DNA of 63,474 nucleotides, the filler included, from Globobulimina sp. (taxonomy: Eukaryota): assembly GCA_003354225.1 (NCBI GenBank). It is 35 parts of 35 records of this genome, joined end to end, with 100 filler letters (N's around TTAATTAATTAA, not from the genome) between each part and the next. Parts side by side here need not be neighbours in the genome. Positions count along the whole stretch, not along the records: positions 34,520 to 36,235 come from PIVH01012770.1; 34 more parts are not named here. The stretch is one strand, 5' to 3'. The translations under genes and the position numbers were made by a program. Below the pieces are notes generated by a model that was given only the letters and a program-made list of their open reading frames with translations, had not been told where the DNA came from and made no database searches. Positions within the stretch are counted from its first letter, which is position 1, and each line of letters opens with the position of its first letter. Below, in pieces: positions 1 to 63,474 of the stretch.

Positions 1-329
1 TTACTTTTTGAATTTATTCCAATTGCCACACCAAATGGATCATCATTTTTATCCTTTGATTTAGCTTTAAATTCATGAACAGAAAATTGTTTAAATTGCG
101 TTTTAAATATATCATTTTGTAAATGTCTTATTTTTTCGATCCGATCTTCCATTTCTTGTTCATTTGCTTTTACATCATGCGGTATATTGCCATTTAAATG
201 TTCTCTTAATGCACGAAATCGCATTTCAACTTCATGCATTTGACTGAATAAGGCAGTGCTTTGCTCATTATACGGCTGGTTGTGATTTGCAAACGATGCT
301 GCATCCCAATCACTGATATTGTTATTCAT
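1..329 (-). CDS. Hypothetical coiled-coil protein, 3' partial, divergent from DCTN5
   Basis: Manual translation is open from ATG 329 to the window edge: MNNNISDWDAASF...EMEDRIEKIRHLQNDIFKTQF. Confidence 0.5.
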   Translation of the reverse strand, partial: MNNNISDWDAASFANHNQPYNEQSTALFSQMHEVEMRFRALREHLNGNIPHDVKANEQEMEDRIEKIRHLQNDIFKTQFKQFSVHEFKAKSKDKNDDPFGVAIGINSKS

Positions 330-428
330 TGTGCGACCCACAGATTTACGTTGCCATGCTTTCTTGGTTCATTTTACTAAAACTTTTGAGCAAACCTTTG
401 TGAGATACAAATTAAAAATAGTTTAAAA

Positions 429-1228
429 ATGAGTACTTTTGTGGATATCCCATTTGATAAACCAGTGAAAGGTCCAGAACAAAAAGTGGAGCAATCTGCT
501 TTTTTTTTAACAGGATCTCATTCCCGAATTACGCAAAATGGTAAATTTGTAGGATTGAAAAAAATTCAAGTGACTGGCAAATCGATCATTGAGCATAACA
601 CCACAATGAGAGGAGATTTGGCCAAAATAAAAATTGGATATTATGTGGTGATTGGCGAGGGTACAGTTTTAAAACCAGCAGAAAAATTTGGCGACCAATT
701 ATCTTTCATTGATATGACCATTGGCGATTATACAGTGATTGGCAGACACTGTGTGATCAGAGCTTGGCAGATTGGATGTTGTTGTTGGATTGGCGAAGGA
801 TCCGTCATTAACAATAAATGTGTGGTGGAAGATTGTGGCATGGTGTTGGAAAATACTGTGTTAGCACCGGGCACTGTGGTGCCACCATATACTGTGTTTG
901 CAGGCAACCCAGGTATTGAATTGTGCTTTGTTTTCATGATTGTGCTTTCACAAAAACATATGGGATATCCTGGCACATCTAATTGATACATTACATAGGC
1001 CGTTGTGTTGGTAGATTGCCACCGACATTTGATATGATTATGAATGAACATACGCATGCTTTTTATGCTGCATTCAAACCTGAGAAATCAGCAAAGGATT
1101 TAAAAGGGAAAATAGGAAGTCATCGGCAATCAAAAAATTCAAAACAAACGGACTCTCATAGTCACGCTCAGAGACACGCAAAACAAGCGCATCATTCACA
1201 TGCTCCGCGTTCATCTAAACATCAATAA
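429..1228 (+). CDS. DCTN5: Dynactin subunit 5 (p25), left-handed beta-helix; intron 913-998
   Basis: Motifs GKSIIEHNTTMRGDLAKIKIG and TIGDYTVIG, VLAPGTVVPPYTVFAGNPG. A GT..AG intron joins in frame to RCVGRLPPTF. Confidence 0.9.
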
Positions 1229-1252
1229 CTTGCCCTGTGTCTGTACTGTTTC

Positions 1253-1718
1253 GTGTTTTTTGATCTTTTCGTCCCTGGAAAGCTTACCAAGCTTCATATT
1301 AATATAGTAGATGGAATTCCTTATCACATGCCTGTAAGTGCAAGAAAATCTCCAGCCTTGATGGCAGGATTTTCCTGCGATTGGGAAAAAGCAAATGCAC
1401 TGCTTCCCGGGAATGAAGTGCACGCCTTAAAACTTCCCAATGGCAGGGCGGCATTCTTAGTCACAGTCATAGATTACAGAGACACCAGTATTGGAAAGTA
1501 TATTGAATATAGTATAGCCATCGCGTGTACACACGGCAGCAAACCAGCACCTCCGATGCTGAATGCCATGTTGATGAAGACCTATGGAACAGGCCAATAC
1601 ATATTGGACTTGCCTGTAAGCTCAGAAGTATCTGTAAAGGGAGGAAAAGGCATCTGGGGAATGCCCAAGCACAAGGCCAGTCTCAAGTTCGACATATCCG
1701 ACCAGATGGTCATCAGTC
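1253..1718 (+). CDS. Acetoacetate decarboxylase (ADC) family protein, bacterial-like, partial; probably a chimeric join
   Basis: Motifs VIDYRDTSIGKYIEYSIAIAC and LDLPVSSEVSVKGGKGIWGMPK (Schiff-base Lys). Higher GC, no introns. Confidence 0.75.
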
Positions 1719-1818
1719 NNNNNNNNNNNNNNNNNNNNNNNNNNNNNNNNNNNNNNNNNNNNTTAATTAATTAANNNNNNNNNNNNNNNNNNNNNNNNNN
1801 NNNNNNNNNNNNNNNNNN
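1719..1818. other. Artificial contig spacer (44 N + TTAATTAATTAA + 44 N); first of ~34, recurring every ~1.82 kb
   Basis: The same six-frame-stop linker flanked by N runs recurs throughout; contig lengths fall from 1718 to 1715 nt. Confidence 0.98.
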
Positions 1819-2676
1819 GACGACGACGAAGACGACGAAGAAGAGGACGAGGAAGAAAGCAGTGATGCAGAGAGTGAGAGTGAGCGTGAGAGTGAGAGTG
1901 ATAATGATAATGAGAGTGATGAAGTACTGACACCGGACGTCGACGAAGTACTGACACCGATCGAAGTGATAAATAGTGAAAACAAGGAGGTCGACGAAGT
2001 ACTGACACCGATCGAAGATACGCCGGATGCAGTAATATTGGTAGAATCCTTTAAAACAGCAATGACCAATGATAGTGAGGAAAAAGAAGAAAAGGAAGAA
2101 AAGAAAGAAAAGAAAGAAAGAAAAGAAAGAAAAGAGAGACCTCAAAATCTTGGCTTATCAAAGAAAACAATGTCTGTGGAAGAGTTTCTTGCGGTGCCCT
2201 TAACGGAGATATTTATCAATGATAAGACATTGCGCGATGATTTTGATATTGCCAAAAAAATCTGTAAATTTTATGATGGACAATTTGGCGATTTGGATAC
2301 AGTTTGCATGGTGGCAGAAAGCGGCAAACAGCCAGCAATATCTTACTGGGTAAAGGGTGATTATGTGCGCAAACACCGGAATATCGCTGGTAAGCATGTC
2401 TTAGTGTACAGGGCAATTAAACACAGTGAATGTAACCAACCAAAAGTTTCACAACAAGAATTTTCAAAATACGTTCAAAAAATAAGTATGGAACATGAAA
2501 ATAGTTCGGCCAATAAAATTTGTGATTTAATGGATAATAAGTTTGGCGCTGGCTGTCATTATGCACGCTCCACTACAAAAAAGCCGCAATATGATATATA
2601 TTCCAGATTCAGTGATAAATATGACTGTGGATTTAAATTACCGTCTGGTGCTTATATCATTGCATGGAGGAGATAG
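1819..2676 (+). CDS. Acidic repeat protein with two tandem dynein-light-chain-like domains, 5' partial
   Basis: Frame open from contig start; DEVLTP x3. DIAKKICKFYDGQFG and SANKICDLMDNKFGAG resemble the DLC1 motif IA..IK..FD..YG. Confidence 0.5.
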   Translation, partial: DDDEDDEEEDEEESSDAESESERESESDNDNESDEVLTPDVDEVLTPIEVINSENKEVDEVLTPIEDTPDAVILVESFKTAMTNDSEEKEEKEEKKEKKERKERKERPQNLGLSKKTMSVEEFLAVPLTEIFINDKTLRDDFDIAKKICKFYDGQFGDLDTVCMVAESGKQPAISYWVKGDYVRKHRNIAGKHVLVYRAIKHSECNQPKVSQQEFSKYVQKISMEHENSSANKICDLMDNKFGAGCHYARSTTKKPQYDIYSRFSDKYDCGFKLPSGAYIIAWRR

Positions 2677-2961
2677 TCAGATAGAAATACGCCGTAATTT
2701 TTGTTAATATATTTTTACGTTTTAATTCTTTTAGTTGAATACTAGTGTTTGTTGTAAATATAATAATGAATTAATTTTTAGATGTTTGTTTTTTTATTGC
2801 TTAAAAAATAACGCAACAAAAATGTAAACAACTCGTTTTCACAAAAAATAGCAACGACCATAGACAAGTTTTGATGCATTTTGTCAATGTATTACTGTGT
2901 ATAAACAATAATGAAAGCAATAAAAACATGTATACAAAAATTAAAAAAAAATACAAGATAT

Positions 2962-3536
2962 TTATTGTGCAGATTGTGCAGATTGTACAGCTTGTTGAAT
3001 TAACTGTGCTTTTGGACGTAATTGTTTTGAATCTTTTTTTAACCATTTCATTTTTTTACCATATATGACACATAACACATCGCCTTTTATTTCTTTAATA
3101 GTGCCTTCCAACCATAACTTTTTTGATGCACTATAAATATCCACCGTATAACCAATTTTTAATTTTAATTTTACTTTTTGTCTATTTTGTTTTGCTTGTT
3201 CTTCTTTGGCATATAGCGCTTTTAATTGATCATGTGGTGATAATGATGGTTCTTGTTCTTGTTGCTGTTGCTGTTGCTGTTGCTGGCCTTGTTGCTGTTG
3301 GTCTGGTTGTTGTTGTTGGTCCGCAGCATCTGGTGATTGCGCATCGGGATTATCCACTGTCATCATTGGATATATTTGAGGGATATCAAAAGCTATATCA
3401 TCCGCCAATTCATTTGCAAATTGTTCATCCTCATTTTCATCCTGTTCATCTTTCTTTTTTTTAATTTCTATCAAAATGTCCATAAATTTATTCACAATGG
3501 CATTATTTATTATATTTTTTATATCGTTGGGATTTC
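2962..3536 (-). CDS. Protein with polyQ linker and C-terminal Tudor/Agenet-like domain, 5' partial
   Basis: KIGYTVDIYSASKKLWLEGTIKEIKGDVLCVIYG...LRP. Confidence 0.55.
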
Positions 3537-3636
3537 NNNNNNNNNNNNNNNNNNNNNNNNNNNNNNNNNNNNNNNNNNNNTTAATTAATTAANNNNNNNN
3601 NNNNNNNNNNNNNNNNNNNNNNNNNNNNNNNNNNNN

Positions 3637-4107
3637 GGCTGCATTATGGCACCAAATAATATTAAAATGTATCAATTCCCAAGTATGCCCCCAATATTAA
3701 CTGATTTAAAAGAGATATCGATGGAGAATGAGTCTGTTTGCTTGTTGTATCCATCGGAAAAAGCAGTATTTTTGGATGAAATATTAATTGAAAAGTCAAA
3801 AATTAAAAGAATTATTGTTATTGAAAGTAGATGGCGAGGAAATAAACAAATTTATCAACACAAACAATTAAAGCATTTGCGCCATGTAAAAATCAGAAAT
3901 AGAGAAACATTGTATTGGCGGTATCAGGAACTTTCAAAAGAATATTTAGCAACAATTGAAGCAATTTATTATGTGTTGAAAGATTGTTGTTCGTCACATC
4001 AAGCATTGCAATACCAACTTGATGATTTATTAATGTTATTTGCGTGCCAACATCAAAAAATACGTAACAATAACCACCAACACACAAAATCTTTTTGGGA
4101 CAATTGA
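3637..4107 (+). CDS. DTWD1: DTW-domain tRNA-uridine aminocarboxypropyltransferase (DTWD1-like), 5' partial
   Basis: Motifs LLYPS, IVIESRW, RETLYWRYQ, YLATIEAIYY and LDDLLMLF. Confidence 0.8.
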   Translation, partial: GCIMAPNNIKMYQFPSMPPILTDLKEISMENESVCLLYPSEKAVFLDEILIEKSKIKRIIVIESRWRGNKQIYQHKQLKHLRHVKIRNRETLYWRYQELSKEYLATIEAIYYVLKDCCSSHQALQYQLDDLLMLFACQHQKIRNNNHQHTKSFWDN

Positions 4108-4243
4108 ATTATTAATAATATAATTTAAAATTTGATTTGTTTGCAATTGCGCAAAAACGCAGATGTAAATTTAAAATTATGACCAAACAAAAACTAAAAC
4201 AAAAACTAAAACAAAAGAATATAAGGTTATGCTATGTCAGATG

Positions 4244-4648
4244 TTATAATGCATCAAATGAAAATACGCATTCATCTTCGTCTTCGTCTTCTTCTTCATT
4301 TGCAAGTGATGCTTTTGAAGGTAACTGTTGTTTTCTTTTTAATTCCTGAACTTCATCGGGCGTATATTTATGAATAACATCAGCTTTATCATCCTGAAAA
4401 TTTCTCAGTGATATTAAAATTATATCATCCTTGTTTATCCATACTTTTTTTTGCATTTTGCCTCGAATATGACATTTTCGTAATTTACCATCAAAACAAA
4501 ATGCCTCCAATCGACCATTACCTAACATTTTTATAACTTGTGCATATTCTTGACCTGGCTCTTTCAGTATTAATTCACGTTTGTTTTGTTCATTATTGTT
4601 TTTTCCTCTTCGTCGTGATTTGCCTCCTTTTCCTTTGTTTTTTGGCAT
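4244..4648 (-). CDS. EIF1A: Eukaryotic translation initiation factor 1A
   Basis: [10 protein letters not shown]...[23 protein letters not shown]...CHIRGKM, with an acidic tail. Confidence 0.97.
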
Positions 4649-4752
4649 GCTTTGACTTTTCGAGAAGTAAACAAATTAAAACCTTAAACAAATCAATTAA
4701 ACTTCCTCCAAAAACATTTTTTAAAAACCTTTGCGCCATTTTTTAACATATT

Positions 4753-4792
4753 GTGGCTGCTCAGTAGCACAGGTTCGACTCCTCTGCGCCAC
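4753..4792 (+). other. tRNA-like relic (acceptor-like stem plus T arm only)
   Basis: GTGGC...AGGTTCGACTCCT...GCCAC; no D or anticodon arm. Confidence 0.3.
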
Positions 4793-5454
4793 GGGTATGT
4801 CATGGATCGATTGGTTGATTGCTAAATGTGGACAGGATATGGATCAATGGAATTATGGAAATAGATTGGGCGCCATTATATAAAATATCTAAATATGACA
4901 CATGAATTGGTAAAATATGGTATGCGCACAAAGTGGTACATCAACGATAAAATAAAATTATTTTTACAGTGCAAAAGCTGCTGCGCCAAGAGAAGAAAAG
5001 AAAAGGAAACATTGGCGGTTTTTGTGATTAAAACTTGTTTGCAAGGACTTGTTTTGATAAAAACATTAAAAAATGCTTGTTTTGCGCATAAATGCTGCAT
5101 TTTTTTAAAAATACTTTATAACAGCAGGAAGGAAAATAGGTTATAAATAAAATGTTAAAAGATAACATTTTATTAAGAATGTTAAAAAAGTTTTTTTGTT
5201 GCATGATGAAATATGAAATGTTAATTGGGTCGATAGACCCTCATACCAGTGTTTTTTGAAAATAGATTTGTTTTGTTTTGTTTTCGTCGTTTTACCATAT
5301 TTTTGTACATGAAATCCGAGTTTCAGAAACGTTTTTCAGGAACATTTTCAGAAANNNNNNNNNNNNNNNNNNNNNNNNNNNNNNNNNNNNNNNNNNNNTT
5401 AATTAATTAANNNNNNNNNNNNNNNNNNNNNNNNNNNNNNNNNNNNNNNNNNNN

Positions 5455-6619
5455 AAATAGATCCATATTTTTAGGCTGCAATTCACCAAATTTAATGCAA
5501 GAATTACAGATCATAAAAATCCAAAATTATCCATCAATTAATTTAAAATCATTTCGATTCCTAAAAACATTGAAAATAGATTTAAATCGGTTCAATGAAT
5601 TGGAAATAAACAATCAAATTAATGTTATGAATGAAGTAAACTACATCCAATTAGATGGTGCAGGGAAATCGGACATTGATATTAATGCATTTATGACACA
5701 AAATTTTATAAATGCCAGTAATGTAACAACATTAGAACTTTATCATTTTGGAACAGCTCAAAATCCTTTTAATTCTGCGAAACTCAACACACTTTTAACA
5801 AAATTTCCAAACATACAATATTGTTCATTCAGGTCATGTATCGATATCGACGCAAATAAAATTAGAACAACATGGCCACATTTAAGAGGATTACAACTTA
5901 TTGGATGTCATAGACAAACATTACGATTGCTTAATGCAGTTGGAAATCAGTTGGATTTTTTAGGTTTTTTGCAATTGGACACTTCCGATTATAATTTATG
6001 CAATATTGATTTTTATAGATTACAACAATTGAGATTGTATACACCAACTAACAAATCCATAAATGATATATTAAAAACATCAGTTAATTTAAAAAAAATA
6101 TATATATGTTCAACATTGGGGACTTCATCGGGATTGCTTTCATTTTTAACCGAAAAAGAAACAAAAGAAACAATGATTAAATTGATGGTCACATGTAAAT
6201 ATTTGCAGTATGTTGAATTTAGAGATGATGGTAAATTATTTGAATCGATATTGGTTGGTATTGAAAAAGGATTATTTCAAACTAAAAAACGAAAACGAAA
6301 ACAAATGAAAATAATGATTCATATTCGCGTTGCAGAAAATCAACAATTTGATATAATGGCATTTATGCCAAATATTGGAAATGTAATTCATTGGTTACAA
6401 ATGAGTGAAATCAAGGATTTTATGTTTATTTTAATTTTACAGAATTTGAGCACTGCATTTAATGGAAATGCATTATTGGAAGAATTTAAAAACGTATCGT
6501 TAAATATTAATGTGATTGCTTTATATAACAAATCAAAATTTGTCATTTCAAACAAAAACTGTCAGATAAATGGATATCATGAGACATGGAAATTTAAACT
6601 CAATCAAATGAATTTATAG
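5455..6619 (+). CDS. Hypothetical LRR/RNI-like protein, 5' partial
   Basis: Long ORF with degenerate LxxLxL repeats (FPNIQYCSF, LRGLQL, LQQLRL, LKKIYI). Confidence 0.5.
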
Positions 6620-6801
6620 AATTCTCAAACAAATGACACTCAGACTAAACTACTAAACATTTCATACAGAATCGGACCCTCACTACTAGACTCATGCCAA
6701 CTAACTTTTTTCTGAGAGCTAATACTAAAAACTTCAGTTTCATGGCACTTACCTTTTAGTTTGCCAACTAACAAAAAGAGCTAGCTTATCAACTTCAAAC
6801 A

Positions 6802-7172
6802 ATGGTGCAATTTGACGACCAGGCATCAACACTAATTGAAGCGATTGTGTACATAATAATCGATTTAATTGTGATTGGAATCATTGGATTAAGTATTTGG
6901 ATGGGAATAGCATTATGGTGGAACCATAGAACTCGAAATGAAAAACTAAACCCTGTGTTGGTTTATGTACCATTGGCATATTATTTATTGGCTATAACCG
7001 GCTCAATATTAGCAATCATTTTTGATATTACATTTGAAGACATATATTTAAATATATTTGCAATCTTATTCTCTATCAATCGATTATTATTAGCTTCATT
7101 TTTATTCGCTAGGTTGTATATTTCGTTCAAAATATCTGAAATGTATGCTTTATCTAAAAAAAAAATTACATT
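6802..7172 (+). CDS. Multi-pass (7TM-like) membrane protein, 3' partial
   Basis: Three hydrophobic helices followed by RLYISFK. Confidence 0.55.
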
Positions 7173-7272
7173 NNNNNNNNNNNNNNNNNNNNNNNNNNNN
7201 NNNNNNNNNNNNNNNNTTAATTAATTAANNNNNNNNNNNNNNNNNNNNNNNNNNNNNNNNNNNNNNNNNNNN

Positions 7273-8512
7273 TACACTCAAAGCAACAACTAACTTGATT
7301 CCTGAACAAAACATAATGCACAAACTCAGCAGAAAAACAAACAAATACATACATTTTCTTGACAGCAAATATACAGATTGTATTGGTATATTACCGCCAA
7401 GCTATTTTTATTCAGAACATATATATGAAACAATCATAAAAGAAGAGCATGACTATCAAAATAATAAAAACGCTTTCGACTGGCAATGGAAAAAAACCGA
7501 AACAAACGATGCCTGTAAAATATGGGCCAATCCATTATGTGTATTAAAATTAGTGTTGAATTTTATGATTGAAACATTATGTGTGGCGCCAAATGATATT
7601 AAAAATGAAATTATTTCGTGGTTGTTACAATGTGACAAATTTGAAAAACGATATGAATATCCGATTATCTGTGATGGTATTGGGCAATTTCGTGATTTAC
7701 ATTATACAGAAAATCAAAAGGTCGCCATGAAAATCTCTGGTGATAATATATCAAAATTATATGGTGTTTTAACAACAACTTCTAATTTTACAGAATATCA
7801 TTGGTGTTTTGATTTTATTGTTGGGCCATATTTTGGCAGACAACAACATACAGTTTTACTTGGAATTGGAAATGATTTTTATCATTTTAATTTAAAATTA
7901 GGCTCTGGAAGTTGTATTGATATAAAAGACAAAGAAATTTATGATGATAATATGTATAAATATAAATTTGTGAGATTTGAAAATAATATGTATAAATATA
8001 ATTTTTCAAATGCGGAGTTGAGTGAATTTATATTAGATAAAATGAAAGCAGCATTAAAATATAATATTACTAACCGTATTGAACTAATTGTTAATACTAA
8101 AAATAAAAATATACGCTTTATTGTTAACAATGATATTAATTTTATTTTTGGACCTATTAATTTTGTAACTCTTAATACAAACTTACGTATCAATGCAAGA
8201 TTATATAATCACTGTGATACCATACAAATTAATTCGTTTCGTCAAACTGTTGCCGTTGACCGAGTGTCCTCGGTATTTCACCGCACTATGACTAAAGTTC
8301 CAACTTTAATGTCATCAATTAAAGGACAAACAAATTTGGTTACTGAATTATATGGTTATTGTGCACATTCAAAAGAAACATTTTTGACATGGATATTACC
8401 AGAAATTAAACGGCAGCATGAAAATGAACAAAATACTTTCCATAAAATTCAAAACAATACTTTTTTATCTTTAACGTGTTGGGGTATTATTATGTCATAT
8501 TTGAGTGTATAA
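7273..8512 (+). CDS. Hypothetical protein with SPRY/B30.2-like region, 5' partial
   Basis: 405-aa ORF containing YHWCFDF, VLLGIG and NRIELIVNTKNKNIRFIVN. Confidence 0.45.
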
Positions 8513-9090
8513 ATTTTGTTTTTGGTTTCATTTTTCTTTTTCTTTCCTTCAATTACATTTATTTTATTTTTCTTTATGTTTACGTACATATATTGAATGT
8601 TTTCTATGTGTTACGTATGTTATTGTTCCATTTCTGAACATTTTTCTTTCGTTTACTTTTTATATCTAACTATATATAAATGTTCTTTCTCTCAACTTGT
8701 CTGAATATTAATTCACGGCAAAAACGTCGTGAACGTTATTTGTCATCATGGTCGAATTCACTGTACATTAATATTGAATATATTCAGAACAAATATCGTT
8801 TCCATAGGGTTTTTGCTTTTAGTTAATTTCTTCAATGAACGCTTTGATAATTGAAGAAAAAAAAACTTTAATTTGTCATTTAGAAACATAACATTTTGCT
8901 TTCGTCATGGCACTCAGCGAATTACAAATGCAATCTCAATCCAATGCACAGTCCACAAACTCCTGCCTAGCTCAAGTAGAGCACTGGATANNNNNNNNNN
9001 NNNNNNNNNNNNNNNNNNNNNNNNNNNNNNNNNNTTAATTAATTAANNNNNNNNNNNNNNNNNNNNNNNNNNNNNNNNNNNNNNNNNNNN

Positions 9091-9372
9091 ATTTGATACA
9101 TTTGTGAATGCTCCACCAATATCACCATACGTATACATCTCTGAATTCAACACTGATAAATATGAATTCTCTGCAACTCCGTCAGTATTCGTCAAACCTT
9201 GAAATTGTAAATAAAACATATTTGTTTGACCGATTGCTTTTGTGCTTTGCGCTGCGTCTGTTTCATTATAGAATACAATATTGATCATTCCTACATCTTT
9301 AAATTTTGTCATAATAAACGCCAAAACAATAATATTTTTCACAACATTAATACATGAAAACAATTGTTTCAA
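9091..9372 (-). CDS. Hypothetical protein fragment, 3' partial
   Basis: ORF open to the contig edge; no recognisable motif. Confidence 0.3.
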
Positions 9373-9428
9373 ATTAATCTGACTCTCTTCAAATACTTTT
9401 CTGCATTAAAACATGACACATAACAGAA

Positions 9429-10807
9429 TTATATACTGCTGTATATACAAACAAAACGTAACTCGGCATGATCTGGAAAATATAATGACAAGGTCTTGTC
9501 ATCGAATTTCGGATCTAATCGCCGAGTGCAACACAATGCGCAACACGATATAGGCGCTACAATGCAAAATAATGCCACTAATCCATAATGGGGCGCCACA
9601 TAAATGTGACACATTAATCCCGACGGACAGGCATCGCCCAAATAAAACGAGGTTTCAAAAAAAGCATACAATGACAACATGATATAATATGCAATGCAGG
9701 CCCAGGTTAATAAGGCTATGATGTTCCATGCAAAATAGACCGTTGGTCTTTGTGGAATTCTAATATTCAAACAATTGACTTTTATATATAACGGTTCGTG
9801 GGAGTTGCGTCTCTCACATAAAATCCTGAGAATGCACACAATGCAAAGTAATATCAGACCAACCGACGATGTTAATAAATAGCCGGCATTTTTCATATAT
9901 TGTAGTGTATTGGGAATAGGAAAGGCTGCTTCTATTCTATCAAATGAGTCATACAGACAGGCTGTGCACGTAGCGCCATTTAAGTAGAAGAACATGTTAT
10001 TCATCCAACCCAAGCTCCAAATAAACGTCCCCTCCGTATCCAAATCGATATAGATATCTGCCATAAAGCCATCAACGGTTGATAGCAGAGCCAAACAACA
10101 AACAATTACCACCACCACAATGATCCATAAACCCAACAATCCTGTGTAGAATTTAACATATTATATACTGCGCAGTACACATATTTATATATACAAAATA
10201 TTGTACCTTGAGCTGGGTTCTTCGACGGATGAAGTGCTGTGACTTTGGTTCTTATCGAGTCAATTACAACAAATGAAGCAGATTTTTGGTGCACGTGGCT
10301 AAGAATTGCGTTGTTTGGCGGCTTCAAGTGTGAAATATTGGGTGCTTTTAAATCTTGAATTTCTATTTCAGCTGGTTTTGAATGCGTATTGTCAGATGGT
10401 TTTGCTGCGTCTGGTTTAATATCGTCATAATAAGTAACCGTGCCATGCACGGTCACAGTGGGAGGTGGTCCATAGGGTTGCGGCGGTGACCAGGCCGGGT
10501 CATCATATTCGTTTCCTCTATTTGCTGGAGCTGGAGGTCGGCGATTTGATTTATCGTTTCCTTCTGAAAAGGTATTTTTATGGTGTTTGTGTCGTGATTT
10601 GTTGCTATATATATCGTTCTTGTTGAAATCATCTTTTTTTTGTATATCAGACTTTAAATGATTTTGGGCCGGCACAGCATCTCTATGTGCATGCGTATGG
10701 CGTCTTTGTTTCTTATGAACGTGCTCTCGATTTACTTTATTGAGTCCGTCTGAATGTCTTTTTTTACGGCGCCGAGGCCGTGGTTTTTTTCTGTGATTTT
10801 TGTTTGA
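9429..10807 (-). CDS. Membrane protein: low-complexity N-terminus plus ~4 TM Cys-rich helices; intron 10142-10206; 5' partial
   Basis: A GT..AG intron joins KNPAQG to LLGLWIIVVV in frame. Confidence 0.65.
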
Positions 10808-10907
10808 NNNNNNNNNNNNNNNNNNNNNNNNNNNNNNNNNNNNNNNNNNNNTTAATTAATTAANNNNNNNNNNNNNNNNNNNNNNNNNNNNNNNNNNNNN
10901 NNNNNNN

Positions 10908-12625
10908 ATTGATAGACTGTCTGTAACCATTTCTATATAATCCAATGTGTCAAGATATTGTCCAGTTATTGTTATATTATATGAATCGACATCAACTGGT
11001 AAATTTGAAGTGGTGTTTGAATAAATAATCGGTGATGGTTTAAATGACAACAATAACGTTTCTGTTTCACCTAATTTAAATCTAGAAATTGTGGAGGTTT
11101 GTATATTGAAATAATAAGCTTCCAAATACACATCTACTGTCGTATTTGCTTGATATAATGCCAAATTAACTGGACATTGTAACAATGAATCATTAATAAT
11201 GGTGGCATTCGATAACCAATCACCAATATTACACATAATATAAAAATCAGTATCATTTAAAATGTTTGTTGACGTGAATGAAGATCCGGAAACATTTAAA
11301 GTGACAGAATAGAATCCGGCATCGATATAAAATCTCGAAGGAGACAATGAACCAATTGCAATTCGCGGAATAATCGCAAAATGTAAATCACCGTAATAAT
11401 CAATACCATTGTTGGAAACTTCCAATTTAATGCATTCATTTATAGATAAATCCAATGTAAATATATCATGGCAAATAATGCTGTTGGTCTGTACAAATGT
11501 TGCTGATACGATATGAGTGCCATTTATCCTGCATTTTAGATCTAAAAACTGTACAAAATTGTCGCCCCAAATTGTTAACTCTTGTTCAGTTGATCCTAAT
11601 ATGCTGTCAAAATAATCAAATAATACTGCAGGATATAATGAATGTACATAAGGTCTGGGCAAATACCAAAATGAAACAAAATTGGACGCTTCATTCCCAT
11701 CATAACCAGCAGTGATTGTTAATGATATATTTGTGGTAATATTCATATTTTCTAAGGCTGGCGATTTGCACACAACGTGAGATACATTGGACATTGTTGG
11801 TGTTGTGGTAATATTATAATAATAATACAGAGTATCAAATATAGCCACACATATTATTGGTTCTGCTGCATTCTCAACTTCAAAAACAATATCTGTGGTA
11901 TAACCTGCTTCTTTTACTTCTAAAAACGTTGGTGAGTATGACTTAATATATGGTATTTCAATGTATGTTAAATCAACTTCATCATTAATATCTGTTGGAT
12001 GTGCATAACCGCTGGAATTCACAATTTGCAGTTGATATACACTTAAATTTGTAAGCGCTGCGGCTGGTGGCACGAAACATGAAATTATTGAATGTGATGT
12101 ATAATTAATAATTGGTGTTGTAATTTGCGTTGGATAAAATAAACATCGATGATCGGTATCGAACCCTGATCCATAAACAGTGATGGTTTCACCCGTTATG
12201 CGACGAATAGTGTTCGGTTCTACGTAACCAATGGTTGGTAATGATGCAAATACGTAGGGAATGTATAAAATGTTACTAACTCGAATATTATCGGATAATT
12301 GGATTGAAAGATAGGTATCTTTGTCATTGGAGATAGGCATATTTGGACATATCCATTGTGTGGGTGATAAATATGTTGCATTATATGTTAATGCCTGATT
12401 ATATATACAATATGCGAATAGATAGCGATACATAAACTGTCCCGTAACAATAATTTTATTAATGACTGAATCAATAGCAATGAATGATGGTTGCAAAGAT
12501 GAAATGGTGATTGGATTCCATAATTCTAATTTAACCGTAGTATTTATCCAAAATTCTCCATCCAATGAAATATGCAAAAATAATGTGGATGGTTCCAAAT
12601 AACCATTAAAATAACAAATCATAGN
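10908..12625 (-). CDS. IPT/TIG-repeat surface protein, internal fragment
   Basis: Repeated P.I..L.P, ITV.G.GF, C.F, I.C..P and LEVSNNG.DY units. Confidence 0.8.
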
Positions 12626-12724
12626 NNNNNNNNNNNNNNNNNNNNNNNNNNNNNNNNNNNNNNNNNNNTTAATTAATTAANNNNNNNNNNNNNNNNNNNN
12701 NNNNNNNNNNNNNNNNNNNNNNNN

Positions 12725-13465
12725 TCAGATCCGAAATACGAGTATGTACACAGCACCACATTGACCTCGCCGTCCACCATCGAGGATTACCATTGGCTGT
12801 GTTTCCATTTCCGATCCGGCGATAAATATTCGTGTACGTACGGCAGTGACTGTCGATGGCGACATTTTGATTTTGAAATGCGAGCCGACATCAAAACTGC
12901 GTGGAATCCGCAGAAACCAATTCTGAAATATAAGCCGCGTATTCCTCAATTGGCAGAAGCGAGGATATTACGCAAATCCATGGAGAAGAAATTCAAATGG
13001 TTGGCCGACAAGAAATATTCCAATAACCCCTTTATTGTTGAAAATAATACGCCGCCGTCGATGAAGAAGATTCGCGTCGAAAATCATAGGAGAAATAAGC
13101 AAATTATCGACGAGAAGGATGCGGTGCGGAAGAAATTGGTTATTGAGGAAAAGGAGGAAATGTTGATAGAGCAAAAAAAGGAGGCGACGGAAGAGAAAGA
13201 CACTGAAAAAGATGCAATCCATAAAATGTTGATAGATGCCGAAAAAGAGGTAATTCATAATGCAGAGGATAAGGATGACGTTGTTATGGATTATAGCATA
13301 GATAAAATAGAGTGTGTGCTGCGTGATTATGACACAGCAATGTCAATGATGACTCCTTTTTGCCAGGAAAAGAATCGAAATGTTAATTATCACTTAATTG
13401 GATACTTAGCTTACCAGCAATTTGCAGCTTTGCGGAAAATTATTTGTGAATTAAAAAAAGAATAA
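12725..13465 (+). CDS. CCCH zinc-finger protein with charged coiled coil, 5' uncertain
   Basis: CFHFRSGDKYSCTYGSDCRWRH. Confidence 0.6.
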   Translation, partial: SDPKYEYVHSTTLTSPSTIEDYHWLCFHFRSGDKYSCTYGSDCRWRHFDFEMRADIKTAWNPQKPILKYKPRIPQLAEARILRKSMEKKFKWLADKKYSNNPFIVENNTPPSMKKIRVENHRRNKQIIDEKDAVRKKLVIEEKEEMLIEQKKEATEEKDTEKDAIHKMLIDAEKEVIHNAEDKDDVVMDYSIDKIECVLRDYDTAMSMMTPFCQEKNRNVNYHLIGYLAYQQFAALRKIICELKKE

Positions 13466-13588
13466 ATTTAACTGATTGTTGCTATTTAACTTTAATATAC
13501 GAATATAAATATAATATCAGTTTATTGTTGTACTAATATTAATATTTCAGTTTCTGATTTTTATCTACTAAAAACTTGCTAGAATGAG

Positions 13589-14441
13589 ATGTCGTCGCAG
13601 TTACTCGCAGCAACAGGAAATACGCATGCTATCCAATACGGTGCAGCAGCATTTGTGTTATGTTTTGTTATCACAACGATCGGATGCTTGCTCTCATTAT
13701 GCTTTTTATTGCCAATCAAGGCGAAAATGTTTGAACACAGGAAATTAAAATTAATCATTGTAATGTTAATTGGCTGCTCAATTGAATTATTCTCTGTAAT
13801 CATGAACTTGACAAAGTTTTTTTGGTTTGATATTATCGATAGCGATCAAATGATACTCGGAGCAATTTTGAAATTAACTGGCATTACAGGATGGATATTG
13901 GTATTTTGTGCATTTGTATCCAGAGCATTTCTGTTATTATATCAACACAAACACAATGAATTTATGTCTAATGAATTCTGGCGCATCTTATTGAATAGAG
14001 ATTCATTTGATAACTGTTTCTGGGTCAAAAATATTAACACCTTTGGAAATGAACGCTGGTTATCAAAATTTGTAACTTTTGTAGCTGTCTCATACATTCT
14101 GTTCGCATTTGGTGTGGCAACATATCTCCAGCGGTATCATAACCAAATTAAACATAAAATACGCCCTTCTGTGATGTTGATGGTTGTCTTTGCCTTAATT
14201 AGCTTGTTCGTGACGCGCCAGATTTGGATAAATTTGCCAGAAAAGTTGGATGCATTCGGTATTAGAGACGAGTTGAAGTATACTATGATATCATTGTTAT
14301 TCCCATGCTTCGGTATCGCATTTACTGTGGTTTTTGGACGGTGGATATTTCACAGCCCGTACTATGCAATGAATATTGGCATAATAATACATTTCTGGAA
14401 TGCTATTGGCTGTTTTATTGTGATTTGTTTTTCAGTATTTT
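13589..14441 (+). CDS. 7TM membrane protein (likely 7TM-RGS family), 3' partial
   Basis: About seven hydrophobic segments; DAFGIRDELK motif. Confidence 0.6.
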
Positions 14442-14541
14442 NNNNNNNNNNNNNNNNNNNNNNNNNNNNNNNNNNNNNNNNNNNNTTAATTAATTAANNN
14501 NNNNNNNNNNNNNNNNNNNNNNNNNNNNNNNNNNNNNNNNN

Positions 14542-15830
14542 ACATCAATGACTGTACCATTATTGACTGCCGAAATAAATTCAAACGACGCTGCAGCTCC
14601 TTTTGTCAATAATAATCTCGTATTATCCGCATTCTTTACAGATATAATATTTATAATATCATTCTGTAACACACTCACATTAAATCTTATTGTGTCATTT
14701 GTAAATATCACATATTTATCATTACCAACCATAGCATCCATAGGTTGACCATAATCCATATATAATGCCAATGCATATACACCATTTACAATATTAACAT
14801 CGCTGTTTGACACTGCTTTGAATCTCCAACCAAAGGCATCATAATAATCCATAGAATGAGACATACAGTCAAATATATAATCATTTCCCGCATTATTTGT
14901 ATCCTCCAATACTGCATAAATGAGAGCTGATAAACCATCAATATTCAAACTAATATCCCTCTCTTCGTACGCAGCAATATCCACTAAACCATGAGTCACA
15001 TTGTCCACATTTACGAGCACTTTTTTCGAGGAATATACAAATATTTTCTGCGCGTTTGCTGGGGCTGGAAAAGCATTGACGGTAAAAAAATTATGGTTGG
15101 ACATAGACTTATTTGCAAATAAAATATTTAATAAATAATAACCAGATTTTATAGTGACTGGATAGGTATCTTCAAATTCGTTGGTAAAGTTCACCTGAAA
15201 GGGACAATACGTTACGTTTTTACTGCCGATGATGGTTATATTTGTGCACTTTTGTGGCCATTTATTTTGAGAGAATATACGTAATGATTTGCTGTATGAT
15301 AAGTTATAGCCATCAGTGTCTGTTATATTTGCTAAACGTATGGTAAACGAGGCATGTTTTTGAGAGAATACTTTTTGTGAAATCATTCCAGTCAATGCAA
15401 TATTGCTCTGTTGCGTGGTTTGTCTGTCAGCGGAGAGCGTGAATCCAGATATGCCATTATGTGGTAATATTATGGATTGGAATAAAATATATTTATATTG
15501 GTTTAATGATATGCTTTTTGTACCTGATTTGAGTGCAAATATTCCTGTTGCATTGTTGGATATTAATAAAGGCTGGGCGTTTAATGCAAAGTTTGGCGTG
15601 AAATCTTTTTGTAATGAACCTGAGTTATTTATGGTTCCAAAGGATAGTGTTCCTGTATTTTCGCGTTTTTTATAGGTTAATACTAATTCAATTTGGGAGG
15701 CATTGAAATCACCAGGGTGCCATGTTAAATTACCGCCAATTGAATCGCCAATAATATATGGTAATGTAATGGTGGAATTAGCAATAGCGAAGGTACAAAA
15801 TATGTAAACTCCTAGCAACATGTTCAACAT
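14542..15830 (-). CDS. Secreted/luminal beta-rich protein (weak resemblance to ribophorin II repeats), 3' partial
   Basis: Signal peptide MLLGVYIFCTFAIA, many N-x-S/T sites, repeated G.Y.L.(I/L) motif. Confidence 0.45.
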
Positions 15831-16070
15831 GTTTGGCGAAAAAAACTTGAAGCCGCAGTTGAAGGGTACTACGTCAAACATGTATTTACTGTTTGGTCCC
15901 TGCTTTTTTAGTAAACACAGTGGAGTTGAATATTGCTTTTTTGATAGGCAAATATTTACTGTTTGTCAGATAAATATTCACAACTCCACGTATTTAATAA
16001 AACACTGTGTCATCAAAATAGTTTTCCGCTACGTTTCTTGAGTGATAATGGCAAGTTTGCCATTCATAAT

Positions 16071-16258
16071 ATGGATGACATTTGTAAATACAATAAAAAA
16101 TTAATTAAAAATACGGAATTATTATTAACAAAATATATTGCAATTAATAAAAAATTAAAATTTGTGCATCAATATGATTTTGATAGAAATGGAGTATGTT
16201 ACGCTTTGGGATCTAATTTTGGTGAAACAGAGTGGTCAAATCCTGTGGATAAAGGTGT
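16071..16258 (+). CDS. Fragment with HECTD1/BTB-protein-type DFD.NG..Y.LG...W.NP domain
   Basis: KFVHQYDFDRNGVCYALGSNFGETEWSNPVDKG. Confidence 0.55.
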
Positions 16259-16358
16259 NNNNNNNNNNNNNNNNNNNNNNNNNNNNNNNNNNNNNNNNNN
16301 NNTTAATTAATTAANNNNNNNNNNNNNNNNNNNNNNNNNNNNNNNNNNNNNNNNNNNN

Positions 16359-16979
16359 ACTTTCTTTTTTTTGTGCGGGTTCCTCCAGTTCGAGTCTCTC
16401 GTGATCATACACCAATGGATGATACCATCGACAACCACACCGGTCGCCTGCATGAGCAAAAAAAATGGTGCCACGAATGGAGAACGTCCGAATTGGCAGC
16501 CTGGAATTGGAGCATATTGCAATGGACATTGGTCATTTGACACTGTCCCAAAACAGTTCATGGATGTTTATTATAAATATTTAGATTCAGATAAAACTAT
16601 TATTTATTCTCAAGAACAACACATTGCTCATTTTGAAGCCTTAGCAATTGTGGCAGCATTAAATACTTATAAACATTATTTCAATCCAAATATTAATATT
16701 AATTTACGTTGTGATAATCAGCATTGTGAGGCTATTTTTATTAGCAAAAATACGAATGATATGTTCCTTATGGATTGCATTCGTTGGACAGTTTGGTTTT
16801 GTTTTGAAAACAAACTACGAGTTAAAATTAATTACATTAAATCAGCAGACAATGTATATGCAGATGATTTATCACGTTTTGATATTGCCAAATTTTTATT
16901 ACATTGCAAAGCGCGTAATTTAACAAATTTTGATAGTAAACCAATTCCTTTTTGTTATCCTGATCTCTCTTTCTTATAA
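16359..16979 (+). CDS. Retrotransposon RNase H (DIRS1-type), end of pol, 5' partial
   Basis: Motifs GIGAY, HIAHFEALAIVAAL, LRCDN and YIKSADNVYADDLSR. Confidence 0.85.
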   Translation, partial: TFFFLCGFLQFESLVIIHQWMIPSTTTPVACMSKKNGATNGERPNWQPGIGAYCNGHWSFDTVPKQFMDVYYKYLDSDKTIIYSQEQHIAHFEALAIVAALNTYKHYFNPNININLRCDNQHCEAIFISKNTNDMFLMDCIRWTVWFCFENKLRVKINYIKSADNVYADDLSRFDIAKFLLHCKARNLTNFDSKPIPFCYPDLSFL

Positions 16980-17052
16980 TTTGTCAACAATACATATTGA
17001 ATACTTAATATTTTATACACATTTTGTACATTAACATATAACTAAATCTTAG

Positions 17053-18075
17053 GTAGATCAAATAATGCGAATTTTAATCATAATATATGGTCATATTTAC
17101 CATTACATGCGATTGGATTAGAAAAGATGTCATCGCGAGGCATTAAATTATCGACAGATGAAACTTATCATAGTAATTTTTATGAATTTTGCAATACAAT
17201 GACACGGTTAAAAATACCCAAATGTGAATTTTTACAATTTCCTACAAAAGATATTTATTTGATGGCATGGATGATTGACTGTTTATGGGTAAGAAAGAAA
17301 CCCAATAAATGGAATACTATGAGATATAAACTCTGTGCAGTCGATCACTTTAATAAATTGGCAATGACACCGACATCTTGGTCTATTAATCCATCACTTA
17401 CTAATTTATGCGATTATGGAAAGAAGCAAAATTGTTCAGATCCGAATGACTCCGCTATTCCCTTTATGCGTGATCATTTATTACGTTTTAATAATATTGT
17501 GACTCAAAAATTTTTGTATTTCAAATCTGATAAATTATCATCGGAGTTTATCATTAAATCAATGCATTATTTGATTGTGGAAGAAGAATTACTATTTTTT
17601 CCTATTTTAATGCATATTCGTATGAGTTTGGTAGCTACGAATGTTATGGCAGTGACTGGTATGCGTATTGGTGAAGTATTTCATCCATTTAATCAGAAAA
17701 AACATAATTATGGTATTCGCAAATGTGATATTTTGATTTTTCACAAACAAACTGATCCATTGGATTCAAGCAAATATATCATTGTAAATGACAATATTTC
17801 TACAAATCAATCAACTTTTCATGGCATTCAAATCATTCTTCAAAACAGCAAAATGCGCAATACTGGTCACACTGCCTTTGCTATGATAGGCAGATCAGAT
17901 CACGTTACTGATCCGGCCTTATTACTATTCAATTTATATCATTCTCTGACTATTTTATCCAAGAAATATCCAAATCATTTCTCATGGAATCATAAATCTC
18001 ATTTATTTCAACATATGGGGAAACCCATGACGACAGATGATTTTCGCACAATTTTTGGTGATTTGATTTGTTTTA
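17053..18075 (+). CDS. Tyrosine recombinase/integrase of the DIRS-like element, 3' partial
   Basis: N-terminal SAM-like region (T...Y, NTMRYKLCAV.H), box I TGMRIGEV, SKM (catalytic Lys), DPALLL and LFQ...KPMT. Confidence 0.75.
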
Positions 18076-18175
18076 NNNNNNNNNNNNNNNNNNNNNNNNN
18101 NNNNNNNNNNNNNNNNNNNTTAATTAATTAANNNNNNNNNNNNNNNNNNNNNNNNNNNNNNNNNNNNNNNNNNNN

Positions 18176-19176
18176 CCACCAATATCACAAACAATAATAG
18201 TCGAAGCAGAAATATCTTTGCTATCATATAACAGCGCTGCGCCCTTCATACTATTCGTTGGTCCCGACGCAAACGTAGTGATTGGATATTTTATCGCATC
18301 CTCGGACCCGCATTGTGTGCCATCATTTTTTGTTAAATATAATGGAGATTCAATACCAAGATTTTCCATTGCCGCCTTAAATGACTGTATAGTTTTAAAT
18401 GCCAATTTGCATATCGCTGCATTTAAAATAGCTGCATTTTCCCTGGGCAATAAACCAAGCCCTGCGATATGATGCGACAAAGTAAAATGTGTATCCATAC
18501 AATATTTATTTCCTAATTTATGGCGTAATATTTCTTCTAACTTAATTTCTTGCGCACCATTCATTGGACTGAATATGCCCGTTATTGCGATGGATTTTAT
18601 ATTTTTCGATTTTATTTCAGAAACAATATTATCAATTTTAGATTCGTTTTGTTTTGATTCTAATTCGGTAATTATTTTGCCATTGTAATCATAGCCACCA
18701 TCAATAAAATAATAAGCGCCATTAATTATTTGCTTTAAATCATTTGGAATATCAATAAATGGTATAAATGCATTGGACACTGGACCACATAATCTAATCA
18801 CACAGACTTGAGATAATTCTTTTGATCTTTGCTCAATTGCATTTACAAAATGTGTAGTTCCTATACTTACACAGTTGATATAGATTTCTGTCTTATCAGT
18901 GTATGACTCATATACGCTTTTAAGTGCTCGTGTGGTTGCTAGAACTATTCCTGTTGTTACATCTTTTGTGGTTGCATATTTTGCTGAAGCAATTACATTT
19001 AATTTTGACTCGTAAGTATCTGATTCTAGCCGAATTGCAACATCTAATTAGCAATTATAATTTGGATGTAAGATGAGAAAACAGAGTCGTTTGGAAACAT
19101 ATATGGTACAAATACCTGTGTTGGTTCCTCCTACGTCAATACCGATGGTAATGTATATCGCGTTGTCTTCTGCCAT
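18176..19176 (-). CDS. Hydantoinase A/5-oxoprolinase family protein; intron 19044-19115; 3' partial
   Basis: GIDVGGTNT|D across the intron; GTTHFVNAI, RENAAILNA, SGPTNSMKGA and VCDIG. Confidence 0.9.
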
Positions 19177-19459
19177 GTTTTCAAGCAATTAACACTATAA
19201 GCCACTCAAAAACGTTTTGGGACCGACGATTTGACATTTTGATACCATAAACATGTACAAATTTTTTCCAAAAGAAAGAGACCATTAAAAACTATGGAAT
19301 CTATAGAAATGGAATCTACAGAAAATTAAAAACCATTAAATCGAATAGAGCATTATAGATAGAAATATATAAATAAAATATAATTAAACATATTAAACAT
19401 ATTATAAATAGACACAAAGAAAAAACAAAATAAGATATCCTAAAGCTATGACATTAACA

Positions 19460-19891
19460 CTATAGTTTATAGTGAGTTGGATTAACAGTATCATCCAGAG
19501 ACTCAAACGAGCGATCTGGCACAGTATTGAACAACGGAGAAAACACAGGCAATGTATTTGTGTTTCTAAACCAATTTGATTTATGTTTCTTATTTTCTTT
19601 TATATTTGCAATTGAATTAAATTCTGATTTTGTTTTCCTATTTGTATTATATCGTTGTTGTTCCTTCCATTCTTTATAAGCTGTTTGATGCGACAGTTTA
19701 TCAATGCACAATAAATATTTATATTTCTCATCAATACGTCCAATCTTAAACGTTAAGCAATGTTTATCAATTTTTATCTTAAATAAATTATCTCTGCTGC
19801 GATTTGAATATATTTTGACGCCATCAACATACAATGCCCTCGAAGAGATAATGGATGGTTTTCGTTTCTGTGAATGTGTCATAATCACAGT
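19460..19891 (-). CDS. Hypothetical protein C-terminus
   Basis: ORF open from the contig edge; no motif. Confidence 0.35.
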   Translation of the reverse strand, partial: TVIMTHSQKRKPSIISSRALYVDGVKIYSNRSRDNLFKIKIDKHCLTFKIGRIDEKYKYLLCIDKLSHQTAYKEWKEQQRYNTNRKTKSEFNSIANIKENKKHKSNWFRNTNTLPVFSPLFNTVPDRSFESLDDTVNPTHYKL

Positions 19892-19991
19892 NNNNNNNNN
19901 NNNNNNNNNNNNNNNNNNNNNNNNNNNNNNNNNNNTTAATTAATTAANNNNNNNNNNNNNNNNNNNNNNNNNNNNNNNNNNNNNNNNNNNN

Positions 19992-21707
19992 GCTTTCATA
20001 GCAAGCATCAGAGACAATATCTGCTTCGTCTCTCATTTTAATCGCTTCAATTAAGAGCATAATGCCATTGTCGTCAATATTCTTAATAATATTAATGTTG
20101 CCATTATCGTCTGAATTTGTGGTCAATTCGAACTTTACCATACTTTGCAAGGTTTGCAATATCTTTATGGATTCTGGCACAATTTCAGAGATTAACATAT
20201 ATGACAATGCTTCACAAATCGCAGCAATGCCGCCTTGTTGTATTATATATTGACACGTCTCATTGTCCACTGCTAAGCGACCGATATTTGCCGCAGCTAA
20301 CGCAGCCAAGTCGTCTTTCAATGGGAAATTATGGATCATGGCAATATTGGCTTCCACCGCATGCTGTTCTGTCAATTGCGAGACTAAGTTTTCTTTTTTC
20401 AAGCCAAAAGTGGTTAATTTGGCTAAATACTCTGCCAAGCCTTCATACGCTGGATTATTGAGATACAAATCCGCCATTTGTCCATAGCAAGCATCAGAGA
20501 CAATATCTCGCGGATTCCCAAATTCGCCCAATTTATACGCAGCAAAGGCGCAGGATTCGATGGCATGTTCCCGCGATAAGCAATCTTTTGCTTCATTCAA
20601 TGCGCCAAAGCAGGTTGGCAATAATATCAAGCCGCCATTCTCAATCACCGTTTTATATTTATTTTCTGCGCCACATACATTGGCCAGAAATATCAATCTC
20701 TTATCCAAGTCTTCAATGATTCCAATCTCATTTGGTTTATCCATCAATCGCTGTGCCAAAATATTGGCAGAATCCAAGGCAGTGATGATTTTATCGTCAG
20801 AGATTAAAGTGGACAAAAATGAGTTTGTCTCATTATAAATCTCTTCATCCAAATCTTTGTCATCTAAAATCTCGGCCAATACTTGTTCAAAGCCGGAAGC
20901 TTTAAATGCTAATATAACATTTGGGTCGTTTTGAATTAGCGCATACAACGTATCATAAATGGCATGCATGGCAGCGGCGTCTTTCTTGTGTAACTTCATG
21001 CAATTTACAATAGTTTGCGCACAAAGATGGACAATATTGCTCATTAAGTTTGGTTGTTGCGAGACGAGCGCGGTTATGAAATTCATGGATAATATCACCT
21101 GTTGGGCATCTTTCTTGTTTTTGGACAAATGATTTTTGAGCCCTTCAATCAAACCATTGTCCATTAATAAATCCACCAAAGCTGCATCGCGCAGAAAGCC
21201 ACTCTTTGGGTCGCCTAAAATAGCAAAATATTTGGCAATACCTACAGTATATTCACTGTGCGTCTTCAACACTTTTGAGGTTAACAAGGGCAACAATTGA
21301 CTTTGTTGGATGATGGCAATGCCTTCTTTTGTACTCAATATATTGGCAATAGAGTCACAAATCGCATTCATTACCAACTCAGACTGACTCACATTGTTTA
21401 CGATATCTTCAAAAGTATGGACGCCGCCTTCTTCCTGCCACATTGCAACGGTGTCCATGTTCTTCACCAGGCGGCCCAATGCGCGAATGGCTGACGCCAA
21501 CCCAATGGCTTCTTGGTGGCGGCCACTCGCTGCCTTTATTTTGCCGGCTACAATGGACAAAAAGATAGCAATGCCACCTTCAGCCACCACGTACTGCGCA
21601 TTCACGTCCATCAACACCAAACTCCCAACGATGCTGATCGCTTCTTCCACTAATTTTGGTTGAAATGAGTCCGCCTCCATTCGCGACCTCGCAATCATAT
21701 CCATAGC
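19992..21707 (-). CDS. Armadillo/HEAT-repeat protein, internal fragment
   Basis: Full-contig ORF with repeated GG(I/V)..(L/I) helical ARM-like units. Confidence 0.75.
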
Positions 21708-22247
21708 NNNNNNNNNNNNNNNNNNNNNNNNNNNNNNNNNNNNNNNNNNNNTTAATTAATTAANNNNNNNNNNNNNNNNNNNNNNNNNNNNNNNNNNNNN
21801 NNNNNNNGGCATTCTGATTGTTATCCAACGCAATGACTTATGCATTATTATTTTGACATATTTGAAGTAATTGCGGATCGAATGTTGGTTCTTCTCAATG
21901 TAGGTATATAAATGTTGTGTGTCTCGTGAGTGCACAGTACTGATCATGTAGCCAGTACTATAGTTCTTTGAGTCAGTCATTTGCGGCTTAGGGAGGTTAT
22001 ACATATACTGAAAGTGTACTGTGTAATGATAGGTAAAGTGTAATTTGTCTCTGATTGGTGGTTCAGGTTACCAGGAGAAGAGAATAATAAATTAATTAAA
22101 AAAATAATAATAACGACTAATAAGAATAAAATAATACAGAGATATTGTATGTTGCACAGAAAAAGTAAAAAAATATGTGACAGAGAAGAGTTGTTTTGCA
22201 AGAAATACAATAAAACATAGATGAAATGTATAATTATCATTCCACCA

Positions 22248-23486
22248 CTATAAAACCGCTGAGACAGTTCTAAAACCAGAGCGGGAATCATTTTGAGCAC
22301 CATTGATATCATTGTCGCTTGGTAGGGCCGCGGTGATTGTAAATCGAATATCATCCATCATACAAGTCACTTTTCCAAATGAATATTTCTTTTGTAATAA
22401 TTTATTGAGTTTGCCATGATCCACTTTCAAATCATAGCCAATATCCACGTCCAATGAGTCAGTTTTCTGCTCCGTTACCTCCACCAAATCATTGAAGAAA
22501 ACAGCATCCACTGTCAAATTCCCAATGAGTTGCATTACTTTCTTGGACAGCCGCCAGTTCATCAAATCAATGGCACTCATATTATACGGATCGATGCCAA
22601 ATATCTTACACAATATGGTGTTTTGGAAGAAATGTACCTTCGATGCATGCACCAATGAGCCACTGCTAAATGGGACTGCTTTCGTGCCATCGTTGGGGTC
22701 ATAGACACGGTCAGCCCATACACCACATACTGGATGGCTGCCATGCCATGTTTTGAAGCACGTATTGCAATATTGTAGGCGGTTTATTTTGCGCAATTCC
22801 TCTCTTTCCGACAGCGATTTATTGGGATACGACGCTTTAAGGATTTGATCCCGAATATCTAACTTCTCTTTGAATCCAATGCATTTCCGTTCCAATGCTC
22901 CACATTTTGGGCAAAGTCTGCGATGAAAATTGCAAAAACCTAAACAGATTTTGCAAACGTAGGCAACGTTGGATCTCGGACCTTCAGTAATATTGACAAT
23001 GCCGGCACTCGTTTCCATTTTATTGCTTTGTACTATCATACGGAGTTCGTGCGGGAAGCCCGCTGTGTCCGCTTCATCAATGCCAATGAAAAAGTATTTG
23101 TTTGCATCTCTGATCAGAGCCGACCGAACGTCTGCGTCGCAATCACCTTTATTGACATCCAACCAATCATTCATAATCACATTTGCCTCGGAAATAAATA
23201 GGTTTTTAAATATGTTATCATATTTGCTGCGCTTTCCAAATGGTAATGGCGATGATGGATGTGAATAATACCCATCTCTTGCCATCTGATCCAAGGTATA
23301 TTCCCACACAGAGAGTGATTTAATAAATGCGTCATCGGGCACGGTGCCATCCATTTCAATCTTAAACGCATTGGGAGAGAGGGAAGGGATACAAAAAAGA
23401 GACATAACATCTTGGAGAGTCACTGGTGTTGTGAAGTCACCATTATTTCTACGAATAATGCACGCAGCGCCGCGAATGGTATTCAT
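22248..23486 (-). CDS. Gag/ORF1-like zinc-knuckle protein, possibly retroelement-derived
   Basis: Intronless 412 aa, with CKICLGFCNFHRRLCPKCG and CNTCFKTWHGSHPVC. Confidence 0.45.
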   Translation of the reverse strand: MNTIRGAACIIRRNNGDFTTPVTLQDVMSLFCIPSLSPNAFKIEMDGTVPDDAFIKSLSVWEYTLDQMARDGYYSHPSSPLPFGKRSKYDNIFKNLFISEANVIMNDWLDVNKGDCDADVRSALIRDANKYFFIGIDEADTAGFPHELRMIVQSNKMETSAGIVNITEGPRSNVAYVCKICLGFCNFHRRLCPKCGALERKCIGFKEKLDIRDQILKASYPNKSLSEREELRKINRLQYCNTCFKTWHGSHPVCGVWADRVYDPNDGTKAVPFSSGSLVHASKVHFFQNTILCKIFGIDPYNMSAIDLMNWRLSKKVMQLIGNLTVDAVFFNDLVEVTEQKTDSLDVDIGYDLKVDHGKLNKLLQKKYSFGKVTCMMDDIRFTITAALPSDNDINGAQNDSRSGFRTVSAVL

Positions 23487-23623
23487 TACTTTGTTGTTGT
23501 AAGCAGTGACTAACTCACTTTTTNNNNNNNNNNNNNNNNNNNNNNNNNNNNNNNNNNNNNNNNNNNNTTAATTAATTAANNNNNNNNNNNNNNNNNNNNN
23601 NNNNNNNNNNNNNNNNNNNNNNN

Positions 23624-24254
23624 CAGCATAAAGTAACATGTCTTGGGCCAATTTAACGTCAATGGAATCTTCCTGATGAATTGAACGAAATCCGTGGATT
23701 ATATTTTTGACAGAAATGACACCATTTCCTTCCTCATTTAATGTATTGAATACAAACTCAATTTGTTCCTTATTATATTCGCCTTTTTGTTTTGCTTTGG
23801 ATTTGCGTCTTTTCTTCTTTTTCTTTTTCGGTTTTATCACTTTTGTATCGATTGAAATATCGCTGTTAACCTCCTCTCCATTGTTCCCATCCATATCTTC
23901 CTCTTCTTTCCTTAACACATATCTTTCATCGCTCTCATTTTCCAAATCTTTCATCTTTTTTGTTTTCTTTTTCTTACGTTTCTCTCTTTTCTTTTTTTTG
24001 GATTTATTTTTTTTCCGTTTTTGTTTCAGTTTCTTTTCTGCTCTGCACTCATTTTGTTGATTATCTCCTGGTTCATCATCTGAGGTATTCCATGTTGTTG
24101 GAAATGGCGAAGAGGAATCTCCATCATTTATATTCTTGTTTGTATTATTTTTCATTTTCTTTTGTGGCGGTTGTTTTATGTCATAATTCTTAATCTCTTC
24201 TTCTTCTCTTTTTCGTTTTCGTTTTGCCGCAATCCGGGCACTGCGCCTTGTCAT
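23624..24254 (-). CDS. Lys-rich protein with centrin-like EF hand, 3' partial
   Basis: EQIEFVFNTLNEEGNGVISVKNI...AQDML. Confidence 0.6.
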
Positions 24255-24338
24255 AATTTGCTATTCTAAAGAAACATGATTCAAAATGCACCAACTAATA
24301 ATGGAATGTGAGTTTTTTTGTTTTTGTATAACAGCCTC

Positions 24339-25238
24339 ATGTACTCTTTGTTAATTATTGTTTGTAGTGTAACATTAGGAGACAGCATATGGACTGATAA
24401 ATACAACACAATATGGCATTCGCCAGGAGTAGGACAGTGGGAAAATTTACCAATCGGTAATGGAGATTTAGTGGCGAATGTATGGCTATCTGCCACTGAT
24501 GATTTATTGGCACCAAATGATTTGCCAGTAACCCCATGTTCAACCGGTTCAAATAACAATCAATTATGGAGCTACGATGCTGCTACAAAATTATTGCAAA
24601 ATCAAAATCAATGTGTTACGGCCACAGGAAATTCCAATCCAACACAGACTGCGGACTGCGATGCATCTAATACTGATTTACAATGGATCTATAATAGTGA
24701 TAAAGAGTTTGTATCCGTCTCTAAAAACAGCTGCTTGGACATTTACGGAGGTGCAGCCGGAATCGCCTCCGTCGATGAATATCATTGCACAGAGGCAACT
24801 AACCAACAATGGACATTCGATGGCACCACGAAACAGATTAAGTCCGTTCGCTTTCCAACAGAATGTTTAACTGCACTCCCTTCAGCACCAATAAATGGGA
24901 GTACTTACGATTTATGGTTTGCATTTGGTCAGTCATATAAGTATATTTTTTGTCACTTGATGCAATATAAAAAAAATAATTTCTAGGCAACTCAGACAGT
25001 TTAATATGATTTAACTGGAGAGCGATTAAAAATGACTCAATTAAAAATATCATTTGATCCTCCAATAACTAATGACAATTCGTTCCAAGAATCCTTATTT
25101 TTATCCAATGCTACTGTCATTATCCAAGACGATACCTATTTTATTAAGGTGTATATCGATAGAAATGAGAATCAACAATCAATGGCATACAATATTCCAT
25201 CACTGTATAATGGAGTTATTTGTGTGGCTTTCAATTGA
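24339..25238 (+). CDS. Secreted DUF5703/GH95-like N-terminal domain with inserted ricin-B lectin; intron from 24928; possible frameshift ~25001-25004
   Basis: Signal peptide; YNTIWHSP..LPIGNGDLVANVW; three QxW repeats; then RLKMTQLKISFDP..FQESLFL..KVYIDRN. Confidence 0.65.
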
Positions 25239-25439
25239 ATATATAGCAATATTCTGCGTCATAATGTTATCGTAACAAACAAAGCAGAGTTATAGTTGTT
25301 TATCATGACAATATCCCAACTAAAATTGAACGACGTAGCNNNNNNNNNNNNNNNNNNNNNNNNNNNNNNNNNNNNNNNNNNNNTTAATTAATTAANNNNN
25401 NNNNNNNNNNNNNNNNNNNNNNNNNNNNNNNNNNNNNNN

Positions 25440-25500
25440 TAGCTCAATTGGTAGAGCGCTGTTTTATGCAGGGAATCCAGGTTCAAATCCTGGCGTAAGA
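25440..25500 (+). pseudogene. Truncated/degenerate tRNA gene; anticodon not assignable
   Basis: D arm AGCTCAATTGGTAGAGC and T arm CCAGGTTCAAATCCTGG; anticodon arm shortened; 5' end cut by the gap. Confidence 0.6.
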
Positions 25501-25633
25501 TATTGGCGTATGGCGCATTAATACAGGTTTGTTTATATTTTTGTTGTTAAAATTATGAAGCATTATAAATTATATAAACAGAAATATCATTATATCATTA
25601 AAATAAAATTTGTTATGGTAACAAATCATCAAA

Positions 25634-26764
25634 ATGGGTGCTTATTGTGTCAAAGCACAACATATTCATGACCTAAACATTAAAAATATTGCAGTAGAAA
25701 GTAACCACGTACCTCGACAAGGTGGCGGATTCTATGCAATTGCAATGTGTTATCGATTAAACCATGACCAACATAACGACGCCGAACAAGGTTTCTCAAT
25801 CACGGATTGTATACATAATACAATGAGATATTTACAAACATAATCTGTCCCAATTAAACAAACTAACGCACAAAACGGTGAATTAATGCATGGCAATACG
25901 GGCGCGACTGCACTATCCATATTAGGCATGATTGAGATTTGCATTGTCGACGACCAGGCGCTTCTATGCAGGCAGTATGCGCAGCAATTTATCGCTTGGA
26001 TTAACGGTTTACTTTCCACGCGAAAACATAATAAGGTCTTAAAAAAAGGCGCATTCGCCAAGAAATTGAGTGCAACGGATCGATATACAAAAAGCAGCGT
26101 AGATTACGACAGTGAATCATATCTCGCATTGTCTCGTTTATTACGATACAAATCACAATTAACGCCTATGATTGCTGCAGAATGCGAAATATGGAGCGAT
26201 GTATTGGATGTTGTGGACGGTTTGGATGAGTATTACATACAATATACATCTGAAGATGACGCGCATTGGTTACTACAAGCATGGTATGCGCGGTGGGTGA
26301 CGTTTAACGAAAAGATGCAGTATTTTGAGCATTTTGGCAACCATTTTATGTGGCAATTAATGCAAAATAAGCTGGAAACGGAAATGGACATTGATTATAG
26401 CGGTGGGAGATGCTATTTAGTGGAGGCCATGCTTGATTTGATGCATTCTGTACAGACAATAATGGCGCATTCGAGCTATGATAATAATGACAAAGCCGTA
26501 TTTAATGCGACGGTGTGGAGCGTAGTGGCAAAGCGCTATAAATCTATGACAATGCAGCAAGTATTTGCCAGTGAGGTTGATTTTTATTTTGAAGCGAGGT
26601 TTGATGGCGGTTTTTTGTCTGATAATTACAATGTTGATGGCGAGATGTTGAGTGAGCGGATGCGTATCGATGACACGCAACATTGTGTTTGTGCCTTGAT
26701 GAAAATGAAAGCGTTGCTGTTTATGGGAGTGCGTGAGTTTGAGTCGTATGGATATATGAATTAG
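25634..26764 (+). pseudogene. (alpha/alpha)-toroid protein resembling bacterial AMMECR1-associated six-hairpin proteins; in-frame TAA at 25841-25843; possible TM-anchor exon 26838-27084
   Basis: Motifs PRQGGGFYA, GATALSILG, DSESYLALSRL, AHWLLQAW and MRIDDTQHCVCAL. ORFs 25634 and 25886 share one frame. Confidence 0.5.
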
Positions 26765-27255
26765 TTGAGTGCTGTACAAAATTTGTTTATTTTAAGTACA
26801 AAATTGTTATTAATTGTGTACTGTTTGCGCTTTGAAGCAATGACCCAGTGATTGAGGAGAGTGTGGTGATGAAAAATGGATTTGCGAATGCTACCAATTA
26901 TGATATAATGATAAGCGCGATTTGCTTGGTGGTGGTGATCGTGTTGGTGAACATTATTTTTTTTTATTGGTGCTATTTTTATCCAAAAGAACAGAAACAG
27001 AGAAATGATTTGTTTTGGTTGGGACAAACTGGTTTGGAGTCACAAACATCGGATGCTGCAAATGCAGAGTCGGACGCTGCCTAAATCAAAATAAAATGTT
27101 GAATAGATTGTAAAAGACAATACGCTTCAAGGCTAGTAGATTTCCAGTTTTGACANNNNNNNNNNNNNNNNNNNNNNNNNNNNNNNNNNNNNNNNNNNNT
27201 TAATTAATTAANNNNNNNNNNNNNNNNNNNNNNNNNNNNNNNNNNNNNNNNNNNN

Positions 27256-28971
27256 CAATGGGAAGTTACCCAAATAGTGGAATAGCATCATTTTGCTCGT
27301 TTGTGCCGCCAGTACCAGGCCACCCAAAGGATGCTTATCGTTTACATGTTGATGCAAGGAGCGTTTCGACGGCAACTTGGTAGCCAGACACAATGATTCA
27401 TGGATGACTTTGAACACTAAGGATATGATCTTAGTGCTGCACAGCACAGTGGCTGGGAAACGGAACATCCATTCCAATATACAATAAATCTCATGCGTGC
27501 AGATGGTGCAAATCAGATTACGTTTCCCCGCGGCTTGGTCTCTGTCGCCCGCTGCAGACACAAACTCCAACGTATTTGCTAAAAAAGGCTCGAATAAGGT
27601 CTCGATGATGACTTCCAAAGAGATCTCGCAGATTTCCGCGCAAATTGGCGACAAGGATTCGATGGCACGGGTCGCCACCAACGACACGTGCATGTTTTTG
27701 TTGTTTATATTGGTGCCGGCGACGATGCAGTGGATGGCGGCAGAGATTATATTGATATTCTTCGACGAGGATACTTCGTCATAGACGATGAGCACTAAGG
27801 TCCATATCACAGTGTTTATGATGTTTGCGGGCAAGTTGTCCTGCAATGCAATGTAGCCAAACACATCGCAAATCGTATGTTTTATCTGTGAGAAGGAGAT
27901 GGATTTGTTCTTTTTGTTGCTGTCGTCGCTCACAACCAATGTGTTGATTTTTATTTTGTCAAAATGCGCCGCAAAACACACCAAACTCATAGCGATGTTC
28001 AATATGTCGTTGGCTTCCTGCTCTGCGAATACTTTGTTCTGTGCCTGATGCGTCTGATATTTCTTATCTTTGTTATAGCCGACAATTTTGCACATTACAT
28101 CCAAGAAATCGGGAATTAGACAGTTCACTCCGTTGAGATTCTTCCCAAAGATGCAACCTTTACAACACTCGTTCAGTACAATGCTGGTGATGCGGCTCGA
28201 GATTTTGCTGTCAAACGAGAGCTTAATAATTCTGTAATAAGTGGACAAATATAACTCATCAAACACCACCTCGCAATGCGTCAGGAATATGTACGATAAG
28301 CAACTGAAACTCATTCGGAATTCGCTCAATCGGTTCACTTGTTCGGTTAAGGAACAGTTGCACAAAATATCTATGCAGACATCAAACAGCCAGGCACCGA
28401 ATATCTCGATCAAAGTGGCGCTTTGCGGTAATTGTTCCCGTGGCGGCAAGGGCAGATTCTGCCGAATGGACTCAGATACATCGCCGCTGAGAGCTATATT
28501 GTTTATATCAATGGGGACGGAGATCAAACTGTGCGCAAAACCATAAATGGATTGGCCCAGACGACTGACCTCTTGCTCCCGGCCGTGTTTATGTTCCTCT
28601 TCGAACTGCCCATTGCCGCTCAACTGCTTTTCCTTCTCTTTCATCGCGATGATTTTTTGCATGCGAGCCCGGCTATATTCTTTGATACCTATTTCAGAAA
28701 AAAAACATGCAGCCAATCAAAAAAAAAATAAGCAACCAATCAAAAACATACCTAATGCACAGATAAATATCTTCAACGAATCACAAAAACCTTCCAAATG
28801 TATCAACCGAGTGTGATTATGCGTATTATCCACCGGCGAGCCTAACAAATGCAGCAATCGATCGAAAATCATAAAGGCTTCGTCCAAGCCTCGAAATTCA
28901 AAGATATCGATATTGAGCGCTTGCAATCTAGTTTCAATCTGAAAAAAATAATCCTCGCCGTCCATATCCAA
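27256..28971 (-). CDS. Ral GTPase-activating protein subunit-like (RalGAP/tuberin family), internal fragment; intron 28689-28751
   Basis: Motifs TLIEIFGAWLFD, LNGVNCLIPDFL and HYLGNFP. A 63-nt GT..AG intron removes the in-frame TGA. Confidence 0.65.
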
Positions 28972-29071
28972 NNNNNNNNNNNNNNNNNNNNNNNNNNNNN
29001 NNNNNNNNNNNNNNNTTAATTAATTAANNNNNNNNNNNNNNNNNNNNNNNNNNNNNNNNNNNNNNNNNNNN

Positions 29072-29958
29072 ATACAGAATTACAAAAACATATAACAACA
29101 TTGGGATCCAATGCTGAATTAATCAATTCACATTGTTATTTAATTGATGATTACACAAAAACTGGTAAAGAAAATATAGAAAAAGAATGTGATGCCATTA
29201 GAAAAGCAATTGAAAATAGAAAAAATAAATTAATAAAAGAGTTGTGTAAATTGCAACAATTAAAAACAACAAATGCTCAAAATATATTTCTCTCCGTTGC
29301 GGAAGACCTGAAGTTATGTGAATCGATAAATTTTGAAATTGAAAATTTAATTAAACGTCAAATACATCCACCACCAACACAAGAATACATAAATCAATTA
29401 TGTTGTAAAATAGATGAAGTTTGTTCAAAGCAAACCTATGATAATATTAACGACGCAACGAGTCAACAAACAGCTGCAATACAATCAAATTTTTATCGAA
29501 CAAGCAAATTGTTGAAAATGATAAAGAAATTTGGAGTTTTTGTAAAAAATAACTCTTCTTTAAATAAAAAGATGAATGAAGATGTTTCTCCGAAATCTGA
29601 AGATAAAGAAAATATAAATGTTCAGAATAATGCAAATTCCGATGATATTGTTATTGGCGGAGCTCGAGGCAGAGTGAGAAAAGCAAAAAAAAGAGATAAT
29701 GGCGTTTGTATATCAGATACGGCAAGAAAATGGAGAGAAAAACAAATTCAAATTGGCAGAGAAACTGAGAGTTATAGACAGTTACTTGAATTACACCCAG
29801 AGTATGCTCGGAAATCATGGCGAAAGAAAAATCCATCGTTTGTTGATGTACCCAGCATTGAGCCGAAAATTGGTAAACAACGATGGAAAGGCAAATATGC
29901 AAAATGGCGCGTATTTTTGCATGCATTTACACAAAAAGAGTGTAATAAAAATAATTAA
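29072..29958 (+). CDS. Coiled-coil protein with C-terminal SLBP (histone mRNA stem-loop binding)-like domain, 5' partial
   Basis: REKQIQIGRETESY...P...RWKGKYAKWRVFLHAF matches the pattern RxKQI.YGK.T..Y...R.W...KLW..ALH.W. Confidence 0.65.
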
Positions 29959-30012
29959 TTTGTTTTGTAACTTAATTATATTATATTTTGTGGGTTATTT
30001 ATGTCTTAAATT

Positions 30013-30787
30013 TTATTCATTTGAAGACGAATTCGATGATGAATCACTTTCCAATTCGTCCCAATGCTGCAATTGCGTTGAGTCTGCCGCTGGGAATATA
30101 ACTTTGTACCTGACGTCCAAACCATTTTCATTTCCGATGGTTCCACTGAGTTTGTCCGAGTCTCCATTCTGCACTGCATCATCATAATCGTCATTGCCAT
30201 CACTGTCTTCTTCGTAACATTCCATAATACGACGGTCGATATCAATTAATTCTGCATTTTTTTCAAGTAACTTAATGTTTCCTATTTGTGCTTTTACGTT
30301 TTTCCAACCTCTGTGGCTCGCAGCTGCCGCAGAAACGGTTTTGCCTTTATTTGCAACTCGTTTCTTAATCGTTTTTAATTTGGTTGCGAATTGAATTATT
30401 TTTGCACATTCTGAAAAGGAGAGAGCCGGTTTATTGTCAATGAATGATTTATTTTCTTTTTTGTACTCACTCACAATGTATTGCTCAATTTCAGCAATAT
30501 CATCATTTGGAAGCGATGTCGTTTTATTGGTATTTTTAGGTAATACATTCTCATCATTTACACGCAATGTCCATGGCCTCAAACACGACACAGTTCCTTT
30601 GCCACCGTGGAATGTTCCACAATGCGTTTTTGATAATTTTTGTTTGTTTTTGACGGATAATTGTTTATTAATTTTTTTCTGGTTAAATTTAAAATTATTT
30701 AATATAGCTTTTTGTCTGTTTTTTAATAATTCTTTTTGTCGATTATATTCGCGCGATAATTCTGCTTTGGAGTTATTTAATCTTTTG
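30013..30787 (-). CDS. Hypothetical protein C-terminus
   Basis: Charged ORF with an acidic tail. Confidence 0.45.
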
Positions 30788-30887
30788 NNNNNNNNNNNNN
30801 NNNNNNNNNNNNNNNNNNNNNNNNNNNNNNNTTAATTAATTAANNNNNNNNNNNNNNNNNNNNNNNNNNNNNNNNNNNNNNNNNNNN

Positions 30888-31758
30888 CAAAGCCCCCACC
30901 CCCACTGTTCAAGATATTGTCAATACATATTGCAGAGCAGGTGCAAATATCTGCAATCTTCAAAGCAGAGGTATTACGCATTTGGAATATGTAAATTTCC
31001 CACCGGAGATCACCATATTGTATTTATCACACAATTACATTGTATCATTGAAGAATTCAAGATTTCCTGCAAATTTAGTCGAACTATATATAGCTTTTAA
31101 TAGACTATATTTTGGTACAAGCAGTTCCTCAGTGAATATGACACATTTAACATCATTATCAGTGCTGAATTTAGATTATAATAAAATCCATGGACTTGAA
31201 AACGTGTACCTTCCGCACAATCTGACAATATTATCTTTGCGAGGAAATGCGATTCGTAGCCTATCTAACCTTCGTAGCATATCTTCATTACAAATGTTGA
31301 ATTTAAATTACAATGGAATAAAATCTATGGGAACTAATATTCGCGACAAGCTACCATTGTCATTAGAAACATTACTTTTACGTGAAAATAAAATAACAAA
31401 CATAGATACAGAAATTCCAAATGCTTTGACCGAGTTGGATTTAAGAGATAATCCGTTGACAGAATATCATATTCGAAATTGGAATGGTCGCTGTCGGGTA
31501 TTGACCGAAAACACTCCGCTGGAATCGTTGGAATCTAACTCCATTCTCGATCACATTTCTAGGCTACCAACGTTAGTATGGAATGAAAAAATGGTCATCC
31601 AAGCGAATTGTCAAATTTGTTGTGAAGATTTTGCGAATGGAGATAGTGTTCGCATATTGCCATGTTTACACAAGTTCCATTGTGATTGTGTGCAGTCGTG
31701 GTTGGTTGACAAACAAATTTGTCCGGGCTGTCGACATAATATAAATGAAGTTGAATAG
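30888..31758 (+). CDS. LRR plus RING-H2 E3 ligase-like protein, 5' partial
   Basis: LxxLxLxxN repeats; CQICCEDF...LPCLHKFHCDCVQSWL...CPGCR. Confidence 0.9.
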
Positions 31759-31969
31759 CTAATTCAACAGACAATAACACTGCTCCTTAATTTTAATAAT
31801 TTAATAGCTATTTAAATTTGTACATGAAAGGTATTGAAAACAACAATTTTCGCGAGTTTTGTCGTTTCAATATAGTGATAATCATAAAAAAAAGCAAACG
31901 TAGTTTTGAACGTACATTCATTCTCGTTTGTACATATTTTATTATTTGCATAGCGATATAATTCTTATA

Positions 31970-32471
31970 TTAAACTAAAGTTATTTTATTATTTGCATAG
32001 TATAATGCTGCAGTAAAACACAACTCATTCAGTGGTTTAGCCAACACATTCAATTTTTGTGTACCTAATAATTCATCATTTTCTCGAAATTCAACAACTG
32101 ATTGTTCAAAATCAACAACAATTTTTACAACACTGTTCTCTGCAAATGATGGAAGTTTCTGACAATATTTTAATCCAACACCCCCATAATTCCAAAATCC
32201 AATATTTTGCTGGAATGCCTGCATATTTTCAGGAATATCTTTATGTGCAATTCCAAAATGAAGACCGCTTTTATGACCGGCTATTTTATCAATCCTTACA
32301 TTCCACGTAATCACTCTTTTTTTGTTTATAAAATGAGTGGGAAATGTTGGACCTCTTGCAACAGTATTCCAACCACTGCCATTTCTTTGTATAGATTTCC
32401 CGTTTTTGGACAAATTACCTGATAAACCAATCCAATCGAACTCCCAATATATTTCATGTACAAGACTTGTA
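31970..32471 (-). CDS. SPRY/B30.2-like domain exon
   Basis: WNTVARG...ITWNVRID...LHFGIA...VVKIVVDFE..VEFREN. Confidence 0.55.
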
Positions 32472-32703
32472 GAATTCTACAACATTTCATGTGCATGACT
32501 TGTAGACTGTACATGACTTGTAAACATGGCAACTTGTAGACTGTGGATAACAATATCCACTCTTTCTTTCAAATCTGACGGTGTGCATGTTGGGACAACA
32601 GCGNNNNNNNNNNNNNNNNNNNNNNNNNNNNNNNNNNNNNNNNNNNNTTAATTAATTAANNNNNNNNNNNNNNNNNNNNNNNNNNNNNNNNNNNNNNNNN
32701 NNN

Positions 32704-32803
32704 GTTGGCTTATATCCAATAAAAGAAGCAATAAGAGTATCTTCTACATTATTAACACTAATTGAGAATTTACCATGTTCATTTGTAATTGTACCATTCT
32801 TAT
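32704..32803 (-). other. Bacterial CarboxypepD_reg-like fragment (N-terminus of Bacteroidota TonB-receptor type); probable chimeric join
   Basis: Minus strand reads DKNGTITNEHGKFSISVNNVEDTLIASFIGYKP. Confidence 0.65.
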
Positions 32804-33468
32804 CATTTATGTTCTATTCCTATTATAATCATAATGCGAATATGAACAATAACAATAACAATAATAATAATAATGATATCGATGAAGAAAAGGAAGAGAG
32901 GAAAGCATGGAATGCATCATTTAAGATCGTACCTATAATGGTTGGCAATTGTGGTGCTGTGGAGCATCAGTTATATGGCAAGATATTATCCCAATATTTC
33001 AGTGATGATAGGACATTATTTGTGATATCATCAGATTTTTGCCATTGGGGACATAATTATGGCTATACACCGTTTGATAAAGATAATTATAAAAAGACGC
33101 ATATTTATGAGTACATCAAAGATTTAGATTTTATGGCCATTCAATATCTTGAAAAATTAGATTACAACGGATTTTATAAGTATTTAAATCAAACACAAAA
33201 CACCATTTGCGGGCAACATCCTCTTTGCGTCTTATTAAATGCAATAAAAGCAAGCAGTAAACATAAAAATAAGAATAAGAATGAAAAAAAAGATAAAAAA
33301 AAAATAAAGGAATACCAAATGAGATTTGTTAATTATTCACAATCCTCAAAAGTTACAAAAGCAAGTCAATATTCTGTCAGTTATGCTGCGGGAGTTCTAT
33401 ACAAAATTGACAATAACAAGCAACATAATCATCAAAATGGGAAAATTAAAAATGGCAAAAATTACTAA
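32791..33468 (+). CDS. MEMO1: MEMO1 family protein, 5' partial
   Basis: Motifs PFL, IVPIMVG, FVISSDFCHWG, NTICGQHP and YSQSS...SVSYAAG. Confidence 0.92.
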   Translation, partial: VPFLSFMFYSYYNHNANMNNNNNNNNNNDIDEEKEERKAWNASFKIVPIMVGNCGAVEHQLYGKILSQYFSDDRTLFVISSDFCHWGHNYGYTPFDKDNYKKTHIYEYIKDLDFMAIQYLEKLDYNGFYKYLNQTQNTICGQHPLCVLLNAIKASSKHKNKNKNEKKDKKKIKEYQMRFVNYSQSSKVTKASQYSVSYAAGVLYKIDNNKQHNHQNGKIKNGKNY

Positions 33469-33724
33469 TAAATGCGTTAGTGATGGCGGTTGAACTGTAG
33501 ACTAAAATATTTTTGTTGCAATTTCTTTTCTTTCTTGATGTCATTTTCTATTCGATCCTTTTTTGATTTGTTTCAATTTTTATGATAAAATGCTGCGATT
33601 TATTTGTAATGTTTGGGGGTTAGTTCTTTTCATCACCAGTGGCCGCCAGAAGACGATAAGCTCATTTTTGAAACTAAGGTAGAAAATATTTCGAGTTTTG
33701 AGCTAGATCATCCTGTAACCGATC

Positions 33725-34419
33725 ATGGAGCCTGGATATGCTTTGTTGTTTTCCATATTAATGGTGCTTAAAATAGCCTGCAGTGAGAGTAGTGACTTTT
33801 ATATCAAAGAATGGAAAATTGATAACAATCATAATCTTACATCAGGTTTACAAGTGGGTGGTTGGGATATAAAATCGCAGATTTTTTATATTTTAGGCGG
33901 CAATGGAAATCAGGTTGATACAACAAGCGAATATATATATGATCCATCGACTGGGATTTATAATGTTAGCAACACAATTGAGCCAACATCGACATATCAA
34001 GGACAACAACACACGACAATTGTAGCAGATAATGGCAGTGCTTACATATATTTTGAAAATACAAATTATGAATATTATAACCAGAATTTTTATGTATTTG
34101 ATATGGATACAAATGTTATCAAACCAGGCGGAGAGAAGCCAACACAGTCAATTTATGAATGTTTTGCGAGTGATGACTCATATATTTATATTATTGGTGG
34201 AATACATTATTCTTCTACTAATTTGAATTATTTTTCAGCATTGAACATTTCCAGCAATGTATGGTATAAAGGTATTCATCTCGATATATTTCGAACAATT
34301 AAATGTCTCATTTTTTTAATTTCAAATACAAAGGAAATGAATTGAATGTTGGCCGTGTATCGTCCGCATGCATTGTTGTGCAGGATAACGTATTTGTGTT
34401 TGGTGGAGATTTCCCAATC
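33725..34419 (+). CDS. Secreted kelch-repeat protein; intron 34272-34333; 3' partial
   Basis: Signal peptide; FYILGG, IYIIGG and, after splicing, VFVFGG. Confidence 0.75.
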
Positions 34420-34563
34420 NNNNNNNNNNNNNNNNNNNNNNNNNNNNNNNNNNNNNNNNNNNNTTAATTAATTAANNNNNNNNNNNNNNNNNNNNNNNNN
34501 NNNNNNNNNNNNNNNNNNNTGTACTTTTGCTGTGTTCCAGTACATTAAATATGTGTTTTTCAG

Positions 34564-36168
34564 GCGAACGAGCACGGACAGTGTGGCAGGCGATCATTCC
34601 CGGAATGTTTATCTATCATTGTGCGAGCGGCTGGGCCTCGGACCACATCGCCAAAGGAATGTATGGTGCGATCATTGTGGAGCCGTATAATGGATTGCCG
34701 TATTCTGACATGGATGTGTATATAGGCCAAGGCGAGATCTATTTGCATTACCCGTTGGTGAATAATGTGGGTACCAAGTTCAACCGACCTACGCCGAATC
34801 TGCACAATACGTTTGATGACATCAAGGAGCGGTACGAGATGAGCGATGTGGTGATGATGAACGGCGCTCCTTTTGCCTTATTACACAATCCGATCATTAC
34901 TACGGTGGGCAGCATCGTGCGCGCTTTCATTGTGGCAGGTAAATAAAGCAAATATTATACCTATATATATGTAAATTATTATTTTTATTGTAAAAAACAC
35001 AAAAAAAAGGGGGTCCGAATCATCTATCATCCTTTCATTTGATCGGTGATCATTTTGACCGTGTTTGGTTACATGGGGATTTTGCGAGTTCGCCGCAGCA
35101 AAATATACAAACCACCACCGTGCCGCCCGGTGGCTGTGCAGTGGCAGATTGGCGGCATGATACGCCGGGAGCCTTTACATTGGTGGACCACGCCTTGACG
35201 CGTGCCTTTGTCCGAGGAAACTTGGGCATTATACGGGCGTGTTTACCGTCGGATGTTGGCTGTTTGTCGGGTGCAAAGAAGGAAACGTATGCGGGACTGT
35301 ATGGTTGTGACCGCGATCGATATGGTACTAATGAAACGTATTTAGGTGGCGATGATTGCGTATTCTGTCCCTGGAGACGCGACGACTTTGCATACTCCAC
35401 AGTGTATGAGGACACTGATGACATTTACAGTTATTTAGACGCGGCATGTAATATTACTGATCGCGTCACAGTGTGGCAAGGCGCTGAATCGATTCATAAT
35501 GACACTGTATCTGAGCTCCGTAACCAATGGCGAAAAAACCGTTATCCAGGTACTTTTTAAGTATATTTTATGTACAAAATATGTTGTTTTTGCATAAACA
35601 AACAGGCGAAAAACAGTGGACTTTATCCGAGAGATTACGTGTCGCGGATCCTATGCTTGGAAATCAAAGAGGAGGTCCAGGCGGAGAGGATGATGGCGAT
35701 TTTGATGCATCGCCGTGTATCGTTAATGTCGGGGACGTCAGTGTGATATCGATCGAATATTCCATGGAAAAGAGTGGAAAGGGCGAGATTACAATTTCTA
35801 CTTTGTACAATAGTGTGGATGGTGGCGGCTGGATAGGTTTTGGTCGCGGCGGTGATGGCATTTCGACCATGATGGATTCGCATATTCACACTGTACTTTT
35901 TAGTGAGGATTTGAATGAGGTTGAATTTGTAGCACATTTTCTCCGCGATTATGGCACTCCGCAGTTGGATGATTCGGATGAGAAGTTTCCAGTTTCTGGT
36001 GCATCGGTGAGTGTTGCTGATGGTGAGATAAGTTTTACGTTCAATGTGTTGGCGGGGCAGTGGATTGAGCACGGATTTCAAAGCTATGTACCGATGGTGG
36101 TCGCAATCGGTCAACTTAGGGATGGTAATGTTGAGACTGCGGATATGATTAAACATTTTAGTAAATGA
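34564..36168 (+). CDS. nirK: Copper-containing nitrite reductase with C-terminal DOMON-like domain; exons 34564-34938, 35010-35549, 35606-36168; 5' partial
   Basis: PGMFIYHCA..DHIAKGMYG (T2 His; T1 Cys, His, Met); spliced AGGPNHLSSFHLIGDHFDRV (catalytic His); QTTTVPPGG; PGAFTLVDHAL (T2 His). Both phase-1 GT..AG introns splice in frame. Confidence 0.9.
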
Positions 36169-36335
36169 GAGTGTGAATTTGTACAGAATTGGGTAGAAGT
36201 ATCATACCGGATTTTAAAATATAATTATGAAACTGNNNNNNNNNNNNNNNNNNNNNNNNNNNNNNNNNNNNNNNNNNNNTTAATTAATTAANNNNNNNNN
36301 NNNNNNNNNNNNNNNNNNNNNNNNNNNNNNNNNNN

Positions 36336-37887
36336 CAAGAAACTATTGCAATTTTATAGCGCCTTGTCGCTGAAATATATTTTAGATTTGCAAAAAGATT
36401 ATGTGACACCCTGTGTGTCGCAAATATTGCGCTTTGATTCCAAGAATGTAATGAAGATCTTTCGAACGTATTTATTTTCATTTACAAATTTAGAAATAAC
36501 GTCTTTTGCTGAGTTTAATAGTAATAATAAGCAATTATTGTATCAGCTGAATAATGTGTGGACAGAGTTGTTTTGCACAGATGTTGATCCGTGGAATTAT
36601 CCTGCTTCGATTCACAAATTAATGTTTGAATTATACCATGATTTTGCAGTATGGGATCATTTAAATAAATATCAAGTATTGTTGCAGAATAAACAGAATA
36701 AGAAAGAGTATTTTTGTGTATATAAATCGTGGATGTCGCGCATTTCAAAGTATTTTGATAATGTGTTGGAAACTAATGATTTGATGCAGAGTCTGTTTTG
36801 CTCGGTGGATAATAATACTACTCAGGACGTGGTGAAATGTGCCATTTCATCGTATTTATTGACTGGAAATGAAGCCATAAAATTGAAAATTGATCAAATG
36901 GTACATAATGCACTGAATACGGAAACAAATGAAGATGGCGAAGCTGTGGTGATTCATAAAACATTAATGAATAAAAACATAAAATTAATATTGCGACATT
37001 GTATGATGAACAGACAAAAATTTTTAGGCATTTTTGCTGAGGATGATGATGCAAACAAAGCAACGCAAATAAAAGTATATAATAAGTTTATTCGTTTAAT
37101 TGTGGATGGTGTTTTAATGGGTATTCGAAAATTTGGCAAAACATTAGAAGTGATATGTAAACAGCCCCTGTCTTATAAGGATAATCGGGTTCGAGTTCAA
37201 TATTTATTCCCCACCAAACATCACTGCATCGCTATTATTGCCAATATACTTAATTTCATTGACTATTTCAGGTCAAATAATATAAAATGGAAACAAAATA
37301 GTAATGATAATAATTCACAGAAACGAAAACAAAAGAAATTAGTGGATCGATGTTTCAGTGAAATAATATTTTCGTCTTCGAAATCATTGACATCGGTGTT
37401 AGAATATGTGTTATTGACTAAAGAGGGTATTTTGGGTGGTGATGTTGATGATTTTTTAGCAAATCGATATTTTGATAATAATGCGGATAGAATTGGAGAT
37501 TTAGCAAATATTTTATCATTTTTGTCGCACCATTGGACACATTATATTGCACCAAATACATTGTTTAATTATAAATCTATATTTAATTGGTTTCAAATAT
37601 TAAAATATCATCAAATTGGCAAAGAATGGATAAATTTATTAACCTCAATTACAGCAAATGACGAATCAATAAAATATGAGTTTGATTCATTTATTAAAGA
37701 CCAATGCAATCACAACAATATAAAGAAAATATTGAATCAGAATTTTGATACAAATAAAATAAAAATCCATGAAAAAAGTTGTCAAAATGCAAAATGTGCA
37801 AGTTATCATTTAGGAGATTTAGGTTTAGGTTCAATCAGCAAGAAACTGATAAAAATGATGCAAATATCAACCAAGCATTGCCATTGA
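36336..37887 (+). CDS. Large alpha-helical hypothetical protein, 5' partial
   Basis: 513-aa ORF with no motif I can assign confidently. Confidence 0.55.
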
Positions 37888-38174
37888 AAAAGAAAGCAAA
37901 AAAATCAAAACAATTCAAAATCACACAATATTTATCCCCTCAAAACAGCGTACATGTAACGCCTGGAAACTACCTGGAAATTAAAATTGAGAATGACGAG
38001 TACCACGGCGATGATGGTGATGACGATGATGCTGAAATGAGTTAAGATATTNNNNNNNNNNNNNNNNNNNNNNNNNNNNNNNNNNNNNNNNNNNNTTAAT
38101 TAATTAANNNNNNNNNNNNNNNNNNNNNNNNNNNNNNNNNNNNNNNNNNNNTAAAACTTTTCTATTTATAGAAA

Positions 38175-39011
38175 ATGGCACTTTTAGTTCATAGTATTTT
38201 TTGCTTTTTATTGGTAGACTACGGCAAGAGTCAATCATTAGGATATTCTTATTTTAGATTCGAGCCAGCGCCTTCCAATGGATATGACAGTTTCACAGCA
38301 ATTGTAAATGTTTTAGCAGATCCAGGAACAAGTTGTGATGGCTTATTTATGAGCCATCAATTTTTTTTTAAAGGAGGCAATGGCGGATATATGGGATTAC
38401 AAACTCATGGCTCTTATGATGTTCCATTAAAAAGAAATGGAGTATCTCAAGCATATAATTATAATTTAAATCGAACAGACAGCCCTTTTGCTAATGGTAA
38501 AATGGCAATATTTTCAATTTGGGATGCAACAAATTGCGAGACTGCAGAAGGTAAAAATACAGCAGATATGGAATGTGTAAAAGGTACAGAATCTGGGCCA
38601 TTTTATAGTATTCATTTTAAATTAGATTGGGTTGTTAATAAATATTCATTTAAATTAAGTAAAAGCGCACAAGCAAATTGGTGGATGCTTCATATATTTG
38701 TTAATGATGATACAAGTAACGGTATTTATGTGGGACAGATTCAAGTACCATCCTCATGGGCGGGTATAAATGGTGGATATGATGCATTCTTAGAAAAATA
38801 TACAGGAACAAGTGGATGTAATGGTCATTTCCCGGCTTATGCGTCATTTGATTATGGACAAATATTTAATGGTAATGTTTATCCATATAATTCATCGTAT
38901 ACTATTGGCGCAAATGGTGCTAAATGTAAGTGTGTTACAGCAAATATTACAAAATCAAATCATTATGATGTGGATTATACCATTGATAAAAAACTTGGTG
39001 GATGTAATTAA
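38175..39011 (+). CDS. Secreted DUF3472-like beta-sandwich protein
   Basis: Signal peptide; HQFFFKGGNGGYMGLQ, MAIFSIWDA and AFLEKY; intronless. Confidence 0.6.
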   Translation: MALLVHSIFCFLLVDYGKSQSLGYSYFRFEPAPSNGYDSFTAIVNVLADPGTSCDGLFMSHQFFFKGGNGGYMGLQTHGSYDVPLKRNGVSQAYNYNLNRTDSPFANGKMAIFSIWDATNCETAEGKNTADMECVKGTESGPFYSIHFKLDWVVNKYSFKLSKSAQANWWMLHIFVNDDTSNGIYVGQIQVPSSWAGINGGYDAFLEKYTGTSGCNGHFPAYASFDYGQIFNGNVYPYNSSYTIGANGAKCKCVTANITKSNHYDVDYTIDKKLGGCN

Positions 39012-39099
39012 ATACAATAATAGCACAATATTCACACTTTTCATATACATTATAATTATTATATAATTATTAAAGTTTTTTTTACTTTGACCCTGAACC

Positions 39100-39867
39100 A
39101 TGGGTCTTCGATGTGCCTTCTTCTCCCTTGCTCTAACTGCATCATGTTTCATTTGCTACATTATCATTGACCCTATGGGATGGCTAAAAGACCTATCCCC
39201 CCAAACACATTATCATACCAACGGTGGCCTTATCAATAACCCATTGCTACAAACTGTATTTTCATCAACGAATAACAATAATAAACACTTTAAATCAAAC
39301 CAAATGCATCAAAATGATAACAAAAACGATTTTAATTCCAGCAACACTACCATTCCAATAAATAAAATACAGAATCAATGGCAGCGCGCATTCTATGATA
39401 TATTCATCAACTTCGAATTGCTGCCTTCATTTCAAAACACTTCCTACCAAACCCAAATACATGCAAACCACCCACATACTTTTAATTTAACTCAAAACAT
39501 CCTACGATTCAACCACTTACTAAACACAACACACAGATTCTGCATACAACAAAACATTACAAACAAGCTCGTCATTCTAACTCACCATCGACAGATTATT
39601 TCAATCCGTCGATACATGATGATTTTAAATAAATATTTGCTCTCCAAAAACCACCAAAATATCAATATTGACACATATGAGCGGTTAATACATATTTTCA
39701 CCAACATTCGCATCGCATATAAACACATAATCCAACACGACCCGCAATATACTAAATATTGGCACTTAATACACGTCTCAAAGTCGGCCGGGACCTCCAT
39801 CTGTTCCACACAACGAGATGTTGGTTACACACAACTCAGAGAAGGAGGCACAAACTGCAACATTCCT
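39100..39867 (+). CDS. Type II membrane sulfotransferase-like protein, 3' partial
   Basis: N-terminal TM anchor and 5'-PSB-like motif HLIHVSKSAGTS. Confidence 0.6.
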
Positions 39868-40370
39868 NNNNNNNNNNNNNNNNNNNNNNNNNNNNNNNNN
39901 NNNNNNNNNNNTTAATTAATTAANNNNNNNNNNNNNNNNNNNNNNNNNNNNNNNNNNNNNNNNNNNNAATTACAACAAATTTGATTAATGGATGTTGGAA
40001 TTATTTTGGGTTTAATTGTTTTTTGAACTTTTCGTATGTAGCCATTAACAATTAACACCTCCATCACTTCAGTTTGGCTTACAAGGAAGGAAAATACTTT
40101 AGAACAGCAGACAGGAAAGCGGCTTTTTGGTTATTTTTTCTTGTTCTTTGTTATGTTTTAGGTTAATGTCATATCAAAAATTTATTATACTCACTAAAAT
40201 ATATAAGATATATAAAATGTTGTTATTAAAATTGAAAATATATTTATTATTCGATCATATACGTACTTATCGGGAACACCCCTCGGCTGTAGTCATAAAA
40301 AAGATGTTCTTTAATCATCACCTAAGTGTTCTAGTCATCTTTTTCTCGATCCTTCGTTAGTGAATTAACG

Positions 40371-41683
40371 ATGAACGGTATTTCCGAGAATTGTTATAAT
40401 TATTATCAATGTCCACAACAAAACGCACAATATTGTCCAGGCTCAAAATTACATGAAATAACACAATATCAATGTCAACAATTAATGCCTTATTATCCAT
40501 TATACCCAACACCAAACAACAACAATTATTATCTCAATCCGTATAATAACATTTGTCAACAACAGCAAACATACATAAGCCACAAAACAATCGCGACAAC
40601 AACCAATCTGGGTATACTATGTATTAATGTATTAACTTGTACATAAAATATCTACATAAATGACATAATCTACATAATATACATAAATTAATCTACATAA
40701 ATGACATAATATACATTATACAGACACTCGCACTCATTTAACAAATATAATGTCATTCCCATCAAACAACGTGTTGGTCGATAAATATATCGCCATTAAA
40801 CGCATTGGAACGGGCACCTTTGGCGACATATGGAAAGTGATGGAAAAGTATGATATTAATAATTTGAATTCGCCCCAAAAGGAATATGCTATAAAAATCA
40901 TTAAACCAAAGAAAAAGTATAAGAATGTTGCTGAAAAACAGAAATATGAAACGATGTTTTTATCAGAAGGTAAACGAATAATTAATTTGAACAAAATCAA
41001 AACAAACGAAATTGGTCGCAATTTTATAATTGAATGTAAAGAGATATTAAATTGCGGAGCGAGCCCATGCATTGTGATGGAATTATGCGGCTATTCATTA
41101 TTGAAATACATGTCTTTATATCAAGCACGTTCGGCCACAATCTCTTATTCAACCATACGATATATAACAATACAAATATTGTCTGCGATGTCCTTCATTC
41201 ACGGTGTTGGCAATGCCATTCATTCAGACCTGAAGCCTGAAAATATATTAATAAATTATACAGATTGTAAATACGACAAATCCACAAAGAAAATCAACAA
41301 ATATCCACGCATAAAAATTGTAGATTTTGGGAATGCCATTACAATGAATAAGAAAATCAAATCTTTTAACATCCAAACATTATGGTATCGTGCGCCTGAA
41401 TTATTGTTTGGAAATAAGTACGATTTGTCATCGTTAATTGATATGTGGAGCATTGGATGTATTATTTTTGAATTATTTTCTGTGAGTAATCCAAAGCATA
41501 ATCGAATATTCAAATGTCATAATTTAGACAAAGTGGATGTGGTTTATAAGATTTACAACAAATTATCCACATTTCCTTGTTATGCGTATAATAAATATAA
41601 GTCGTACTATTTCGACAATATCACCACGCAATTAAATAATAACAGTAATAACATCAGTCATAATGAGCCAAACTATATGACCT
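40371..41683 (+). CDS. CMGC/DYRK-like protein kinase; intron 40612-40723; 3' partial
   Basis: Motifs IGTGTFG, AIK, HSDLKPEN, DFG, IQTLWYRAPE and DMWSIGC. Confidence 0.9.
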
Positions 41684-41783
41684 NNNNNNNNNNNNNNNNN
41701 NNNNNNNNNNNNNNNNNNNNNNNNNNNTTAATTAATTAANNNNNNNNNNNNNNNNNNNNNNNNNNNNNNNNNNNNNNNNNNNN

Positions 41784-42145
41784 CCTAATACACCCTTTTT
41801 ATTATACCCACAGCATTCATATGTTTGATCATCAAATAAAATGTACGCTGATACACCCTTCCAACCACCACAGGTAACAATATTTTTTATTTCTTTTTCA
41901 AATGTTTTTATTTTTGTTATTTTTCTAATATCTTCATATCTGCCACTACCTTGTTGTCCATCTGCATTGCTACCAATAGAATATCCGTCTTCGTTGCTAC
42001 CAATAGAATATAATAGCAATAAAATATAATAATGGAACGCATGAATGACACTAATAATATCTGTGTGGATGTAGTGGGTGCTGTAGTTTCTAACGTATCC
42101 ACTTACTAATAATTGGGATCGTCTTTTCGTGAGAGGATGGTTCAT
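41784..42145 (-). CDS. RCC1-repeat protein, 3' partial
   Basis: YSIGSNEDG/YSIGSNADGQQG (tandem duplication) and CCGYN. Confidence 0.65.
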
Positions 42146-43129
42146 TTTCTGTTAAAGCTGGTAAAATATTTCGAGCAATTTTTCTTTTGACTTAAACAGA
42201 CAAAAAGTAGCTCTCAAATGTCTGCTATTAAAGAGCAGTTAATCAACGCAGCTGAGCTTAAGAACACAAGCACATTAATTGTATACGAAAAAAAAATAAA
42301 AAGAAAAAGAATAAAAAGTGGTCCAGCAAGGTATTGTTCTGCCCGCATCAGAAAGATATATGAAGAGGCAGAATGGTGTGTTTGTAGTCTTTCTGTTTTC
42401 GTGATTATATCTTGACAGCAACAAAACACTTTTGTTATATTTAAGATCCGTATCCAAAGCGTTTGCGAATTTAATTGTTTTATCATTTTCAACATCACAA
42501 AATTCAATAAATGATTGGGAATTAAGCCATAATGATTTATGGTTGCTATATATATTCAATTTAGTGATGGTTCGATTATCAATGGCTTTGCAGGGATTGG
42601 GATATTACTTGAAATGCATCATATTTATCACCATCCGGTACCTGCACATTATACATATCACAATATTCCGTATGCAGTGTATTCAGATATTGACTTAAAT
42701 GAATATATTAATGAGCCATTGCAATATGAAATATTGTCATTACAAGTATATACAACAAGATTTTTTGCCTATTGGCAGTCTTACGATATTTCAACAAATA
42801 CACATTTGCCACCTCAGTTTCTATCATCTTTTGAATATATTCATGTCATATCAGATAATATCAATTGCAACGCATTGCTATGGATTAATAAATTGCAAAT
42901 AACCTATGACCACATAATAATTACACACATGGAACTTGTTTTGGATTTTTGTCAGTAGAATGTACTAATCTGCGATAATAGAAATGGATGTAACTTTTGC
43001 AATGTTGATGCTATTTAAATTCTTTTGGGTGCTAAATGTGTATAATTGAATTCTACAGCTAATCCAAAAAAAAAAATTGTCCCGGCGAGTTTAAAAAAAA
43101 TTAAATGTTACCTCCAGTTACCTCCAGTT

Positions 43130-43499
43130 TTACCAAAACCTCCAACTTTTACATTTTTCCTTAACAATCCTCTCGTCACGACCCACAATCTCGCCACTAT
43201 TAATATCAAATTCTTTGCCAGACCCAATAATACAATGTTCGTATCCATGATAAATCCAACATTTATCCACATCCAATACGTCCAATACCTTAATATATGT
43301 CACCTTAACCAATTCATTAAGTGCTAATTCATTAGATGGTGGTCGACAAACTGATGTCCACCACACAGAAAATTCTGGCACTTGTTGATGAATATTATTG
43401 ATGTAATAATATAATACATCGATCCCTAAATTCAATAATTCGTCAGCTGGCTCGTAATAAATGGATCCGTTATGCTGTGATCCCCACCAACTAGCCGCC
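43130..43499 (-). CDS. Hypothetical protein C-terminus
   Basis: ORF open from the contig edge. Confidence 0.35.
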
Positions 43500-43599
43500 N
43501 NNNNNNNNNNNNNNNNNNNNNNNNNNNNNNNNNNNNNNNNNNNTTAATTAATTAANNNNNNNNNNNNNNNNNNNNNNNNNNNNNNNNNNNNNNNNNNNN

Positions 43600-45030
43600 A
43601 CCTCCAAATGAGTTCTTTTTCACACAGAGATTGGACCATTATAACCCACAAAATCTTAAAACATTTCAACAAAAGTATTTAGTGTACAATGGATCTTGGA
43701 ATAAATCCGATAATGGGCCAATATTTCATTATGCAGGGAACGAAGCACCCATTGAAACGTTTTGGTATAACACGGGATTTATGTTTGATATTGCAGATGA
43801 ATTCGGTGCATTAATCGTATTCACAGAGCTTAGATATTATGGCGTATCCTTACCATTTGGCAATGATAGTTTCACAGTCCCCAATTTAAAATATTATACT
43901 ATTGAGCAAGTAGTACAGGATTATGCCTATTTTATGACTCAATTCAAACGGGACATATACAAAACGCCTCAATCAAAAGTTGTAACCTTTGGTGGCTCGT
44001 ATGGGGGCATTTTAGCTGCAGCGTTACGAATACATCATGCAGAAATATTTGACGTTGCTTTAGCTGCGTCAGCTCCAATTCCAATGGTTTTTAATGCTGC
44101 AAATTCGACTTTTTTTTTCCAAATTGTTACCAACGATTATTACAATGTTAATCCCCAATGCCCGGACATTGTACGTAAAGGATATGCAAATCTAATTGAT
44201 TTAGGCAAAGATGCAAATAATTATAATACTATAAGCAATACATTCAATTTATGTGATACAATAACGAATATGTCGGATATTATTCATTTACAATATTGGT
44301 CGCGAAATGCACTGTTAGTATTAGCTCAATTTGATTATCCGTACGCTACGGAGTTCTTTGGCTCATTGCCAGCTTATCCAGTTAATAAAGCATGTGATAT
44401 TTTGGTTGAAAATAAAGGAAATGCATTGTTAGCGTTAGCTAAAGCGTCTGGATTATTTTATAATGCGTCCGCAAATTATACATTAGATTGTTATGATCAA
44501 TTTGAAGAATTCGTATTTTGCGCAGATCAAACGGGCTGTGGAGCTGATCCAATTGATAAGATATTGGCGGATTATATACAATGTACTGAGTTTGTGAGTG
44601 CTTTTGATACGAATAATGTGACGGATATGTTTCCGCCAAGTTTAGTGTATAGAAATAAGATATATATATAATAATAATTATTATAATAAATATATTTAAA
44701 CGTACAGCGATTTGGAATATAAATAATTTGACTAAATATTGTATGGACAATTATGGTCTTACTCCAAATATTGAATGGGTGCAAATGTGGTATCCCTTGG
44801 AGTTGCAAAAAACAGGTGTTACAAATATTATATTTTCAAATGGTGAGTTGGATCCATTTATTGGTGGTGGATATGCAAGTAATATAAGTGATAAATTACC
44901 AGCAATTGTGATAGCAAATGGTGCTCATCATCTTGATTTAAGGAGTAAGAATGCCAATGATCCAGCATCTGTTATTCAAGCAAGAGCATTGGAGGTGCAA
45001 TACATAAAAGAATGGTTGGATATGAGCTAA
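43600..45030 (+). CDS. Peptidase S28 (lysosomal Pro-X carboxypeptidase/DPP7-like); intron 44640-44707; 5' partial
   Basis: QRLDHY, GNEA, RYYG.S.PFG, GGSYGG (Ser), NGELDP (Asp) and AHHLDL (His). Confidence 0.93.
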
Positions 45031-45415
45031 AAACATTATGTATATACCCATACATATATGATCTTAAAACATAATTATTAATTATTAATAAATAATAAAT
45101 TATAAAATATAAAACGTACTAATAATAAAACGTACTTTCACTTCTTTTGTGATTAAAGTTTTTTGCATGGTCAGCATGCTAGTTAGTGGCAGACTATCAT
45201 TGCGTACATAACGGGGAAATTATAAAAAAACTAACGACAGATCACTCTACAGACACAGAATTAATTATAGTGTTTCTGTGCTGTTTTCCAGATAGCAATT
45301 AAGGAGTGATCATTTNNNNNNNNNNNNNNNNNNNNNNNNNNNNNNNNNNNNNNNNNNNNTTAATTAATTAANNNNNNNNNNNNNNNNNNNNNNNNNNNNN
45401 NNNNNNNNNNNNNNN

Positions 45416-45626
45416 CAATAAATCTCAAAGAAATGTCTCAATCACAATCATCACTCTCTGTGTCTCCGCGTCTTTGCGTTAGTTCATTTTTTAAGCCTTT
45501 GTTTGAGTTATAAGCCCGATCTCTGGATCTTGAACGAGAACGAGAACGTGATGGTGAATGATAAAATCGACAGTTTCCTTGTGTGTGGTAGCGGCAAGTT
45601 CTTCCAAAACGACATCGGTGAGACAT
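45416..45626 (-). CDS. CCCH-like zinc finger plus RS-repeat protein, N-terminal part
   Basis: CRFGRTCRYHTQGNCRFYH followed by SRSRSRSRSR. Confidence 0.45.
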
Positions 45627-45744
45627 TATTAACTAATTAGGTGTTAAGAATTGGTTTGCTTTAATTTCAGTTGGTTTGGTTGATGTTTGCGTTTTTGGTA
45701 ATTTTAAAAATGTGGCACTTCGAATTTTCGGGACACTAAATATA

Positions 45745-46944
45745 ATGCTTAGTTCGAGTGCACAGATTGGTATCGGTATTTGCGTAGGTTGCACACTTTG
45801 TGTTATTTGTTGTTGCAGTATCAAACAATATGCGAAATATTTAAAGAACTCTGTATGTTTTTATGTGGTAGAAAATTAGAAATATGTATTTAATATATCA
45901 AAATTTGTATTCTGACAGTACCACAAAGGTAAAAAAACAATATGGTTCCGTGGATTTAATAAATATGAGAAACCCAAAGAAGAACAGTCAAAGCCATTCA
46001 ATCAATTATTAGAACGTGGAGATATTATTGTACGTGATTTTCGATCACAATCGTCCAAAAACAACGGAAACGATATAAAACAACAACCACAACCACAATC
46101 AGTACGAATTGTGAGTTTAAATATGGAAATGGGCAAACAAATAAATAAAATCATATCTGCGTTGAAAACATTAAATGCGGACATTATATTTTTGCAAGAG
46201 GTTGATGTGAGTACTCGCCGTATTAACTATGTCGATATGGTCTCAGAATTAGCACTAGAATTAAATATGAATAGCATATTCACTGTGGAGGTTATAGTCG
46301 ACACAGAGACGAATTTGTTATATGAAGCAACTGGATATGAAGGCAATGCCATATTATCTAAATATGATTTTATTGCGACTGAAGGAATTGTAGTAAAATG
46401 TGCCAGGTACAAAAAATATTTACATAAGAAAAAGTTGCATACGGAGGCAATGGCTATCATTGAAGTGCCAATATTAGGCAGAATTGCGTGTGTCTCTGCA
46501 CATTTAGATCCGCATTGGTGTGGTGTTAATGGACGAATCAGACAATTTCATGAAATCCTGAAATATGTTTCTGATTATAAACATTCATTTGATCATCTTA
46601 TTATTTGTGGTGATTTAAATACAGTTTGTCATGGATTGAACAGATTATATCCATCCATTGGTTGTGATAACGAGTCGAGATTTGGTCATTTGGGTAAAAC
46701 AGAAGCGGAATATTTCAATGACAATGGAGTGGAAACCGGAAACGATGAATTTAAATTGGATTTATATGATCCGTTTCATAAAGTGAATGATTACACAATG
46801 CATGCGCTTGGTGGAGGGTATAAAAGCAAAGCGGATTGGTGTTTATTGGATTGTGATTTGAAAGTATTGGATAAAAAAGTATGTCCTGTAAGGGAACGGT
46901 GTAGCGATCATCAATGGATAATGGTGGACATCGCATTAAAATAA
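45745..46944 (+). CDS. Endonuclease/exonuclease/phosphatase family protein with N-terminal anchor; intron 45853-45918
   Basis: Motifs SLN, ADIIFLQEVD, GNAILSKY, SAHLD, ICGDLNT, KADW and SDH. Confidence 0.88.
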
Positions 46945-47596
46945 CTTCAATGCAAACACGAATAAAACAGAGAGTTTTTTTCAGTCTTATCTCGTGTCTT
47001 AATTAATTAATTATAATCAACGACCATTGGTATCCATTATTACAGTTTGATGTGTGATTACAGTGCATCAGACACTAAAATGTTCAAATCTTATTACAAT
47101 GGTTTAGCATTTGCGTGATAATGTATTCAGANNNNNNNNNNNNNNNNNNNNNNNNNNNNNNNNNNNNNNNNNNNNTTAATTAATTAANNNNNNNNNNNNN
47201 NNNNNNNNNNNNNNNNNNNNNNNNNNNNNNNGAAATATAACACAAAAATGGTACAAAAATGGTCACAAAAAATTACAAAAAAATACAGATAATAGAAAAC
47301 AATATATAGAAGGAAAAAAAAAACGAAAACGAGTAGATTGAATTGAGACAATGATACGTGGATATTATAGATATTATATTGCACGGAACACATACACACA
47401 AACCATATACTATCGCGATAGTACGTGTACGTGTTAAAAACAAAGATTTGATAAAATGGAATCTTTATCCAAATTATAAAAAAAAAAAGAGAAACACAAA
47501 AAGAAAGGTAAACAAAGAAACAGCTCACAAATACAAACTAAATTTATTGCAAACAAGTAAATATAAAATTAAACAACTTAAATATGTACAATTTAG

Positions 47597-48808
47597 CTAA
47601 TAATATGTTTTTCTTCGTGAAGGAGCTAACCTCGGCTCAGTTAAATGATACTTTAATTTCTCGATATCCGTAGGCGACGGCCGATCCATATCACTTAAAA
47701 ACGAATCCAAACTATAATTAACATCATGTTTCACAGGAGGCTGATTGTCTGGATCTAATAATAAACTGTCAATCTTCAATAGCTTCAATTCTCTCTGTGT
47801 TTCCTCATTCGGTACATTATTATCTGTCACCTCTTTACCTTTGCTATACTTCCTCTTCTTCAGTCCCTTTTTACTCGAATTCGAGTTTATATTTTTCAAT
47901 GAATTTGCTTTCAACGAAGTAGTACTCACCAACCTATCAATTTCATTTTCATCCATATGTCCGGTTTCTGTGTCTTCCGCAATAGTCACTATATTCTCCA
48001 CTCCATCTCTCCCTCCCTCTATCTCTTCATTTGCCGCCGTATAATCACTCCCTAATGATACAGTCGACGCAAAACTAAATTGGGAAATGTGCTCTTTACC
48101 GCCTTTAGCAGGTGGTCCATTATGACGATGTATCTCTGAGTGCGATGTATTGGTCGATGTCCGTGATTGCGAGGCACTGTCATCGATGCTAAATTGTGTT
48201 AATACGTATGTCCCCTCTGACCCATCCGTAGTAGCTCCATCATCTTCAGACTCACTCCAGATTGAATTATGCGAGATATTGCTGCCTCGTTTATCAAAAT
48301 ATTTGCCAAACATTTTAGTATTGGCCGTAGACTGTCGTTTAATTGGCATCGGTGTGTCGGTCTTATTGGTTCTGAATGAATGACTTTCATCAATATGTGG
48401 CAAAGTGGTGGGAAAGTCATTGCTTTCTGCTCTGGTAATTGCCATTTTTTTGTCATCACGTAATTTCTTGTTATAATTACGTTTAAAATTTAAAGGCGTA
48501 TTTGGTTTCACATTTATATGTACGTTTTGTGCACCGCGTAATGGATCAAATACATCATTGTTGGTATTAATATCACTGAATTTCACATACTGTGTATACG
48601 TCGTATTGGGTGATTGTAAATAATCATCCAATGCACTGAGCCCATCATTGGCTAAATCACCTAAATTGTAGATATTTGAGGGTAAGTCGATAGTATCCAA
48701 GACAACTTTGGCTGCTTTGCTGGCAATATTCTCTGTAATGGGGGTTAACGCCTCGTTATTATCTCCGATATCATCCACATCGTTTCCTAATAAATGCTGT
48801 TCGTGCAC
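47597..48808 (-). CDS. Low-complexity Ser/Asp/Thr-rich hypothetical protein, 5' partial
   Basis: 403-aa ORF. Confidence 0.55.
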   Translation of the reverse strand: MHEQHLLGNDVDDIGDNNEALTPITENIASKAAKVVLDTIDLPSNIYNLGDLANDGLSALDDYLQSPNTTYTQYVKFSDINTNNDVFDPLRGAQNVHINVKPNTPLNFKRNYNKKLRDDKKMAITRAESNDFPTTLPHIDESHSFRTNKTDTPMPIKRQSTANTKMFGKYFDKRGSNISHNSIWSESEDDGATTDGSEGTYVLTQFSIDDSASQSRTSTNTSHSEIHRHNGPPAKGGKEHISQFSFASTVSLGSDYTAANEEIEGGRDGVENIVTIAEDTETGHMDENEIDRLVSTTSLKANSLKNINSNSSKKGLKKRKYSKGKEVTDNNVPNEETQRELKLLKIDSLLLDPDNQPPVKHDVNYSLDSFLSDMDRPSPTDIEKLKYHLTEPRLAPSRRKTYY

Positions 48809-49137
48809 ATAACCGAAATCTGCGCCGTAAAGAAATGTTCTGCGAATAGTTTCGTTCCTTTCGCGTAAGTTACGTTTTAATTCACGGACAGATTTGCTTT
48901 CAAGATATCTGAGTGCGATATCTTAATTGTTTTGTTTTTAAGTATACNNNNNNNNNNNNNNNNNNNNNNNNNNNNNNNNNNNNNNNNNNNNTTAATTAAT
49001 TAANNNNNNNNNNNNNNNNNNNNNNNNNNNNNNNNNNNNNNNNNNNNTATTATCGTACAAATTTAATATATTTAACATGGAAAGAATATCAAATAAAAAT
49101 AAATTTTAATATTCATTCAGTAACAAAAACAAATAAC

Positions 49138-50178
49138 ATGGAGTCATCCAGAAAACATTATTCGTCAAAGATTTTATTGTTTATGACATACTTTGGTGCA
49201 TTTCTCAATGTTTTAACAATATTATTGGGATATTCATATCCGTCAATGTTTCTTGTTTTTGGTGGTGTTTGGTGCATAAATTATATCACTTTAATAACAA
49301 TATTGCTTGTTATAAAAATAAAAAAAGTCAAGGAGATGGTTGGCTGTTTATATGAAGCTTATTTTGTTTTTGCTGCGTTTGTTTTATATTGGTTGGTTGT
49401 ATTATTTGTGGGCGAGGGGCCTTTTTTGTATTTGCAAAGTGTATTAGTTAGCCATTTTTTTGCTTTATTTCCATTATATTATGCAGTGTATTTATTGTAC
49501 CAATTTGAGGGAACATTAACTAAAGAAACCAATGAAAAGGAAATTGGGAACGAGAGTGCTAGCAACATGTTACAACAAGTTCAACTGCAACAAATACAAA
49601 CAGAAACACCTCAAAAATCAGTAAAATTAAAAGATTATTTATCAGTGCAGGCTCAATATGATATATTTGCTCAATATTTGGCATTATGTTTCTGTTTAGA
49701 AAATTTGTTATTTGTTGAACGAGTCTGTATATTTCGATGGATTGTAATTAGAATGAAATTGAGAAATGAAAACGATGCAATTGTAAATAACTTAAGTACG
49801 GATATTGCAAATATTAATAACGAAATAAAATCAGCATATTCATTGAAGTTTGAGTTTTTAGAAAATATTTATAAAGAATATAGTGATGTTATTGGCGATG
49901 ATGTTGTGGGTAATTTTGAACATTATAGAGATTTATTATGGTGTATTGGTCACAATATTTATAAAGAATTTATTGATGAATTTAGTGTGAATCAAATTAA
50001 TGTTCCATATGCTTTACGAATAAATTTAACAAATGCGTTGAAGAGCAATGAGAATATTACAAAATTTGAGTCCTATGATGAGTTTTTGACCATTTTTGAT
50101 GATTCGATACTTAATATATGGAGATTGTTGTGTGGTATTTATCGATTTCGATTTGCATCTTATTTAAAACAACAGTAA
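49138..50178 (+). CDS. TM-RGS protein (regulator of G-protein signalling), probably 5' partial
   Basis: TM helices followed by an RGS box: F..YL...FCLENLLF, IYKEFI...QINV...R. Confidence 0.8.
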   Translation: MESSRKHYSSKILLFMTYFGAFLNVLTILLGYSYPSMFLVFGGVWCINYITLITILLVIKIKKVKEMVGCLYEAYFVFAAFVLYWLVVLFVGEGPFLYLQSVLVSHFFALFPLYYAVYLLYQFEGTLTKETNEKEIGNESASNMLQQVQLQQIQTETPQKSVKLKDYLSVQAQYDIFAQYLALCFCLENLLFVERVCIFRWIVIRMKLRNENDAIVNNLSTDIANINNEIKSAYSLKFEFLENIYKEYSDVIGDDVVGNFEHYRDLLWCIGHNIYKEFIDEFSVNQINVPYALRINLTNALKSNENITKFESYDEFLTIFDDSILNIWRLLCGIYRFRFASYLKQQ

Positions 50179-50480
50179 ACCAATTAACATTAATCACTTT
50201 TTGTGTTTTTGTGATAATATTAATATTCATTCTCCGTTGTATTTTCAAATAAAAACAAATATGGAGATACATTACGAGAAACGAATAAGAGCAAAAAAAT
50301 AAAAACTTTTCACTAAAAACACAATAACCTCACTTTTTCATATACCAAATACCTTCACCATGTTAGCTCCGTCGTCTATCATCTGGTTATACCAATGTTG
50401 AGTCACACTTCCATATTCCATAAACTCTCTTACAACAGTTCCAAATCTGTTCCTTATCTTACATTCTTATATGTATCCAG

Positions 50481-50763
50481 CGATTATTTGCCTCGAGTCA
50501 ACGTCTTTTCGCAGCACAAGCCAAAGTAGCACAAAAAGTAGATCCAGGCATTAAAATCGAAGAAACAAAACTATTTATCAATGGCCGCTATGTCGATAGT
50601 GTAGAGGGTGCAACCATGGAAGCATTAGACCCGCGCGATGCCTCTGTAATATGCAATGTGAGTGCCGCACAAGCCTCGGATGTGGGTATCGCAGTAAAAG
50701 CGGCTAGAGATGCCTTTGACTCTGGTGTATGGTCTGGCAGATCCGGCTTTTATCGCAGTAAAA
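50481..50763 (+). CDS. Aldehyde dehydrogenase N-terminus; first exon uncertain; 3' partial
   Basis: TKLFINGRYVDSVEGATMEALDPR...DVGIAVKAARDAFDSGVW. Confidence 0.85.
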
Positions 50764-51160
50764 NNNNNNNNNNNNNNNNNNNNNNNNNNNNNNNNNNNNN
50801 NNNNNNNTTAATTAATTAANNNNNNNNNNNNNNNNNNNNNNNNNNNNNNNNNNNNNNNNNNNNAAATATTGGATAAAGGGAAGCCAAGCTGTGTCTATGA
50901 CTAATTGTAAAAATAATAAATTGACAGAAAGTCAAAGAATATGGCCACCGAAATAAGTGTGTTGATTGCGCAGATTGGTAATAATTAGATGTTGTTGTTT
51001 TAATTACTTTGATCTAAATGCATGTACATGTACCATTATGTACGTGGCATAATTTAAATTATTTGGGTTTGTGTATCTTTTCTCCCCAGTTATATTAGGA
51101 TCACATGCACAATCACAGACAGCCCCAATATTCAGAATTTGCAGTATGGTAAGTAATTAA

Positions 51161-51307
51161 AAGAGCATCCGGTTTTCAACGTCAGATTATTATTGTTTCT
51201 GAGAAACGAAGGCAAACCTATATAATTTTTACCTTTGTCAGTCACCAGAAACGGTTTGCATCTACCTTACCCCAATAAAAATCTGACGCTGAAAACCGGA
51301 TGCTCTT
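51161..51307. mobile_element. MITE-like element with 35-bp terminal inverted repeats (PIF/Harbinger-like GAGCA ends)
   Basis: AAGAGCATCCGGTTTTCAACGTCAGATTATTATTG (51161-51195) matches the reverse complement of 51273-51307 at 33/35. Confidence 0.7.
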
Positions 51308-51407
51308 ATATTGGAAGAGTGTTATTTATGATTAAAACAATATATTAATGCTAATCCGAACAAAATAAATCCGACTTGATACTTCTCCCTTGTTGTTAAG
51401 TAACATA

Positions 51408-51471
51408 AGGGGTTGTTCTTATATTGAGCAATATAAGCACAACCCCTAACGTCATTGTAATTTAGACGTTA
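51408..51471. repeat. Near-perfect palindrome plus adjacent hairpin
   Basis: AGGGGTTGTTCTTATATTG-AG-CAATATAAGCACAACCCCT, then TAACGTC-N11-GACGTTA. Confidence 0.65.
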
Positions 51472-51690
51472 CCCGGTTACCGATCAAAAAAGTACCTCTT
51501 TACATCGCCTAGAACTAGTAAATAGAAACCAAAAACACTTTTACCCCCCTCTAGAGATAGAAACGAAAAACACAACTTGTACGTGATAAAAACACAAATT
51601 AGCTGAATCACAAAATGAAATAAAAAATGTGATGATTGGGATTTCAAAATTAAACGTTTTTGTGAAGTAATTACTGGGCTTAAAATCACG

Positions 51691-52410
51691 ATGATATTGT
51701 ACAAAGCATTGTTATTGATATGGTTTATATTTATGGTTGTTAGATGTCTTTCAGAGACCATTGCAACGAAGAGTGCAAAGAAAAAAGATCCAAATACACT
51801 AAATGTTCAAATCAAACCATTTGTATCAGATTATTACACCAAACAATGTTCAATACAATCCAATACATTGCATAACCTGTGTTTAAATGAGATAACCGCA
51901 TTAGATAAGTCCTTACAAATCATCACCTCACTAATTACATCTTTACCAGCTGATGAATCAATAAATGAGCGATTAAAACAATATGAAAATAGAGTATGCG
52001 CATCAAGCGACGAATGGATATCTCTCATCAAGTGTTATTGTACAAAATGTGAATCGGAATTATTAAATAAAAATATTCCGAATCAATCCAAATGGTATAA
52101 GATTTGGAAGCAAATATCGTTTTGCACTCAAAATGAAGATAATATGAATTTATGTCAATCCATTAAACATTTTGATGTAGACAAACACTTTAAATCTGCG
52201 TGGAATGTATTCAATGCAGGAAGTCAAAGCAAGCCAAAGCCAAAGAAAAAGACAAAGACAAAGCCAATGTATGATAAGGAGATTGAGGGTAAATCATATT
52301 CATTACAGAGTGTATCGTCAATGTTTTCAACGCATCCATTAATATACATTTGGACGATATTATTTGCATCTTGCATAACTATCTTTTCTTTTTTTATGTT
52401 TTATCGATAA
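51691..52410 (+). CDS. Signal peptide plus Cys-rich domain and C-terminal TM anchor; hypothetical
   Basis: Hydrophobic N- and C-termini. Confidence 0.6.
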   Translation: MILYKALLLIWFIFMVVRCLSETIATKSAKKKDPNTLNVQIKPFVSDYYTKQCSIQSNTLHNLCLNEITALDKSLQIITSLITSLPADESINERLKQYENRVCASSDEWISLIKCYCTKCESELLNKNIPNQSKWYKIWKQISFCTQNEDNMNLCQSIKHFDVDKHFKSAWNVFNAGSQSKPKPKKKTKTKPMYDKEIEGKSYSLQSVSSMFSTHPLIYIWTILFASCITIFSFFMFYR

Positions 52411-52991
52411 AACTAATCAGTTCTTTTATTTATTTCTGCATTATTTATTCTATACTGCAGTCAGAGTCAGATACATTCTTCAGTATTCTCGGAATTTTCT
52501 TTTTTACTCTTATATCTTTTCTATGTGAAAACAAGCAAACTCTTTCAATTAATACTGATATCGATAATGAATTGTTGAANNNNNNNNNNNNNNNNNNNNN
52601 NNNNNNNNNNNNNNNNNNNNNNNTTAATTAATTAANNNNNNNNNNNNNNNNNNNNNNNNNNNNNNNNNNNNNNNNNNNNAAAAGATGAAGGGAAAGACTG
52701 TAAAGTTTTTAACCCACTTAAGTACCAACATTTTTTCCCATGAAACTAATCAAAAGTCCCGAAACCATAAATATTTTGAATATTCACTGTGATGATAAAA
52801 TTCACTGTATGGTCATTTTTTTTGATAAAACATTGTATCAGAAGTCAATAGAAATCGTGGCAAATATATTCTAAAAGCGTTTTTTTTACATTTAAATGAT
52901 TAGAAGTTATACATGGCAAATATAAACATGTTATGCAATTCTTTTACAATAAACAATGCATTTTGTTTTAAATAACCAAGCAACAAATCAC

Positions 52992-54395
52992 TTATTTTCT
53001 GGCATATCTGCGCCGCGCTTTGCCAACATTCGTATCTTCGGGTAATACAAAACCAATACCTTGCTCATCTAACAAACTTTGCAAATTAATTTTACTTATT
53101 TTAATATCATTTTCTTTACATAAATTAGCTATTTCTTCAAACTTAATTGTCGTAAACGTTGATATCCGCAGCAATAAACCATTATGTTTCGAAATCAGAT
53201 TAATTACATCCTCTTCAATCGCAATGCGTGTTTTCTTCTTCTTTTTATTTTGATTATTCTCCTTTACATCGTTATTTTCTTTACGGCCATTAATATGTTT
53301 ATCCAATATTCTGTTCATCGGAGAATTTGGGTTTAATGCATCCCAAACCATTTCTAATCTTTGTTTCATCATCAACTTGGAACCCCCTTTCAATCCATAT
53401 TTTTTCATTTCTTTTTTCAACTCATTCACCGACATTCCATCCAATCCATCCAAATACTCCCTTCTCCCGCCAATATCTGGTGGCAATTCGACAGGTTTCT
53501 TCAATACACTTCTCTGCGCCTCTGGTGTTTCAAAATATAAATTCAATGCTTTTAAAATCCTCTCCTTAGCCTCGCCAATCATCGGTGTCATCGGTACTGT
53601 CTGCAAAGGTGTCTCTGGCTGTCATGTAACCACACAAAAGTTTAAAAACTTTCACTCAAAAAAAAACATACCAACATCATGCTACTTTCATGATCACTAG
53701 TTTTTGCCAACACATTCCTGTTATCCGTACGTGATAAAATTGGCGTAATCATCCCACCAAAATCACAAACTATTCTATTACTATTTGGTGCTGGACTCAT
53801 ACTCAAATCCAAATTCAATGTGTCGTTATTATTCACCACTGACGGCTCAGAGTCAGATATCACAATAACATCCATATTATTTTCATTCGAAACATTCATC
53901 AATGAGCCATTATTGCTCTGCATCGACGTATCATTATATATAAGTTCACCCTTTTCCTGCTGCTGGGAGTTAAAAAAACTTTCATTCGATGATAAATGTA
54001 AAGCCTTTGGATAGGTACAATTTCGATCCGTATCATTGTTGCTTTCCTGCGAGGATTCAAAGTTTAAAATCAACTCATTATCTTCCTCCAAAATGGAATC
54101 ATCGAACTGTGACAGTGAATGTTCATAGCTAAGCATTTCAGAGTTAGCTTCATTGAAAAATTGAGGGATTAAATTTTCAACAATGCCAGTTCTCCCATTC
54201 TGCTCTTGCGACAGTTCATCATTATCAGCTAATAAGCCATCTAATAACTGTTGGGTATTATTTTCTGATTGGGACCGCATGGACATTACTGAATTTTGCC
54301 TCTGCTCTCTATTTGGTAATACATTGGATAATTCAAACTGGGATGGCGATATTTTATGGGTTTCCCGCGCTATTTGCCATAGATTCTTTTGTTTG
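52992..54395 (-). CDS. SLX4: SLX4-like structure-specific endonuclease scaffold; intron 53619-53671; 5' partial
   Basis: SAP-like MSVNELKKEMKKYGLKGGSK.MM..L..VW and terminal SLX1-binding-like LLLRISTFTTI.FEEI...LQSLLDEQGIGF. Confidence 0.7.
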
Positions 54396-54495
54396 NNNNN
54401 NNNNNNNNNNNNNNNNNNNNNNNNNNNNNNNNNNNNNNNTTAATTAATTAANNNNNNNNNNNNNNNNNNNNNNNNNNNNNNNNNNNNNNNNNNNN

Positions 54496-55469
54496 AGTAA
54501 TATACCAACATATCGCGCACCAGATTTACATTGGATTTGTAGATATAATGGAAATTTAGGAAACGATCTAAAAAAAAACAATATGCTAATATTATGATGA
54601 ATGCAATATTTAATACATTACAATTAATAACAGGCAAATCAGGGTATTATGATGATGGTAGCGGTGGGAATAGAGCAGGTGTTACAAACTTTAAAATGTG
54701 TGCAATATTTAGTGACATGGCCGTAAGTTTAGGTTCTGATTGCAACACATTTAATCCACTATTAATTCATGATAATGATATAGAATATGAATATTTTGCA
54801 ATTGCTACGTTTGATGTGGTTGCTGATGCATTTATAAATAAATATAAACAATCTCTGATACGAACGGCAGAATCGTTTGATTTTAAAATGTTATTCAGTG
54901 TCGAAATGAATAATGGGTTAACTGAGCAATTGGAACATAGAAGGCGGAATTTACTGACTGGAGGTAATGGTTTTGAGGCAGTGTTTATTGAAATAATTGA
55001 TCCGTATAACATTACAAATATTAATACAGAATCATCCGATACAGTTATTGTTGGTGGTGATAATAGTGCGTCAATGAATATTTTATGGATATTAGTTATT
55101 GTGATCATTGTGTTGGGTGTGATTATAATTATCGGTATAATTTTATTTAAGAAATGTAGAAATAAGGCAAATGGAAGGCATAATAATGTAAAAAAGATCA
55201 TGATGACGCAAATTCAGTTGAATACAATGGCCATGGACAATAAGAGTGTGGATAGTGATAATGTAACGAGAGTTGAAACGAATGAAAATGCAGAATTAAA
55301 GAATAATCGATTGGAAAGCCCACAAATGATAAAAGCAATAAATGAGAGTTGGGATGAGGATGAGATGGATGAAATTATCGATGAGTCGTTTCATATTGCT
55401 AATGATGATGATGATGGTATTAATGTGATGGAAATCGAAACAGGAATATCTATGAATATTCATTATTAA
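54496..55469 (+). CDS. Type I membrane protein C-terminus, 5' partial
   Basis: RRRNLL processing-like motif, a single TM (ILWILVIVIIVLGVIIIIGIILF) and a cytosolic tail. Confidence 0.6.
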
Positions 55470-56311
55470 TGAATTAACACATAATAAACTATTGAAATTA
55501 AAATTGAATGACTTGTGTATATTTTAATCTGAACGAATATTCCATTCCATTACTTGTATATTTGTTATAACTTGTACTTGATTTTCAAGTTATGTTTTCA
55601 TACATTTTAGTGTACTTGTTATTGCAATGGGACCTAGGACCTAGGGTTCAATTTTAATTACGTAATCTACCAACATTCCCTAAGTGTAATTGAAAAGTAA
55701 AAGCAATTCGGACCAAACATATTGTAAACATTCGATGTCAATAAACCTACCAACAACAATGAATCAAACAAAAAAGGAAATCACACTCATTGAGTCAAAC
55801 AACAACAGTCAACTCAATTTAGACGTACACGGATGTATAATTCACCAACCCTCAAATGCAAATCAGCCAAATCCGAAAACGGAATCTGGTACAACACATA
55901 TACTAAGAACATGAGAAATGATTTTAATTTCACGCTGATAAAATTAATTCAGAGTTACATTACAAAACAATTATATAATTCAAATCATTTCTCATCTCAT
56001 CTCTTTCTCAAACACCAATTGCAACAGATCGAAAAATGTATCTTTATAACCGATATTATAGTTATACGGATTTATTTGGTTCTGACTCTGATGGTAATCT
56101 CGTGATTGGTGCCATTAAATCACCGGCAAACATTCAGAAAAAAAAGAAATTAATTAAAGCCGATCTCGATATAGATTCTCCATTGAAAGAAGTCAAAGAA
56201 TCCGACGATAANNNNNNNNNNNNNNNNNNNNNNNNNNNNNNNNNNNNNNNNNNNNTTAATTAATTAANNNNNNNNNNNNNNNNNNNNNNNNNNNNNNNNN
56301 NNNNNNNNNNN

Positions 56312-57619
56312 AGCGTGTCCCGATTCCAAGTCAAACACATAAAATTGCCCAGAGTTTTGCATTGCCGCACCATACAATTTGCCATCATGTTTGTATGCCG
56401 CCACAGCGCAAAGATCGCTGTCAGGCCCATCAAACAGCGGAGAATAAGCAGCTTGGCATCACGCGCATCCGCTCCTTGTACCGGTCTTATCAAATACCAT
56501 GAATGAGTCAGTATAAATTCCCTTTTCTAAACATCCTCACCACACGCATCATAACAATATGCATCTTCCAAAGCTAACGCTGAATAATTGCCATTCATAC
56601 ATTCTTCAATGTACTTAGGGAAAGTTAATAAATTTCCAGTTCCAAACACTAAAATATCATCGATGATTGCCGCGATATAAATATGGATCAGTTGAATCTA
56701 TGCTACTTTCATTGTATCCAAACTTGTTTGCATCGATTGTATGGAATATATTTGTGATGTGACCATTATTTAAGTCAAGTTTGAACATCTGACCCCGTTG
56801 AATATCACTCAATGATTTCGTGCCTCTTCCATTGGATAAATGTGAGACACTGCCTAAGCCTCCATAGGCATAGTTTGCATCCACCATAAAACCGTGAGCA
56901 TGACAGTTATCGCTAGCATGACAGTTAAAATTGTGGCGATAATAAGGAGCCATCCTCCACATTCAATGCCACCGCAAAACATGGATCGGATCGATTGTAA
57001 TTTGTGGAGCGGCCGCGGTCGTTTGGTGCACCGAATATGATTCCTTTCTGTCCGGAATCGTTGATGAATAATGTCGCACTTTGACGGACGGCCACTTTTA
57101 TTTTAGACCCAGCATAGCCTAAAATATGAGCAATATTTACAGACCATATTTCTTGACACGAATCTAAATCGATACACGAAGCATAGCCGGATGAATCTGT
57201 AATAAATGCTTTATTCTCATCATCAATTGTGATATAGCCTGAATATGGACTTCTCATTGGATCAAATTGACAATATTATATTCATCGATTACAACTTTTT
57301 GTGGAGGTGTTGCTCTTTGTTGATTTTGAGAATTGCCGCCATAACAATGCCATAATCCATATACGCCTGACACTGTATTCGTGCTCAATTCGTCATCAGT
57401 TTTTAATGCAATGTATAATATGATGACAACAGTCACAACAGTCACAACACAGATAATCAGCACACAGCACCCACCAACAATCAATATATTTCTTTTATGA
57501 GTTGAGATTGCTTTGTTTGGCAAAGCTGAATGATTTGGTATGAGAGCATTTGTGTCTTTCTCAACATCAATATTTGTGGTCATTTCCATTTTGCTGATAA
57601 TTGGATTTTCGGTATACAA
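56312..57619 (-). pseudogene. Membrane-anchored PQQ-type beta-propeller (polyvinyl-alcohol-dehydrogenase-like), broken by several frameshifts/deletions
   Basis: WHCYGGNSQNQ, VALNVEDG, RGQMFKLDLNNG, VFGTGN and GPDSD..QNSGQFYVFDLESG occur in successive different frames. Confidence 0.6.
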
Positions 57620-58301
57620 AGGTGGGGGGTTATCTTTTCGAATATATCGTTTAAATAAATCTTTCTTGTTCGAGTTGACAGGATTAATCCAACCACGTAC
57701 GCAAAAAACGGTAATTACCGGTATCTTGATGATTTATTTAAGCCTTTTGGAAAAACCTCGTCGGTGTTTGAACATTTTGATGTTCTATGGAGATTTACAT
57801 GCAGTGCAAGGATAATGTATACAATTTCAAAAGAAAAGTGTTTCTAATTATAAACACAAACAACACAACAAGCATATGATACAGATTACATTCAATACAC
57901 AATCAAAAGAATTTCATTTTACATAATTAGGGAAACGCGAGCCATTTAAACCAGCGTTGGAAAGATCATTTGTATGTTTCTCCTGTTAATAAAATTGCAG
58001 AATTTTCTTCTTTATTAGTATGTTGAGNNNNNNNNNNNNNNNNNNNNNNNNNNNNNNNNNNNNNNNNNNNNTTAATTAATTAANNNNNNNNNNNNNNNNN
58101 NNNNNNNNNNNNNNNNNNNNNNNNNNNAAATAATTGATAGTTTGAAATCTTGCCACATTCTTCAAGCACAAAATTCGCGTGCGTTGGTGGAGGCAATATA
58201 CCAAATGTTAAGTTAATTAAACTACAAGCTACGAACCAAAAAGACAGTGCCATTATTCAAACCTCACTGTTGAAAATCTTAACTAATAATTGCACGTAAG
58301 A

Positions 58302-59066
58302 ATGTCAACTAATTCGGATTGGAAGCTGTATTATTGGCCATTAACAAATCGAGGTAATTTTATCCGTTTAATATTGGAAGAAGCCGGTGTAGATTATGAA
58401 TGGATAAATGATCCAAAAGTATTGCAATCATTAACATTATCACCAAGAAATGGGCAAGGCAGAAAATGGCCAATTAAAAACAAATTATCTTTAAATGTAC
58501 CAAATCCTGAATTTATGCCAATGGCGCCACCATTTTTAATCAACAAAAGTAATAATTTTTGTATCTCACAAACAGCAAATATTGTATCATATGTATCAAA
58601 TAAATTTAATGTTCGACCAGTATCAGATGAGGATAATGCGTCGGCAAATATGATTGTTGCAAATTGCAATGAGATGTTAGGCAATATATCAACACCGATA
58701 TTTGCCAAAGTTAGTGATGATGTGTTGCTTGAATCAATTACTAAAAGATTAGATATATGGTTATATATTTTGGATAAACCATTACAAACAAATAATAAAT
58801 TATATTACTTTGATAATAAAGTGAGCCAAGCCGATTTTGCGGTGTATAATATAATTGATGGAACGAGACAAATTTATGGAGAAAGGGCATTTGATGTATT
58901 AGTCCGCGATAAATATCCATGTTTAGATAAGCATTATAAAAATATGTTAAATAATAAATCAGTTAAAAAAATTCGAAAAGAAAATAGACCATTTTGGCCA
59001 AAGTTCTTTAAAAAAACAATGGAAAATGCTGTTAATAAAGCTTGCAAATTAAAATCTAAAATTTAA
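58302..59066 (+). CDS. Glutathione S-transferase
   Basis: KLYYWP..RGNFIRLILEEAGV.Y, APPFL, ISQTANI and VSQADF. Confidence 0.9.
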   Translation: MSTNSDWKLYYWPLTNRGNFIRLILEEAGVDYEWINDPKVLQSLTLSPRNGQGRKWPIKNKLSLNVPNPEFMPMAPPFLINKSNNFCISQTANIVSYVSNKFNVRPVSDEDNASANMIVANCNEMLGNISTPIFAKVSDDVLLESITKRLDIWLYILDKPLQTNNKLYYFDNKVSQADFAVYNIIDGTRQIYGERAFDVLVRDKYPCLDKHYKNMLNNKSVKKIRKENRPFWPKFFKKTMENAVNKACKLKSKI

Positions 59067-59490
59067 TTTCTTGTTATAATAATATTTATACTTTGACACC
59101 AAATATTGAAAGGTTTTCACTAATCACAATAATTGCACCATGTCCGAATTTAAAGATATTGCAATATATCAAAGTATACTTCATCCAAACATATACAGCT
59201 GAACATCCAGCTTATTTCAATCATTACTATGCAAGCTACAGCAAGATCTAGACAACACAGCATAATGTTATTTATATAATTGCGGAATATGTTATCATAT
59301 CATATGCAAAGATCGAAGCAATTTGTTCAGTATATATTGACTCATAATCGCATCATTCGCATGGCTCATAATCATATAAACGACTCATAAGTTAAGAATT
59401 TAAAACCTAAATAAATAATTACATCTTGAAATCACTACTTATCCGACATTGATCCTAAATATCTGTCGTTGAAACTATAAAAGTAGACTA

Positions 59491-59843
59491 ATGTTATCAA
59501 GATTTTCTAAATTACCCGGCGTATTCAGTACTGCCTTCCATAATAATCCCAATTATGATCAAGCTCTAATCGACAAATACGTTGCTGAAATAAAACAATT
59601 AGGAAGAACACCAAACAACAATGAAGATACATTGCAAGCAATCACAAAGATATTATCCTTAATGAAAAAATACAGTAATTCTCTTCATGTACAACGGGTT
59701 GCTTGTCATGCTTTATCCAACTTAGCAATGCAAGTTATTGTGGCACGAATGATTGTCAGTAAGGGCGGATTTAACTTAATAAAGAAATGTCTATCGCGAT
59801 TTGAAGATGATCATAAACTCTCTTGGTTGGGCTCCACTGCTGT
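59491..59843 (+). CDS. ARM-repeat protein, 3' partial
   Basis: ILSLMKKY...VQRVACHALSNLA...IVSKGG. Confidence 0.7.
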
Positions 59844-60106
59844 NNNNNNNNNNNNNNNNNNNNNNNNNNNNNNNNNNNNNNNNNNNNTTAATTAATTAAN
59901 NNNNNNNNNNNNNNNNNNNNNNNNNNNNNNNNNNNNNNNNNNNGCATAAAATGTGCTCTGTATCAAACGCAGAAGGCGGGAAGGTGACGAAAGGATGCTT
60001 TGGACTTAGTGACTTCAAAAAAACTAGTAAGGTTTGGTTTTAAAATGCAAGTCTTCATATGAAATATTATTTTATAATTAAAAAGGGTCAAACTGTCATC
60101 TAAAAT

Positions 60107-61069
60107 CTAAATATCGTGGTATTTGATGTCTATTTCTTTGACTTTGGTCCAACAAAAGCAAGGAAAACAAGGTTTGTTGAATCCATAAATTTCATCTAAT
60201 TTTTCAATCGTATTTTTATTCTCAACCACTGAATATTGATCCATTCCAAACTTTAATTTCATTTCTTTGCATCCTCCGTACGTAAGATTTAAATATTTAA
60301 TATTTGGATCAGCAATACTTCTCTTTAAATTTCTTGTTTCTTCACAAAAGAGCAACATTTTTTTTTTCGCAGCTTCAACGCTGTACCAATTGTATCCAAT
60401 GTACGCATTATTTATAATCACATTATACCCAAAGGCCACCAGTTTATTCTTCAAATAGTATTCTTCAATACTACCAATAGCAAAAAATATCCACACACAT
60501 CGTACAAATTTCTCAAATTTGGAAGTTTTAACCAACCGTTGATGTTCAATTATTACTCTAAAATGCTCCATTTTTAAATAATTGCATGATATCGTTTTAA
60601 TTTTTAAATTTTCTGTTTTACGTAATTCGTTGATTGTGGCTGGAATTCTTTTTAATATTTGTTTCCTTCTCCTACGGCTGAGAGTTTTCGCGAAGTCAGT
60701 CAATGAATGGTAAGACGACATTTCTTTAGCAAATGTGGGTTGTTTGGCAGTTGCGTGAACTGCAGCATAGTAGTTTTGCCGTACTAATAACCAACGAAAA
60801 GGATATATGACGAACCGCATACCATTGAGGTATTTTGTTGAACTGCATAATAATGCAACGTGAGTGCAAAATGTAATAAATGCGTAATACCATTTTATTT
60901 TTACATCATTTGCAAAGTAAACCTGAATGAGTGATGGTAATAAAAGTGTTATGAGCAGCACCAATACGTTATGCAGAACAACACAAAATCCTTTAAATTT
61001 CATCATCATTTTATTAATACGGAGCATATTGTATCGGGTTTTGATAAATATAGAGGATAAAATTGGCAA
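60107..61069 (-). CDS. Two-TM protein with FemAB/GNAT-like domain
   Basis: YHSLTDFAKTLSRRRRKQI, KLVAF and YLNLTYGG..MKLKFG. Confidence 0.45.
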   Translation of the reverse strand: MPILSSIFIKTRYNMLRINKMMMKFKGFCVVLHNVLVLLITLLLPSLIQVYFANDVKIKWYYAFITFCTHVALLCSSTKYLNGMRFVIYPFRWLLVRQNYYAAVHATAKQPTFAKEMSSYHSLTDFAKTLSRRRRKQILKRIPATINELRKTENLKIKTISCNYLKMEHFRVIIEHQRLVKTSKFEKFVRCVWIFFAIGSIEEYYLKNKLVAFGYNVIINNAYIGYNWYSVEAAKKKMLLFCEETRNLKRSIADPNIKYLNLTYGGCKEMKLKFGMDQYSVVENKNTIEKLDEIYGFNKPCFPCFCWTKVKEIDIKYHDI

Positions 61070-61490
61070 TTATTCATAATTGATCCTCATAATTGTTTGT
61101 ATCGTTGGCAATATCTAATTTTCCACAGCTGCTTTGTGCTTTCACCATGTTAAGTTTACATTTGGTTTGCCTTCGAATGTACATTTGGTTAAGTTTACAT
61201 TTGGTGTAGGATTAAGCGAATGTTTTATTATTTATTTGTGTGTATTGGATGTCTTGATTGCATGGAGAGCCTATTATAATCCATTTTGAATGCATTCATT
61301 ACTTTCATTGCCAATTTGTTATCATAAAATTTTGAATAAAATGTAGCTTTCTCCTCATTTTTTTTTGTTGAATGACTTTGAAGAATGTGATGTCTTTTCA
61401 CTAAATATAGTGGCATTGCCATTATTTCCCCATTTTGAATACTTATAGTTAGTTAGTTAGTTTTTTTAAATTATCTTACTTAAATTAAGC

Positions 61491-61659
61491 ATGACTGACG
61501 TTAACGCCAAGCATGATCATAAGCACGGTGCATGCTCACATGACCACGACCATAGTCATGGTGATGATGCGAAAGAAGAAGAAAAGAAAGAAGAGGAAAA
61601 GAAAGAGCCAGAAATTGATGCGAAACAATTGATTTCAGAGAAAGAAAAAGCAATAAAAG
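61491..61659 (+). CDS. His-rich N-terminus of a protein, 3' partial
   Basis: HDHKHGACSHDHDHSH followed by a Glu/Lys-rich stretch. Confidence 0.5.
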
Positions 61660-62039
61660 NNNNNNNNNNNNNNNNNNNNNNNNNNNNNNNNNNNNNNNNN
61701 NNNTTAATTAATTAANNNNNNNNNNNNNNNNNNNNNNNNNNNNNNNNNNNNNNNNNNNNAAATCGCGTAAAAACCAAAGAAATGGGACATGTACAGAAAA
61801 TAACACAGTTACAAGAATTACATATCCGAAATAGAGCAATTGCTCAACATATTTTAAATGATTTTTAGTGTAAAACATATCTATTTTTTTGGAATATTAT
61901 ATTTATATTTCCTTTTGTGTTTAATTTATATTACACATCTATATTATTGCAAATGTTATTGATTGGTATTAAAAATAAATCCTACAATTTTAATAATGGT
62001 TTTGTCTGTAAGTGTAAGATTAAAACTTAAATCATATGC

Positions 62040-62922
62040 ATGTCAATTTTGCAACTGTGTAAAGGCCAAAAATTTACGCAAGCAATTGAATTGTTGCATG
62101 AATCAAAGTATGATGTAAACCTTTTAAATGAGCAAGATCATGGAGGTAGATGTGGATTGCATTATGCTGTATTATCGGATGAAACATTAGTTTGTGAAGC
62201 ATTGTTAAAAGGAGGAGCATCACCAAATATTCAGGATGGCCAAGGGAATACAGCAATGCATTTATCATTATCTCAATTCAAAGACAAAGCAAATAAATGT
62301 AGCCAAATATTATGTCATTATAATTATAATTGGAAGTTACAGGATGCTTTTGGTCGAACAGCCATTCATTGGATAGCGTGTCATGGATATTGTCAAATGT
62401 TAAAACAAATAATTGAAAAAGAAGAAAAAGAAGAAAAAACTAACAATCATTATACTAGTAATCATAAATTAAAATATTGTGTGTTGACAGCTTTTAATGC
62501 AATAAATAAGTCGGGACAAACTTGTTTGCATTGGGCTGTTGACAAAAAACAATGGTTTAAATTTCACTATTTTTATATTGATTTGATTTGTTTTGTTTTT
62601 TTAAATAATATTACTGTACATCAGGGAATGCGTCTATTTATTGTTAGAGATTGCGGAAAATGGCATATTGGATTTAACAATAAAAGACAAAGATGGATTA
62701 TTTGCATATGATTTATGTCTGAATAAAATCATCAAACAATTGATTTGGGATAAAACAAAAATACAAATACAAGAAAAGGCTAAAAAGGAAAAGGAAAATG
62801 CGGTTGAAAAGTTTGTTGTAAATGGTACAACGTCAATAAATAAAAAAAAGGCAACCATCAAAATTAAAGGAAAAGGTAAAGGTAAAAAGAAAATGAAAAT
62901 GAAAATTAAACTGAAGAAGTAA
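62040..62922 (+). CDS. Ankyrin-repeat protein; intron 62555-62624
   Basis: GRCGLHYAV, GNTAMH, GRTAIHW and GQTCLHWAV; the splice restores W-ECVYLLL...KDKDG. Confidence 0.88.
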
Positions 62923-63119
62923 TTTATTGCTGTTTCCGAACTGTACACTTTTTTTTCCCAAGCGTTTGAGTGCACGAATTTGCTTGGCACTTCACTGACT
63001 TCTTCATATATATTCGACTACTAGTAGGGGTACCTGTAATTGACTTTTAAACAGTGGTTTATTAAAAAGATATAATAGTAGTTGTAATTGATTAAGTTTT
63101 TGTTGAAAAGAGTTACTCC

Positions 63120-63474
63120 ATACTAATCTATCCTAACATGTTCTAACCTATCATATTCTAATCTAATCTAACATATACCCTATTCTGTCATAATCCGTCA
63201 TAATATATCCTCACATGTCCTAATCTATCCTAATCTGTCCTAATCTATCCTAACCTGTCCTAACATATCCTTTCCTGTCCTAATCTATCTTAAGCTGTCC
63301 TAATCTATCCTAATCTGTCCTAATCTATCCTAATCTGTCCTAATCTATCCTAACCTGTGAAAATATATCCTAACATGTCATCTCCGGTCCTAATCTATCC
63401 TAACATGTCCTAACATATCCTTTCCTGTCCTAATCTATCTTAACCTGTCCTAATATATCCTAACATGTCCTCTC
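63120..63474. repeat. 10-bp tandem satellite (TAATCTATCC/TAATCTGTCC/TAACATGTCC variants)
   Basis: About 30 degenerate 10-mers running to the window end; 63241-63300 recurs at 63391-63450. Confidence 0.9.

Follow-up and report, generated by a model that had tools for sequence, protein, structure and literature searches.

Among eukaryotes, foraminifera are the chief denitrifiers of oxygen-poor sediments, and they are known to have a copper nitrite reductase, NirK. The enzyme has been reported from Globobulimina, Nonionella, Bolivina and other rotaliids (Woehle et al. 2018, PMC6783311; Gomaa et al. 2021, PMC8153729; Woehle et al. 2022, PMC9231491). The locus described here raises the question of whether such a NirK may carry an electron donor in its own polypeptide, since its copper sites are followed by a further domain with a predicted DOMON fold. 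An earlier note, made from the sequence alone, had suggested a fusion to a DOMON-like putative haem domain, with no described fusion of this kind known to its author. Literature searches returned none either, and within the literature searched a NirK with a carboxy-terminal DOMON-fold domain is an architecture not described before. A conserved DOMON domain on NirK would be a concrete and testable candidate for the electron donor.

Organisation of the locus

The window, the whole stretch of 63,474 nucleotides that was analysed from the Globobulimina sp. assembly GCA_003354225.1, is made up of 35 unrelated contigs of about 1716 nucleotides each, joined by N44-TTAATTAATTAA-N44 linkers. The nirK-DOMON gene is confined to one of these (PIVH01012770.1, positions 34520–36235, with all features on the + strand) and, because the window consists of joined separate contigs, it has no true neighbours there. 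The contig covers two thirds, counted from the 3' end, of a foraminifer-type nirK gene that is nuclear and interrupted by introns. It opens inside an intron (34520–34563, GC 0.318, with the acceptor AG at 34562–34563), which leaves the gene truncated at its 5' end. Spliced contigs from three public runs (X3, X4 and X1, see below) depart from it at position 34561 and carry upstream coding letters; read by eye, these give ..GGAASLRINPG ahead of ERART, resembling GGAAALRVAPGERART of the homologous protein P0011. The upstream nirK exons and motif were not found anywhere in the window.

At the distal end, the frame reaches an apparent stop (TGA, 36166–36168) in a contig tail (36166–36235) that is unmatched by the spliced contigs. 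Contigs of X2, X3 and X4 exit the window at 36165 and that of X1 at 36160, all of them continuing with coding-like letters. Past 36165, the spliced contigs stay in frame (DILYLDLTAT, by eye) and resemble P0001 and P0011 in their tails. None of the four runs covers the final 70 nucleotides of the contig, the depth being 0 in the bin 36202–36235, and the homologues extend about 25 residues past the conserved carboxy-terminal histidine, including one conserved cysteine. Because the spliced contigs continue in frame, this TGA is probably not the true 3' end of the coding sequence; a search of the window for the coding continuation beyond 36165 found none. The possibility of a canonical third intron at 36161 (A followed by GTAAAT) was weighed and set aside, as it needs a five-letter coincidence and an X2 contig reads straight through.

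Splicing and reading frame

When positions 34564–34938, 35010–35549 and 35606–36168 are joined, a single open frame of 492 codons up to the aforementioned TGA results. The two introns removed are both of phase 1 with GT..AG ends: intron 1 (34939–35009) is 71 nucleotides long with a GC content of 0.141, intron 2 (35550–35605) is 56 nucleotides long with a GC content of 0.214, and the exons have values of 0.455–0.504. The in-frame TAA of the unspliced reading (35558–35560) sits within intron 2. Exactly these 71 and 56 nucleotides, with their GT..AG ends, are missing from contigs of three public runs that belong to two studies (X3 and X4 from one sample, X1 from another study), including at the 35549/35606 junction, where the NirK-containing exon is joined precisely to exon 3. 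Contigs of a fourth run, X2, retain both introns unspliced; one of them covers positions 35366–35940, across intron 2, with 0 differences. All are Logan contigs of runs whose kind is unrecorded, and "transcript" is here a reading of intron-less contigs found beside an intron-bearing one.

The numbering of the homologues is continuous over both intron sites (300–425, 424–610 and 600–793 for the three exons in P0011; 1–112, 111–303 and 306–490 in P0001), and uninterrupted open reading frames run through both junctions in P0001 (509 amino acids), P0011 (814) and P0013 (793). Independent proteins that continue from NirK into the carboxy-terminal domain come from three sources, Logan, JGI/IMG and ENA. 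The spliced frame contains the motifs FIYHCASGWASDHIAKGM, SSFHLIG, VDHALT, GGWIGFGRGGDGISTMMDSHIH, DYGTPQLD, DGEISFTF, MVVAIG and ADMIKH. NirK and the carboxy-terminal domain are thus joined by splicing into one protein, as spliced contigs and homologue reading frames both attest. The earlier note had proposed this fusion, the two introns and a single frame ending at position 36168; fusion, introns and open frame stand, while the TGA does not hold as the real end, the spliced contigs reading on beyond it.

The nitrite reductase core

The first exon of the contig (34564–34938) encodes the end of cupredoxin domain I and the start of domain II. Its product matches positions 112–222 of TIGR02376 (E = 2.9e-16, 59.7 bits) and has an identity of 77% with P0011 and 83% with P0001; all 15 differences shown for this exon fall at third codon positions. 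The first part of exon 2 (35010–35239) encodes the end of the core and matches positions 235–310 (E = 7.9e-22, 78 bits). The two matches are collinear, and because the exon products were scored as fragments, the whole-protein cut-off of 296.3 bits is out of reach from this contig. Residues of the T1Cu, T2Cu and catalytic sites are present in the window in the motifs HC..H....M, SSFHLIG and VDHALT. They comprise the T2Cu histidine and T1Cu cysteine of the HC pair (34617–34622), the T1Cu histidine (34644–34646), the T1Cu methionine (34659–34661), the catalytic histidine of SSFHLIG (35036–35038) and the T2Cu histidine of VDHALT (35189–35191), where residues are assigned to sites by the known NirK motifs. 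With TIGR02376 matches in both core exons, these motifs and its introns, the gene encodes a eukaryotic NirK of the foraminifer type, as had been supposed.

The amino-terminal His-x-x-Asp-x-His motif lies off the contig; it is present in P0011 (HSVDFH), in which the Pfam domains Cu-oxidase_3 and Cu-oxidase_2 exceed their cut-offs, and in L001 (HSIDFH). The latter, the 5' portion of a foraminifer-like nirK, is one of four loci found when metagenomes were scanned with P0011; another, L002, is a bacterial NirK-cupredoxin with a core identity of 43%. The two others are a 100-residue match outside any open reading frame of at least 150 amino acids (L003) and an amino-terminal match of low similarity (L004).

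Published foraminiferal nirK genes are, like the one described here, nuclear, with two or three canonical introns and conserved copper ligands, and the main-text descriptions are of the cupredoxin domains and copper sites only. The terms "DOMON", "C-terminal", "extension" and "fusion" are absent from the main texts of PMC6783311, PMC9231491 and PMC8153729, the supplements of which hold full alignments; the carboxy-terminal domain, the linker and the amino-terminal anchor are therefore not described in these main texts.

Linker and membrane anchor

The spliced product is a copper nitrite reductase core followed by a Cys-rich linker of about 140 amino acids and a beta-sandwich of about 170 amino acids, which modelling places in the DOMON superfamily. 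About 103 residues of the linker are encoded by the second part of exon 2 (35240–35549) and the remainder by residues 1–35 of exon 3 (35606–36165). Six linker cysteines (exon-2 residues 77, 84, 99, 116, 119 and 146, including those of the DDCxFCPW motif) are conserved in the alignment with P0001 and P0011, and N-x-S/T sites are present. Among the differences shown for the exon-2 part, 15 of 18 are at third codon positions. The linker was modelled with low confidence and belongs to no known family, with no match in Pfam and no usable one in the ESM Atlas.

The combination of NirK and this carboxy-terminal domain recurs in relatives, among them a full-length protein of 814 amino acids that runs from a membrane anchor through NirK and the Cys-rich linker into the same domain. 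The full-length relatives have, in addition, an amino-terminal cytoplasmic tail and a single membrane-anchor helix, which would therefore place the whole enzyme on the membrane, at its non-cytoplasmic side.

Fold of the carboxy-terminal domain

The domain starts at about residue 36 of exon 3 (35713–36165). A search of 1,835,955,588 proteins with exon 3 gave five matches with E-values of at most 0.001, of which three are real clusters (P0001, the P0002 cluster and P0003, with E-values of 4e-41 to 1e-33). All three are linked to NirK or foraminiferal, and for one of them the source gives the name Nonionella stella. As far as protein comparison goes, the fusion is shown to be conserved in several lineages. 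The other two matches, P0004 and P0005 (E = 5e-08 and 1.9e-06), are internally repetitive and matched in five and four short stretches, respectively; they were judged spurious and left out of all alignments.

The predicted model of exon 3 contains ten beta-strands (pLDDT 63, pTM 0.67). In a scan of 48,161 chains, independent of Foldseek, all eight chains with a Z-score of at least 8 belong to the DOMON superfamily, with Z-scores of 11.0–8.6 and r.m.s.d. values of 2.8–4.0 for 129–155 aligned residues. The next chain is an antibody with a Z-score of 7.8, and the gap over antibody folds is modest (11 versus 7.8–8.3). The best non-antibody matches in Foldseek are the gamma subunit of ethylbenzene dehydrogenase, the cytochrome of cellobiose dehydrogenase (CDH), the cytochrome b of pyranose dehydrogenase (PDH), the DOMON domain of dopamine beta-hydroxylase (DBH) and CBM9, the superfamily matches having E-values of 7.8e-05 to 2e-03. 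In the ESM Atlas, the DOMON set appears in 26 of 30 feature matches and the neighbours carry PF03351 and PF04526; this match counts as weak evidence, because its recognition value of 1970 is below the mark of 2300.

The Pfam DOMON profile PF03351 matches residues 69–147 at profile positions 25–98 with 16.5 bits (E = 0.0098) against a cut-off of 32.7, and it matches none of the three homologues at an E-value of at most 1; the domain is therefore not filed as a member of PF03351. Among PDB sequences, the exon-3 sequence by itself gave matches at chance level only, none better than E = 0.65, and a profile of the family gave nothing with an E-value of at most 10. Scans with the domain alignment gave 224 pattern matches in metagenomes and 73 in prokaryote genomes, none of which was confirmed. 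A second model, of the linker, domain and tail of P0010, was poor (mean pLDDT 49.9). Taken at the level of the superfamily (DOMON, CDH cytochrome, EB_dh gamma and CBM9), the predicted fold of the domain is supported by the structural comparison; of the DOMON domain claimed in the earlier note, the superfamily fold is retained and the PF03351 assignment, at 16.5 bits, is not.

Candidate haem ligands

A methionine that follows the sequence GWIxFGRGGxGIS and a histidine about 95 residues further on, already noticed as a possible ligand pair, are conserved in every sequence covering them. Met88 (35869–35871) and His92 (35881–35883) are invariant in all five aligned rows, which represent four distinct lineages, as P0010 and P0011 fall into a single cluster at 90%. 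His183 (36154–36156) is part of a DM-x-x-H motif retained in every row reaching it (the window, P0001 and P0010/P0011). Conservation of the candidate ligands thus refers to only about four independent sequences. Cys37 (35716–35718) is also conserved in the alignment. The loose ends of a further paralogue read GISVMTDSH by eye.

The spacing of 95 residues between Met88 and His183 is near that of M90 and H174 in HYP1, a predicted haem b pair of which H174 is placed like H176 of CDH (PMC10784544). When the aligned ranges of 1pl3 and 1d7c are extrapolated (model residues 25–186 to chain residues 1–172), Met88 falls at about chain residue 64, beside Met65, the residue changed in the M65H mutant named in the title of entry 1pl3. 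His183 falls about 6–7 residues off the CDH histidine. The pLDDT of the model is 56 around Met88 and below 50 at residues 177–186, which include His183. From this range extrapolation only, we infer that Met88 and His183 may be equivalent to Met65 of CDH and its histidine.

Function of the domain

Tethered nitrite reductases with a carboxy-terminal cytochrome c (RpNiR and PhNiR) or with a cupredoxin (HdNiR and TsNiR) serve as models of electron-transfer complexes (PMC13324648). Like these three-domain enzymes, the protein encoded in the window has a redox-partner-like domain at a terminus of the NirK core; it differs from them in its predicted DOMON beta-sandwich, which lacks CxxCH and would hold haem b, if any, in its Cys-rich linker of about 140 residues and in its eukaryotic host. 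The CDH cytochrome (1D7C, 1PL3, 4QI3, 4QI6 and 4QI7) and the PDH cytochrome b (6JT6) match the model with Z-scores of 8.6–9.7 over 135–152 residues. Both are mobile haem-b DOMON domains, with methionine and carboxy-terminal histidine ligands, that are tethered by a linker to a redox enzyme, and the CDH cytochrome domain reduces the copper enzyme LPMO. Their identity to the domain described here is only 12–17%, with no sequence-level match, and the cytochrome domain of CDH is amino-terminal, with the flavin domain of the same enzyme as its electron source, whereas ours is carboxy-terminal. CYBDOM/AIR12 proteins such as HYP1 likewise have an extracytoplasmic DOMON domain, predicted to hold haem b through a Met/His pair (PMC10784544). 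In the protein described here, the fusion partner is NirK, and there is no fused cytochrome b561 domain.

The domain is probably a haem-b electron-donor module; we give a probability of roughly 0.55 that the candidate Met/His pair binds haem b and that the domain donates electrons to NirK. The pair would hold one haem b, as in the cytochrome domains of cellobiose dehydrogenase and in CYBDOM proteins, and the built-in cytochrome would swing on its linker, accepting electrons one at a time from a donor in the membrane and handing them on to the type 1 copper. The DOMON domain would take the role of the fused cytochrome c or cupredoxin domains of bacterial three-domain NirKs, and would be, beside these two, a third natural type of tethered partner.

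A possible, if rather unlikely, alternative is that the domain is haem-free, serving in ligand or carbohydrate binding, anchoring, oligomerisation or regulation, and that the donor of NirK is a separate protein. The top structural match is the DBH DOMON domain (4ZEL, Z-score 11.0, r.m.s.d. 2.8, 129 residues aligned), which is also fused to a copper enzyme, one of the secretory pathway; it has neither haem ligands nor a haem pocket and may be regulatory (PMC4846438). CBM9 chains, which are sugar binders, reach a Z-score of 8.7, the Pfam DOMON match is sub-threshold, the region of His183 is poorly modelled, and the long Cys-rich linker with N-x-S/T sites is like those of extracellular adhesive or structural modules. 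However, the DBH pocket is devoid of Met, His, Lys and Cys, while the foraminiferal domain family keeps its methionine, at the canonical position behind GWxGxG, and its carboxy-terminal histidine. Five of the eight top chains are haem-b proteins (CDH and PDH by their entry titles, together with 7b04_C and 2ivf_C, which we take to be such proteins), and in related enzymes redox partners occupy the same position. If haem-free, the domain would still make a new architecture of a well-studied enzyme, of much less mechanistic interest.

It is quite improbable that M88, H92, M180 and H183 (with STMMDSHIH in the window) instead bind copper, loading the NirK core or buffering its supply. NirK does require two copper ions per subunit, the methionines and histidines are clustered and conserved, and the beta-sandwich copper-resistance protein CrdA occurs far down the fold list (9ll2_A, Z-score 6.2). 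Against this, invariance within the local cluster is limited to M88 and H92, with no conservation of the other methionine and the other histidine (the second of each) in the window motif, and the CrdA match is far under the DOMON matches, inside the antibody-fold background; we know of no copper-binding DOMON domain. That exon 3 is a separate downstream reading frame starting from an ATG at about 35527, or the product of a chimeric assembly, is already contradicted: an ATG-initiated reading frame, in phase with exon 3, does overlap the end of exon 2, the assembly is highly fragmented and the last 70 nucleotides of the contig are unsupported, but the precise GT..AG junction in three runs of two studies, the continuous homologues from Logan, JGI/IMG and ENA and the difference-free X2 contig over 35366–35940 leave it hardly any room.

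Location in the cell

The membrane anchor, eight conserved cysteines and N-x-S/T sites make a testable prediction of topology, which fits poorly with the published hypothesis of a NirK in the mitochondrial intermembrane space, for which a bc1/cytochrome c route was proposed by analogy with fungi (PMC6783311). A bolder reading, doubtful at present, goes beyond the haem-b donor module itself: NirK would be a type II membrane-anchored, disulfide-rich and probably glycosylated enzyme in the lumen of a secretory or vacuolar compartment or at the cell surface, and its own haem-b DOMON cytochrome would be supplied with electrons from across the membrane, through a transmembrane reductase of the b561 type or a similar one. 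A b561-type donor for foraminiferal NirK is speculation. The compartment would be the site of nitrate storage, and nitrite reduction would be neither a soluble process of the intermembrane space nor fed by bc1 and cytochrome c. Such an enzyme would represent a new class among the tethered NirKs and would place one step of eukaryotic denitrification outside the mitochondrion. The bacterial protein L002 has the same order of elements as the foraminiferal one, with an anchor, the NirK core and, at the carboxy-terminus, a cupredoxin of the plastocyanin type.

Gene structure and splicing

When the stretches 34564–34938, 35010–35549 and 35606–36168 are joined, they form a single open frame of 492 codons, which contains all the motifs quoted in the earlier note and bears out the spliced frame described there. 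The GC content of the exons is 0.455–0.504, compared with 0.141 and 0.214 for the proposed introns (34939–35009 and 35550–35605), both of which start as CAG/GTA and finish in AG. The NirK model TIGR02376 (NCBIfam) matches exon 1 over profile positions 112–222 (E 2.9e-16) and exon 2 over positions 235–310 (E 7.9e-22), and the two matches are collinear across intron 1. In tblastn searches of the window with P0011 and P0001, two database relatives, only the nirK contig is matched. Exons 1, 2 and 3 are covered by residues 300–425, 424–610 and 600–793 of P0011 and by residues 1–112, 111–303 and 306–490 of P0001, with the numbering continuous across both introns. A stop-to-stop frame of 188 codons antisense to exon 3 (35635–36201, minus strand) was read as a by-product of the coding strand, homologues and third-position variation favouring the plus-strand frame.

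The stretch is present, in whole or in part, in five public sequencing runs, four of which (X1 to X4) were compared. Since the run data are contigs whose library kind is not recorded, little can be read from depth or strand. Run X2 contains unspliced contigs with intron sequence, spanning 34575–34960, 34971–35188 and 35366–35940, the last with 0 differences. X2 shares its sample with X3 and X4, each of which contains one contig with an exact 71-nucleotide skip (intron 1) and one with an exact 56-nucleotide skip (intron 2), and X1, from another study and with another organism label, has both skips, identical to those in X3 and X4. Every skip joint is flanked by GT..AG, with a match on the shorter side of up to 255 letters. 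We read X2 as genomic DNA and X1, X3 and X4 as transcript assemblies; both introns proposed in the earlier note are reproduced to the nucleotide in the latter three. Among the contigs of the four runs, no transcripts ending at the TAA of position 35560 were seen. Of the differences between contigs and window, 40 were listed (there are 40 more), and 35 of the 40 are at the third codon position. For the linker this holds for 15 of 18, so the linker is coding and under constraint. The spliced nirK-DOMON frame is real, with support at the transcript level.

Ends of the gene

The 5' end of the contig lies inside an intron. Spliced contigs depart from it at 34561, where the upstream letters, read by eye as ..GGAASLRINPG and preceding ERART, are like ..GGAAALRVAPGERART of P0011. 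The amino-terminal half of NirK, including the first type 1 and type 2 copper histidines, was searched for in the window and is absent from it. At the other end, the contigs of X2, X3 and X4 cease to match at 36165 and the X1 contig at 36160. They continue in frame for 66–225 further letters (by eye DILYLDLTAT in X3 and X4), resembling ..HFDKDILFFHPAGAQCLFGG of P0001 and ..HSDKDVLYVNLEATECLLGG of P0011. The real product is therefore about 25 residues longer, with a conserved cysteine, and does not end, as had been claimed, at the TGA of 36166–36168. An X2 contig identical over 36043–36165 continues straight past 36165; a second variant of this continuation is also present in X2, so there are at least two copies or alleles. 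The final 70 nucleotides of the contig (36166–36235, including the TGA) have zero cover in the four runs and open with TG rather than GT; they may be an unusual intron, a different allele or a joint made in assembly.

Relatives and domain architecture

Exon 3 was compared by phmmer with all of 1,835,955,588 representative proteins, giving five matches at E ≤ 0.001, three of them real. P0001 (509 amino acids, E 4e-41) starts within NirK (MFIYHCASGW..) and continues through the linker and the domain. The P0002 cluster (E 4e-38) has nine members, including P0011 (814 amino acids) and P0013 (793 amino acids), and P0003 (E 1e-33) is assigned by its source to Nonionella stella, a foraminifer. P0004 and P0005 were set aside, being internally repetitive and matched in several short stretches.

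P0011 begins with an acidic stretch of about 58 residues. Next comes one strongly hydrophobic segment (residues 62–86, approximately; hydropathy 2.49 on the Kyte-Doolittle scale across 19 residues), preceded by Lys and followed by Asp/Glu. A spacer of some 130 amino acids leads to the NirK core with all copper motifs, to a linker with six cysteines and to the domain, which has one cysteine near its start and one in its carboxy-terminal tail. All six linker cysteines, together with the domain Cys, are retained in the window, P0001 and P0011. Identity between the window and P0011 drops along the gene, from 77% (exon 1) through 57% (exon 2) to 42% (exon 3). The architecture that the earlier note proposed to look for elsewhere is thus found, as anchor, NirK, linker and domain in P0011 and as NirK through domain in P0001, and the fusion is conserved across several foraminiferal lineages. 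Scans of one-per-species prokaryote genomes and of a metagenome contig collection with the domain alignment found no relatives.

The linker (35240–35712, plus strand) comprises about 140 amino acids between core and domain, its six conserved cysteines including those of DDCxFCPW. It is a conserved module with no match in Pfam or the ESM Atlas and a fold predicted with low confidence.

Contigs of X2, X3 and X4 also match the window over only the 45 nucleotides of 35820–35864 (GGWIGFGRGGDGIS), diverging on both sides while still family-like (by eye, ..TLRSKVS.. preceding the match and ..VMTDSHVQTV following it). Judged by sequence, the sample contains a second paralogue with a DOMON domain, which may belong to the other NirK clade. 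An AT-rich metagenome contig (L001, 2195–3645, plus strand) bears 5' exons of a foraminifer-like nirK, its best segment 76% identical to P0011; no intron interrupts it where the window has its upstream intron, and the copies therefore differ in intron position.

Fold of the carboxy-terminal domain

Exon 3 matches the Pfam DOMON family PF03351 with E 0.0098 and 16.5 bits, below the 32.7-bit cut-off, and in the Pfam scan P0011, P0001 and P0003 do not match this family at E ≤ 1. Sequence searches of the PDB with the domain found nothing. The AlphaFold2 model of the exon-3 product, calculated with the four rows of homologues aligned, folds as a beta sandwich of ten strands with a mean pLDDT of 63 and a pTM of 0.67; the core has pLDDT 70–87, while residues 1–36 and 177–186 are below 50. 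The best non-antibody Foldseek match is the gamma subunit of ethylbenzene dehydrogenase (2ivf_C, E 7.8e-05). Others are cellobiose dehydrogenase (CDH) cytochrome domains (4qi3, 4qi7, 4qi6), the pyranose dehydrogenase cytochrome b domain (6jt6), the human dopamine beta-hydroxylase (DBH) DOMON domain (4zel) and CBM9 (1i82), and many antibody domains are interspersed in the ranking. A scan made independently of Foldseek on 48,161 representative chains gave eight with Z ≥ 8, all of the DOMON superfamily: 4zel_B (11.0), nitrite oxidoreductase chain C 7b04_C (10.6), 2ivf_C (10.6), 6jt6_A (9.7), 1d7c_A (9.4), 4qi6_A (8.9), 1i82_A (8.7) and 4qi3_B (8.6). The first chain below this block is an antibody (Z 7.8). 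In the ESM Atlas, the DOMON set accounts for 26 of 30 feature matches (best score 0.94); this support is weak, because the recognition value of the query, 1970, is under the 2300 mark. On its predicted fold, the domain is soundly placed, at the superfamily level, among the DOMON proteins, as a divergent member. The DOMON assignment of the earlier note holds for the superfamily fold and not for PF03351, outside which the domain lies by Pfam's own threshold.

Putative haem site

Met88 (exon-3 numbering) is located in GIS[A/T]M, directly after the GWI[G/S]FGRGG strand, and both Met88 and His92 are invariant across all alignment rows. DM-x-x-His183 is retained in each row that reaches this point (window, P0001 and the P0002 cluster), and the pattern pointed out before, a Met after GWxGxG and a carboxy-terminal His, is thus kept wherever covered. 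Loose contig ends of the same-sample paralogue read GISVMTDSH (by eye), and X1 has GISAM. For the CYBDOM protein HYP1, published work (PMC10784544) gives M90 and H174 as the haem b residues, the latter placed like H176 of CDH 4QI3; in the exon-3 domain, the Met-to-His spacing is 95. By aligned ranges on 1d7c/1pl3 (model 25–186 to chain 1–172), Met88 would correspond to chain residue 64 or so, adjacent to Met65, which the entry title of 1pl3 gives as the mutated ligand. The position of His183 is about 6–7 residues away from the CDH histidine, and the model is at its least reliable there.

According to its authors (PMC4846438), the DBH DOMON domain, the closest single match by fold, has neither a pocket nor any residue that could ligate haem; therefore fold alone decides nothing. 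The argument for haem is one from sequence, carried by the conservation of Met and His. Haem b binding by the domain, together with a role as electron donor to NirK, is slightly favoured, with a probability of roughly 0.55, and the redox role is a good hypothesis.

Tethering and proposed electron transfer

Known two-domain NirKs accept a single electron at their type 1 copper, the donor being a small cupredoxin or a cytochrome c. About 30% of nirK denitrifiers are said (PMC13324648) to bear such a partner fused at a terminus. The only clearly bacterial relative compared, a 540-residue NirK protein on a high-GC metagenome contig (L002, 1517–3139, plus strand), combines a hydrophobic helix at the amino terminus with a core that shares 43% identity with P0011 along 249 residues and a carboxy-terminal domain of plastocyanin/azurin type (PF00127, E 7.3e-13). 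Its similarity to P0011 stops at the start of the foraminiferal linker: anchor, core and carboxy-terminal module are present in both proteins, whereas the type of module differs. This single example does not establish the ancestry of the layout. By analogy with CDH, we infer that the linker could let the DOMON domain move back and forth, from a donor in the membrane to the type 1 copper.

The word DOMON is absent from the main texts of PMC6783311, PMC9231491 and PMC8153729, although supplementary alignments may show the extension unannotated. 'C-terminal' and 'extension' are absent from the main texts of the first two and 'fusion' from that of PMC9231491; PMC10999283 contains none of DOMON, C-terminal, extension or fused. 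No NirK-DOMON fusion came up in full-text literature searches: among the titles listed, none on DOMON and nitrite reductase dealt with the architecture of NirK and none on foraminifera and DOMON was pertinent, and of three papers mentioning both NirK and DOMON, the one examined has DOMON as the name of an author.

Cellular location

The anchor of P0011 has a positive-inside pattern, and the protein family has eight conserved cysteines and several N-x-S/T sites, with one core site common to P0011 (NAT) and L001 (NGT). DOMON domains were reportedly described by Iyer et al. in 2007 as typically extracytoplasmic. Together these features point to an oxidising, non-cytoplasmic compartment. Woehle et al. 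(PMC6783311) hypothesised, by analogy with fungi, a NirK of the intermembrane space, and the enzyme may sit on an inner-membrane anchor facing that space. The amino-terminus is acidic, unlike a mitochondrial presequence, and the secretory system, the vacuole or the cell surface is a credible alternative site.

Other contigs of the window

The 63,474-base window consists of 35 length-sorted pieces of 1715–1718 nucleotides with an N44-TTAATTAATTAA-N44 linker between pieces; it is no single locus, being short contigs of a fragmented assembly placed end to end. Adjacency has no genomic meaning, and the pieces flanking 34520–36235, which carries the entire nirK finding, are therefore uninformative on the gene. 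This piece has the highest GC content of all, 0.448, the others having about 0.28–0.44. Of ten long open frames on other contigs, with 10910–12622 (minus strand) and 49048–50175 (plus strand) as the regions noted, one encodes an IPT/TIG domain (E 1.9e-10), another matches RGS below threshold, and the remaining eight match nothing in Pfam at E ≤ 0.001.
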